Shown here piece by piece: positions 1 to 64,000 of a stretch of 64,000 nucleotides of DNA. Origin of the DNA: Chiloscyllium plagiosum. Taxonomy: Eukaryota. The DNA lies in NCBI RefSeq assembly GCF_004010195.1, contig NC_057729.1, positions 58,909,335 to 58,973,334 of the forward strand, given 5' to 3'. The first letter of the stretch is position 1; each line of letters starts with the position of its first letter. Below the pieces are notes generated by a model, which was not told the DNA's origin, did no database searches, and saw only the letters and a list, made by a program, of their open reading frames with translations. The translations under genes were made by a program, and so were the position numbers.

Positions 1-395
1 TCATGTCCCCTTTTTACCCTCCTGATTTCCCTCTTAAGTATACTCCTACTGCCTTTATACTCTTCTAAGGATTCACTCGATCTATCCTGTCTATACCTTA
101 CATATGCTTCCTTCTTTTTCTTAACCAAACCCTCAATTTCTTTAGTCATCCAGCATTCCCTATACCTGCCAGCCTTCCCTTTCACCCTGACAGGTGTCTC
201 TGGATTCTCAGTATCTCATTTCTGAAGGCTTCCCATTTTCCAGCCGTCCCTTTACCTGTGAACATCTGCCCCAATCAGCTTTTGAAAGTTCTTGCCTAAT
301 ACCGTCAAAATTAACCTTTCTCCAATTTAGAACTTCCACTTTTAGACCTGGTCTATCCTTTTCCATCATTATTTTCAATCTAATAGAATTCATTA
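1..395 (-). mobile_element. CR1/HER1-type LINE fragment (ORF2 region between endonuclease and RT)
   Basis: Minus ORF 208..393 reads KVEVLNWRKVNFDGIRQELSKADW, typical of CR1 ORF2; similar to the CR1 copy at 26140-26410. Confidence 0.7.
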
Positions 396-1298
396 GACAA
401 ATCCCTTTTCGCTAGAATCATTGTTTTATTATCATATTTTATAATCCATACCTTCTTTTATAACCCCAGCTAATGTTGAGGCTGGACCTATCAGATCCCA
501 GACAGTGAAGCTTGGCTTGATAGACCATGTTTTTGTCATTTGGTTACTGAGCTGGCCAGTCTGCTTATACACACACAAAGTTGCCAATGTTCTTTTAATG
601 AAAGAACACAAGTTTATTATTCAGAGGTATGTGAAATGGTTATAAATAAACATTTAGATAGATGTTAACTTCAACTCCTATCCCAGCAATGTCTTTTCCA
701 GACACTCAAACCCAATACAGTATCATTCCTGTTTTAACTGTTTGATTCCAATGTAAGGTTGCAAGAGTTTCCTTCCTATCCAGTCACTAGGTTTAATTCT
801 CTCCATTATTGACTCTGTTACATGGCACCAAATATTTCACTGCTTTTCCCAACTGAATTTCAAGAAAAGCCTTGTCTGATGAAATTGCTAAAATCTTTCA
901 AAATGTCATTCCAGTTCTGACAGCTTGCTTTGCCCAAACAAAACTAGCCTTCTACTGGGATGAGACCTGACTGGGGCCCTCTCTGTCTCTCAATCTGTTA
1001 AAAAAACTCAACATTTCAACAATTTACTCCCAAAATAATTTATCTAAATCATTTAACTGAAGTCTTGTTCTTTCTCGGAAAAGGTGTTTAAACTCACTTT
1101 TCAAAAATGACATTCTAACCTCCCAAAGATTACAAGTGACCTTTACAGAACTGAAAACTAAAATCTATTTTCAAGTCAAAGTTTCCAAATAATAACGATG
1201 TGCTATAAACTGACATAAACTGCAATGAAATAATCGATCCCCACGTGTCTAATTCTCCCTAATCTGTGCGAGTGTTTGCCTAGTCCTCCAATACGCCT

Positions 1299-1497
1299 TA
1301 TAAAGCTTGTCGTGTGCTTCCGCCCAAGCCAAGGACTCATGTACTTTGCACTTTCAGTGAATTGATAAGGGAGCTTTTGTTCCTGGGGTTATTCTGCTGT
1401 GAGTGGGTAAGCTGTCTCCAAGTCATGAATTAGACAAATTCTGACGATAAATGACAGGAAGATCTGGAATTCTACAGAATGAGAATCCAACAGCAAG
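1299..1497 (+). promoter_or_regulatory. Possible TATA promoter and non-coding first exon of the Src-like kinase gene
   Basis: TATAAA at 1299-1304, E-box CACGTG at 1242-1247, strong donor AAG|GTAAGA after 1497. An in-frame TGA upstream of the junction to exon 3705 implies 5' UTR. Inference only. Confidence 0.3.
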
Positions 1498-2839
1498 GTA
1501 AGATCGAGTTTATAAGATGTTTGTTCCTTTAAATTCTGTTTAGTTTGATACAGTGACTTGGGACTATTCAGTGGAGATGTACGTGACCTGGAATCAAATC
1601 ATTACCTTCTCAGTTAAAAAAAAGTAAAAGTGAGAGTTTTCTGTACAATCACAATTAACCTGGTTAAAGCCAGCAAAAATTATTAATTCCAAATGTCAAT
1701 GGAACCCAATTTAATTGGTTTCGTCAGGCTGTAGTTCTGTTTCTGAACAATTGGCCTTTAGTCACTCCCTTGCAACAGTTTCGGTTTTATAATTAATTGC
1801 CATTTGTTGTCAAAGGCAAATTTGCTCCTGTCCAAATGCAGTGGCAGTAACAGCTTGCTTTCAGAAGGTGTCTTTCATACAGTTAAAATGTCTCAGGAAC
1901 CTCACAGGACCATAATTGAACAAATTGTGGTGTTAATATGAAGAGGTATGGAGATGACCACTGAAACCTTGTTGAAAGGGGGATAGAGAAGCACAGGGCT
2001 GCAACGTTTTCAGGAATGCAGAGTCTGTCCCCACCTAAAATGCACTGTATTCTCACTGAGTCTTCACTCCCTCAGCACAGCTCCTCTCCAAATTGCATTC
2101 CTTCCCCACAGCCTCCCCCTGCCGGATGTTTCTCGGCTGAGATTCAGCCTGGAGGGCTCCAACTTTCTGTGCAAGGTCCCAGCACACAGGCACTGCAGAA
2201 ACAAAGTCCTATCTTCACATTGAAGATATCCACTGGCAAGCTGTAAGACATGACCATGGTGCTAAATGACACAGTAATGGGTAAATCACCACAAGCTGCC
2301 TTTAATTCAGCTGCTTATTAAGAAATCTCGCAGACAATCAAATACTGAAACAATGATGTAAACTTTGTTGTATGTAGCAACCAAAATAAGACCCCTCAAG
2401 TAAGCAAATTCAGACCCACAATCCACCCTGGCTATTACCCAATTAATGTGGAAGTTGCCCATGTCCCACCAATGGTGTCTGTCTCTGGATGTGTCTCGGG
2501 TTCTATCCTTATGCAAAGTTGTTCTCCGGAGTTCTGCTAAAGGGGGAGTTCTAGTGTTCAATTCCTATACAGATTTTTATCCTTCAGACCAATACTGATG
2601 ATTCTTTAAGGTCCTTTCATCCAAATTGCCACAAGTCTGCAATTTGCCTTTTTATCAGAAGTATTACTTTGTTCTTATTATATTTGGCATTGACTGTTTG
2701 AAGACACAGCTTTTCTGTGACTAACTCCTTAAATCCTTCTGCAGGCCAATCATTGTCTTTGTGCCATAAAGCATTCTGTTAATCATGCAGGTACCAACGT
2801 AATTGTGTTCAAATAGCCTCCACTCCTCCTTTAGCTAGA

Positions 2840-3155
2840 TGGCACGGTGGCACAGTGGTTAGCACTGCTGCCTCACAGCGCCAGAGACCTGGGTTCAATT
2901 CCTGCCTCGGGCAACTGTCTGTGTGGAGTTTGCACGTTCTCCCCGTGTCTGTGTGGGTTTCCTCCGGGTGCTCTGGTTTCCTCCCACACTCCAAAAATGT
3001 GCAGGCCAGGTGAATTGGCCATGCTAAATTGCCTGTCGTGTTAGGTGAAGGGGTAAATGTAGGGGAATGGGTCTGCGTGGGTTGCTCTTCAGAGGGTCGG
3101 TGTTGACTTGTTGGGCCAAAGGGCCTGTTTCTACACTGTAAGTAATCTAATCTAG
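2840..3155 (+). mobile_element. HE1 (V-SINE superfamily) tRNA-derived SINE
   Basis: tRNA-like head GGCACGGTGGCACAGTGGTTAGCACTG with B box GGTTCAATTCC, V-domain GTGTGGAGTTTGCAC..., (TCTAA)n tail. Confidence 0.9.
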
Positions 3156-3728
3156 ACATGGCCAATTGCTTCCAATTCATGTATAAGTTTGTCCTTGACT
3201 TTTACCAGTTTATTCCAGACTGAATTTTTTCTGTGTGTAACACTTTATCTTCAGTTCATTTATTCAACCCATGAACAGTTATTAAAGTTCTGAAGTCTGT
3301 AATATCAAACAATCGGGTGTAAGGGACCACAGCTAGTTCTGTTTTGGGCTAAAAGGGAGGAAAATGGAGGTTGGACACTTGAGGCGACAAGTGATAGACA
3401 GAGCTATTCGGTTCCACAAACAACGTCTCAAATCTGAGCTCTGCAGTCCTGCCACATCCAGTCATGAATGGTGCGGGATAATTAATTATTACCAAATATC
3501 CCCTTCTTCAATGATGGGGGATCCCCGCAGGTGAGTGCAAAAGATCAAGCTGAAACATTCATAACCCTCTTCACCCAGAGGTGCTGATTGGATGATCCAT
3601 CTTGGCTTCCTCTCTCACCAACCATAACCAAATCTCTTGATTGACCCGAAATATTTTTCAGAAACAGACCTGACAAAATAGAGCCTGCCTTTTCTCCACT
3701 TCAGGCTGGTAGACTAGAGCTGGGCAAA

Positions 3729-3832
3729 ATGTCTGATGGCCAGGAGGGAAGCCCTTGTGCTGAGCCGCAAGGTGACAGAGAAAATGAGGAGCAGCAAAGT
3801 GAAGACCAGGATGTGAAGGAGCACAACACCAG
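3729..3832 (+). CDS. Src-like kinase, putative first coding exon (acidic unique N-terminus MSDGQEGSPCAEPQGDRENEEQQSEDQDVKEHNT)
   Basis: Acceptor TTTCTCCACTTCAG ends at 3704, ATG at 3729 with A at -3, donor AG|GTATGT at 3833. Phase 2 end matches the next exon. No homology support, so confidence is lower. Confidence 0.55.
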
Positions 3833-3999
3833 GTATGTTCCTGAGGCTGTCCCTGCTTTGGTGCGTACTTCATACTGTGATCCAGAATGCTCAGTACAAC
3901 GAGGTCAGAGAAACTCTGGTAGAGGGAATGAGGAAGTGAGTGGCGGTTTCTGGGTTATAAGGATTGTCTGGGAATATGAAGAAAGCTGGCCAAAGATAT

Positions 4000-4790
4000 T
4001 CAAAATCAAAAATAGAGATTGCTGGAAAAACTCAGCAGGTCTGGCAGCAGCTGTGGAGAGAGAAAACAGAGCTAACATTTTGATTCCAGTGACCCATCAT
4101 CAGAACTGATAGCTACTAGGAAAAGGTGGTATTTATGCTGAAGGGGGTGTGGCAGCGAGGGGGGTGGTGGTGGTGAAGGAAGTGGATAGATGGAGCTAGC
4201 ACCCAGAGAGAGAGCGGGAGATATGAAAGGGTTAGATGAGATGAGAGGATTATTGATGCTGAATGAGAGCTGAGAGTCGAGAGAGGAACAGAATGGGGTG
4301 GCTATGTTGAAAGCAACAACCCATTTCATGATAGGTCCAGGATACAGGGGTCGGTAAAAAAAACAAGGAAGGATGGAATCAGGCTGTAAAATTATCGATT
4401 TGATTTGATTTATTTTAGTCATGTGTACCTAAGTACAATGAAAAGTTTTGTTTTATGAGCAGTACAGGCAAATTATTGCAAATAAGGACCTACAGATCAT
4501 CGGGAGGTTAGACAGATCGAGGTATACAGGTTATACTGTACAGGAAGTATACAATGTAAGGTCAACATGAACATTATTTGAAAACTCGATATTGAGTCCA
4601 GCGTGCTGTAGGGTTCCCGAGTGGAAAATGAGGTGCTGTTCTTCCAGCTTGTGCTGAGCTTGACTGGAGCACTGCAGCAAGGCTGAGACAGAGATATTGG
4701 CTGGGAACAGGGTGGGGTGGTAAAGGGGCAGGCAACTGGAGGCTCAGGGTCATTTTTGTGACAGAACCTAGGTGTTCTGCAAAGCACTCA
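4000..4790 (-). mobile_element. Penelope-like element 3' fragment, interrupted by a Rex1-type tail at ~4400-4570
   Basis: Minus ORF CFAEHLGSV..KNDPEPPVACPF is homologous to the GIY-YIG-downstream region at 28320-28480; terminal motif and degenerate hammerhead at ~4073-4108. Confidence 0.65.
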
Positions 4791-5209
4791 TCCTGTGCCC
4801 GCCAACCCGCCAACCCTCTCACAACATATGCCTCAATGAGATCAGGGCTGACCTACTTCAACATCATTTCCCTCACTGCCTCCATTCCCTTGAAATTTTT
4901 AACTTATTGAAATCTATCAATCTCAGTCTGGAATGTACTAAGTATTCCCTCCATATTCCCTCAAGACAGAGAATTCTCAAGATTCAGAGATTTGGTGTTG
5001 GCCATTAAACAATGGCCTTACCAGTGACACCCACAAAGTGTGAACAAATGAAAACCACCACCCTCTGAGTGAGGAAGCCCCTCCTCATGCCAGCCCTGCA
5101 AGGCCAGTGCCTCTATCTGAGCCCGGGTCCCCTAATCCTAAACCACTGATACGAGCAGTCAGGGGAAACATCTTTCCCACATCCATCCTCTCAATTCCTG
5201 TAAGGATTA

Positions 5210-5443
5210 AAAGCAAATTACTGCGGATGCTGGAATCTGAAACCAAAAGAGAAAATGCTGGAAAATCTCAGCAGGTCTGGCAGCATCTGTAAGGAGAGAA
5301 AAGAGCTGACGTTTCGAGTCTAACTGACCCTTTGTCAAAGCTTTGACAAAGAATCAGTTAGACTCAAAACGTCAGCTCTTTTCTCTCCTCACAGATGCTG
5401 CCAGACTTGCTGAGATTTTCCAGCATTTTCTCTTTTGGTATCC
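5210..5443. mobile_element. Palindromic non-autonomous Penelope-derived element with 13-bp TSD
   Basis: Inverted arms of ~98 bp centred on GTCAAAG|CTTTGAC (5340/5341); CCTGTAAGGATTA repeated at 5197-5209 and 5444-5456; sits inside a minus-strand CR1 remnant. Confidence 0.85.
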
Positions 5444-5919
5444 CCTGTAAGGATTATGTCTGTTTGAATAAAACATACTCTCATTCTTCTAAACTCCAGA
5501 GAATAATGATCCAGTCTGTTTAATATTTCCTCAGAAGTCAACCTCTCCATTTCGGGGATTAGTTTGGTGAGTCTTTGTTGTATTCCGTTCACAGGAAATA
5601 AATCTTTTTGTAGCTGAGAACCCCAAACTCCAAACAATACTCCAGATGTGTCTAACCAAAGCTTCATATACTGTGAGATATCTTTACAGCTCTCCTTCCA
5701 TCCTGTTTTGATGTGTTTGTAGCTGATACCCATTCTGGACACGCCTGATGCCAGAGTGAAACCTGACTTGATGAGACATTGGTTTTATTTCTGGAATTTG
5801 ATTCCAGTGAGGCTGAACACGGTCACACGAGGCTGCCAATGTGCTATTAACAAGAACGTTAAAGTTTATTACAAACAAAAATAAAAAAATAATTAATTTG
5901 CATGCTCCTTAAGAGCTAT

Positions 5920-6800
5920 TTGAAACAGCACCGCATCCACAAACATCCACTCCCTCCACCACTGACTCTCAGTAGCAGCATTGTGTATCATCTACAAGAT
6001 TCACTGCAGAAATTCACCGACGATCCTTAGACAGCACCTTACCAACCCATGACCACTTCTATCCAGAAGGACAAGGGCAGCAGATACAAAAATAGCAACA
6101 TATGAACAAGGAACAAGTAAAGGCCACTCGGCCCTTCAAGCCTGCTCTGCCATTCAATGGCTGATCTGATTTTAACCCCAACTCTACCCTCCTGAATTTC
6201 TCTGATAATCTTTCTGCCCCTGGGTCATCAAGAATCTATCAACCTCTGCCTTAAAAATATTTACAGACCATCCGCTGCTTTTTGAGGAAGGGGGTTCCAA
6301 AGACTCTCAATCTTCTGAGAAAAAAAAAAGCTTCCTCACCTCTGTCCTAAATGAGTACCCCCTTGTTTTTAAACTCGGACCCCTAGTTCTAGATTCTCTT
6401 ACAAGAGAAGCCACCCTTTGCACATCTACCTGGTCAAGTGCCCTCAGGATCTTATACATTTCAGATAAGTCAGAAGTGAAACTCCAGAGGGTACAGACCT
6501 AGACTGACCAGCCTTTCCTTTTAATACAATCCAGCCATTCCAGGTTTTAGTCGAATGAGCCTTGGTACATGGGAACACCACCCCCTGCAATTTCCCCTCC
6601 AAACCACTCACCATCCCGACTTGGAAATATATCGCCGCTCCTTCACTGTCACTGGATCAAAATCCTGGAATCCCCTCCCTAAGAACATTGTGAGTCAACC
6701 TACAGCACATGGACTGCAGCGGTTCAAGAAGGCAGCTCACCCCCACCTTCTCAAGGGGCAATTAGGGACGGGCAATAAATACTGGCCCACATCCCATTAA
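5920..6800 (+). mobile_element. L2/Crack-like LINE 3' end split by a minus-strand CR1 3' fragment (~6100-6560)
   Basis: 5920-6090 and 6565-6800 are contiguous in the copy at 29580-29960 (...GGGCAGCAGATAC|ATGGGAACACCACC...). Confidence 0.7.
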
Positions 6801-7132
6801 ATGATTTTTTAACAAATCAGTAAAAATGCAAACAGGAATTCAAACAAAGCCTTTTTTCCACCAAAACAGCCTTCCCCAGGGTGCGGTGAGGAAGTGGGAT
6901 TTGTTACGACTGAAACAACAGGGAATAAACTGACACGTTAAGGTGATAGCTAGAGGAACACATGGGGGGGGAGGGAAGGAATCGGGAAATGTTTGGTGGA
7001 ATGAGATCATGACAGTTTGAGGGGGGTGGCGGGGTGCGCTCATGAGGCACCAAAACAGTCCTTGGGGCTAAAAGGCCAGTTTCTGAGTTGGAAATTGTAG
7101 CTCATCTTTCTAATTGTTGTTCTGTTTTTCAG

Positions 7133-7213
7133 ATCAGAAAGCTTTAAGTCTCTGTTCAGGGCAGAGTCTCTGAGGGATCAAGGTACTGAGATCAAACCAC
7201 TGGAGGCGGAAAC
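7133..7213 (+). CDS. Src-like kinase exon: degenerate remnant of the second SH3 exon ((R)SESFKSLFRAESLRDQGTEIKPLEAE(T))
   Basis: Strong acceptor TTGTTCTGTTTTTCAG, donor AC|GTAGGT, 81 bp, phase 2-2. It ends LEAE-T directly before the SH2 WFFK, as in HCK SLETEEWFFK and LCK SLEPEPWFFK. Confidence 0.7.
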
Positions 7214-7251
7214 GTAGGTGAACAGCTGTTGTTAAATACACCTCAACTCTT

Positions 7252-7367
7252 AGGACTTATCAGAGCAAAGGTCAGTGCGTGAGGACCTATCAGAATAAAG
7301 ATCTGTGCAAGGACCTATCAGAGTAAAGATCAGTGTGCAAGGACCTATCAGAGTAAAGATCAGTGTG
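7252..7367 (+). repeat. Minisatellite, 4 copies of a ~28-30 bp unit AGGACCTATCAGAGTAAAGATCAGTGTGCA
   Basis: Directly visible tandem copies. Confidence 0.9.
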
Positions 7368-7699
7368 ATTTGGCTGAGGAAAGTGAATGGACCATAGGCC
7401 AGTTTGTGGATGACACAAAGTTAGGTGGGAAGGCTATTAGTGGGATGATCCAATGATTCCACAGATGGATATAGACAGGTTAATGAGTAGGCAAAAACTT
7501 GGCGATGGAATATAATTTGGAGAAATGTCAAGTTGTGAACTTTGGCAGGAAGAATAGAGGAGCTGAATATTATTTAAATGGAGAAAGATCGCAGAAAGTT
7601 ATAGAGCAGTGGGGTTTGGGAGTCCTCAGGGTATACACTGACAGGGTTGACTTTGGGGAGGTTGTTAGCTCCCTGGAAGGATCAATCATTACAGATTGA

Positions 7700-9130
7700 G
7701 ATTGAAGCTAAATCTCATGGGAATGGAAAGGAATGTACCGAGGCACAGTGAAAATCTTTGTCGTACGAGCAATGCAGGCAGATCACAGAGTTAAGTAGCA
7801 TAGATAGTAAATAAGTAAACAGCGGCAAAAACAAAAACACAGGTACAGGTGAATGTTAAGAGTTTGTGAGTCCATTCAGTATTCTAACAACATTAGGGTA
7901 GAGACTGTTACGAAACCGGCTGGTGTGTGTGTTCAGGCTTCTGTACCTTCTCCCAGATGGTAGAGGTTGTAGAAAAACATTGCCAGGGTGGGATGGATCT
8001 TTGAGAATGCTGGCGGCCTTTCCTTGACAGCGGGNNNNNNNNNNNNNNNNNNNNNNNNNNNNNNNNNNNNNNNNNNNNNNNNNNNNNNNNNNNNNNNNNN
8101 NNNNNNNNNNNNNNNNNNNNNNNNNNNNNNNNNNNNNNNNNNNNNNNNNNNNNNNNNNNNNNNNNNNNNNNNNNNNNNNNNNNNNNNNNNNNNNNNNNNN
8201 NNNNNNNNNNNNNNNNNNNNNNNNNNNNNNNNNNNNNNNNNNNNNNNNNNNNNNNNNNNNNNNNNNNNNNNNNNCACCTCCCGTCTGTAGTCTGTTTCAT
8301 TGCCATCTGAGATTCGACCGACTGTGGTGGTGTCATCAGCGAATGTGTAAATGGCATTAGACTGGTATTTGGCGACGCAGTCATGTGTATATAGTGAGTA
8401 CAGTAGGGGGCTGAGTACACACCCCTGGGGGGGCTTCAGTGTTGAGTGTTAGTGAGGATGAAATATTGTCCCCAATCTTCACTGATTGTGGCCTGTGGGT
8501 CAGGAAACTGAGGATCCAGTTGCAGAGACTGGGGCTTAGTCCGAGATCACTAAGTTTTGTAATCAGTCTCAAGGGGATAATAGTGTTGGAGGCTGACCTG
8601 TAGTCAATGAGTAGGATTCTTATGTAGCTGTTCTTGGTGTCAAGATGTTCTAGGGAGGAGTGAAGGGCAAATGGTATGGCATCTGACGTGGATCTGTTGG
8701 TCCGATAGGCAAATTGGAGTGGGTCAAGAGTAGTGGGGAGGCTGGAGTTGATTATTGCCATGACCAGCTTTTCAAAGCACTTCATGCCCACCGAGGTTAG
8801 GGCCACTGGGCGGTAGTCATTGAGACATGCTGCATGAGCCTCCTTAGGCACAGGGATGATGTTGGCCTCTTGGATCAGGCCGGGACAGTGGCTTGCTGCA
8901 GGGAGAGGTTGAAGATATCCGAGAAGACCTCTGCCAGTTGATCTGCACATGCTCTGAGTGCACGGCCTGGTACTCCGTCTGGTCCCATCGCTCTCCTTGG
9001 ATTCACACAAAGGAAAACTGATCTGCCCTCTGATGCAGTGACTGTTGGATCAGTTCGTCAGGACCTGTCAAAGTGAGCATAGAAGGCGTTGAGACAATCT
9101 GGGAGGGATGTGTCATTGTCTGCTATCTTG
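7700..9130 (-). mobile_element. Rex1/Babar-clade non-LTR retrotransposon fragment (RT), containing an N gap
   Basis: ORF 8381..9010: [33 protein letters not shown]...[18 protein letters not shown], characteristic of Rex1 RT. Confidence 0.85.
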
Positions 9131-9479
9131 CACTGTCTCTTATTCGAACCTGTGATGGATTGCTGAGAAAGGAGACTTTCAGCTGAAGCTGAGATTCATC
9201 AGGACACAATGAACAAATCTGAAAGGGAACAGTAATTGGATAGCAGGAGCTGCAGAGGCTGCAGCTGTTGTTCAGCAAGAGGGCTCTTCGTGGTAGATGT
9301 GGCACCCAAGGAGCCAACCTTGTGAGGAATCACCATCACAAAGCACCGCAAATATCAGCTTGGCTCAGAGTTGAGAAGATTATACATTCATGTCCCACTC
9401 CAGAGCTGTGAGCTGTGGTTAACATATCAGTGCAACACTGAGGGGATGCTGCACTGTCAGAGGTGCTGTTCCTGAGATC

Positions 9480-9980
9480 AATCCTTTGTTTCAATGGAGT
9501 GTGCAGGGGGACATGCCAGGAGCAGCACCAGGCAGACCTGAAGATGAGGTGTCAACCTGGTGAAGCCACCAAACAGGACTACTTGCATGTTAAACAGCAT
9601 AAGCAACAAGTGATAGGCAGAGCTAAATGATCTCAGAACCAACGGATCAGATCTAAGCTCTGCAATCCTGCCACATCCAGTCAGGAATGGTGGTGGACAA
9701 TTAAACAACTCACTGGAGGAGGAGGCTCTACTAATATCCCCCTCCTCAATGATGGAAGAGCCCAGCGCATCAGGGCAAAAGATAAGGCTGAAGCTTTCAC
9801 AGCAATCTTCAGCCAGAAATACCGAGTGGATGATCCATCCAAGCCTCCTGCAGCGGTCCCCAGCATCGGATAACAGGCTTCAGACAATTCCATTCATTCC
9901 AAGTGATACCAAGAAATAGTTGGAGACACTGGATATTGTAAAGGCTACATGCTCTTCCAACATGCCAGCAATACAGAGGA
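9480..9980 (+). mobile_element. L2/Crack-like LINE internal fragment (related copy at ~3440-3630)
   Basis: Shared sequence AGCTCTGCAATCCTGCCACATCCAGTCA...AAGCTGAAGC...TGGATGATCCATC; same family as 11520-12020. Confidence 0.6.
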
Positions 9981-11039
9981 ACCTTGATTATCTGAACAAG
10001 ATGGGAGGGCACTATTTCGTTCAGATAATCGATTATTCGGTTAATCGATTCATTGCCTTTCCTCTGGGGCTCAGAGTTCTCTGTTAAGTCTGCTCCCCAT
10101 TCAGGAGACAAAGTAGCAGTACACCGCGCTCAGGCCCTTGGCTCCCTGCCCGCCCGCAAAAAACGCCTACCCAGCCGCCCCCAAACCCATCCAGCTCTGC
10201 CACCTGCACCCCCATTCACCCCCTCCCATGTCTGCTCCACCCACCGACCGAGTCCCATCTACACTCCTGCCCACCCTGACCCCCTGTTTACCCGCCCCCT
10301 CATGCATACCTGCCCCCTGCCACCCCCCAGCTCCTCCTCCAGGACAGCCAGAGTGGACATCAACAGTAAGACTGCAGCTGCCTTTGTGGGGNNNNNNNNN
10401 NNNNNNNNNNNNNNNNNNNNNNNNNNNNNNNNNNNNNNNNNNNNNNNNNNNNNNNNNNNNNNNNNNNNNNNNNNNNNNNNNNNNNNNNNNNNNNNNNNNN
10501 NNNNNNNNNNNNNNNNNNNNNNNNNNNNNNNNNNNNNNNNNNNNNNNNNNNNNNNNNNNNNNNNNNNNNNNNNNNNNNNNNNNNNNNNNNNNNNNNNNNN
10601 NNNNNNNNNNNNNNNNNNNNNNNNNNNNNNNNNNNNNNNNNNNNNNNNNNNNNNNNNNNNNNNNNNNNNNNNNNNNNNNNNNNNNNNNNNNNNNNNNNNN
10701 NNNNNNNNNNNNNNNNNNNNNNNNNNNNNNNNNNNNNNNNNNNNNNNNNNNNNNNNNNNNNNNNNNNNNNNNNNNNNNNNNNNNNNNNNNNNNNNNNNNN
10801 NNNNNNNNNNNNNNNNNNNNNNNNNNNNNNNNNNNNNNNNNNNNNNNNNNNNNNNNNNNNNNNNNNNNNNNNNNNNNNNNNNNNNNNNNNNNNNNNNNNN
10901 NNNNNNNNNNNNNNNNNNNNNNNNNNNNNNNNNNNNNNNNNNNNNNNNNNNNNNNNNNNNNNNNNNNNNNNNNNNNNNNNNNNNNNNNNNNNNNNNNNNN
11001 NNNNNNNNNNNNNNNNNNNNNNNNNNNNNNNNNNNNNNN

Positions 11040-11172
11040 GACATACACACATAGACACACACACAGACGACACACACACTCACGCATACACACTCACGCA
11101 CACACCCACACAAACACACACCCACACACACACCCACGCACACATGCACACACACACCCACACACCCACACC
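11040..11172. repeat. Imperfect (CA)n microsatellite bordering an N gap
   Basis: Directly visible. Confidence 0.95.
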
Positions 11173-11519
11173 ACGTTTTACTGCAACTTTTTGACAGGTT
11201 CCACCTTTGCCCTGTACAGGACAATGTTGGAGAGATTATCTGGGGAAGGGGGGATTCAGAGTACACCCTTGTGTAGAGCTCCAGGAAAAATGTAGAGACA
11301 GAAAGACAGAGAGACAGAGAGACAGAGAGGTCAGTTATTTGGAGACGGTGCCTGCACTGTCCAGGACTGTTCTCAGCAGCATTTCAGTGAGCCGAGTTCG
11401 TTTTTAATCAGTGTAAACAAAAGACATAATCAGGGTTGAAACAGCTGTTTGATGTAATGTTTCTATCAGGACCTCGAGATCTCCTTCGGGTAATCCGATA
11501 TTTGGATAATTGAGGTCCC

Positions 11520-12020
11520 TCTGCAGTAAAGAGGACTTATGCTCCAGAACTTGCCATACTCCAAGGCATGCTCTTCCAATACAGTTACAACACTGGCATC
11601 TCCCCAAACAGGTATGTCCTGCACATAAAAAGCAGGATAAATCCCGCCCAGCCAATTACCATCCCATCAGTCTACTCTCGATCACCAGTCAAGTGATGGA
11701 AGGTCTTATCCACAGTGTTATCAAGCAGCACCTGCTCAGCAATATCTTGCTCAGTGATGCCCAGTTTGGGTTCCCCCAGGGCCACTCAGCTCCTGACCTC
11801 ATTACAGCCTTGGGTCAAACATGGACAAAAGAGCTGAATCCCAGAGGGGAAGGGAGAGTGACAGCCCCTGACATCAAGGCTGTATTCGACCGAGTGTGAC
11901 ATCACGGAGCCCTGGCAAAACTGGAATCAATGGATATCAATGGGCAAACTCTCTGGTGGTCAGAGTCATACCTGACACACAGGAAGATGGTTGTGGTTGT
12001 TGGAGGTCAGTCATCTCAGC
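11520..12020 (+). mobile_element. L2/Crack/CR1-group LINE RT fragment
   Basis: ORF 11510..11899: DKSRPANYHPISLLSITSQVMEG...SDAQFGFPQGHSAPDL...DIKAVFDRV. Confidence 0.85.
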
Positions 12021-12098
12021 CTTGTCTGCCCTCTGAAGTGGATGTGAAAGAATTCATTCATTGGATGATTTCAAAGAGCAGGTGAAGTCTGCATGCAG

Positions 12099-12236
12099 GA
12101 GAAAGTGAGGACTGCAGATGCTGGAGATCAGAGCTTAAAAATGTGTTGCTGGAAAAGCGCAGCAGGTCAGGCAGCATCAAAGGAGAAGGAGAATCGACGT
12201 TTCGGGCATAAGCCCTTCTTCAGGAATGACACATTT
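12099..12236 (-). mobile_element. Short Penelope-derived insert with 16-bp TSD
   Basis: TGAAGTCTGCATGCAG at 12083-12098 and 12237-12252. Confidence 0.85.
12191..12228 (-). ncRNA. Minimal type I hammerhead ribozyme motif
   Basis: Reverse complement: CATTC-CTGAAGA-A-GGGC TTAT GCCC-GAAA-CG-TC-GATTC, i.e. CUGANGA core, stem II, GAAA and GUC cleavage triplet. Confidence 0.75.
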
Positions 12237-12837
12237 TGAAGTCTGCATGCAGTCATCCATAAACATCAGAGGATCAAGTGGTCATTCTCTTTACAGGATC
12301 TTACAGCACCCAAATTGGTGATCATTACCAAATTTATTCTTTCATTATTTCATGTCAGTATAACATGGCCAGCATGTGTTGTCCATCCCCATGACCCTTG
12401 AGTTGACGAACTTGTTCAGCCATTTCAGAGTCAATCATAATACACTGGGTCTGCAGTGATGGGTAGGCCAGACTAGGGAAGGAAAGGATGGTACATTTCC
12501 TTCCCGAGAGGTCATTCGTCAACCAGATGAGTTTCTTAATGTTTGTTGCTTTGGACACCATAACTGAGACTAGCTCAGTATTCCTGACATAGTCACTGCA
12601 TTTAAAGATGTTAGGCTTTGCCTTTAGATTGCTAGTCCAGGGACATTAGCACATGTCACATGACCTAGCACCTACATTACAACCGTGACTGTGTTTCAAT
12701 GCAGATGATTTGGCTTTAAGCCAGATTGAGAGCAGAATGGTGGTGGATACCTGTGATTTCTAGCTTAACATTGATATTTCTGATTTGCTGCCATTCCACC
12801 AGAAATTGAGAGCATGGTTTGTCATTGTTCTTCACAG

Positions 12838-12941
12838 GTGGTTCTTCAAAGGAGTGAGTGGCAAAGAAGCAGAGAGAGTAATTCTCCAACCAGAAAACAA
12901 AGAGGGAACTTTCCTGATCAGAGAGAGCCAGTCAAAGAAAG
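12838..12941 (+). CDS. Src-like kinase exon, SH2 N-half (WFFKGVSGKEAERVILQPENKEGTFLIRESQSKK)
   Basis: AG/GT bounded, 104 bp, phase 2-1 as in Src-family genes; FLIRES signature. Confidence 0.95.
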
Positions 12942-12989
12942 GTAACTCAGGGAGTGACTGTGTGAGCTTGTCCTGGAAGTTATAGAGTC

Positions 12990-14090
12990 AGAGAGATGTA
13001 CAGCACAGAAACAGACTCTTTGGTCCACGCCGACCAGATATACTAACCTAATCTAGTCCCTTTTGCCAGCACCCGGCCCAGATCCCTCCAACCCCTTACT
13101 ATTCAGCCTCCACCACCTCTGGCAGCTCATTCCATACAAGTACTACCCTCAGCATGAACAAGTTGACCCTTAGGCCTTTTTTATATCCTTCCCCTTTCAC
13201 CCTAAACCTATGCCCTCTAGTTCTGGACTCCCCCACCCCAGGGGAAAGGCCTTGTCTATTTATCCTATCTTTGCCCCTCAGCCTCCGACATTCCAGGGAA
13301 AACAATCCCAGCCTATTCAGCCTCTCCCTAAAGCTCAGATCCTCCAACCCTGGCAACATCCTTGTAAATCTTTACTGAACCCTTTCAAGTTTCATAACAT
13401 CTTTCCGATAGGAAGGACACCAGAATTGCACCCAATATTTCAACAGTGGCCTAACCAATGTCCTGTACTGCCGCAACATGACCTCCCAACTCCTGGACTC
13501 AATACTCTGACCAATAAAGGAAAGCAAACCAAAGACTTTTTTCACTATCCTATCTACCTGCAACTCCACTTTCAAGGAACTGTGAACCTGTGCTCCAAGG
13601 TCTCTTTGTTCAGCAACATGCCCAGGATCTTACCATTAAGTGTAAGAGTCCTGCTCTGATTTGTCTTTCCAAAATGCAGTATCTCACATTTATCTGAATT
13701 AAACTCCATCTTCCACTCCTCAGCCCATTGGCCCATCTGATCAAGATCCTGTTGTACTCTGAGGTAACCTTCTTCGCTCTCCACTACAATCTGCAAAATT
13801 ACTAATTATAACTAACAAACACATCCAAGTCATTTATATAAATGGCGAGAAACAGTGGACCCAGCACCGATCCTTGTGGCACACTGCCAGTTATAGGCCT
13901 TCAGTCTGTAAAGCAACCCTCCACCACTACCCTCTGTCTACCTTCAAGCCAGTTATGTACGTAAATGGCTAGTTGTCTCTGTATTTCATGAGATCTAACC
14001 TTGCTAACCAGTCTACCATGAGGAACCTTATTGAACGCTTTACTGAAGTTCATATGGGTCACATCCACTACTCTGCCCTCAATCCTCTTT
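12990..14090 (-). mobile_element. CR1/HER1 LINE 3' portion
   Basis: Minus ORFs MLPGLEDLSFRERLNRLGLFSLE, TLVRPLLKYWVQFW and QQDLDQMGQWAEEWKMEFN. Confidence 0.9.
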
Positions 14091-14579
14091 GAGAATTTGA
14101 GTTGTTTGATACTTAGGGACAGTTTAATAGCCCTTTATGACTTTGTCGAGAATGGGTGATATTTACTCAGAGTGAGTGAGTAAAGGTGTATCTGGAGCCC
14201 CTGCACTCCTGCAGTGCTGTGCATGAGCAGCAATGTTTCATTCTGAAAACTGCTTGCATATTTCCACCTAAATGCATGTTTCCACTTGTATGTTTCATTT
14301 CATCCTGAATTCTGTCCGCACCCCCCCCCCCCCCTACTAACATGTACAAAGTTTGTATCATCCAGAAATCAAACCTGCTCTCCTTACCAAGTCTGACCAA
14401 ACAGACTTGAGACCCATGACCAATGCAACTAGTTCAAACTGAAGTAGCCAAGCAAACCACTCAGATGGATTTGTGGAGACAGCTCACCACCACCTTCAAG
14501 GGCAATTAGGGAGGGGTAATAAACCCTGGCCTTGTCAGCAATGCCCCCATCTTGACATTGAACACAAAAACAAGATCAA

Positions 14580-15690
14580 AAGCCACACAACACCAGGTTA
14601 TAGTCCAACAGGTTTATCTGGCAGTGATTCAACACAGGGTAAACCCCTCTGCTAATTAAACCAAACACCCAGAAAAGTTCACCTCAATTTGTTAAAGTAC
14701 AAGTGACAGAGAACTCCCAAATTCCACTATTTCAAGGAAAAACAACAATTTTATTCCTTAACTCTAAAATGAATATGAAACAACAATTATTTACAACTCT
14801 AAGCCTCCTTCCTCTTGAAGGTTTGTTCTTTCCCTCCCACTCTAAAACAACCTACTGATCTAATAAAGCCCCTATTAAATTTACAGCAACTCAAGTTTCT
14901 AAACCAGATAGTGTTGACCTTCCTCTGTTTATAGATCTTCCTGGATCATCTTCAATCTTCTTCTGCAAAGATGTTTCATACAAAAAAGGTACCTTTTAGA
15001 GAAAATATGGCAAAAAGTAGTTGTTCAAATGGCTATTGCTGCTCTTTCTCTGGTTAACTTTCCAAAATGCCTGCTTTTTCTCCCCAAAACGTCAGATATT
15101 CTCATTGGTTCAATGTTGTCAAAACAGTAAAATTCAAATTTGATTGATTTTTAGTATCTTTGAGCATAATTTAAACTGCTTGGTCACAGCCAAATGTTAC
15201 GTAATTTCAATTTTCCAACACACACTGAGACTGCTGTCAGCCACATGACAGGTACCTGCATTCACTCTCTCTTAAAGGTACAGTACACGCCTTCAACTTC
15301 AGAACGAACCAGATTTCAGAATGCTGCTCCTTCATCAGGTAACTCGTGGCGCAGGATCATAAGACACAGAATTTATAGCAAAAGACCACCGTGCCATGCA
15401 ATTAAATGATATATTGAGCAAACCTAGATTGCTATTAAGTTTTTCGTCTTTTAGAATGGGTTACTGGTTTTAGTTCATTAATATATGAGTCATAGAACTT
15501 CTTTTAAGTCACATTCTTGAGATGACTTAAAGTTTTATAAAAACAAAGGTGACTTCTCAGCTCAGAAATTGCATTAAGGGTGTGAGGTTAGAGACTTTCT
15601 ACATCAGACTTGTTGGACTATAAAATGGTGTTGTGTGATTTTTAACTTTGTACACCCCAGTATAACACCGGCACCTCCACATCATCACAA
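14580..15690. mobile_element. Penelope-derived inverted-terminus element with a ~670-bp nested unknown insertion (~14623-15300)
   Basis: CACAACACCAGGTTATAGTCCAACAGG at 14585 resumes as ...GCTGCTCCTTCATCAGG at ~15320; inverted terminus at 15610-15685. Confidence 0.6.
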
Positions 15691-15983
15691 AAACAATAGT
15701 AGACCATTCCATCTCCCTCACCATCTGCACATTGCCTGGTCAACAATACCATACATTACTGAGAAGTGCACACAGTCAAATGGAGAAGGTGTTCATTAAG
15801 CATGTCATTGGGATCTAACCAAGGCAAGGCGATGTGGTGAGGTATAGCATTGTATTTATCAGACTATGGCATGGTATGTTCCTGGGATAGAGCTGGTATT
15901 GGAGAAGTATCCAAGGATAGGATCGGATGGAGCCAGATTTAGTTTCTCCCATCTCCTGAAGCATTTCTCCTTTACTGCATTAG

Positions 15984-16130
15984 GTTGCTATGCTTTACTG
16001 GTGAAGCATTGGGATCCCAAGCTGGATTTTAGAGTCATGTCCTACAAAGTATCCAACAGGCCCAGTGGCTATTACATCAATCCACGGGTCAAGTTCATCA
16101 GCCTATCAGAGCTAGTCAAGTATTATCACA
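15984..16130 (+). CDS. Src-like kinase exon, SH2 C-half (GCYALLVKHWDPKLDFRVMSYKVSNRPSGYYINPRVKFISLSELVKYYH)
   Basis: TAG acceptor, GTAAGT donor, 147 bp, phase 1-1; aligns with HCK [23 protein letters not shown]...FYISPRSTFSTLQELVDHY. Confidence 0.95.
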
Positions 16131-17059
16131 GTAAGTTTTGATTTTGCTTATCTGCTTTGGTGAAGCTGTTGAGCTGTTGGGGTTAATAAAACAGAGGGAA
16201 GTGGGATTACTTTTGGTAGCTGACAACACCATGAGTTCCAAAAGATATTCAGTTTTCGAAAGGATTAATCTGTCCTTGGAGGTGGATTCAAAGATTCCCA
16301 TCATTATTTTGAAGAACTGCAGGGGATTTCTCTCCAGTACCCTGTCCAAAGTTTATTCCCATAGTCAACTTCACAAAATATATAATTAAATCCAAAGATG
16401 TGCAGGTAGGTGGGTTGGCCCTGGGAAATGCAGGGATTCAGGGATAGTGTGGGGGGTGTGGGACTGGGTGGGATGCTTTTCGGAGGGTGGTGTGGACCCA
16501 AAGGGCCGAATGACTTGCTTCCTCATTGTAGGGATTCTATGATTATCACACTGCTGCTTGTGGGATCTTCCTATGTATAAATTGGTTGTTGAATTTCCTA
16601 CATTGCAACAGTGTCTACACTTTAAAAATGCTTTATTGGCTGTGAAGAGTTTTCCAATGTCCTGAGGACATGCAAGGCATTCCTCAAATGCAAAAATATT
16701 TTTCAATTGATTAACTCTTTCAAAGAACAGATACAGACACGAGGGGCTGAATGGTCTCTGTGTGTATGAGTTTGAAAACATAGTTGAAGGACTGAGCCTG
16801 AACCTTTGCTTGTGACCCAGAAATACATGTTACACGTGGAGTGCATCCTATTACTATCATACTATTTCAGTTCCCAATTTTATTTCCATCCCACTTAACC
16901 CAATCCCCTCTCCTCCACCCCCACCCTGAATCTTGCTGCTGATTCCCATTGGCTGATATTTGGTTTTGGAGTCATTCCAGCACTCACTCCTCACCCTGGA
17001 GGGATGTGAAGGCATCAGACAGAGGGGCTGGCAGTTGGAGCAGTGTCACTGAACCGGTA

Positions 17060-18520
17060 TCAGCCACTTTTTAGGTCCCAGCCAGAGTATTGTGTCCCGT
17101 TCTGGACATCTTGTTATGGGAAAGATGGGAAAACATTGGAGAGAGTGCAGGAATGATTTACAAGAATGTCTCCGGGAATGAGAAACTTCAGTGATGAAGA
17201 TAGATTGAAGAGGTTGGGACTGTTCTCCTTGGACAGAAAAAGACTGAGAGGAGATTTGATGGAGGTTTCAAAATCATGAATGGCCTGGGCAGTGTTGACA
17301 GGGGGAAGCTGTTTCTCACTCAGTAAGGAGTTAGGGTGAGGAATGAGCTGTTTAGAAATGTGGTGGAGGCAGGTTCTAGTGAGGCATTAAAGAGAGGATG
17401 GGATGGTTATCTGGATAGAAATAATGTGCAAGGGTCTGGGGAAAAGGCAGGAGATTGGCACAAGATAACAATGTTCATTTGAAAAGCGAGTAGAAGCATG
17501 ATGCACTGAACGTCCTCCTTATGTGCTGGAATAGTTCTGAGTTTCAGTAATTCTATATTGCAAAGCCCTAGTCTAATGTTCTGGGGTCAGGGTTTCAAAT
17601 CCCACAATGTCTGGTGGTGAAATTTAAATTCAATAAAATACTGGAATAAAAGGCAGGCCCCATGGTGACCATTGCTGATTGTTGTAAAACTTCACCTGGG
17701 TCACTCTTGTCCTTTAGGGAAGGAAATCTGTTGGGCTTACCCGGCCTGACCTACATGTGACTTCAGACCCACAGCAATGTGTTTAACTCTTAACCATTTC
17801 TGAAATTGCCTAAGGAGCCATTGAGTTCAAGGGGCAGTTAGGGAAGGCAGTGAAACTGACACAACTTCTCAATGAATATTAAAAAAAAATCAGAAAGGTG
17901 CAGGGAAAGAATGGATCCAGGGATGAAACATTGTGTACAAACTGGAGAAGCTGTGCTTGTCTTCTTTTGAGAAGAAAACGTTGCAAGGGGATTTGATCAA
18001 GGTGTTCAAAATCACGAGGGGTCTGGACAGAGCAAATACAGAGAAACATCCAATTGGTAGAGGAATTCATAAGCAGAGAGTATATGATTTGTTGGGGAAC
18101 TTCATCATTGAATCTCTACAATATGGAAAAAGGCCATTCAGCCCATACTGACCCCCTGAAGAGAATCCCATCCAATCCCCGTAACCTTGCATTTCCCATG
18201 GCTAACCCACCTTGCCTGCACATTGTTGGACTGTGGGAGGAAACCCATACAGACACAGGGAAAATGTGTAAACTCAACACAGACAGTCACCCAATGCTGG
18301 AATTGAACGTGGGATCCCTGGTACTGTGAGGTAACAGTGCTAACCACTGAGCTGCACCACAAGGTGACCTTTCTCCACAACAGGAGGTTTAGGATCCAGA
18401 ATGTGCTGCTCCTGAGTTGCTGGCAGCAAGACCCAACGAGGTGTCAAAAGAGAGTAGGAGAAATTATCTAAAGTGAAAGAATTCACAGGATGTTGGGAAA
18501 GAGGAGGATTTGTTGATGCT
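17060..18520. mobile_element. Cluster of old CR1 3' fragments (+), a tRNA-SINE (~17560-17850, +) and an HE1-like SINE (~18110-18358, -)
   Basis: CR1-type peptides (LQGDLIKVFKITRGLDR) and V-domain reverse complement. Confidence 0.7.
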
Positions 18521-18920
18521 ATTCCTGCAGAGAGTCAGTATCTACACAACGGGCCTAATAGCCATTAGCTTTCTTCTGTAAAGCAAACAAAATGTTGATC
18601 AGCAGCATGAGTTTCTCTCTAAAGCAGCAGGGGGTTTTCTGTCCCTTTAAACAGACAGCTGGAGTCATTGGTCTGAGACTCAGCTCCAACATTGCAGCTC
18701 TCCTTCAGTTTCTCATTCAATCTGAGTCTAAATTGTGTGCTCAGATTCCAGGCTGGAGTCTTAACCTGAACATACTCGTTAAAGAGAGATGCTCAGGTAG
18801 CAATGCTAAATAATGCTGGGTGGAGTTTCCCTGCATCTAGGAGGAGTGTTGTGGGTCGCTGATTGTCCCAAATTGCACCATCAAACAAACTAAAATGTTC
18901 GATTGAATCTATTTCTGTAG

Positions 18921-19070
18921 GAAATGCAAATGGTCTGTGCCAAAGGCTCGCGAGCCCCCCGCTCAAAAAGTCTCAAAGTATTTCAAAAACGGATGGTTTT
19001 GAAATTCCGAGGAAGTGCGTTCTTCTGCAAAGTAAACGAGAAGTTGGACATTTTGCAGAAGGCAGGATGA
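18921..19070 (+). CDS. Src-like kinase exon, SH2 end, linker and kinase subdomain I ((R)NANGLCQRLASPPLKKSQSISKTDGFEIPRKCVLLQSKREVGHFAEGRM)
   Basis: AG/GTAAGT, 150 bp, phase 1-1; aligns with HCK GNDGLCQKLSVPC...[26 protein letters not shown]. Confidence 0.92.
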   Translation, partial: EMQMVCAKGSRAPRSKSLKVFQKRMVLKFRGSAFFCKVNEKLDILQKAG

Positions 19071-19699
19071 GTAAGTAAATGTTCACTCCACTCGCTGTGA
19101 CCATCACTGGCTGTCTGTATTTACCCTGAGGAGGTGATGGCTGAATGGACTTTTACTTTGATACATCTGAGGAGCTCCCTCAGCCATGTCAGAGGGCAGT
19201 TAAGAGTCAACCACCTTACTCTGGGTCTGGAGTCACATGTAGACCAGATCAGGTAAGGATGGAAGCTTCATTCCCCTAAAGGACATTAATTAACCAATTG
19301 AGGTTTTTGCCACAATCTAACAGCCTCAAGGTCACTTTTGAACTCATTAATAGCTCTGTGATGTAACTACTATAATACAGTAACCTCTCTGTTCTCTCTA
19401 TGAAAGGTTGTGAACATCCTACATTTAAATATGTTTCCATATTGCCCAGCATTTAATTACATCCATCTCCTAACTCACACCACCTTTCCCCATAACCCCT
19501 GTGCCCTCTGATCAACCTTGGCTCCCAATTTGACAATCTCTTGATGTTGACATTTTCATCCTTATTGCCATGTCCTTCCTGCCTCTGATCTCCATTAGCT
19601 CTCCCACCTTCCTTGATCTCTCTGCTACAATTCGGACCTATCACAAATCCCTGAGCTCCACGTGGCTGCACATTGGCATTGGGACATGATTCATTATGT

Positions 19700-20160
19700 A
19701 GCTCCTCTGCCAGGGTCTTGTGATGCAGTGGTACTTTCCGTATCTCTAGCCCAGAATCCCCAGGTTTAAGTCCCACCTGTTCCAGAGACTGTTCAGTAAC
19801 ATGCCAGTAAAGGTTGGCTAAGAGTACCTTGAGCTCCTCAGTATCACAAAGTTTGTGGTTCAAGTCCCACTCCGGACACCCAAACCCACAGTTTGAGCTA
19901 TCACTCTGGGGGAGTGCTGCACTGTTTAAGGTGTAGGTGTCATCTTTTGAATGAGACACTAAACTTAGGTCACATCTACTCCCGGGATATGAAAGCTCCA
20001 ACAGCACTATTCTGTAGGAGAGTAGGGTAGTTGTCCTTAACCTTCTCACCAGGATCTATATATACAAATGGTTGTCTTATCACAGTCACGTTACTGTTTG
20101 TGGGAGTTTTCCATGTGTCTGTTAGCCACCACATTCCCTATATTACAGGAATGATGCCCC
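19700..20160 (+). mobile_element. Old tRNA-headed SINE(s), Deu-SINE (SacSINE1/AmnSINE-like) type
   Basis: GGTTCAAGTCCCACTCC B box, GGAGTGCTGCACTGT and ACTGTTTGTGGGAG motifs; related pieces at ~16190-16700 and ~9370-9480. Confidence 0.5.
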
Positions 20161-20355
20161 ACATTGGAAGTCAAGCCTGCCATTCACAGAAGCATCACCA
20201 AACTTAAAGAACCCACAAATATCCCGATTAGACCCAGCCTGAGAGCTTAAACAAGGTTTCTGTATCTAACATGTGTTATTTATTTATTACATATTATTTA
20301 TTACAATTTATTTACTGCAAATAAAGACTCTGACTATAGATAAACCACTATGGAC

Positions 20356-20487
20356 CACACACACTGACACACACACTTCAGACACATGCACCCACACACA
20401 CGTACTGACACACACACACACGTACTGACACACACACACGTACTGACACACACACACACACACACACACACATATGCACAAACACAC
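20356..20487. repeat. (CA)n microsatellite with repeated CGTACTGA interruptions
   Basis: Directly visible. Confidence 0.95.
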
Positions 20488-20639
20488 AGGAAAAATAAGC
20501 ATGTGTGTTATAGATGGAGGGAGGAGCTGGGGAGGCAGTTCAGTTGGGCCCTGTTCACAGGGTCTGTCGAGATAATTCTTATACTGATTAGAATGATGCT
20601 TTTCAGTTTCCTTCTCCAGATGCTTTCACATATTTACAG

Positions 20640-22330
20640 GAGGCATTCTACACTTGTGTGAGGAACAAGAGGATGGCTAGAGTAGGGTAGGGCAGATCAG
20701 GGGTAATGGAGGGAACTTGTGCCTGAAGTTGGAGGAGGTAGGGGAGATCCGTAATAAAAACTTTGCTTCAGTATTCACTACTGGAACAGACTGGTTTGCT
20801 AGAACAGGTTGATGTTAGGAAGGCGGATGTGCTGGAAATTTTGCAAAGCAGAAGGATAGATAATTCCCCTGGGCCAGACGGGATATACCATCGGTTACTG
20901 CAGGAAGCGAGAGAAGAGATTGCTGCACCTTTGGCAATGATCTTTGTCTCCTCACTGTCCACTGGGGTAGTGCCAGATGATTGGAGGGTGGCAAATGTTA
21001 TTCCTTTGTTCAAGAAAGGGAAAAGAGATAATCTTGGGAATTACAAATCAATCAGTCTCACGTCAGTAGTGGCCAAATTATTGGAGAGGATTCTGAGAGA
21101 CAGGATTTATGATTACTTGGAAAACCATAGTCTGATTAGAGACAGTCAACATAGCTTTGTGAGAGGTGGGTCATGCCTCACAAACCTTATTGAGTTCTTT
21201 GAGAAAGTGACAAAACAAATAGTTGAAGGTAGAGCAGTGGGTGTGGTGTACATGGATTTTAGGTGTCTAATAAGGTTCCCCATGGTAGACTCATTCAGAA
21301 AGTAAGGAGGCATGGGGTACAGAGAAATCTGGCTGTCTGGAGACAGAATTGGCTGGACCAAAAGAATACAGCAAGTGGTAGTGGATGGAAAGTATTCAGC
21401 CAGAAGCTCGGTGACCAGTGGTATTCCACACAGACCTGTTCTGGGACCTCTACTGTTTGTGATTTTTATAAATGACTTGGTTGAGGAAGTCAAAGGGTGG
21501 GTTAGCAAGTTTTCTGATGATACAAAGTTTGGTGGAGTGGTGGATAGTGTGGAGGTCTGTCATAGGTTGCAATGGGACATTGACAGGATGCAGAATTGGG
21601 CGGATAAGTGGCAGATGGTGTTCAACCTGGAAAAGTGTGATTCATTTTGGAGGGTGGAATTTGAATACAGAATACAGGGTTAAAGGCAGGATTCTTGGCA
21701 GTGTGGAAAAACAGGGGGATCTTGGAGTATATGCCCAATAATCCCTCAAGGTTGCCAGTCAAGTTGATAGGGTTGTTAAGAAGGTGTATAATGTGTTGGC
21801 TTTCATTAGCAGGGAGATTGAGTTTAAGAGCGATGAGGTTATGCTCCAGCTCTATAGAGCCCTGGTTAGACCACACTTGGAATATTGTGGAGATTTACCA
21901 GGATGCTGCCTGGACTGGAGGGCATGTCATCTGAAGAAAGATTGAGGGAGCTAGGGCTTTTCTCATTGGACTGAAGAAAAATGAGACTTTGGTAGAGATG
22001 TAGAAGATATTGAGAGGCATAGATAGAGTGAATAGTCAGAGACATTTTCCCAGGGCAGAAATGGCTATGATGGGGGGGCATAATTTTAAGGTGATTGGAG
22101 GAAGGTTTTGGGGAGATGTCAGAGGTCGGTTCTTTACACAGAGAGTGATGGGTGTGTGGATTGCACTGCCAGTAGTGGGAGTAGAGTGGTAGGGACATTT
22201 AAGCAACTCTTGGATAGGCACGTGGAGGATAGTACTATGAGGGGTATGTCGGTTAGTCTGATCTTAGAATAGGATAAAAGATCATCACAATATCAAGGCC
22301 CTGTACTGTGCTGTACTGTTCTTTGTTCTA
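20640..22330 (+). mobile_element. CR1/HER1 LINE, RT plus 3' end, frameshifted
   Basis: ORFs SPGPDGIYHRLL...VPDDWRVANVIPLFKKG, SGIPHRPVLGPLLFVIFINDL and SKFSDDTK; (TGTTC)-type tail at 22310-22330. Confidence 0.95.
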
Positions 22331-22489
22331 TCAGGCACAGAGTGACTGGTTCACATTATAAAGATCTCTGTCTTATTATTTAAAAGTCACAGCTTACAGA
22401 AACAGCTGAGGGAAAATAAACCTAGTTTTCTTTGGGCTTCAAGTGTTCATCTGCTGAAAACAGAGGGTGCTTTTGGAGTGAGGGGCTCT

Positions 22490-22744
22490 TGTGGCACAGT
22501 GGTGGGTGGCACGGTGGCACTGCTGCCTCACAGCGCCAGAGACCCGGGTTCAATTCCAGCCTCAGGCGACTGACTGTGTGGAGTTTGCACGTTCTCCCCG
22601 TGTCTGCATGGGTTTCCTCCGGATGCTCCGGTTTCCTCCCACAGTCCAAAGATGTGCACGTCAGGTGAATTGGCCATGCTAAATTGCCCATAGTGTTAGG
22701 TAAGGTGTAAATGTAGGGGTATGGGTGGGTTACGCTTCGGCGGG
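22490..22744 (+). mobile_element. HE1 SINE, runs into an N gap
   Basis: Same head and V-domain as 2840-3155. Confidence 0.9.
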
Positions 22745-23504
22745 NNNNNNNNNNNNNNNNNNNNNNNNNNNNNNNNNNNNNNNNNNNNNNNNNNNNNNNN
22801 NNNNNNNNNNNNNNNNNNNNNNNNNNNNNNNNNNNNNNNNNNNNNNNNNNNNNNNNNNNNNNNNNNNNNNNNNNNNNNNNNNNNNNNNNNNNNNNNNNNN
22901 NNNNNNNNNNNNNNNNNNNNNNNNNNNNNNNNNNNNNNNNNNNNNNNNNNNNNNNNNNNNNNNNNNNNNNNNNNNNNNNNNNNNNNNNNNNNNNCAAGGT
23001 ATACAAGACTATGGGCCAAGCATGGAAAATGGGATTAGAATAGTTGGATGGTTGCTTTCCACTGGTGCAGACATGATGGGCCGAAGGGTCATTTTCTTTG
23101 TGGTTGACTTCTATGACCTGTGTAGGTCAGGAGGCTCCTCTCGATCTTAGTCACAGTTCAGATACATAGCAATCATGTTTCTTTTGACATGCAGTAGGCC
23201 TTTGTCATTGTTAATTGGTCACTAGTCCACAGACTGATCAGCCCATGTTTCCAGCTGAAACTCCATTTGGACACAGCCCATGGCTCCAGCTTGTCTGCAA
23301 ACCATCCGGGTCTGCCTGAACCAGCAGCTGTGTAAACAACCCATATAATGAAGATCAGGTTCCAAGCTTTCCAAACACTGAAGCAGTCCTTCAACAATCC
23401 TTGGTTTTTAAAACGCTCTATTCCCAATTTCAGTCCACAGTCAAAAATACAGAAAAATAAAAAGACACAATGAGTATAGCTCACACAACAGTTCAGAAAG
23501 GTAC

Positions 23505-24180
23505 AGCGTCTCACAGTTGTTGTGGGTGTGTTGGCCGAGGTGGGATTTTGATTTGCAGACATTTTGTCCTCTGTCTAGGTGACATCCTCAGTGGAGCCCC
23601 CTGTGAAGCGCTGCTATATTGGGTCAATTGGAATTTATTTGATTTCATTCCTATTGCTTCCAATTGCTGGTTCCAGTTGTTTATTGCAGTGGCTGGTATA
23701 TTGGGGCTAACTCAATGTGTTTATTGATGGAGTCCATGGATGAGTGTCAAGCTTCTAGGAATTCCCTGGCTGTCCTCTGTTTGCTGTCTTATTATTGTTG
23801 TGCTGTATCCTTAGTATCTATACTCACAGACAACAAGGACCAAACACCCAACTGGGACAGCACAACAATAATAGGACAAGCCAAACAGAGGACAGCCAGA
23901 GAATTCCTAGAAGCATGGCACTCATCCACTGACCCCATCAACAAGCACGTAGACCTAGACCCAATACACCCACCACTACAACCAACAACTGGAAGAAGTG
24001 GTAACAAAACCAAATAAATTCCCAGAGACACAGTACAGCAGCGCTTCACGGGAGGCTCCAAAGCCCTGAGGATGTCCCCCAGACAGGGGACAAAGCATCT
24101 ACAAACCAACTTCCCAGCTCAGCGAACATACCCACAACCACAGCAACTGGCACCCAGGCTACAAATGGTTCTACAAACCT
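23505..24180. mobile_element. Penelope-like element end as an inverted pair (23505-23790 minus, 23800-24180 plus)
   Basis: Peptide NWDSTTIIGQAKQRTAREFLEAWHSSTDPINKHVDLDPI (C-terminus of PLE GIY-YIG ORF) is present on both strands; each arm has a decayed hammerhead CTGAGGA-TGTC...GGAC-(G>A)AA. Confidence 0.8.
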
Positions 24181-24255
24181 TGGACAGCAGCTGCTTTAGA
24201 ATATCTGGATGTTGTGAAAAGTGCAATATAAACATGGGACTCTTTATTCCGTTAG

Positions 24256-24438
24256 GGTTGAATGGCAATAATGTCCGAGTGTCTGTGAAGATGCAGAGTG
24301 TGGAGGGGACTCCAAACCAAGCCTTCCTCAGGGAGGTCAGCATTCGTAAAGTTCTTCAGCATGGCCGGCTGGTCCAACTTCTGGCAGTGGTGACACAATC
24401 ACAGCCCATGCTCATTATCACCGAGTTCATGAGCCAAG
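24256..24438 (+). CDS. Src-like kinase exon, subdomains II-V ((R)LNGNNVRVSVKMQSVEGTPNQAFLREVSIRKVLQHGRLVQLLAVVTQSQPMLIITEFMSQ)
   Basis: AG/GT, 183 bp, phase 1-1; VSVK Lys, alphaC Glu and Thr gatekeeper present; gap-free alignment to the LYN sequence as I recall it. Confidence 0.95.
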
Positions 24439-25325
24439 GTAATGCTGAAGCCTGGTACAGGTGCTTGGAAGTCCCACTAACAATCACCTACACACCCACT
24501 TTGTACTGACACAGGGCAATTGGATTATCTGATTCAAACTAAATGATTTATTGTTACATGCATTTCAAAAAAGAACAGTGAAAACTTTTAAGTGTCACCA
24601 CACTCAACACCCTTTTTACCATAGAACATAGAAAAATACAGCGCAGTACAGGCTCTTTGGCCCTCGATGTTGCACCGATCCAAGCCCACCTAACCTACAC
24701 TAGCCCACTATCCTCCATATGCCTATCCAATGCCCATTTAAATGCCCATAAAGAGGGAGAGTCCACCACTGCTACTGGCAGGGCATTCCATGAACTCACG
24801 ACTCGCTGAGTAAAGAATCTACCCCTAACATCTGTCCTATACCTACCACCCCTTAATTTAAAGCTATGCCCACTCCTTGCCACAGAGTGCTGTAGAGACA
24901 GAGTTCTTGTGTATGTTTAAACTGAGATAGATTCTTGATCAGTTGGAGAATCAAGCGCTACAGGGAAAGGGGCAAGGAAGTGGAATGAGGACTGTTGGAT
25001 CAGCCAAGTATCAAGGAATGTTGGACCAGCAGGCTCGAGTGGCTGGAAGGTATGCTCCTGGCTCTATTTCTTATAGTCTTAATACATTCTCCTAGAAACA
25101 GAGATTGTTGAAGACGGTTAAGGGAATAGGTTTCCTCAATGTAAAGGTTGTTGTTTATGAAAACATCCAGACGAGAGATATTTCATTGTAAATCTGCAAA
25201 AACTTTTAATGGAAGACTGAGAAAATCTTGGTAGCGTGAGTGCTCGTGGGAAAAAAAGCATCGCAGCTTATGAGACTGGAACAGTTAAATGAAACATGCA
25301 GATCTGGTAGTGAAGGAAAATTACC

Positions 25326-26410
25326 TCAAGCCGGCCAATTCCTAATCCAAACCTCCAACTCATCCTCAATGCCATATCTCCGTATTTTCTGTAGTAGCCT
25401 ACCATGGGGAACCTTATCAAACGCCTTACTAAAATCCATATATACCACATCTACCGCTTTCGCCTCATCAACCTCCTTCGTCACCTTTTCAAAGAATTCA
25501 ATAAGGTTTGTGAGGCACGACTTGCCCTTCACAAAACCATGCTGACTATCCTTGATCACATTATTCCTATCCAGATGTTCATAAATCCTATCCCTTCCAA
25601 TTCTCTCTAAGACTTTGCCCACAACAGAAGTGAGACTCACCGGCCTATAGTTACTAGGGTTATCCCTACTCCCCTTTTTGAACAAGGGAACCAGATTTGC
25701 TATCCTCCAGTCTTCTGGCACTATTCCTGTGGACAACGAGGACATAGAGATCAAGGCCAATGGCTCTGCAATCTCCTCCCTTGCTTCCCAGAGACTCCTA
25801 GGATAAATGCCATCAGGCCCAGGGGACTTAGCTATTTTCAGCCTTTCCAGAATTTCCAACACCTCTTCCCTGCATACCTCAAAGCCGTCCATTCCAATTA
25901 ATTGTGACTCATTATTCACATCGGCAATAATGTCCTGTTCCTGAGTGAATACTGACGAAAAGTATTCATTCAGTGTCTCCCCAATCTCTTCAGCCTCCAC
26001 ACGCAACTTCCCACTACTATCCTTGACTGGACCTATTCCTAGCTGAAAATGTGTTGCTGGAAAAGCGCAGCAGGTCAGGCAGCATCCAAGGAACAAGAGA
26101 ATCGACATTTCGGCAGCATCCAAGGACCTATTCCTACCCTAGTCATTCTTTTATTCCTGGCATACCTATAGAAAGCCTTAGGGTTTTCCCTAATCCTACC
26201 AACTAAGGACTTTTCATGTCCCCTCCTTGCTGCTCTTAGCTCTCTCTTCAGATCCTTCCTGGCTACCTCATAACTCTCAATCGCCCCAATTGAACCTTCA
26301 CGCCTCATCTTTTCATGTCCCCTCTTCCATTTAACAAGGGATTCCAATTCCTTATTAAACCACAGCTCCCTCACATGACCCTTTCCTCCCTGCCTGACAG
26401 GTACCATGTT
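25326..26410 (-). mobile_element. Young CR1/HER1 LINE ORF2 fragment interrupted by an 82-bp Penelope-derived insert (26042-26123)
   Basis: Long open RT frame (KSPGPDGIYPR...NYRPVSLTSVVGK...VYMDFSKAFDKVPH); TSD GGACCTATTCCTA at 26029-26041 and 26124-26136. Confidence 0.93.
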
Positions 26411-27021
26411 GAATGACTGCTTCCCTACTTCCTGTAAAGTCTCTATTCCATTCTCCCAATTTCTCCGTCTCTGGCATATCTGTTTTGGTGTGGAGGTGCT
26501 GGTGTTGTACTGGGGTGGACAAAGTTGGGTTATAGTCCAACAAGTTTATTTGGAAGGTTTCAGAGCGCTGCTCTTCGTCAGGTAGCTAGTGGGATAGGAT
26601 CACAGAATTTACAGTGAAAGATCAAAGTGTCTTACAACTGTTGTGATGGATTGAACAAACCTAGATTGCTGTTAAGTCTTTTGTTTTTGAGAATGGGGAA
26701 TGCAGATTTCGATTCATTAATATCTAAATCCCAGAACTTCTTTCAAGTCACATTCCCGAGCCTAAGGTTAGAGTCTGTCTGTATCCCAACCTTGAGGAAG
26801 AAGGTGAACATTTTGGAGGCTCCCTTGTTGAAGTTGGTATCATCAGAACCGATGCAGTTAAAAATCACACAACACCAGGTTATAGTCCAACAGGTTTATT
26901 TGGAAGCACTAGTTTTCAGAGCGGTGCTCCTTCGTCAGGTAGCTAGTGGGACATGATCATAGGACACAGAATTTATAGGAAAAGATTAAAGTGTCATACA
27001 ACTGATGAACAAACCTAGATT

Positions 27022-27203
27022 GGGCGGCACGGTGGCACAGTGGTTAGCACTGCTGTTTCACAGCGCCAGAGACCTGGGTTCAATTCCTGCCTCAGGCGAC
27101 TGTCTGTGTGGAGTTTGCACGTTCTCCCGTGTCTGCGTTGGTTTCCTCCGGGTGCTCCGGTTTCCTCCCACAGTCCAAAGATGTGCAGGTCAGGTGAATT
27201 GGC
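27022..27203 (+). mobile_element. HE1 SINE, runs into an N gap
   Basis: Head and V-domain. Confidence 0.9.
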
Positions 27204-27789
27204 NNNNNNNNNNNNNNNNNNNNNNNNNNNNNNNNNNNNNNNNNNNNNNNNNNNNNNNNNNNNNNNNNNNNNNNNNNNNNNNNNNNNNNNNNNNNNNNNN
27301 NNNNNNNNNNNNNNNNNNNNNNNNNNNNNNNNNNNNNNNNNNNNNNNNNNNNNNNNNNNNNNNNNNNNNNNNNNNNNNNNNNNNNNNNNNNNNNNNNNNN
27401 NNNNNNNNNNNNNNNNNNNNNNNNNNNNNNNNNNNNNNNNNNNNNNNNNNNNNNNNNNNNNNNNNNNNNNNNNNNNNNNNNNNTGCATTGTCTGAGTTGA
27501 GATGTCACCTTTATCTATAAAACCTTAAGCTATCTCAGGAATGTGATTGAAAGAAGTTGTGGGATTTACATATTAATGAATCAAATCCTGCAACCAATTC
27601 TAAAGGAAGAAAGATTTAACAGTAATCTAGGTTTGTTCATCAGTTGTATGACTCTTTAATCTTTTCCTATAAATTCTGTGTCCTATGATCATGTCCCACT
27701 AGCTACCTGACAAAGGAGCACCGCTCGAAAGCTAGTGCTTCCAAATAAACCTGTTGGACTATAACCTGGTGTTGTGTGATTTTTAACTG

Positions 27790-28940
27790 TATCGGTTCTG
27801 ATGATATCAACTTCAACAAGGGAGCCACCAAAATGTTCACCTTCTTCCTCAACCGAGCATTCCTCAGCACAGCCAGGTCTGACCCATCTCCTGTACTTCC
27901 ACCCTCACGCCCTCTCTTCCCTCCCACAATACTGATAAGGTTCCCCTTGTCCTTACCTACCATCCTACCAGCATCCATATACCAAAGATCATTAGTGGAC
28001 ACTTGCACCACCTCCAGTGAGATGCCACCACCAGTCACACATTCTCCTCCCCACCTTGCCTGCCTTCCGCAGGGACCATTCCCTCCAGGACACCCTGGTC
28101 CACTCCTCCTTCACTCCCAACACCACCCCCACAGCCCCATGACAACTTCCCCTGCAACTGCTGAAGGTGTAACACCTGCCCATTTCCCTCCACCCTCCTC
28201 AGTAACCAAGGACCCAGACACACCTTCCAGAACTTTACCTGCACTTCACTCAATCTAGCCTCCTGCATTTGCTGCTCACAACGTGGTCTCCTCTACATTG
28301 GGGAAATGAAGCATAGACTTCACAGAACATCTACGTTCTGTCACAAAAAATGACCCTGAGCTTCCAGTTGCCTGCCACTTTACCACCCCACCCTGTTCCC
28401 TGGCCAACATCTCTGTTTCAGCCTTGCTGCAGTGCTCCAGTGAAGCCCAGCACAAGCTGGAAGAACAGCACCTCATTTTCCACTTCGGACCCTGCAGCCC
28501 TCCAGACCTAACGTTGAGTTCAATAACTTTAAGGTTTGAGCTCAGTCATGTCCTTATCCTAATCCCCACACACCAGGCCTTGTTATTTAACGGTCTGCCC
28601 TTACACACTACCTATTGTTAGCCACTAACAGTCTCCATTAACAGCTATTCACCCTCCTAGTCAGATTGTTATCCACTCCTTTGTCTGCCCAAATGTTCTT
28701 CTCTCCTTTTGGGTTCTATCCCCACCTATTGTTTACTCTTTACTCTCTCCCCTCACCTTACCTTCTGCATATAAACTGCCATTTTCCCAGCCTACCATCA
28801 GTTCTGAGGAAGGGTCACCGGACCAGTAACATTAACTCTGATTTCTCTACACAGATGTTGCCAGACCTGCTGAGCTTTTCCAGCAATTTCTGTTTTTGTT
28901 TCTGATTTACAGCATCCACATTTCTTTTGATTTTTATTTT
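27790..28940 (+). mobile_element. Penelope-like element 3' fragment with GIY-YIG endonuclease remnant
   Basis: From ~28264 reads CICCSQRGLLYIGEMKHRL, then KNDPELPVACHF...KLEEQHLIF; degenerate hammerhead CTGAGGA-AGGGTC at ~28804 followed by the PLE terminal motif. Confidence 0.8.
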
Positions 28941-29104
28941 GCATGGTTATGGTGTGGTTTGATAGAAATGTTCAAGATATTAAGGTGAACAGATAATGTC
29001 AACAGAGAGAAACTATTTCAACTGGTTGGAAAGTCTAGGACAAAGGGGCAAAGCTTAAAAAGTAGAGATACTTGAAATAACCGATCTGTTTTCTGCTCCT
29101 GAAG

Positions 29105-29181
29105 GGAATCTAAACAGTTACTTGAGGAGTGACCTTGGTAGGCAGTTGGAATTGGTGCTGCTGATTGACTTTGCTTTACAG
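29105..29181 (+). CDS. Src-like kinase exon (GNLNSYLRSDLGRQLELVLLIDFALQ)
   Basis: 77 bp, phase 1-0, CAG|GTAAGT donor. Same size as the Src-family GSLLDFLK...LIDFSAQ exon; absent from the ORF track. Confidence 0.93.
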
Positions 29182-29579
29182 GTAAGTGTACCTGAGTGAG
29201 GTGCTGCATTTTTCCAGTTAACAGGATGCAGTTCACAAACATATTGTTGTACCAACCACTGGGGTAAACAGCCTTTTTGGTGAAAGTGAGGACTGCAGAT
29301 GCTGGAGACTTGAGTCAAGATTAGAGTGGTGCTGGAAAGGCACAGCAGGTCAGGCAGCATCCGAGGAGCAGGAAAATCGATGTTTCGGGCAAAAGCCTTT
29401 TGACCCACCTCCCAGTCCTTCCCCATCCACTTTTCACTTGCCACTGCAAACAACTTCTTGGAGTTAAGGGGATTTTTATATAGGTTGTATGTGATTTGCT
29501 GCTTTTTAATTCCTAAATGAAATAAATGTATGTGCGTTCGTGTTTTTCATTAAATATCACAAGGGAATTATTGATTCAT

Positions 29580-29960
29580 TCTCCACACACATCCACTCCC
29601 TCCACCACTGACGCTCAGTAGCAGCAGTGAGTACCATCTACAAAATGCACTGCAGAAATTCACCGACGATCCAAACCCACGACCACTTCCATCTATAAGG
29701 ACAAGGGCAGCAGATACATGGGAACACCACCCCCTGCAAGTTCCCCTCCAAGCCACTCTCCATCCTGACTTGGAAATATAACACCATTCCTTCAGTGTTG
29801 TTGGGTCAAAATCCTGGAATTCCTTCCCTAAGGCTATTGTGGGTCAACCTACAGCACATGGACTGCAGCAGTTCAAGAAAGCAGCTTACCCCCACCTTCT
29901 CAAGGAGCAACTAGGGACAGGCAATAAATGTTGACCCAGCCAGTGACACCCACATCGCAT
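29580..29960 (+). mobile_element. L2/Crack-like LINE 3' end
   Basis: ATCCACTCCCTCCACCACTGACGCTCAGTAGCAGCAG...CCCACCTTCTCAAGG...GGCAATAAATG; homologous to 5920-6800. Confidence 0.75.
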
Positions 29961-30384
29961 TAATTCATTTTCTTAGAAATTCAAGGAATAAAATACAATT
30001 ATAACAGATATATTTACTTGAAATGTTCTAAAAAGTTATAATATGATCACAGTAGTTCTCTTCTGATGAACTATTATTTTTTTCGTGCTGATTTCAAACA
30101 AACAACATAGTTGGTGCTTTGAAATCACATTACTGTAATTCCATGTATATTGACTCAGGCTGGGTACATGGGATCTGGGCTGGTGTGTGACAATGTGAGG
30201 GTGGTCAGGGTGGAAGTTCTGCTGGTTCTCAGCTGTGACATTGCTGGGTCAGTGACTTGTATTCAGGAGCAGCCCCCTACCAAAGACCACCTGGAGGACC
30301 CTTGGGAATCACACTGAGAGAGAGTGAAATCAGACAATATGGGAGGAAATCAACCAGTGGTGACAAGCCTCTGGATTTCTGCAG

Positions 30385-30538
30385 GTTTTGGATGGAATGC
30401 TTTATATGGAAGAGAATGCGTATGTGCATAGAGACCTGAGATCGGCAAACATTCTTCTCAATGGTAACCTGGAGTGCAAAATTGGAGATTTCAGCCTCAC
30501 TCAGAAACTGAAAGAACAGAGATACATCCTCTTGAAAG
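30385..30538 (+). CDS. Src-like kinase exon, catalytic and activation loops (VLDGMLYMEENAYVHRDLRSANILLNGNLECKIGDFSLTQKLKEQRYILLK)
   Basis: 154 bp, phase 0-1, AG/GTATGT; Src-type HRDLRSAN; DFS at 30487-30495. Confidence 0.96.
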
Positions 30539-31019
30539 GTATGTGTGACTGAAAGTTTGATGTTGAGACCATGTCTCTCCTGGCTGGGGAATCAAAAGCA
30601 CAAGGTCATTGGCACAGAATGAGATATAGGTGGCCATTTCAGACTGAGCTGAGGAGAAATGTCTTCTCTCTGAGGGTAGTGAATCTTTGGTATTCCCTGA
30701 GGGCTGTGGATGCTCAGTCATTGAGGATGTCCAAGACAAACGTTGATAGATTTTAGAGTGTGAGACAATGAAGAGAATAGAGCAGGCTCTGGGACTCCAG
30801 CAGAAGATGAGCCATGTCCTGGTGGAGCAGGATCAAGGGGCTCAGTGGTCACTTCCTGCTGTGTTTCAATAGAAACCCGGAAGACACTCTGGGTAATAAA
30901 GTGCAGCGAGCTATATGAATGTATCTAATACACGGCTGAGCTCTGAGAATGACCAAGCTCCAGGATACATATCCTCCCTGTACTGAGTGAATGGATCTAA
31001 TTTAGGGACTGAACAGAAT

Positions 31020-31345
31020 CAAGCATCCCTACAGTGCAGATAGAGGCCATATGGCCCATCGAGTCTGCACTGAACTCCGAAGAGCAACCCTTCCAGACCA
31101 ACCCTATCCCTGTAACCCTGCATTTTCCATAGCTAATCCACCTAGCCTGCACTTCCCTGGACACTAGGGGAAATTTAGCATGGCCAATCCACCTAATCTG
31201 CACATCTTTGGACTGTGGGAGAAACTGGAGCACCCAGAGGAAACCCACACAGACACGGGGAGAATGTGCAAACTCCACAGAGACAGTCACCTAAGGTTTG
31301 AATTGAACCCAGTTCCTTGCACTGTGAGGAAGCAGTGCTAACCAT
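31020..31345 (-). mobile_element. HE1-like SINE
   Basis: Reverse complement of the V-domain and tRNA head. Confidence 0.85.
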
Positions 31346-32109
31346 TGAATCACTGTAGAAAGGCTGATTTAACCTCGCCACTTTCAGGGTGGGCAGAGGA
31401 GGCAAAATTCTGTTTTAAGTTGCACATTTATTTTGTTGGAAAACGTCCATGTACAGACAAGTAGACATCAGCAAACGTACTGTCAGGATGTGAGGTCAAC
31501 AGCAATCAAATAGTCAACTGCCATTGAGTAGCTACGGTGACAGCATTAATCTGACCCGATTCAAACATGGCTCAATGGTTTGTGTCTGCCCAAAATGAAG
31601 AAGACTTGCTGGGGAAAGGACAGAGCTTTTTGAGAAACTCCATTAGATCATGTGAAGGAGATATTGAGCTATCAGAGGGAGCAAATAAAACTCTCATCTC
31701 TCTGACCCTTCAAGCACCACATGCTATGCATGTGGTAAAATGTGCAAATCATGCATTGGCCATCCCAGAACCTCATCAAACAGGAGTGCAAGTCATCCTC
31801 AACCACGAGGGACTGCCCTAGAAGGCAAAGACTCTTCAAAAGTAATTAAATGGCTGTTATGTGATTGTAGATATGCAATTTCTCGCTTCATTTCACATGA
31901 CCCTCAAACTGCATTTTACACTGTCCCTCAGGAGGGGTGGGAAGGCAATAGTTTACCTAAAATAGTGGCCATTGACCTACCATCCAACACAAACTTTACC
32001 CATATGGCTATCCATCTCAGTCCATGCATCGTCATGCGGGCCATTTATAAAATCATAGAATCCTGCAAAGAAGGCCATTCGCTTCACCATACCTGTGTCA
32101 GCTCTATGA

Positions 32110-32310
<201 letters not shown>

Positions 32311-32656
32311 TGATTGTGAATGGTGAAGATGTTGAACTGCCAATTATAGACTGACAACATCCAACATTACTTCCAACCACCACTGACATAATCTTGGCCT
32401 TTAGACAAGTCACATTTCTGAAATATCTACAGTGACTGATGTGTGTTCATACAACACCAGCTGATGCAGCCTGAGTGTCAATTGGCAGCATTTACCAATT
32501 CACTGTGTAAAACTAAATGAGTTGGAGAAAAGAAATATTGAGAATGGAGTGGTATGAGATCATAGAATCATGAGCTGTGCATCCAGATAAATAACTTCCA
32601 TCAGAAAGCATTAATAATAAGGGTTAGGGCTAACTGGATTGCCTAACTTAGGAAGA

Positions 32657-32747
32657 GCTGAAAATGTGTTGCTGGAAAAGCGCAGCAGGTCCGGCAGCAT
32701 CCAAGGAACAGGAGAATCGACGTTTCGGGCATAAGCCCTTCTTCAGA
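32657..32747 (-). mobile_element. 91-bp Penelope-derived insert with intact minimal hammerhead core and 12-bp TSD
   Basis: AACTTAGGAAGA at 32645-32656 and 32748-32759; reverse complement reads CTGAAGA-A-GGGCTTATGCCC-GAAA-CGTC. Confidence 0.85.
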
Positions 32748-33153
32748 AACTTAGGAAGATCCCAGATTCTGGAGCTAATGCACAAAGATGCAAAAATTAT
32801 GTTCAAACTGTTGGTTAGACTTCATCTGGAGTGACAGACCCTGAGTCCATTGGATATTCAATGTCATGAAAGGTAAAAACAGAAAATGCTGGAGAAATTC
32901 AGCCAGGTCAGGCAGCATCTGAAGAGAGAGAAGCAGAGATGTTGTTTCAAGTCCCATGACCCGTCTTTAACTCTCTCCCAATTGCTGAAAGTAAGAATTC
33001 CAGGTGCAGCAGGCAGTGAAGAAGGCAAATGGTATGTTGGCCTTCATAGTGAGAGGATTCGAATACAGGAGGAGGAATATCTTGCTGCAATTGTAAAGAC
33101 TTTGGTGAGACCATGGAGTATTGTGTGTAATTTGGTCTCCTTATCTGAGGAAG

Positions 33154-33378
33154 CCACGATGTGGAGCTGCTGGTGTTGGACTAGAGTGGACAAAGTTAAA
33201 GATCACACAACACCAGGTTATAGTCCAACAGGTTTATTTGGAAGCACTAGCTTTCGGAGCGACGCTCCTTCGTCGGGTGGTCATCAGGCAACCACCTGAT
33301 GTAGGAGCAGCGCTCCCAAAGCTAGTGCTTCCAAATAAACCTGTTGGACTATAACCTGGTGTTGTGTGATCTTTAACT
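33154..33378. mobile_element. Palindromic Penelope-derived element with 13-bp TSD, inside a CR1 remnant
   Basis: Inverted arms ~33193-33282 and ~33292-33380; TTATCTGAGGAAG at 33141-33153 and 33379-33391. Confidence 0.85.
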
Positions 33379-34492
33379 TTATCTGAGGAAGGATATTCTG
33401 ACAACAGAAGGAGTGCAATGGAGACTGATCTACAGAAGGATTCCTGGGATGGTCGGACAGACGTATGAAGCGACACTGGATTGCTTTGGACCATATTCAC
33501 TTGAGTTTTGGAGAATGAGGGGGTTTCGTAGAAACCTATAAAATTCGAGCAGCAGTAGACAGGGTAAACACAGGATGAATGTTCTGATGATCAGGAGTCA
33601 AGAACCAAGGATCATAGTCTAAAAATACAGGTTAAGCCAGTTAGGACTGAGATGAGGAGGAATGTCTTCACCTCATGAGTTGGATGACCAGCTACAATCA
33701 TATTGAAGGTTGTTGCAGGCTCAAAGGGCTGTATGTTCCTATTTTCTATGTCTCTATGGAACTGAGCATGAGAACATGAATGACTGTGGTTCGGGTATAC
33801 AGGATGTAATTTGAGACTTTGCAGATGGCATGAGACATGGAAAAGTACAAAACAATGAAGAGGTAGCAGGCATTAGGAGGATACAGGCAGATTGGAGAAA
33901 CGGGCTGACACATGGGAATGGAATTTAACATAGCAAAGTATGAATCGGTATGTTTTGGTTGGAAGATCATGAATAGGCAATGTAAACTAAAGGGTGCTAT
34001 TTGATAGGATGTGCATGGGCTGGAAGCCCTGGGCTTTACGTCCAGAAATTGGGAAAGGTGAGAGAGTTGTGAGCATTTGGGATCCTTGATTTTATTAAAT
34101 AGAGAAACAAAATGCAGCTAATTTACAAACAGGAAATGCTAAAACCAGTCAGAGGGTCTGTGCTGAGAGTTCATGTACCTCACCACCACCCTCTCAAAGG
34201 CAACTAAGGACAGGCAGTAAATGCTGACCCAGCCAATGCACTTACATCCCCTCTGTGACTTTAATAAAGAAAAGGTCGAGGTCAGTGACATTTCATCAGA
34301 GACTTAAAACTCGGTGACTGAGTTTCAGTGACTGAGTTTGCGTCCATAAAAGACATTTTGGAACCAGATAGCCTTTACAACAGTGCAATGACTTCATGCT
34401 CACATTCACTGCCATCTGATTTTTATTGATGGATCTTTCTTTCTACTGGTTAACCTGTATTGGGCAATTCATTGCTGTCTCCTTGTTTTTAG

Positions 34493-34659
34493 GTCTAACC
34501 TTTGCACAAACTGTTCAGTTTTTGGAAAGTGGTCTTCGCATGCAACGCCCCCTGGGCTGCCCAGAGGAGCTGTATTATGTCATGTTGATGTGCTGGGAGG
34601 AGGAGCCCTGCAGCCGGCCATCATTTCAACTACTGCGTGACCTGCTGCAAAACCTCTGA
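34493..34659 (+). CDS. Src-like kinase last coding exon (GLTFAQTVQFLESGLRMQRPLGCPEELYYVMLMCWEEEPCSRPSFQLLRDLLQNL*)
   Basis: Pyrimidine tract plus AG at 34492, phase 1; CPEELY..M..CW...RPSF motif; TGA at 34657-34659. Confidence 0.95.
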
Positions 34660-34767
34660 CCCTTCCTTTGCTGTGCTAACTCTTTCAGTCCTTGTTTTAT
34701 CATCCAGAGTGTGTTGTTGTTCCCAGGACTGACTATATCTGATAAACCAAACCACAATGAATTATTG

Positions 34768-35082
34768 TGGGCAGCACAGTGGCTAAGTGGTTAGCACCGC
34801 TGCCTCACAGCGCCAGGGACCTGGGTTCAATTCCTGCCTTGGGCAACTGCCTGTGTGGAGTTTGCACATTCTCCCCGTGTCTGCGTGGGTTTCCTCCGGG
34901 TGCTCCGGTTTCCTCCCACAGTCCAAAAGATGTGCAGGTCAGGTGAATTGGCCATGCTAAACTGCCCGTAGTATTAGGTGGAGGGGAATGGGTCTGGTTG
35001 GGTTGCTCTTCAGAGGGTCGGTGTAGACTTGTTGGGCCGAAGGGCCATGTTCCCACACTTTAGGGAATCTAATCTAATCTAA
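34768..35082 (+). mobile_element. HE1 SINE just downstream of the kinase stop codon
   Basis: Full head, V-domain and (TCTAA)n tail. Confidence 0.92.
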
Positions 35083-37100
35083 TCCGAAAGGAAGACAGAA
35101 ATGTCAAAGCCAATGCCTTGCTAAAAATCAGTTTGAATCCTTCACTGGGAAAGGTGACTGAGAATGTTTCTATAACCACAGTGTCCTCCAGTTTCTAACA
35201 GAGAACAGAGGAATGAGTTGTAATTTGAAGACACACACTTTATCAATTTTGCTCTCTTTAACGTGGTGGCTCTCTGCCTTGCTGCAGTTGAGTTGAATTG
35301 AATTGAATTGAATTTATTGTCACGTGTCCCAAGGCGCAGTGAAAAGCTTTGTCTTGCGAGCAATGCAGGCAGATCACAGAGTTAGGTGGCATGGACAAGT
35401 TCCACGTCACAGTAACACACTGAGCATTACCAGGTTAGATACAGGACAGTCTAGTAGCTCTTTCCATTGTTTCGGTGTCATGTAAACACACCATTCGACA
35501 TCACTGCAACATTGCAATTTCCCTCACCACCCTTCTGCTCTCTCTAGATGCGGTTCTCTACACTGGACCAAAAAGGTATATGTTCTCATTGGGTAACAGA
35601 GATTATATCAATTTAACACAGTACCAATATGGACAGGCATTGGCTTTGGGTCTGATGCCCCATCTGTCCTTTCAAATGAATATAGAGCATTACATCATGA
35701 TGTCTGAAGAAAATCCAAAGGGTTTCTTCCTGGTGTCTTGGTCAATATTAATTACTTAGGTGATTTAGCTCAGTGCTATTGCTGGGAGCTTGATATGTTC
35801 AACATTACTGGCTGCATTACCTACAGAATAACCCTGACTACACAAAGGGTCTTGAGGTTCAATGGTAGTGTCCCTGCCTTTGAGCCTGATGGTATGGGTT
35901 CAAGTCCCATTTGAATTTATTTGATTTGGTTTATTGTAGTCACATGTACCTAAGTACAATGAAAAGTTTTGTTTTGGGAGTAGTGCAGGCAGATCAATGC
36001 AAACAAAAGCATACGGATCATAGGGAGCTTAATCTGAGCGAGACAGACTGGCTTACGGCTACACAGGAGGTGCACAAAGCAAGATCAATATCATTTAAAG
36101 TTCGAGCAGTAGAGATGTCTTAGCAAGTTGATCTTTAACGAAATAGTGACGACACATTAAAAGTACAACATTAGTTATAAAGCACACTGGGGGGTGCTGA
36201 GGTCAGGAATGGTACTTACTATAGAAACGTAAATCCTTTCTATGTATCCGCATCCACTTGGCTTCCTAGTCCTCTTGTAAACATTTGGCTACTCTAGTTG
36301 AAATCTTGACTTGGTGTGGAAATTGAATGAACTCTTGTCTGAGAATGACTCAAACCAATTTGACTTTGCTGAGCGATGTGAAGACCTTTAGTGAGAAAAA
36401 TGTGCAGTCTGAGACAAGGTGTCTCCTGGAGAGGTTACTTATTTGTGTGAAATGTTCGTTGCCCAGAGCTCCAGTTTATCGATATCTCATTAGTAAGACT
36501 GATTCGAGAAGCTCTTTGAAACAGAAATTGAACTACAATATTCTCATCAGTGTATTCAATTATCTGATTCTGAAATGCATTAATTATTTAAAGCACAAAA
36601 TCAAGAAATTTGATTTGATTGAGGAGATTACCTTATTAAAATCCACTGATTGGATTTGTTGCAGATTGCTGGTTGTTATGAATTTCAGATTGTTTTAGAA
36701 AGGGTTTTTTTCTACTCTGTTCTAGGAAATAGTTCACTGCACCTTCAGAAAAATAGCCTGATAGGGAATCTTCCCAATTTACCCAGACCAGTGGTTTCAC
36801 AGTTTAGTCCTTTGTTAGTGCTGCATTATTTCATTTTCGATAAGGGTGAAAATATCAACTAAGATTTGTCATTCTGTTTTCTTCCGTCTCGCAGTCAGTA
36901 TGTCAGTGTAACTTTTATGAGTTATGTTCTTGCTATCATTATTGTATCATTATTGTATTGTGACCTGAAGATTTAAATATCTCCACCCGACCTTCAATGA
37001 CTTGAAGCAGCACACTTTATTAATGCATGCTCCTCAATTATAGTCTAATAGATTGATGCTAGCCCACTCTGTGAATGTAATGTTTGGATATAATGTTATC

Positions 37101-37430
37101 ATTAGATTAGATTCCCTGCAGTGTGGAAACAGGCCCTTTGGCCCAACAGGTCCACACCGACCCTCTGAAGAGTAACCCACCCAGACTCATTTCCCAGCAT
37201 TTAACCCTGATTAATATACCTAACACTATGGGCAATTTAGCATGGCCAATTCACCTGGCCTGCACATCTTTTGGAATGTGGGAGGAAACCGGAGCACCCA
37301 AAGGAAACCCACATAGATACAGGGAGAATGTGCAAACTCCATACAGACAGTCGCCTGAGGCTAGAATTGAACCCAGGACCCTAGTGCTGTGAGGTAGCTG
37401 TGCTAACCACTGAGCCACCATGCTGCCCCA
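37101..37430 (-). mobile_element. HE1 SINE
   Basis: (TTAGA)n tail on the left, reverse-complement head on the right. Confidence 0.9.
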
Positions 37431-38304
37431 GCAGATCAACTCTGAAATCTGGTTCGATAGATCTTTTCATTTTTATTTAATGATGTGGTCTCTTACTGAA
37501 ATACAAAAACATAACAGTGCAGATCTGGTTTTAACAATGAAACAAAAGTTTATTATGCAAAAGAAAGAAAGATAAAATAGTAAAACCAAGTTGTTTACAA
37601 GTAACACATTTAAAAGATTCCAAAACTTACAGTAAAAATACAATATTCCATCCATTCCTAACAGCACCTCTTTACAGTACTTAAACACCAGAGAGGATTC
37701 CCTTCTATAATATCTACAGGTTTCTTTCAATTCCTGGTCTTGAGAGTCTGACAGCCTCTTCCTTGACTATTTTCACAATGGAGCTTTGAATTTCTTAGCT
37801 TCGAATAACCTCTTCATGGTTGCAACTAGTCTCGAATTTCAAACAAAAACCATTACAGAAAAAAGCTATAAAGAAGACAGAACATTTTTAAACCTGCCAG
37901 CAAAGGAATACACAGCTAACTGGGATCCATGGCAAGTTGAAATCACTAGGTGATGAATTCCTTGCAAATCAATGTGGAATCTCTAGCTTCAATCTGTGTC
38001 GGTTCAGGAGGAACTATATAGGGACAGAATATAGTGGAAGCAATTTTAGTGAACACTGTGCCAATTGTTAAATTGAATTCTGAGATTTAGAACAGAGTTT
38101 CTGTAAAAGTTAAAATGTTCAAGTTTTGTGCATATGCCACAGAAATGCACCAACTATGCCCTCACCAGGCTGTGCTTCAAGTGATGCCTTTTCTCGTTCT
38201 GGAATTATGTGTCATTTATTTTGAAATAAAAAGCTTTTCGTTGTTACTTGTTGGCCTATACCAACTTAAATACTTTGGTGGTGTAAAAGAAATTATTGAT
38301 AAGT

Positions 38305-38850
38305 CATAGAATCATAGAGGTCTACAACAATGAAAAAGGTCCTTCAGCCCATTGAGTTTGTGCTGGTCAAAACCAACTACCTAACGATACCAATCTCATT
38401 TTCCAGCACTTGGTCCATAGACCTGTCTGCTGTTGCATAGCAAATGTACATCTCAATACTTCTTCAATGTTATGAGGGTTTCTGACTTTGCCACCCTTAG
38501 TAGCAGTGAGTTCCAGATTCCCACCACTCTTTGGGTGAAAAATGTTTTCTGCACATCCCCTCTAAATTTCCTGCCCCTAGCCTTAAAATTTTGCCTCCAG
38601 TTCATTGATCCTCCACCATGGAGACATGTTTATTCGTGTCTGCTCTGTCTATGTCACTCATCATTTGATACATCTCAATCATATCCCTTCTCAGTCTCCT
38701 CTGCTCTAAGGTAAACAACACCAATCTGTTCAATCTCTCTTTATTACTGTAACTCTCCAGCCCAGGCAACACCTTGATAAATCTTCTCTGCATCGTCTCC
38801 AGTGCAGTTACATCCCTCCCTCAGTGAAGATTCCAGAATTGCACAGAAGA
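38305..38850 (-). mobile_element. CR1 LINE 3' fragment
   Basis: Minus ORF QRRFIKVLPGLESYSNKERLNRLVLFTLEQRRLRRD. Confidence 0.85.
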
Positions 38851-39459
38851 CACTGAAATTGGAATTCTATAATGTTAATGTACAAATACATGCCTCTAAA
38901 TAGGAGAAAGTGAGCACTAGAGATGCTGGAGATCAGAGTCAAAAAGTGTGGCACTAGAAAAGCACAGCCAGTCAGGCAGCATCCGAGGAGCAAGAGAGTC
39001 GATGGTTTGAGCATAAGTTCTTCATCATACATGTTACTGTCAATCTTAAATATGGATAATTGGGTTTTCTGTGCAATATTTTCCCCAAACTGACATCAGA
39101 CGCATCGTTTATGGAGTGAAGACACAGTACATGACAGCGAGTCAATCTGCCTGGATATATTCTCATTCTCCATGTCAGAAATCTCAGACCTGAAAGAATG
39201 TGAGATTATTGTGATTGGAACCATAGAAACTAAATGTCAAGCAAGGAGGGGTCATTTAGCCCATTGTGCTACTCCGGCTCTCACATTCAGTCCTCCATCC
39301 TGGCTTCCAAAAGTGGTGTCCAAAATTGGACAGGATATTCCAGGGTGGAAAGTATTCCTTATGGGTTTCAACATCATTTCCTGATTTTTGTAAAATCATT
39401 CATGGGGTGTAAACTCAATGAGATTCACTCACTAACAACATTTATTGATCATAGTTAAG

Positions 39460-39930
39460 CACGGTCACTTCTGCTATAGGAAGGATGTTGTGAAACTTCA
39501 AAGGGCTCAGAAAAGATTTACAAGAATGTTGCTGGGATTGGAGAGTTTGAGCTATGGGGAGAGGCTGAATGGGCTGGGCCTATTTTCACTGGAGCAATTT
39601 CTTGAAGTTTATAAAATCATGAGGGGTATGGAGAGGATAAATAGAAGGTCTTTTTCCCAGGGTAAGGGAGTCAAAAGCTAGAGGGCATAGCTTGAAAGGG
39701 AAAAGATTTAAAAAGTACCTGAGGGGCAACCTTTTCTTCACAGAGGGTGGTGCATGTAAAGAAGAAGCTGTCAGAAGAAGTAGTGGTGGAAGGCAGGTAC
39801 AATTGCAACATTTAAAAGGCATCTAGATGGTTACATGAATAAGAAGGGTTAGAGGGATATGGGACTGAATCATTTTAGGATATCTGGTTGGCATGGATGA
39901 GTTGGTCAAAAGGGTCTGCAGTACAGCTGT
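39460..39930 (+). mobile_element. CR1/HER1 LINE 3' fragment
   Basis: YRKDVVKLQRAQKRFTRMLLGLESLSYGERL. Confidence 0.85.
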
Positions 39931-39994
39931 ACATATGAACCACATTGCTGTCGGTCTGGAGTTACATTTACGCTAAACCATGTCAGAACGATAG

Positions 39995-40370
39995 GCAAAA
40001 GTGAGGACTGCAGATGCTGGAGATCAGATTCAAAATTAGAGTGGTGCTGGAAAAGCACAGCAGGTCAGGCAGCATCTGAGGAGCAGGAAAATTGACGTTT
40101 CGGGCAGGAGCCCTTCATCAGGAATGAGGCTGGGACCCTCCGGAGTGGAGAGATAAATGGAAGGGGGTGGTGGAGCTGGGGAGAAGGTAGCTAAGAGAGC
40201 AATAGGTGGGTGGAGGTGAGGGTAAAGGTCGGAGAGGAGGATGGAGCGGATAAATGGGAAGGAAGATTGACAGGTAGGACAGGTTATGAGGATGGTGCTG
40301 AGCTAGCAGGCTGGAACTGGGGTAAGGTGGGGGGAGGGGAAATGAGGAAACTGGTGAAATCCATGCCAGA
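39995..40370 (-). mobile_element. Penelope-derived terminal fragment with intact hammerhead core (40091-40126)
   Basis: Reverse complement CATTC-CTGATGA-A-GGGC TCCT GCCC-GAAA-CG-TC. Confidence 0.8.
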
Positions 40371-40554
40371 AGGATGCCAGATTTCCCTCACTAAAGGACA
40401 CTATTAAAAATCATACAACACCAGGTCATAGTCCAACAGGTTTATAACTAGCTACCTGATGAAAGAGCAGCATTCTGAAAGCTAGTGCTTCCAAACAAAC
40501 CTGTTGGGCTAGAAGGTTATGTGGTTTTTAACTTTGTCCATGCCAGTCTTATAC

Positions 40555-41765
40555 TAGCTGGTATATTGCATGCAATTCTGGTCTCCCTCCTATCGTAAGG
40601 ATTACTTTGATTAGATTACTTACAGTGTGGAAACAGGCCCTTCGGCCCAACAAGTCCACACCGACCCGCCGAAGCGCAACCCACCCATACCCCTACATTT
40701 ACCCCTTTTAACCTAACACTACGGGCAATTTAGCATGGCCAATTCACCTAACCCACACATCTTTGTGACTGTGGGAGGAAACCGGAGCACACGGAGGAAA
40801 CCCACGCAGAAACGGGGAGTTAGTGCAAACTCCACACAGTCAGTCGCCTGAGTCGGGAATTGAACCCGGGTCTCTGGCACTGTGAGGCAGCAGTGCTAAC
40901 CACTGTGCCACCGTGCCAACCACGGTGAACTTCACAACGGATGTTGTGAAACTTGAAAGGGTTCAGAAAAGATTTACAAGGATGTTGCCAGGGTTGGAGG
41001 ATTTGAGCTATAGGGAGAAGCTGAACAGGCTGGGGCTGTTTTCCCTGGAGCGTCGGAGGCTGAGGGGTGACCTTATAGAGTTTTATAAAATCATGAGTGG
41101 CATGGATAGGATAAATAGACAAGGTCTTTTCCCTGGGGTCGGGGGGAGTCCAGAACTAGAGGGCATAGGTTCACGATGAGAGGGGAAAGATACAAAAGGG
41201 ACCAAATTGGGCAACTTTTTCACACAGAGGGTGGTTCGTGTAAGGAATGAGCTGCCAGAGGAAGTGGTGGAGGCTGGTTCAATTGCAACATTTAAAAGGC
41301 ATCTGGATGGGTATATGAACAGGAAGGGTTTGATTAGATTAGATTAGATTACTTACAGTGTGGAAACAGGCCCTTGGGCCCAACAAGTCCACACTGACCC
41401 GCCGAAGCGCAACCCACCCATACCCCCTACATTTACCCCTTTAACCTAACACTACGGGCAATTTAGCATGGCCAATTCACCTGACCCTACACATCTTCGT
41501 GACTGTGGGAGGAAACCGGAGCACCCGGAGGAAACCCACGCAGACACGGGGAGAATGTGCAAACTCCACACAGTCAGTCGCCTGAGTCGGGAATTGAACC
41601 CAGGTCTCTGGCGCTGTGAGGCAGCAGTGCTAACCACTGTGCCACCGTGCCGCCCAGGAGGAGTATGGGCCAGGTGCTGGCAGGTGGGACTAGATTAGGG
41701 TAGGATGGTCAGCACGGATGAGTTGGACTGAAGGGTCTGTTTCTGTGCTGTACATCTCTATGACC
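40555..41765 (+). mobile_element. CR1/HER1 3' fragment containing two nested antisense HE1 SINEs (~40609-40918 and ~41332-41655)
   Basis: CR1 sequence ...TATCGTAAGGAT resumes as GGATGTTGTGAAAC at ~40939, and AGGAAGGGTTTG resumes at ~41656. Confidence 0.9.
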
Positions 41766-41939
41766 TTCACATAAAAGGACATTAGCGAACCAGATTGACA
41801 AAAAATGACAATGGTTTTTCATGGTCACCATTCAGTCCAGTTTTTAATTCCAGAAATTTATAGAAATTAGAAGTCTGCACCAAACGTGACGGGACTCGAA
41901 CCCTTGACCCAAATCATCTCCCTGGAGTGACGCCATGCT

Positions 41940-42880
41940 ATCGGTAGTGGGCGGGGTCAGGCTCCTGTGGGGCGGGGCCAGTTACCGGTGAAAGAAAAAC
42001 GCAACCACTAGATGGGCGGGGCCTATCCGCGAGACGTCAGGTAAAGGGCGGACCAGTTGGTGGCGACGTCAGACGCAGACACTAAGGGGCGGATACGGTC
42101 CGGTGACGTCGGAAATTGGGCGGGAACGGTTGGCGTTAACGTCAGACCCACATCCTAAGGGGCAGGGTCTACCTCGATGACGTTGTTTACAGTCGGCTTG
42201 GGGGCGGAGACGGTCGACGTCACACGCAAACGATGGGGGCGGGGTTGCCTCCTCGCCGCCATGTTGTTGAGGCTGAGTGAGGAAACGAGCGGGAGCGGGA
42301 GAGCAGCAGGGCGTCCGCTCGCTTAAACCCTCAGGCCCACCCCTAGTTAATCCTTTAGATCCCGTGTCACCGGTAAGGGCATCGCTGACTCGGCTTCCTG
42401 CGGCCGTGCGGGGCCGGGAATGAGTTGTGTTGTCTGTCAGTAAATGCCGCTGTTTCTCTCCCTCTCTCTGTAACTCCGAGCTCGGGCCTTTCGGCGGACC
42501 GAGCAACTAGGCCTCCCGCGGGAGTGCGCCCGGGTAGGCCTCTCCGCCAGCCCCCCCCGCCACCTCCCTTCGGTCTCCCTCTGCTCACTGCTGGTTGGAT
42601 TATTACAGTGAATGGGTTTTAGTTGAATTGAGTCTGAATCTTCGGTGGCTTGTGTGAGGGCGATGCAGCGCTTTGTGCGTGTGCGGGGGGCGGGAGCGGG
42701 ACAAAGAGTGTGCATGCGCAGCAAGAGGGACCGTCGAAGGAATGCGGAGTTGGGGAGTGGGCGACGAGTCCTCCCAGAGCCCGGACCGGGGGAGAGATGT
42801 GGGTCTCTACCTTCCACACCCAGGGTCGAAGTGGGGGCAAGGGGGTAGTTGTGGGGAGGATTCTTCCTAGAGCTCGGGCA
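41940..42880 (+). promoter_or_regulatory. CpG-island promoter of RBM12 (probably shared with a copine gene)
   Basis: The only CpG-rich segment in the window. GC boxes GGGCGGGG at ~41948, 41969, 42014 and 42237; about 6 CRE-like ACGT sites at 42030-42222; YY1 motif GCCGCCATGTTG at ~42255-42266; NRF1-like TGCATGCGCA at ~42711; donor CG|GTAAGG at 42373. Confidence 0.85.
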
Positions 42881-45800
42881 CACAGCTCAAATCACTCAGT
42901 ACATACCTCTTGGGCTCAATTGTAATATTTAAAAGCAAGTGGTATTTCTGTCTAAAATCGAAAGGAGGATTTCAGAACCAACCACATACTGTTTAATCCT
43001 GAAGGCAAATTAAAACATTGGCCTTGTTTTTTCTAAACTGTTCAAGATCCAGATTTTGTCTCAAATATTCTGCAGGTATTTACTGGTTTCATTTTGTGGA
43101 TACTGCACGTTTTTAAAAGTTGTAAAGGATACTTACTCTCAAAGTGCAACCTCATGTAATGAATCCCGTCTGATGATCTGCATGTGTTGGTCCATGGCTT
43201 GCTGATCAGAATTTCTTTTTGCTAAATGGGTCTGTGTGGAACAAATTGGATTGTTTTTTTTAGAATCATAAAGTAAAAAGAATGAAGTTTGAGCAGAAGG
43301 AAAATATTCTTGAAACGGTAGGGTGTTTATGCGCATTAACCTTGTTCATGTCAGGCTGGTTGGACCTGTGATCTTTTGATTTTTTTAGTATTGATTTGTA
43401 TACTATTTGCATTTTTAACATTTTATTTTCTTTATTTAGGGCCTTGCTGTAAAATGGATGTCAGCCAGATCTGGTTTGTTTGTGTTGCTTGTTGTAAAAC
43501 CTTGTTAGATTGTGTAATTTGTCACATCTCTTGTCCCTGAAGCAGTTTTGACCAAGTGCTATTTAGTTGTGTCTAGTGTCTATTCTGATAGTGTTACTCA
43601 GTTGCATATTATGTTAAGCACAAATTAAATTTATTTATGAACACATTTGTAACCCTGTTCTTGTGCACATTCAATCTAATAATTGAGGCATTAGATTGAG
43701 GCATTAGGTTTTGGTACTTGCCAGGTTTTCTAACATGTGCTTGGTGCTTTTGTTAACTAAATGTTAATGCATAAAAGCTGTGATGGTTTGGCTTTTAGTT
43801 AGTGATATGAATCTAATGCATCATACTATAAATGCTGAAGTACGGTAGTGACTCTTTTTGTAAACATCATCTGAAACCCGTTCAAGTACAACACTCCTGA
43901 AAATTAGAACAGAGCTGACAGCATTTGCACTACTACAGAGTTTGTTTATTTTGAACTTGGGTGTATGATGTGGAAATATTTTGTGAAGATCATCCGTTGT
44001 TGCTGGCACAATTGTTTGTGATGTTCACCAAACAGGTATATCCCAGCCTAGAGACTGCAACTAGAGGATGAGCCTCTAATAATTTAGCTTTATTTTGTAG
44101 CCATGGTACTTGAGTGTTCATTTGGGATGTTAGTTAATTTTGAATCAACTTTGCCATTTTTCATTTGGTGTTGTTTTTTAATTGGCGTGGCCAAGTACAG
44201 TATCTTCCTTTTAATTCTGAACACTTAATGTTCTGTCTCCCAACATAAATATGCATAACCTCCAATGCTTTTAAATAACAATCGATTAGCATCTGGTAAA
44301 TTCTGGTTGGTGCATACCAACATGATTGGATACTTTTAATAAGCTCACTTTTGTCACTAAGTTAACTACCTAAAATCCTAAACTGTATATTGGCTGAAAT
44401 TTCAAATTGGAGTAATGAGGACTTTTAAACATTTTGTGGGGGGGAAAAAAATTGAGATGCCACTACTGAAAAGTAAAGTAAATTTCAGCGATCAAGAGTT
44501 TTAGAAATATTTTAAACTGAAAATATTAAAATTCCCTGATCGTAATTGTAGAAAAGATTAATTTTACACTGTTGCAAAAGCTCTTTTTAGAGATCCTAAT
44601 GTATCACTTTATTTACTCTACCAATTTTCTTGTGTCTACTTACTAACTCAGCCATGATGCTACTGAATGGTGGAGAAGGCTTGAAGGACCAAACAATTTG
44701 CTGTTCCTCTTTCTTAGCCCTTTTGGTTAAAGTTTCAAGGCACGAATTGACTTCTCTTGCTTCGATTGGATGACCATCGATTCAACAAGTCTGATGTCAA
44801 GATTGGCAGGGCAATTTGACTGACTCCTTTCTGAGACTGTGTATTCAACAACCACTGTCCCAACTGCCCACTAAGATTTTGCCACTTGCTGACCTACGTG
44901 GTTGAAATGTACTATCAGTTTAAAACCTCATGACAGCTTGATCTTGTTTTTTTTCTTATCTTGACTATCCTGAGAATCTTCAGATTTTTAGAAGTTTCAA
45001 TTTAAAAGGAAGTGTTCAAATCTTGTGTAACTTTATTCCCTCCTTCATTCCTTTCTCGTTCTCCCCATCTGTGTCTCATGCACACAGTTAAGTGAATTTG
45101 GAAAGTTTTCATACTAGTGGAGATCTGCTGAAATACAGTTGATCAGTCTCTGAAAATAGTATTAGATAAACATCTGAGCAAAAGGTACAGAGAGCAAAGC
45201 CATTGTTTAGAGGTGTTAGTTCCAAAGTGGAACTGGCGCAGGTATGCTGGGCTGAATGATGCCTTGTGCTGAAATTCCTATGCTGATAAGCACCAGGAGT
45301 TTGGAGACTTTAGTCTTGCATTGTGTGTTGATCTCTGAGGGCCTTAATGAAGTATGGTATGGAGTCAGGCTGTGTTATATTTTCCTTTTGCAGCTTTAGA
45401 AGCTATTTTAAATTATAAATTTTAAACGTGGTAAAACAGCCTAAAGCACAATCTTTTTATCTAAAGCACAGTTTTGTCTTAAGCATATCAATAGAATTAT
45501 CATCTTTTCACTAATGTTCAACATGCTGAGTAGACCAATCTCAATCAAATTTTTGGTGGTTATGAATCCAGAATTAACTCTTAAATTGAATTCACTGAAA
45601 TTTGAAAATGGGTGGGGCGTCTAACATGAAATTTGTTGAATATTTCTGCATTTTACGTTAAATACTGGTCTTCTGGATTCCAGTGTCAGTTTCAAAATTT
45701 AGCAAAGTCAACCAAAATATTGTGCTTTAGAACTAAGTATTAATTTGCAGGGCAAACAAGTTAGGTACGGTGAGGATGAGCGACATAATAGAAGACCTAA

Positions 45801-46631
45801 ACACATTTGTCTCCAAAAGAAATGCTATTGGTACAATCCTTTTGTTTATTTTACAACTTTAAGAACTGTTTTAATGGGTTATCATGGACCACCTATTCCA
45901 TTGGTGGCATTGTGGTTACTAAGGAATTTGTTTTGACAAACACCTTTTGTGTCTATGGATAAATTTTAAATAGGACATTAAAATAAGCTGAATCAAAACA
46001 ATTACATAGGAACAGTGATTGTCCGAATATTGGATTGTTTGGCAAGATTGCAAGATCCCAATGCTTGGCTAAACTTTAATCCGACATTCAATTATCCAGA
46101 ATTTGGTTAACTGAACGAAGTACTCCCTGCCAGTGTCCTTCGGATAATAGGTTCCTCATTTCTGAGTTTGATTCATATCTCCAGCATCCACAGTTCTTTT
46201 CTTAAAATGAATGTTCAGGCAATGGTGTGATTTAATATTAAAGTAAAGTTTTGGCCTCCCTGTGGTTTGAAAGTAAATATAGTTATCAGGAGGAATGTCC
46301 ATAGTCTTGAGACCTGTTGTTTGCACCATTCCATCATACAATTTGTACGATCTTTTGATCTTTCTGCTAATACATTCTGTACCTATCTGCTTCTCTTCAC
46401 TTCACCTGACAATGGGGCAGTACTCCAAACACTTGTGATTTCAAATAAACATGTTGACTGTAACCTGGTGTGGTGACTTCTGACCTTGTCCACCCCATTC
46501 CAACACCGGCACCTCCACATGACTGCAGCAGTGTGGAGGGAGTCTGCTTGCAAGTGATCCCTTTTCAGTTTTGTTTTCTCCTTGCTTCTTGAATACACCT
46601 GGTTGAAATGCATCTCCATGGTTTTTATAGT

Positions 46632-46954
46632 GGGCGGCACGGTGGCACAGTGGCTAGCACTGCTGCCTCGCAGCGCCAGAGACCCGGGTTCAATTCCCAC
46701 CTCAGGCGATTGACTCTGTGGAGTTTGCACATTCTCCCCGTGTCTGCGTGGGTTTCCTCCGGGTGCTCCGGTTTCCTCCCACAGTCCAAAGATGTGCAGG
46801 TCAGGTGAATTGGCCATCCTAAATTGCCCGTAGTGTTAGGTATAGGGGTAAATGTAGGGGTATGGGTGGGTTGCGCTTCGGAGAGTCAGTGTGGACTTGT
46901 TGGGCCGAAGGGCCTGTTTCCATACTGTAATGTAATGTAATCTAATCTAATCTA
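46632..46954 (+). mobile_element. HE1 SINE, full length
   Basis: Head, V-domain and (TGTAA)(TCTAA)n tail. Confidence 0.92.
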
Positions 46955-47964
46955 GATGCCTCAATGGCCACTCTCCATGTCAGTGTCAGTAGGCTGGTCA
47001 GTTGTGGGATCTGCATTTCTGTATTAATAATGTTATTTCAGGGGCAGTTGCATGATGTTGCATGCAGGTGAATATATTGTGAAATCTGACTGTGATGAAT
47101 CTGTTCGCTAAAAGTTATGTTGCAATTTTCTAAGCCTCCACCCACCAAACTATAATTTCTGGTTTGCTGAACCATACAACAAGGTTCTTATTAAAAGCAG
47201 ATGCATGTAGTTCTGTTTAGGAGTAAAATAAGTGATGAGTTGCTTTTACTTGATAAGTTTTCTAGTTTTACACCAGGAGAAATATCAGTAGCACACATTT
47301 AAATTTTAAACTTTGTTAATGTTCTAAATGATAAATTGAATAGAATGATTTGAGATTTGATTAGAATTCTGATGTCAACCGTATTGTTAAACTTTGCCTG
47401 TTCAGCCTTTTTTTTAGGCATTTAATCCTGATCGCATGAATTATTTTGGTCCCAATTCTGCTTTCTAACTTGCTGGCAAGTGGCTCTAAAAGATAGATGA
47501 GGTATGTGCAGTACGATTTGGACTGAAAGTCCTACTAGTTTTTAAGTTCTGACTGGTAAGGGATACTGTGTGCTTTATTTGTTTTTGATGCAAAGTTTTG
47601 GCTTTTAATATTTAAAGTGTATGTTATATAATCTCCTAAAAAGAGTTATTGCTTTGCAATTTGCTTAAAAATTAATTTTTTTCCTCTGTTATCACTCCTT
47701 GAAAGAAATTATTTTCCCCATGGGTGAAATCTGATCTGATGCCAACATAAACCTGAAGTGCATCAACCTAATTTAGTCAATGCACCACATTATATTTGGT
47801 TTACTTGAATAAGCTTTAGCAGGGATGCAGCAATGCTCAAAAAGTTTCTGATAATGCTTCCAGGGATTAGAGATTTTCTTTGTGTAGAAAGAAAACAAAG
47901 ATTATGACACAGGAGGTAGCCAGTTGGACCATTGTCTCTGTGTTGGTTACAAATGCTAGTCAGT

Positions 47965-48400
47965 TTAACATAGAACAAAACAGTACAGAACAGCCTTTTG
48001 GCCCCTGATGTTCCACTGGCCTGTGAACTAATCTGAGTCCATCCCCCTACACTATTCCACCATCATCTATGTGCTTATCCAAGGATTGTTTGTGTCCCTA
48101 ATATGGCTGAGCTAACTACATTGGCAGGCAGGGCATCCCATGCCCTGACCACACTCTGAGTAAAGAACCTGCCTCTGACATCTGTCTTAAATCTATCAGC
48201 CCTCAATTTGTAGCTGTCATACAAACTGACGTCACCACCCTAGGCAAAAGACTTTCACTGTCTACCCTATCTAATCCTCTGATCATCTTGTATGTCTCTA
48301 TTAAATCTCCTCTTAGCCGCATTCTTTCCAATGAGAACAGATCAAGTCTCTCAGCCTTTCCTCATAAGACCTTCCCTCCAGACCATGCAACATCCTAACC
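47965..48400 (-). mobile_element. CR1 LINE 3' fragment
   Basis: ACATAGAACA tail; similar to 24620-24870. Confidence 0.7.
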
Positions 48401-49049
48401 TTACCTTCTAGCTTTTGCTTCACAGCCCTATAAGTTCTGACACCAAGAGTTTATGTATGATAAGGATGTCTGCATCTATCATATTTTTGAGCAGAATTCC
48501 AGATCCTACCACCCTCTGCATGAGGGTATTTCTCCATTCCCCTTCCTGCTGCTAAGAATTCCTAAAACTTAGCCCAAGATCAGTGACTTTTCTACTGATG
48601 GAAGCAGTTTTTCTCTAGTTTGGTCCTTACAAAATTATTTACCCTAAAAAAAAAACCTCAAGGAGATAACCGAAAAGTAGGGACACTGAAAATACACGGC
48701 AGGGGGAGAACTGGAGCCCATAGTAGGATGCTTGCTAAAATAGCCTAGCTGGCAATGTGAAAGGAGCATATAGATTGGAGAATCTGGGGTTGTTCTTTGA
48801 GAACGTTTGAAAGAAGTGTTCAAAATCATGAGGGGATCTAGACAGTGGAATAGAACTAAAATAATGAAAAATAATCAAAATTAGGAAGGTTGTGCTGGGT
48901 GTATAAAACACTGAAATAAAAGCAAAATATTGTGGATGCTGGAGATCTAAAATAAAAACAGAAAATGCTGGAGAAAACTGAGCAGGTCTGGCAGAGAAGG
49001 AGTTATAGTTTTGTGCCCTATGACTTCTTTGGAACTAAGGTCCAGTGCT

Positions 49050-50480
49050 TTGTTTTATTTCTGTGTAAAATGTTAAATAGGCCTCAACTCAAATCCTGCA
49101 TGCAATTCTAGTCACCACGTTATAGCAAGAAATAAGTTTGCCCTAGACAGTGACAGAGGAGATTTACCAGAATGCTGCTTCAGCTCGACAGCCTATGTTG
49201 AGGAAATATTGGCAGGCTGGGGTTCTTTTATTTGGAATGGTGAAGATTCAAAGGGGATCTGATAGTGGAGCATAGGTGGAATAAGAAGACACTTTTAGTA
49301 GAGGGGTCAGTAACCAGGGAGCATAGATTTCAGATGAGGAGTAAGAGCTAAGGGAGAGTTGAGACTTTTTTTACCCTGAAGGTGTTAGAGTCTGGAACTC
49401 TGCCTGAAGGAGTAGTTGAGACAAACTCTTTTAACATGTAAACATATTTAGAAATTTATTGCCATTGCCGTAGCCTCTGGGACTACAGGGCAAGAACTGG
49501 AAAAAGGGATTAATATTGTCAGATCTTTGAGAATGGATGTGGTGGGCTGAATGGTGTCCTACTCTGCTATAAATATCAGTGAGTCAAAGGTGACGACTTT
49601 TTTTAATGCAGACAGTGATTCAGACTATCTACTACCTAAGAGAATAAAGCAGGCCAAACTGATATTAAATGACCACTGTGCTGTAGCCATTCTGTTATTA
49701 TGGGGGCAGTTTTGGTCCCCTTTTTTTAGAAGAGATGTCATTTCATTGGAAGGTTCTGTAGGATGATGGAAAAATTGTCTTGCGTACAAAGTATTCAATG
49801 GAGTTTAGAAGGATAAAAGGTGGTCTCACTAAAACATATTGGTTTCTGGAAGGCTAAATACTGATAGAATGTTTCCCTTCATGGATCTACAACCAGAGGG
49901 CATAGTCTAAGTGTTAAGGGTGCCAATTTAAGACTGAGATGAGGAGGAATTTCTTCTCTTGAAAGGTTTTTTAGAGTCTTTGGACTCCTTGCCTTGGAGC
50001 AGAGAATCCCTACAGTGCGGTTAGAAGCCATTTGTCCTATTGAGTCTACACTAACCCTCTGAAGAGTATCTCTCCCAGACTTAGCCCACTGCCCTATCCC
50101 AATAATCCTGAATTTACATGGCTAACTCCCCTAGCCTGCATTTCCCTGGACACTATTCAACAGTTTAGCATGGCCAATCCACCAAATTAGCGCATCTTTG
50201 TCTTTTGGAAGGAAAGTAGAGTACCTGGCAGAAACCATGCAAACTCCATACAGTCACCCAGGCTGGAATCAAACCTTGTTCCTTGGTGCTAACTACTATG
50301 CCACTGTGCTTCCCAGTATAGTCCTTGCATTAAGTTAAGGCTGAAAGAGATTCTTGAACAGTCAGGAATCCAAGGTTATGGGGAAAGAACACGAAAGTGC
50401 ATGTGGGGAATGTCGGATCACCATGATCCTATTCAGTGGCTGGGCAGGATCAAGGGGTGTCCTTCTGTTCTTATGATATA
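49050..50480. mobile_element. Old CR1 fragments (+) with a nested antisense HE1-like SINE (~50003-50315)
   Basis: AAGACTGAGATGAGGAGGAATTTCTTCTCT CR1 motif; TTTAGCATGGCCAATCCACC SINE motif. Confidence 0.65.
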
Positions 50481-53400
50481 GAATTTCAATCCCAAACAAA
50501 TGTAGTTGACTCTAACTGATTTTTGAAATTGCACGGTAACTCATTCCTTTGTATCACCACCTTTGCATGCAATTATTGCCCATACATGCTTCGCCCAAAA
50601 GAACCGCATCCTGTGATCAAAACTAATCTCAGTTGCTGGTCAGTGTAGGTCACGTCACTGCTGTGGCAACTTTACCCCTTAAAAGGTCCATTGGATATCA
50701 ATTGATGCAGCTTTTTGTTCCCTCGCCCAGCTGTCTTTGGTGTCTTTCCATTCCCTCCAATCCTCCAATTCTTCTGGTTACTTTTGGAATCCTTCAGCCT
50801 TTTTTAATTGAAGTCAGCACAGACTTTGGATTAAGTTTGAGACTATTAGGCTTCTGTATCTGAAGAGCCCTGTTTTTTATTTCATTTGACCAAAATGATT
50901 TAACTTTGTCATCCTCACTACCTGCCTTCTCACCTAGGGATGTGGGCCAAATGCAAATAAATGGTTCTAGTTTAGTTTGGAAAACTTGGTCAATATGGAC
51001 GACTCAAGACTTAAGCGTCTATTTCTATGCTGTCTGATTCCATGTCTCTAACTGATTAAAGCTCACTTTTCAAGTGCAGTGCATTTTCTTTTTGAGATAT
51101 AAGTAGCTTTAAAGGTGATCTTGGACTGTTTTAATGATGGCATTGAAATCTTCCATCATGAGGATGATTTTGAATATACAGCAAAGAAAATCAATTTTTC
51201 CTCCTACACAAAGGATATGAAAATGTGAACTAAATTTGAACTGTTACATTTCAAGTTGATGTTTGTTTTCAGGACTGATTCTGATTGTTTCCTTTTTGTT
51301 AGGTAGTGTTGTTTGCTTTGTTGATATTGGAATGGTCTTCATATCTGTTTCAGATCTGAAAAGGACAGATCATCTGTTTTCTGGTGGGATGTACATACTT
51401 AATGTTTTCAAGGTCATTGTGGCATTCCTAAGCAATAGGTTGATTTTTACAGTATTCTGTTCAGTAGCTTGTACTGAGAAACATTCAGAATCTGTATGAG
51501 ACTTGAGTTTTAAATCTGTAGATTTATTTTTCAAATTGTGAAGCTTCTGGATTGTTTGTGTGTGAATTTGGTTTGTTAATTGTGGCTTTCAAAGGATTTG
51601 GCTTTCTGTATGTACCATATTACAATAGTGACTGCTACAATTTATTGCCTGTGAAGTAATTTGAGGCTTCTGGTGGTCTCGAGCACAGTGTTAAATAAAT
51701 CTCTAAATGATTGAAAGTGGTGGTGTCTGTCCGTTTTGGAATGAAATGCATATTTATGTTTATTATATTTTATAAGGAATTGATAAAGGTGGAGTGGAAA
51801 TTTGCAGCAAATGGGTGCTAGCAATTGTTTATATTGCTTTGTTGTGGAACAAATAATGCATCAGTTGTCTTGAATAATGGAATTGATCTAAAATGAGTCA
51901 ACCTTTTGATTGAAGCTAATGATTTGGCAGGTCCGTTTTATTTTTTTAGGTCAAGTAGTATTTGCAGCAGAATTTTATTTGAGCTTGGAATTTATAAACT
52001 TTGATCACTTTGGTTTTGTTTTGGAATGATGTATCAAACAATACAAGCTGATTTAATGAACTAAAGTTTTGTGGCATTTATGGAGTTTAATTCTACTTAA
52101 AATGCTGGTGGTAAAATTGCAAGATCCTGCTTTCTTTGAACAGTGGTGGTGCAGTCTCTGCAGTTTTGAGAAAATGAATAAGTTGTGGTGGTATTCTTAT
52201 CATTTCAGATAAGTGTATTTGAGAACTCAAACTATTTAGTACGGCAGATCTCCTGGATTATAAATATGTTAATTTTGTGGTAATTCTGCAAAGGTATGCT
52301 TAATTGTTCAAGGTATTGAATTTTTAACAAGGGCTTTTGTAAAGATTTTTGAATGTGTATTCATTGAAGAAGGTGTCTTTAACTGAATCCAATTTAAAAT
52401 TGTGTAAAGCTTATTTTAAGTCTGCAGTTAAAAATGCTCTTTTCGAGTTGCTTACGTGAAGATTTAGTTTGTCTCTACAATTTGTTGCTGGTGCATGTTG
52501 TATTCAGAATTTTTAATCAGTTTCTTCTGGTTGGAAAATCTTGCTTCACAATAAATGATGATGCTGTTAGAATTTGATTGTGGTTTAGAACTTTTCAAAG
52601 GTGGTTATTTTGTCTCGTCATTCTGGGAAAAGTTCCTATTCTGTTTTCTCATTTTGTTTGTGTTGAATTTGTGTTGTATAGCAAGGTATTTTGGAACAGA
52701 ATGGTGATTTACAGAGTTTAAATATGCAAATGTTTCTTAATCCTTCCTCTAAGTATAATTGTGCACTTTGTTGTGAATTGAGCTAATTGCCATTATCTTT
52801 GTTCACTGCTTTCATAACTGGCACTGCAATTCAGCTGAGTAAAGGCTATGGATGATTCCTCGCCTTGCATGCTTCTGGTTTTGTTTGTGGCAGAGAGATG
52901 GTAAATACCAGTGAACTGGTGTTCAGATTAATTTGTGTTTTGTTACCATAATGGTCTGTTTGACATTTAGCTGGGCTACATCACTTGCTTTTCCTGTTTC
53001 TTAGGCAATGATTCTGTTGCCTGTCCTGAACAAAGGAGACTTGATGGACCACATTGATTTTGCTGATTGCTATGTATGTGTATTGGCATTTGTTGAGTGA
53101 CACATTTTAATTTTCACCTTACTTCCTTGTGGCCTTGCTGTGCTCAACTTGATGGGAGAGTCAGTCTCTCTCAAATGTTTCTGTAAACAGTTGGTGTAAA
53201 TCTTCCCTGTGTGAGGTGGAGTTACATTCTTGTTGATGTTTATTAGCCACCCTCTGCCAGGATTGAAGTACTGGTGTCAGCCATGACATGATGGGTACCA
53301 CTTTTGTCTGAGTCAAGATTAGTAATTGCTGTTTGTGAGATCTTGTTGTGTGAGTTGGCTGTTCTGTTTCCTGCATTTACACTAGTAATTGATTATGCTT

Positions 53401-56400
53401 TTAATTTTTGTAATCCGCTCTAATGCACACTGGGATGTTCACTATAATTGCATTTTGGTTTTCCACAGCCTTCACATGAAGCAATATTTGGTATGCCTGT
53501 TGGCTCAGTTTTGCTAAATCCAGAGATAATCTGGAATAATGCATTGAAATGAGAACTGAAAGAAAAAAAATCAGAGACAAAATATAAATGCTGGAGATGT
53601 TCAGCAGGTCTAGTATCGCCTTTATTACACTTGTTTTTAATGGGGTGGAAATCTTAAGCTGGTTAAATGGCCAGATCTGCACTTGAGCAAGAAGCAGTAA
53701 TTTTGTTTCATTGTACATTGAATGTAAATAACCACATTAAAGTGCAACAGCTACAAATTTGGAGTAAATGCATGTGCTCTATGACAGGCCTACTAATGGA
53801 TTGGCCAGTCTGGCTGTGCTGACTGATGCAGTGGATGTTTGCATAAGGAGGAGTATTTTGTGTAGTTGGATTTGGTTCACAAGGAAATGTATTGTCATTC
53901 TGGTTAGTGCAATGATGGTAGAGCCCTACAGGGTAAATTGCATTGATGTGACTGACTTTAATAAGCAGTTGCCTTGATTTGTCCTTGTAATGTGTATATG
54001 TCCTCCAAGGTTTTGCACCTTGTACCTGTTTTCTGGATACAGCCATGTTTGGAAAGTCAAATCTGTAGTAGAATCTGTAGGTGCTTCACACAATTGATGG
54101 TGCATGGATGATTTTTTTCATTTTTTTTTACATTGCTGAAATTCTTGGTATAGTTGTAGTAACCTAAGGAAACCTGGCTGCACTTAGTATACTATTACAA
54201 TAAAAAAAAATTGGCAAGAGTTTACAATTTTGTGTAGTATGCTGGAGCAAAGTTAACTTAGTCCTTATACAGTTATTAACTACTTAATCTAGCAGTTTTT
54301 TGAAAAACGTCTTTAACCACAAAAATTGGTATTCCGTGTTTAATAAGTGACAAAAGAATGGCATAAAATCATTAATTTATGGGGTTATGGTGCTTCCCCT
54401 TTAGAACATCCAGTACTTAACACTATGGAATCAACAAGATATTATTTCTTCACATATAAATAATTGTTAATTACTGAAGAAAATGTTATCATTTTCTTTT
54501 ACCAACATAGGTTGGTCTTTTGAGGTGTTCGCACTGTTCCTGTTCTTATAACTTTTTTCATTTCTAGAACTTGGGTGATAAAAATCAAATTGGGTATACA
54601 GGTTAAAATTCAGACTTTTAATTTTCTCAGATTCCACTGCTTTGTAAAAAATTTAATTAAAGTTATCTTTTCAAGGTGGCAGAATTGATGCTAAATTGGC
54701 AGGTTCCCTTCTGCCTCCAGGATGACTGATGAAGGAAGTGGAATTGCCATGCCCGTGTTCTTGGTTAAATGGAAGTTACTTTGTGTACAGGATAGAAACT
54801 TTATTCAGGGTTTGGCAGTGTCACATCTGATCGGAATTCCTTTTAAAAGAAACTTCAGTGATCCCTGTTTTAATCACTGAAGGGCATACATGGAAAGAAG
54901 CCAGTCAGTTTATCATTTCAGTTTCTGCTGCACTTTGGGACTATTTCCAATACAGTTCCCACACACTCTTGAAAGCACACACAACAACTATTACTGACTT
55001 AGCTTCAAACTCACTTTAATAATGCATTCGTGTTCTAACAACATTGAGCATGAAAAGCATTTATCTAAGCATCATTTTTTTAAGACCAATGTTCTCTATT
55101 TTAGGCTTATTTGTTTAATGTATGGAATTATGACAGTAGAACAAACTAGACGGGATTTGGTAATGTTAGGAAAATAGTTTTGTATCATTAAAATAGGGGA
55201 GGTAGTTAAAAATCTTCATACATCGTACTGTAGTTTTGTACTGTACATTGAAGTTCTAGGCATATAGAAGCCAAGTACTACTGGTACTCCAAATCTGAAA
55301 CAAACTCAAAGTGCTGGAAAAACACAGCAGGTCTGGCAGCATCTGTGGAGAAACAAGTTGAATTCATGTTTCAAATTCATTATGAACAAATCATACTGGA
55401 CTCAGTGTTAACTTGGTTTCCCTCACTACTGTGAAGTAAAATTTCACTTCCTAGGTTGCATTGAATGTTTTTCCACAGCCATTGAGGATGTGTAGGAGCC
55501 TGGACCAATGAAATTTTTGAATCTCTTGCTCGGGCTTGTTAACTCTACCACATGCTGCCACTGACAGAAAGCCTTGTGTGCACCTCTAGAATGATCTTTA
55601 AGAGCATGTCACTGTATCTTGTACAAATTTTAGTTAACATTAGTCAGGATATGAGTGTAGGGGCAAAGGTAAGATGGAATCTAAGGTCTTTTGTCTGATT
55701 CTTGTTCTCTTAACTGAGTCACACGTTAAATGACTTGCCATCAACTTCATGATTGTTTTGTCTATCTCAATCCTATTTCAAATAGCGATTGTCCATTTTG
55801 TTTCTTTATATTTACTGGTTAAACAAAAGGGTAGTCCAAAAGGTGCTCTGCAAAGAACATATTGCATCTACCCACATAATCACATTATATTTAGCAAAAG
55901 TTTAAATTTCTAATTGTTACTTCTGATGATATGGATTCTCACTGAAACACACACAGTTTTTCACAATTTCTATTCCTCACGGCAAATCCCTAAACACATT
56001 CTCAACCTGAAGCAACACTAGCTATTGGTAATAATATTACCAGTCAGCCAAGAGCTTTGTAACAGACATTTTTTTTCAAAGTACTATGGTGAGTCTAAAC
56101 TCTGGGTTCAGATGATGACTGTAATTCAAGTTTCATAACTACAGCTATTGCTTTAATGAGATTGTTGTCTTATATTATCAGTCCTAAACCTAATCCTTAT
56201 CAAAGTCACCCCAGTTAACTGTTCATTCCCTATTATGGTCTTTTATATTCGGGGCAATTTTTACACATTGGGTAAATGCTTTTGAGCAATTAGCTTCTTG
56301 TGGAATAATTCAGCATAATACAGGAATTCTCAAGTCAATTTTAATGCATGACTTCTAAACTATTTACATCATGAAGCTAAATTGCCTTTTACCACAATAT

Positions 56401-59246
56401 TTTTCATGAACCATGTTACTCTAAAAATTGACAAACCTAATGATATACCTGAACATTTACATTGTAAATCAAATGATTGTTAATAGCATACAATTTCTCC
56501 CAACCCTGGCCAGTGAATTTCAGAAATTTTGGAGTCAGATTGCAAGCATTTTTTTTTTGTTTTTAAGGTAAATTTATACAGGTGAAGATTTGTAGTTTAA
56601 AAATCTCTTAGCTTGTTAAACTGTGGAGTATTTGTGGAAGTTTCTCTTGGTATGGTAACAAATTGCAAATAGATTGCTTGTATTAGATACTGGTCAATGA
56701 TGTTTCTAAATAGGTAATGGTCATACATTGTAGAAAGCCTGAACTTTTCTTTGGTAGAATACATCGTCCCTCACCTCGTTGCTGTGGACAATGTCACAAG
56801 TCTTCTAATTTAAAATCTTCATGAACATAATATAGTTATACAACAGTTATTAAATCCAAAGTTATCTGTCATCTACCAAATTCAAATGCCAAACCTCATT
56901 GCTTCAAATTAGGAAGTGTGTATTGTTCCAAATTGTTGTAGCTCAGTGTGAAATAGCTGAACCATACAGACCAGTGAAGTCCCAGAATTAATCCCTATTC
57001 TTCAGAGCTTATCTTAATGAGTGCAATAGAAGGGTGCTACTCTTGGGATAGTAAGCAGCAGTTCTTGTAATAGCAAGAACTTGGCTGTTGTCCATTAATC
57101 TCTGGAGGTTGTGTGCATTAGGCCATAGTGGGTTTGTGTTTGGCTGTGTCAGCAAGGTTTGCTAACTTTTCTGACCTCTCTGGTCTAGAATTATGCTAGT
57201 ATGGCTACTTGAGTAAGAAAAAGGAAGGTCCCAGGCATCCATGGAGTTGTACTGCATTGAAGATTGAACTTCGGAAAAATCTTTTCACAAGTTTCCATGA
57301 AAAGAATCCAGGGAATTCTCTTTTGCTGAGTAGCCTCCTATTTCCTGTGTTGCTTCCCCCCCTCAGTTGGCTATAGAGACTTGATTATTGCCTTGAATTC
57401 ATAGTCTCCCTTTATATTTCGCTAGGGGAGATTTGATGGTTAATGTTGCATAACATGGAAAGTTGAGGAATTCTGAAATGTTCAGCTTGAACTGATTCCA
57501 CAAGATGTGGTCTTACGTGGTGACATTCATGTACACGCCAACAGGCTGATTACTTTGCGTATTGCAGACATTGATTTGTCATCCCGTTTATTCTTTCTGC
57601 AGTCTGTAAAGTTGGTTTAAATTGGTTGACAACAGGATTGGCTGGTGTCCTCAGCTGCTTAAGGGAAACGCCACTGTTTTGGTTACAGGTAAGATTCTCT
57701 TCTGTACAGGTTGTTTTAGATATAGAATTTTAAAATTGATGCAGGCTCCAACTTAGTTGCATTAAAATTTTGAGCTGAAACATTGAGATTTACAATTTTA
57801 ATTGGTATTTAGTAAAAGGGCATTTACCTTGAGGTTTGGTAGATTAACATGATTTAAATATGTCAGACTCCAGTTTATTGGCTATTTTGTTTGAAGATTT
57901 TTTAAAAATTCAGACACATGACTCTGTTTTCAGCTGTAAATTCTGTCTGCAGTGCTCTTTATTGGCATTGAATTTTAATGTTTGATCTGCAACATTGTTA
58001 TTCAGAAGTGTTAAGTTTGCAAAGCCATGTGTCCTATGTTCAAAATTTGCAGAATTGGCTATTAGCATGGAATGAGCACAGAAACAAACCCAGAAGAGTT
58101 GTGTATCAACTAAACTTGAGTTTGCTTACTGTAGTAGTCTGACTGTTGCAAATTCTGGTATGCTTTACAAGCTGAGATAGATTTGAAATCTGAATTGTAG
58201 TTTACTTGTTTTTGCATTCACATTCAATATTGTAAATTGCAATGTATCTGTAAGAAGGTTTGACATTCAAAGAAACATATGCCAGAAATGTCAGATTTGA
58301 TTTGCATGCTAAAAACACTGGCTAGACCGCATCATCTTTCCACTCTGACTTGTCCTTCTGCTTGTTGAACAATCAGTATTGGACAAGCATAGCTTCACTC
58401 CACTTAATAGTACTGATTTTCTGAACACTTGTCTTTGAACAGCACTACAAAACCCTTCCCATGCAGCTGTCTAAGACTGAACTAGACCATTCCTCTCCCC
58501 ATCTGACTGCCTGCCTGCTTCCACAACCTGCATCAGATATCAGCTGGAAACTCCATTTGTGCCTTTGTTACCTCTAGACATGACTGTTGCTCCCCAACTG
58601 TAAATCATGACCCCTGTGCTTGCTGACTTATGTTGAATCTGGGTCTGGCAATAACTCAATTTTAAAAATTCTTCACCATGTCAAATTGCTTTGATACCAC
58701 CACCTCCTACATGTAATTAATCCATCACTCACTGACCCCTCTAATTCAGGTTTCTTACTGTCCCATCTTTGGTAGCTGACTGTTCAGCTTCTAGATTCTG
58801 TAGTCTGCATGTTCCTTCCTGAGCAAAGCCTCTTTCATTTCTCACTCTTTAAAATCTAGTAATTGACCAACCAAGCTTTTGGTTATCTGTCCTAATGTCT
58901 CCTTATGTGGCTTAGTGATGTATTTTCTTTGGTAAAGCTCGTATTGGTCTGTTATTATTTTGTAATAAATGCAATTTGTAGTGGTAAAAGGAAGTATCTT
59001 ACTGTTGTGGTTTCTTAATTGCTGAGCAATTAGTATTATGCAAGTTGGACTTATTCATGCAATGTTGATTTAAAATCCTGTCTTAAAACTGGTACAATAT
59101 CTGCAAGAAGTTGGTTTTCCTGTGATGGCTTATATTGTATGCTAAGTACATTTTTACATTTCTGGTTAGGCTGGTTTTGTTCTAACAAGTCTGACGTAGT
59201 TCGTGCCTTTCTCGTCTGCAGGTGGTTGTTATTGATTGTGCTCAGC

Positions 59247-61751
59247 ATGGCCGTGGTCATCCGCTTGCAGGGTCTCCCCATTGTGGCGGGGACCATGGAT
59301 ATCCGCCACTTCTTCTCTGGATTAACCATTCCTGATGGTGGTGTGCATATTGTAGGTGGTGAACTTGGTGAGGCTTTCATCGTTTTCTCCACAGATGAAG
59401 ATGCACGGCTTGGTATGATGCGTGGTGGGGGTACAATTAAAGGATCCAAAGTATCACTCCTACTCAGTAGTAAAACTGAAATGCAAAATATGATTGAGCT
59501 GAGTCGTAGGCGTTTTGAAACTGGTAATGTGGATATGCCACCAGTCGGCTCAAGTAGACCAGGTCCAACTAGTAATACTAGTATTACTGCAAGGGGTAAT
59601 TTACCTACAACTATGCCTAACTTAAACACTCCCACTATGGTCACTACAACCTCCTCGTTACATGAGAGCGTAGGGAATAAAAATGTGCCCACCTTTTCTG
59701 CTGCCAGCATGGGAAGTACACCCTCGAGCCTCAATCCCACTTTTAGCAGCCCTGGGTTTACCATGGGTTCAACTATAGCCAGCACTATGCCACCACTGAA
59801 TACAATAAACTCCGTACCACCTTTACCACCACTTCCTCCTTTACCTACAATGCCATCACTGCCACCTATGCCTTCAATTCCTCCAATTGGTATCCTGCCA
59901 CCAGTGCCTCCCCTTCCTCCTATAGCACCTCTCGCTCCAATTCCTCCCATGCCACCTATACCTCCAATACCAAGCTTACCACCCATGCCCATCAATGCAG
60001 GTAGTACTCTTCCTCTAGGAAGCTCTGGGCCCAGTGGAATGAATGGTTCTGGGTCTACATTAGGCATCAGTAATAGTGTAAGTTCCATGTACATGGGTCC
60101 TCTAGGTTCATTAAATCCACTGCACCCCATGAATTCCCATAGTTCAATTAACAAAGGGCCACCACCAATTAAGTCTGATGATGTGTATGCCCATATCTAT
60201 GGGATGCCATATACTGCGATGGAATCAGATGTAAGGGAATTTTTTCATGGACTCCGAATTGAAGCAGTGCACATGATGAAAGATCATCCAGGTCGCAATA
60301 GCAGAGATGCAATGGTGAAGTTTTATAGTTCCTCGGATACATTTGAGGCTCTGAAGCGACATGGAAAAATGATGATGGGCCAGAGATTTGCTAATGTATT
60401 CCCTGCAACAGAGAGGCAGTGGCTCAGTACTACTGTTGGCTTTAGTACACCCAAAAGCATGGGCCCCCCACCTTCCATTGGGCATTATGGACAGAGCCTA
60501 CCTCCATTTCATACATCTCGGTCTGAATCTCCAAGCAAACGTGAACGATCACGATCGCGCTCCCCTCATGATAAGGAGTTCTGCGTTTATTTGAAAGGCT
60601 TGCCATATGAGGCTGAAAATAAGCACATCATGGAATTCTTCAATAAACTGGAACTCATAGAGGATAGCATCTACATAGTATATGGACCAAGTGGAAGAGC
60701 AACAGGTGAAGGCTTTGTAGAATTTAAAACTCACACTGATTACCAGGCAGCTTTATGTCGCCACAAACAGTACATGGGCAGTCGCTTCATCCAGGTTCAT
60801 CCAATTACTAAAAAAGCGATGTTGGAGAAGCTAGAAAATATTCAGAAGCGAGCACACAACTTTGTGCAAAATGAGCAGAAGAGAGAAGTAACAGTGAAAA
60901 CTGAGGAAGTGTCTAGTTCACCAAAAATATGTGGTCATATATGGAATATCCCTTATAATGTAACCAAAAGCGATGTGTTCCAGTTTTTGGAAGGTATTGG
61001 ACTAGCAGAAAATGGTGTCCAGATTCTTGTTGACTCTAATGGCCAAGGGCTTGGGCAGGCCCTTGTACAGTTTCTAAATGAAGAGGAGGCACAGAAGGCT
61101 GAGCGACTGCATCGCAAGAAGCTAAATGGACGTAATGCATTTCTTCAACTGATTACTCTTGAACAAAAGCAAGAAATGGAAACAAATCCACCATTTCAAA
61201 CCAAGAGCCAGAAGAATCCAAACCAAGGGAGCCTTGATCCTCCTTTCCTCCCCTGTGTTGGAGGTGACAGCATTTTCTCACCAAGTGTCAGTTCAAGCAA
61301 TCTTAATGGCCCTGTACCACCATTCAACCCTGTTAGTAGCTTTAGTGGATCGACTAACATGTTTGGACCAGGGCCGAGTCCTGGATCAGGGGTCAGTGTT
61401 AGTATCGGTGATGGCCCAACAGGAGGGCCTGTATTTGGAAGCAGCAGTGTCACTAGTTTTCCAGGAGCAGGTGTTGAGCCAAGGGTTGCAAGTGGTCCTT
61501 TAACTACCAAAAGCCCAACAGTGGTTAAAGTGCAAAATTTGCCCTTCAAAGTATCTGTGGATGAAATTTTGGATTTCTTTTATGGCTATCGTGTGATTCC
61601 CGACTCTGTGTGCTTGCAATTCAACGAGCAAGGCATGCCTACAGGTGAAGCAATGGTTGCTTTTGAATCCTGCAATGAAGCAATGTCAGCTGTCGTTGAC
61701 CTGAGTGATAGACCAATGGGATCCAGGAAAGTGAAACTTGTCTTGGGATAA
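59247..61751 (+). CDS. RBM12: RNA-binding protein 12, 834 aa, single coding exon, multiple (q)RRMs plus a Pro-rich region
   Basis: N-terminus MAVVIRLQGLPIVAGTMDIRHFFSGLTIPDGGVHIVGGELGEAFIVF and C-terminus RPMGSRKVKLVLG match RBM12. The acceptor CTTTCTCGTCTGCAG ends at 59221, so the true start is ATG 59247 rather than 59139. Confidence 0.97.
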   Translation: MAVVIRLQGLPIVAGTMDIRHFFSGLTIPDGGVHIVGGELGEAFIVFSTDEDARLGMMRGGGTIKGSKVSLLLSSKTEMQNMIELSRRRFETGNVDMPPVGSSRPGPTSNTSITARGNLPTTMPNLNTPTMVTTTSSLHESVGNKNVPTFSAASMGSTPSSLNPTFSSPGFTMGSTIASTMPPLNTINSVPPLPPLPPLPTMPSLPPMPSIPPIGILPPVPPLPPIAPLAPIPPMPPIPPIPSLPPMPINAGSTLPLGSSGPSGMNGSGSTLGISNSVSSMYMGPLGSLNPLHPMNSHSSINKGPPPIKSDDVYAHIYGMPYTAMESDVREFFHGLRIEAVHMMKDHPGRNSRDAMVKFYSSSDTFEALKRHGKMMMGQRFANVFPATERQWLSTTVGFSTPKSMGPPPSIGHYGQSLPPFHTSRSESPSKRERSRSRSPHDKEFCVYLKGLPYEAENKHIMEFFNKLELIEDSIYIVYGPSGRATGEGFVEFKTHTDYQAALCRHKQYMGSRFIQVHPITKKAMLEKLENIQKRAHNFVQNEQKREVTVKTEEVSSSPKICGHIWNIPYNVTKSDVFQFLEGIGLAENGVQILVDSNGQGLGQALVQFLNEEEAQKAERLHRKKLNGRNAFLQLITLEQKQEMETNPPFQTKSQKNPNQGSLDPPFLPCVGGDSIFSPSVSSSNLNGPVPPFNPVSSFSGSTNMFGPGPSPGSGVSVSIGDGPTGGPVFGSSSVTSFPGAGVEPRVASGPLTTKSPTVVKVQNLPFKVSVDEILDFFYGYRVIPDSVCLQFNEQGMPTGEAMVAFESCNEAMSAVVDLSDRPMGSRKVKLVLG

Positions 61752-64000
61752 CTCCAAATTCTAAATCAAGGTTGTAGCTTTGTGTAGGCTTCCCATAAGC
61801 TTAGTTATTTAATATGGAGGTTATCTGAACTTCTGGCCTGAAACTTGCAAGTGTTTGCAACTGACTCTTTGACCCCCATTATTTGGAATCTGATGAAAAT
61901 ATTTAGATGTCCAGTGGAAATTGTAAATGCGCCACTGATAGTGTAGACCTAGCAGAAATGGATGTTTTGTGTAGATCCATGAAACTGTTAGCTTCCTCAT
62001 ACTTAGGCAACCAGACTATGCACAGATGCATATTAGATGCTAATGTAGCCATGATTCTTTGTTCAATGCAATCATTTTAAGTTTTGGCACCCTGAATGTT
62101 AAGTGGATAGAAGCTCTGTCCTTGGCAACTTTGGCAGATAATTAACCTTGCAAGTTAAAACTGAGAGCTAAACCTAGGTTGGACATTGATGTAAATTATA
62201 GTATTTTGTGCACTTGGGTTTCATTGTCAGCTGCCATTAGACACAGTGAAAATAGTAGGAACTAGGGTACAAGTAAGTTGAAAACTCAGTTCTTAATGTG
62301 CATGTTGACCCTTTGTTCTGGGCATGGTATTTTCTTTTCAAAACTTTTGAGTTTGAGAGTAGCCATTCTCTCCAATCTCTGTATATAACACAGCATATTG
62401 CAGGTTAAGTTGTTTCACTTCCGTGTTCAATTTGAACTTGTGCTATTGTGTGACCCAAGGCTTGATATCATACTGTTTATGGAGCTCATTTGTGTGCTAG
62501 TTATCTATTTGTTCTGCTAGTACCCACACTGTTCACATTAATGCTGCAAGGGTGGTGAAATCAGTTCGGAGGAACTCTTTTCTTTTTTTTAACCACTACA
62601 GGCTGCCAGTTTCTTGCTGTAGAATTTGGCTAATGCAAGACTTTTAACGCTGATGCACTTAGTATAATTTCTGCATTATACTTTTCTAAAATTTTGTTAT
62701 TTGCTGGTTTGTAAAGGTGTACAAAAAATCCTTGTAAACCCATTCAAAGATCGAATGAATTCTTGTAACAGTGTTTTTTTTTTAAATGCAAGCTGCAACT
62801 GTATTCCTTTCTGGCACTGGGAAATGCTCATTGTATTCATGCCAGCATGCAGTGCTAGTCGAGATTTAGAGTAACTAGCATTTTGAAATGTATTTGTAAG
62901 CAAATGTATGCTGGATAGAGAGTGCCCTGTTTTGGGAAATATTGTACAGCCTTGTTAATGACCCAAGCCTCAATAATCCTACTGTATCATATCCGTAAGT
63001 TTTTTTGTAAAAGATACAAAATGAATCAGTAAAAGTGTGATGCTGTTTTTTTAACTAAAAAGACAATGCGTATTGCTTATTTGAATTTTTGATGTGTTTT
63101 TGCAATGATGTTGAGGAGATCTGAAACGTATGCAACACTACATTGTATAGTGAGAAAGGACTTTTATTGGTTCACTGAGCATCTGTAACTGCTCCCAGTG
63201 CATCTTGGGATATTCCATCTCTGACTTTCAGTTTTGGGTTTTCAATCCCACAATGTACTGTACCAGTAGAATTTAATGTTTGATGCAGTAGGGCGGGATT
63301 TGGAACAGATTGGTCTTAATTCACAAGAGCACAGATTCAGCTCCCACACAAAATGGGTTTCAAAAGTAGCCAATATTGTAATGAAATTGACGGTAATATT
63401 GAGTGGCAATGTGACTCTCCATTCTTGCTGATTGACCCATGAACCAAATTCAACTCAAAACTAGATTGAAGTCTGCTCAGTGAGCTAATGTGAGAAGTCC
63501 CCATAAACTACTTGTAAGTAGCATTGTAAGAACTGCATTGTTCTTTGTGTGACCTGGATTTCTGCTGTTGCAACATATTAAGCATCTTTGTACTGGTACA
63601 GTTGCATTTGAAGATCGCCTTTGTAATTTGCAGACTGATAAATTTTGCATTTACATCTATTTGGTGAGATCAGTAGGAAAAATGTTGAACTGAACCATGA
63701 TGTAAAAGAACACGTTGTACATACGCCGTTATCTTCAGTTTTTTGTCAATAAAATGCATTCCGTGATGAATAAAGGAAACAGCTCTTGTAGGTTTAGATA
63801 TAAAACCTTGTATTGCTTTTAAAAGAGAAATGGCCAGACAAATGGCAAATTTGGTGGCTTTCTTTTGTTTTTCCAATGTTTGTGCAACATAAAGAACATT
63901 TTAGTATATCTGATATCTGAATCTGATGGCTTGTTGGTAACAAAGTTGTCCAATACTGACTTAAATGGATGAGAGGACCACAGTTACCTGTCTGATTTTC

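Follow-up and report, generated by a model that had tools for sequence, protein, structure and literature searches.

Few switches in animal signalling are as well conserved as the C-terminal tail phosphorylated by CSK, whose inhibitory tyrosine v-Src lacks. Src-family-like modules also act as non-catalytic adaptors in SLA and SLA2, which keep myristoylation and the SH3 domain and have no kinase domain. In humans, losing the tail from HCK, FGR or LYN leads to disease according to the available part of PMC13167823, where the HCK variants Y515X/Y522F are described as having lost the inhibitory tail tyrosine. SRMS also lacks a C-terminal tyrosine and a myristoylation site, as described in the available part of PMC7352994, and keeps an SH3 domain and an active kinase in a family with another exon structure. 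The gene reported here, from the shark Chiloscyllium plagiosum, shares the missing tail tyrosine with v-Src, the HCK variants and SRMS, and with SRMS also the missing myristoylation site. v-Src and the HCK variants are activated, with the membrane anchor, the SH3 domain and the catalytic domain all intact; here the tail loss has become fixed throughout a clade of sharks and a chimaera, together with decay of the catalytic domain. No description of the gene was found in the literature searched, which was covered at the level of titles and abstracts and left most subscription journals outside its scope.

The gene lies in a window of 64,000 nucleotides (the whole stretch of DNA analysed; contig NC_057729.1, positions 58,909,335 to 58,973,334), and coordinates below are those of the window unless given in Mb. 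It consists of 10 exons on the plus strand between 3729 and 34659, whose 1299 nt contain one stop and translate exactly to the 432-residue isoform X1 (record P0003), with AG acceptors at exons 2-10 and GT donors at exons 1-9. The last exon is 100 % identical to three C. plagiosum records named tyrosine-protein kinase HCK-like. Pfam identified an SH2 domain (PF00017, E 4.5e-21) and a tyrosine kinase domain, and the AlphaFold model, which is uninformative on activity and domain arrangement, has ordinary SH2 and kinase folds (pLDDT 74, below 50 in the linker), its kinase domain matching those of LCK and HCK with TM scores of 0.90-0.92. Many database isoforms from several sharks (P0001, P0002, P0005, P0014-P0020 and P0022) omit phase-symmetric exons, either the second half of the SH2, the linker and Gly-loop, or the N-lobe; if this skipping is real, much of the mRNA of the gene encodes non-catalytic forms.

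The coding part of exon 10 (34493-34659, plus strand) ends LLQNL-TGA and lacks the inhibitory tyrosine tail. Frame 1 of 34501-34900 reads through to CWEEEPCSRPSFQLLRDLLQNL, is closed by the TGA at 34657-34659, and beyond it reads PFLCCANSFSPCF. The exon is 12 codons shorter than the last exon of HCK, and in an alignment of the two from the same genome the 55 coding codons show 52 % DNA identity and the 39 nt opposite the tail 21 %. Local alignment of the HCK tail DNA with the 114 nt from the stop onward gave a score equalled by 882 of 1000 shuffles, so there is no tail remnant past the stop. Four tail-like patterns had no match on the plus strand from the stop to position 59000, and in the 109 kb downstream such patterns gave six short partial matches, all past the gene taken below to be RBM12 and none of them ATExQY-like. 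An earlier note on this DNA had claimed that the inhibitory tail is absent and that no ATExQYQ-like remnant follows the stop, and both claims are borne out, with the frame stopping 12 residues short of HCK. Since there is no tail tyrosine, the CSK/SH2 clamp cannot form, and the protein is predicted to be CSK-independent, as had been proposed.

Members of the same clade were found in 13 shark species (two of Chiloscyllium, two of Scyliorhinus, and one each of Hemiscyllium, Stegostoma, Rhincodon, Carcharodon, Cetorhinus, Heterodontus, Mustelus, Pristiophorus and Heptranchias) and in the chimaera Callorhinchus milii, with open frames in all 14 species. The tail-less column is the end of 30 of the 34 protein models of this clade, representing 12 of the 13 sharks and the chimaera (record P0122), and all 93 of 93 canonical SrcB matches carry a tyrosine within their last 8 residues. 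The four other models comprise one N-terminal fragment and three that lack exon 10, including the sole Rhincodon model, which after exon 9 has an unrelated, tyrosine-containing end without the C-terminal kinase helices and looks like a faulty model. Some 200 kb upstream of the C. plagiosum gene, beyond an EEF1A gene, is a stretch (L030:3498-3572) that resembles the N-terminus of the Rhincodon model (69 % over 26 aa); that model is possibly a read-through or a chimera. Sharks and chimaeras separated about 400 million years ago. Because the end column is common to sharks and Callorhinchus, tail loss predates this split, and the suggestion that the loss is old has stood up to the proposed comparison of stop positions in other sharks, to which Callorhinchus (the elephant shark) adds the same column. 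No ray or bony-vertebrate member was among the matches listed in protein searches of a collection in which ray HCK, LYN and BLK are present, and a 50 %-representative search gave no clade member beyond P0007, P0026 and P0027 among its best 150 matches; absence of the gene from rays and bony vertebrates is thereby weakly indicated.

Assembled contigs from RNA runs X1 and X3 (two samples of one study, library type not on record) are spliced, with a joint from 32281 to 34493 (GT..AG), and then continue unbroken through the stop to 34775, so that the start of the 3' UTR (34660-34775, plus strand) lies within the same contigs as exon 10. The mapping covered 32000-34775, at contig depths of 17 in X1 and 7.6 in X3, and exons 9 and 10 were covered and unique intron sequence was not. 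An alternative terminal exon, which the earlier note had wished to see excluded from RNA, does not occur in these contigs, a form of data that drops rare variants. Sampling of the raw single-cell runs X5 (2 %) and X6 (6 %) yielded no exon reads, a depth too thin to test expression. A published row for LOC122560162 (“HCK-like isoform X1”), a marker of HSC and myeloid cells in the available part of the supplement of PMC11372145, was considered as a sign of myeloid expression and set aside, because the tailed HCK of C. plagiosum is also named HCK-like and because the neighbouring identifiers, TCEA-like and MAPRE1-like at 33.8 and 36.2 Mb, flank the tailed HCK (34.7 Mb), to which the row most likely belongs. 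As both genes carry the name “HCK-like” in the database, one is readily mistaken for the other in tables of expression.

Eight Src-family last exons with a tail tyrosine were found in the same genome, one of which matches exactly the end of a record named HCK, and this tailed HCK lies about 24 Mb from the tail-less gene on the same contig; the tail-less gene is an extra gene and not a damaged HCK. Its best sequence match among solved structures is HCK (358 bits, versus 323 for SRC; 42 % identity to HCK), and exon 4, the second half of the SH2, is single-copy in the genome with the HCK exon as the best other match. Exon sizes of 104, 147, 150, 183, 77, 154 and 132 nt compare with 104, 150, about 151, 183, about 73 (a rough cut), 154 and 132 in HCK of the same genome, four of them (104, 183, 154 and 132) being equal, and the junctions fall at HCK/SRC positions. 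In a tree of 30 rows over SH2 and kinase domains, which replaced an earlier one with a truncated chimaera row and a single outgroup, the clade was supported at 100/100, SrcB at 95/94, and HCK, LYN and the clade together at 97/90, the stem of the clade being long (1.3) and the tool warning of long branches. Grouping with PTK6/SRMS was rejected by the AU test (p = 0.023), nesting within chondrichthyan HCK (p 0.31) and a sister position to LYN (p 0.46) were both accepted with neither preferred, and a sister position to all HCK had a support of 39/0. The likeness to HCK/LYN, that is to SrcB, thus lies in the structure match, the four equal exon sizes, the tree position and the Src-type catalytic loop, and descent is from HCK/LYN and not from SRMS, through a duplication that, from these sequences, could predate or postdate the split of bony and cartilaginous vertebrates. 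The comparison with SRMS made in the earlier note holds for the absent tail tyrosine, and the resemblance is convergent, exon positions and tree placing the gene with HCK/LYN. Paths within the clade are about ten times longer than those of HCK. Between shark and chimaera orthologs identity is 34 % in the N-lobe, 37 % in the linker, 63 % in the SH2 and 57-70 % in the C-lobe, compared with 89-100 % in every region for HCK, and among sharks it is 82-88 % in the SH2 and C-lobe.

Despite its SrcB descent the protein is without three features that define canonical Src kinases: compared with HCK/LYN it lacks Gly2, the tail and, in sharks, a detectable SH3, as well as GxM and GxKF, has W260 changed to F, and has a degenerate Gly-loop, spines, DFG and P+1 site. 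The losses of the myristoylation site and the SH3 had gone unremarked in the earlier note. Exon 1 (3729-3832, plus strand) encodes an acidic N-terminus, MSDG..., without the Gly2 myristoylation site, which is absent from 33 of 34 clade models (one of them 5'-partial), the exception being Pristiophorus isoform P0126. Directly 5' of the ATG the reading frame differs between the two Chiloscyllium species, so this stretch is likely non-coding. Exon 2 (7133-7213, plus strand) encodes an acidic spacer ending PLEAE at the place expected for the SH3. Its homologue in the Callorhinchus ortholog is the spacer that links SH3 to SH2; that ortholog keeps the SH3 and has about 70 acidic residues before the SH2. 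At residues ~75-145 of the Callorhinchus record (P0122) this spacer is tandemly duplicated, and sharks have one copy (7133-7213). Pfam found no SH3 in the 5 models scanned, and an SH3 profile that detects the two SH3 exons of HCK with E values of 1e-13 to 5e-15 gave nothing better than E 1.8 over the window and 200 kb upstream. In the relevant span 7193 of 82837 bases (~9 %) are N, and some of these runs are large enough to conceal an exon. With the chimaera SH3 as query, the whole genome yielded no match near the locus.

The SH2 domain is divided between exon 3 (12838-12941, plus strand), where Arg alphaA2 is replaced by Gly and the Arg betaB5 and Ser betaB7 of FLIRES are kept, and exon 4 (15984-16130, plus strand), where His betaD4 is replaced by Ser and Lys betaD6 is kept. 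Across the clade, Arg betaB5 is kept in 15 of 15 rows and Arg alphaA2 lost in 15 of 15, with a basic residue kept at betaD6. In the available part of PMC7530234, betaB5 is given as the main phosphotyrosine contact and alphaA2 or betaD6 as alternative helpers, and since betaB5 and a basic betaD6 remain, the SH2 likely binds phosphotyrosine, as far as these residues predict. An SH2 left permanently free, as the earlier note had put it, is upheld with respect to the tail; the pocket itself has changed, Arg alphaA2 being gone from every ortholog and, in this lineage, His betaD4 as well. Exon 5 (18921-19070, plus strand) encodes the SH2-kinase linker, in which both prolines of the HCK motif KPQKPW are gone and W260 is F, and the start of the kinase domain, with EVGHFA for GAGQFG in the Gly-rich loop and Gly for Val in beta2. 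The linker prolines, W260, GxM and GxKF are lost clade-wide, and GxM, GxKF and the linker motifs are tied to the Src-like inactive state in the available part of PMC8662651.

In the N-lobe, exon 6 (24256-24438, plus strand) has VSVK, in which the Lys is kept and the Ala is Ser, keeps the alphaC Glu, and has lost GxM and changed the R-spine Met to Arg. Exon 7 (29105-29181, plus strand) extends from the hinge to alphaE, and exon 8 (30385-30538, plus strand) has an intact HRDLRSAN catalytic loop, DFS for DFG, and the activation-loop tyrosine. Exon 9 (32150-32281, plus strand) has DEKVAVKW for GAKFPIKW, by which GxKF and the P+1 Pro are lost, followed by APE and alphaF. No shark row covering these sites has lost the beta3 Lys, the HRD Asp or the DFG Asp; sharks also keep the alphaC Glu, the catalytic-loop Arg and Asn and APE, and C. 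plagiosum keeps the second Gly of the Gly-loop. The HRD Arg is Cys in Heptranchias, and the activation-loop tyrosine is found in all clade rows except Pristiophorus. Three changes are invariant in the clade at columns near-invariant in SrcB, namely R-spine M to R, DFG G to S and P+1 P to A (10 clade versus 94 SrcB rows), and the clade also has G or A for the beta2 Val and S, L or F for the beta3 Ala, both of the C-spine, and E or D for the first Gly of the Gly-loop. Deep mutagenesis of Src, in the available part of bioRxiv 10.1101/2024.04.26.591297, places inactivating mutations at M317, V284 and A296, named there as positions and without the particular substitutions seen here, and in tyrosine kinases the APE8 Pro contacts the substrate tyrosine (PMC12934671, available part). 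The Callorhinchus ortholog has beta3 K changed to R and DFG changed to GLS, and judged by the standard three-residue rule it is a pseudokinase, the only one by that rule, all three residues being kept in the C. plagiosum protein. The available part of PMC4718504 warns against predicting kinase activity from sequence.

Taken together, these features suggest that the tail-less protein is probably a low-activity or dead cytosolic adaptor or scaffold built on its SH2 domain. A copy of an HCK/LYN-type gene would have lost the tail, the myristoylation site and the linker, GxM and GxKF contacts before the shark-chimaera split, and next, in sharks, the SH3, while the N-lobe drifted and the SH2 and C-lobe stayed under stronger constraint. 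The off-switch would have been dispensable because catalysis was weak or absent. Phosphotyrosine sites would be bound through Arg betaB5 and Lys betaD6 with no need for release of a tail, the C-lobe and activation-loop tyrosine might be offered as a docking surface or substrate, and the protein may compete with or tune HCK/LYN signalling. Against the scaffold reading stand the classic catalytic residues kept in sharks and the predicted kinase domain, which folds normally. The fuller proposal, put forward tentatively and falling a little short of an even chance, is that the ninth Src-family gene of cartilaginous fishes is a pseudokinase that shed its autoinhibition stepwise (tail and anchor, later the SH3 in sharks). 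Loss of K and D would have killed it in the chimaera, changes at the spines and the P+1 site would have silenced it in sharks, and it would serve as a permanently open SH2 scaffold, or a decoy, by which HCK/LYN signalling is tuned.

As the three classic residues persist in sharks, two readings as a kinase remain for the shark proteins. A constitutively active, CSK-independent, v-Src-like kinase, controlled by expression, splicing and location and perhaps with altered substrates, would fit the retention of K, E, the HRD Asp, N and the DFG Asp and, mostly, of the activation-loop tyrosine, and the motifs that have gone (tail, SH3, linker, GxM and GxKF) characterise the closed Src-like state (PMC8662651, available part); in human HCK and FGR, loss of the tail tyrosine is activating (PMC13167823, available part). 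The earlier note had compared the protein to v-Src, with an unleashed kinase implied, and here the sequence speaks against it: the C-spine, R-spine, Gly-loop, DFG Gly and P+1 site are all substituted, there is no membrane anchor, and the chimaera ortholog is tail-less and also without the beta3 Lys and DFG Asp, so that, over the clade as a whole, catalysis and the loss of the tail are not linked. We consider this reading unlikely. It is quite unlikely that the protein is a weak kinase turned on by SH2 engagement or by activation-loop phosphorylation by another kinase, in the manner of Csk, Fes or SRMS. Its SH2-kinase architecture without a tail would suit such control, SRMS depends on its SH2 to autophosphorylate and shows low activity in vitro (PMC7352994, available part), and the ESM Atlas feature neighbours are CSK- and Fer-like SH2-kinases, a likeness of architecture only; however, the linker and N-lobe, through which coupling would have to pass, are the least conserved regions, and the reading cannot apply to the chimaera copy.

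Tree paths about ten times those of HCK, isoforms that skip SH2, linker or N-lobe exons, and the lack of a ray member among the matches listed would be expected of a decaying duplicate without protein function, but this is very improbable, as the frame is open and ends at the same point in 13 species on both sides of the shark-chimaera split, sharks are 82-88 % identical to one another in the SH2 and C-lobe, and the contigs are spliced; open frames in 14 species together with those contigs indicate a maintained gene. That a tyrosine tail is added through a minor alternative last exon is barely plausible: the different, tyrosine-containing end of the Rhincodon model after exon 9 hints at it, contigs would drop rare variants and the two raw-read runs had no exon coverage, yet both contigs show a single splice joint and unbroken read-through, and there is no tail motif downstream.

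The preferred reading, that of an SH2 adaptor or scaffold, may be set beside SLA and SLA2; the search with the SH2 exon returned only Src-family kinase loci. Another likeness is to ROR1 and ROR2, which keep the catalytic residues, have an altered Gly-loop, and are without detectable activity in the available part of PMC4718504; they are receptors of another family, whereas the tail-less protein is cytoplasmic, carries an SH2, is of SrcB descent, and is inactive by prediction. A gene that has been without the switch since before the shark-chimaera split shows which changes accompany its loss, here in the anchor, the SH3, the linker and parts of the active site, and the copies in sharks and the chimaera offer a natural series, with and without SH3 and with and without catalytic residues, for testing the change from kinase to scaffold. 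The gene is hidden in databases under the names HCK-like, Lyn-like and Yes-like and may mislead shark immunology.

The flanks of the gene were described from Pfam searches of 150 of 1062 candidate ORFs, and the list of neighbours is correspondingly incomplete. Upstream, the nearest neighbour found is an EEF1A gene on the minus strand (58.81-58.84 Mb), whose start is about 69 kb from the ATG and which, by its residues, we take to be EEF1A2-like; human EEF1A2 adjoins PTK6/SRMS. The SRMS/PTK6 orthology that this neighbour suggests was ruled out by intron positions, tree and AU test, and the PPDPF family gave no mapping to this contig. PTK6-like and SRMS-like genes lie in tandem at 32.40-32.48 Mb on the same contig, and both have last exons with tyrosines near the C-terminus, the SRMS-like gene ending YAAYYYKN, unlike textbook SRMS. 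They have other intron positions than the tail-less gene, and the motif HRDLAARN. These names, that of an FRK-like gene and those of the Src-family genes other than HCK in this genome are our presumptive assignments from motifs and tandem order. Downstream, a long frame in one exon (59034-61748, plus strand), which has repeats of the RRM type and a segment rich in proline, is presumably RBM12, judged from its sequence, and copine and C2 exons identified by Pfam beyond the window fit an RBM12/CPNE1 arrangement. A GC-rich segment at 42000-42900 with many overlapping open frames is likely the RBM12/copine promoter island.
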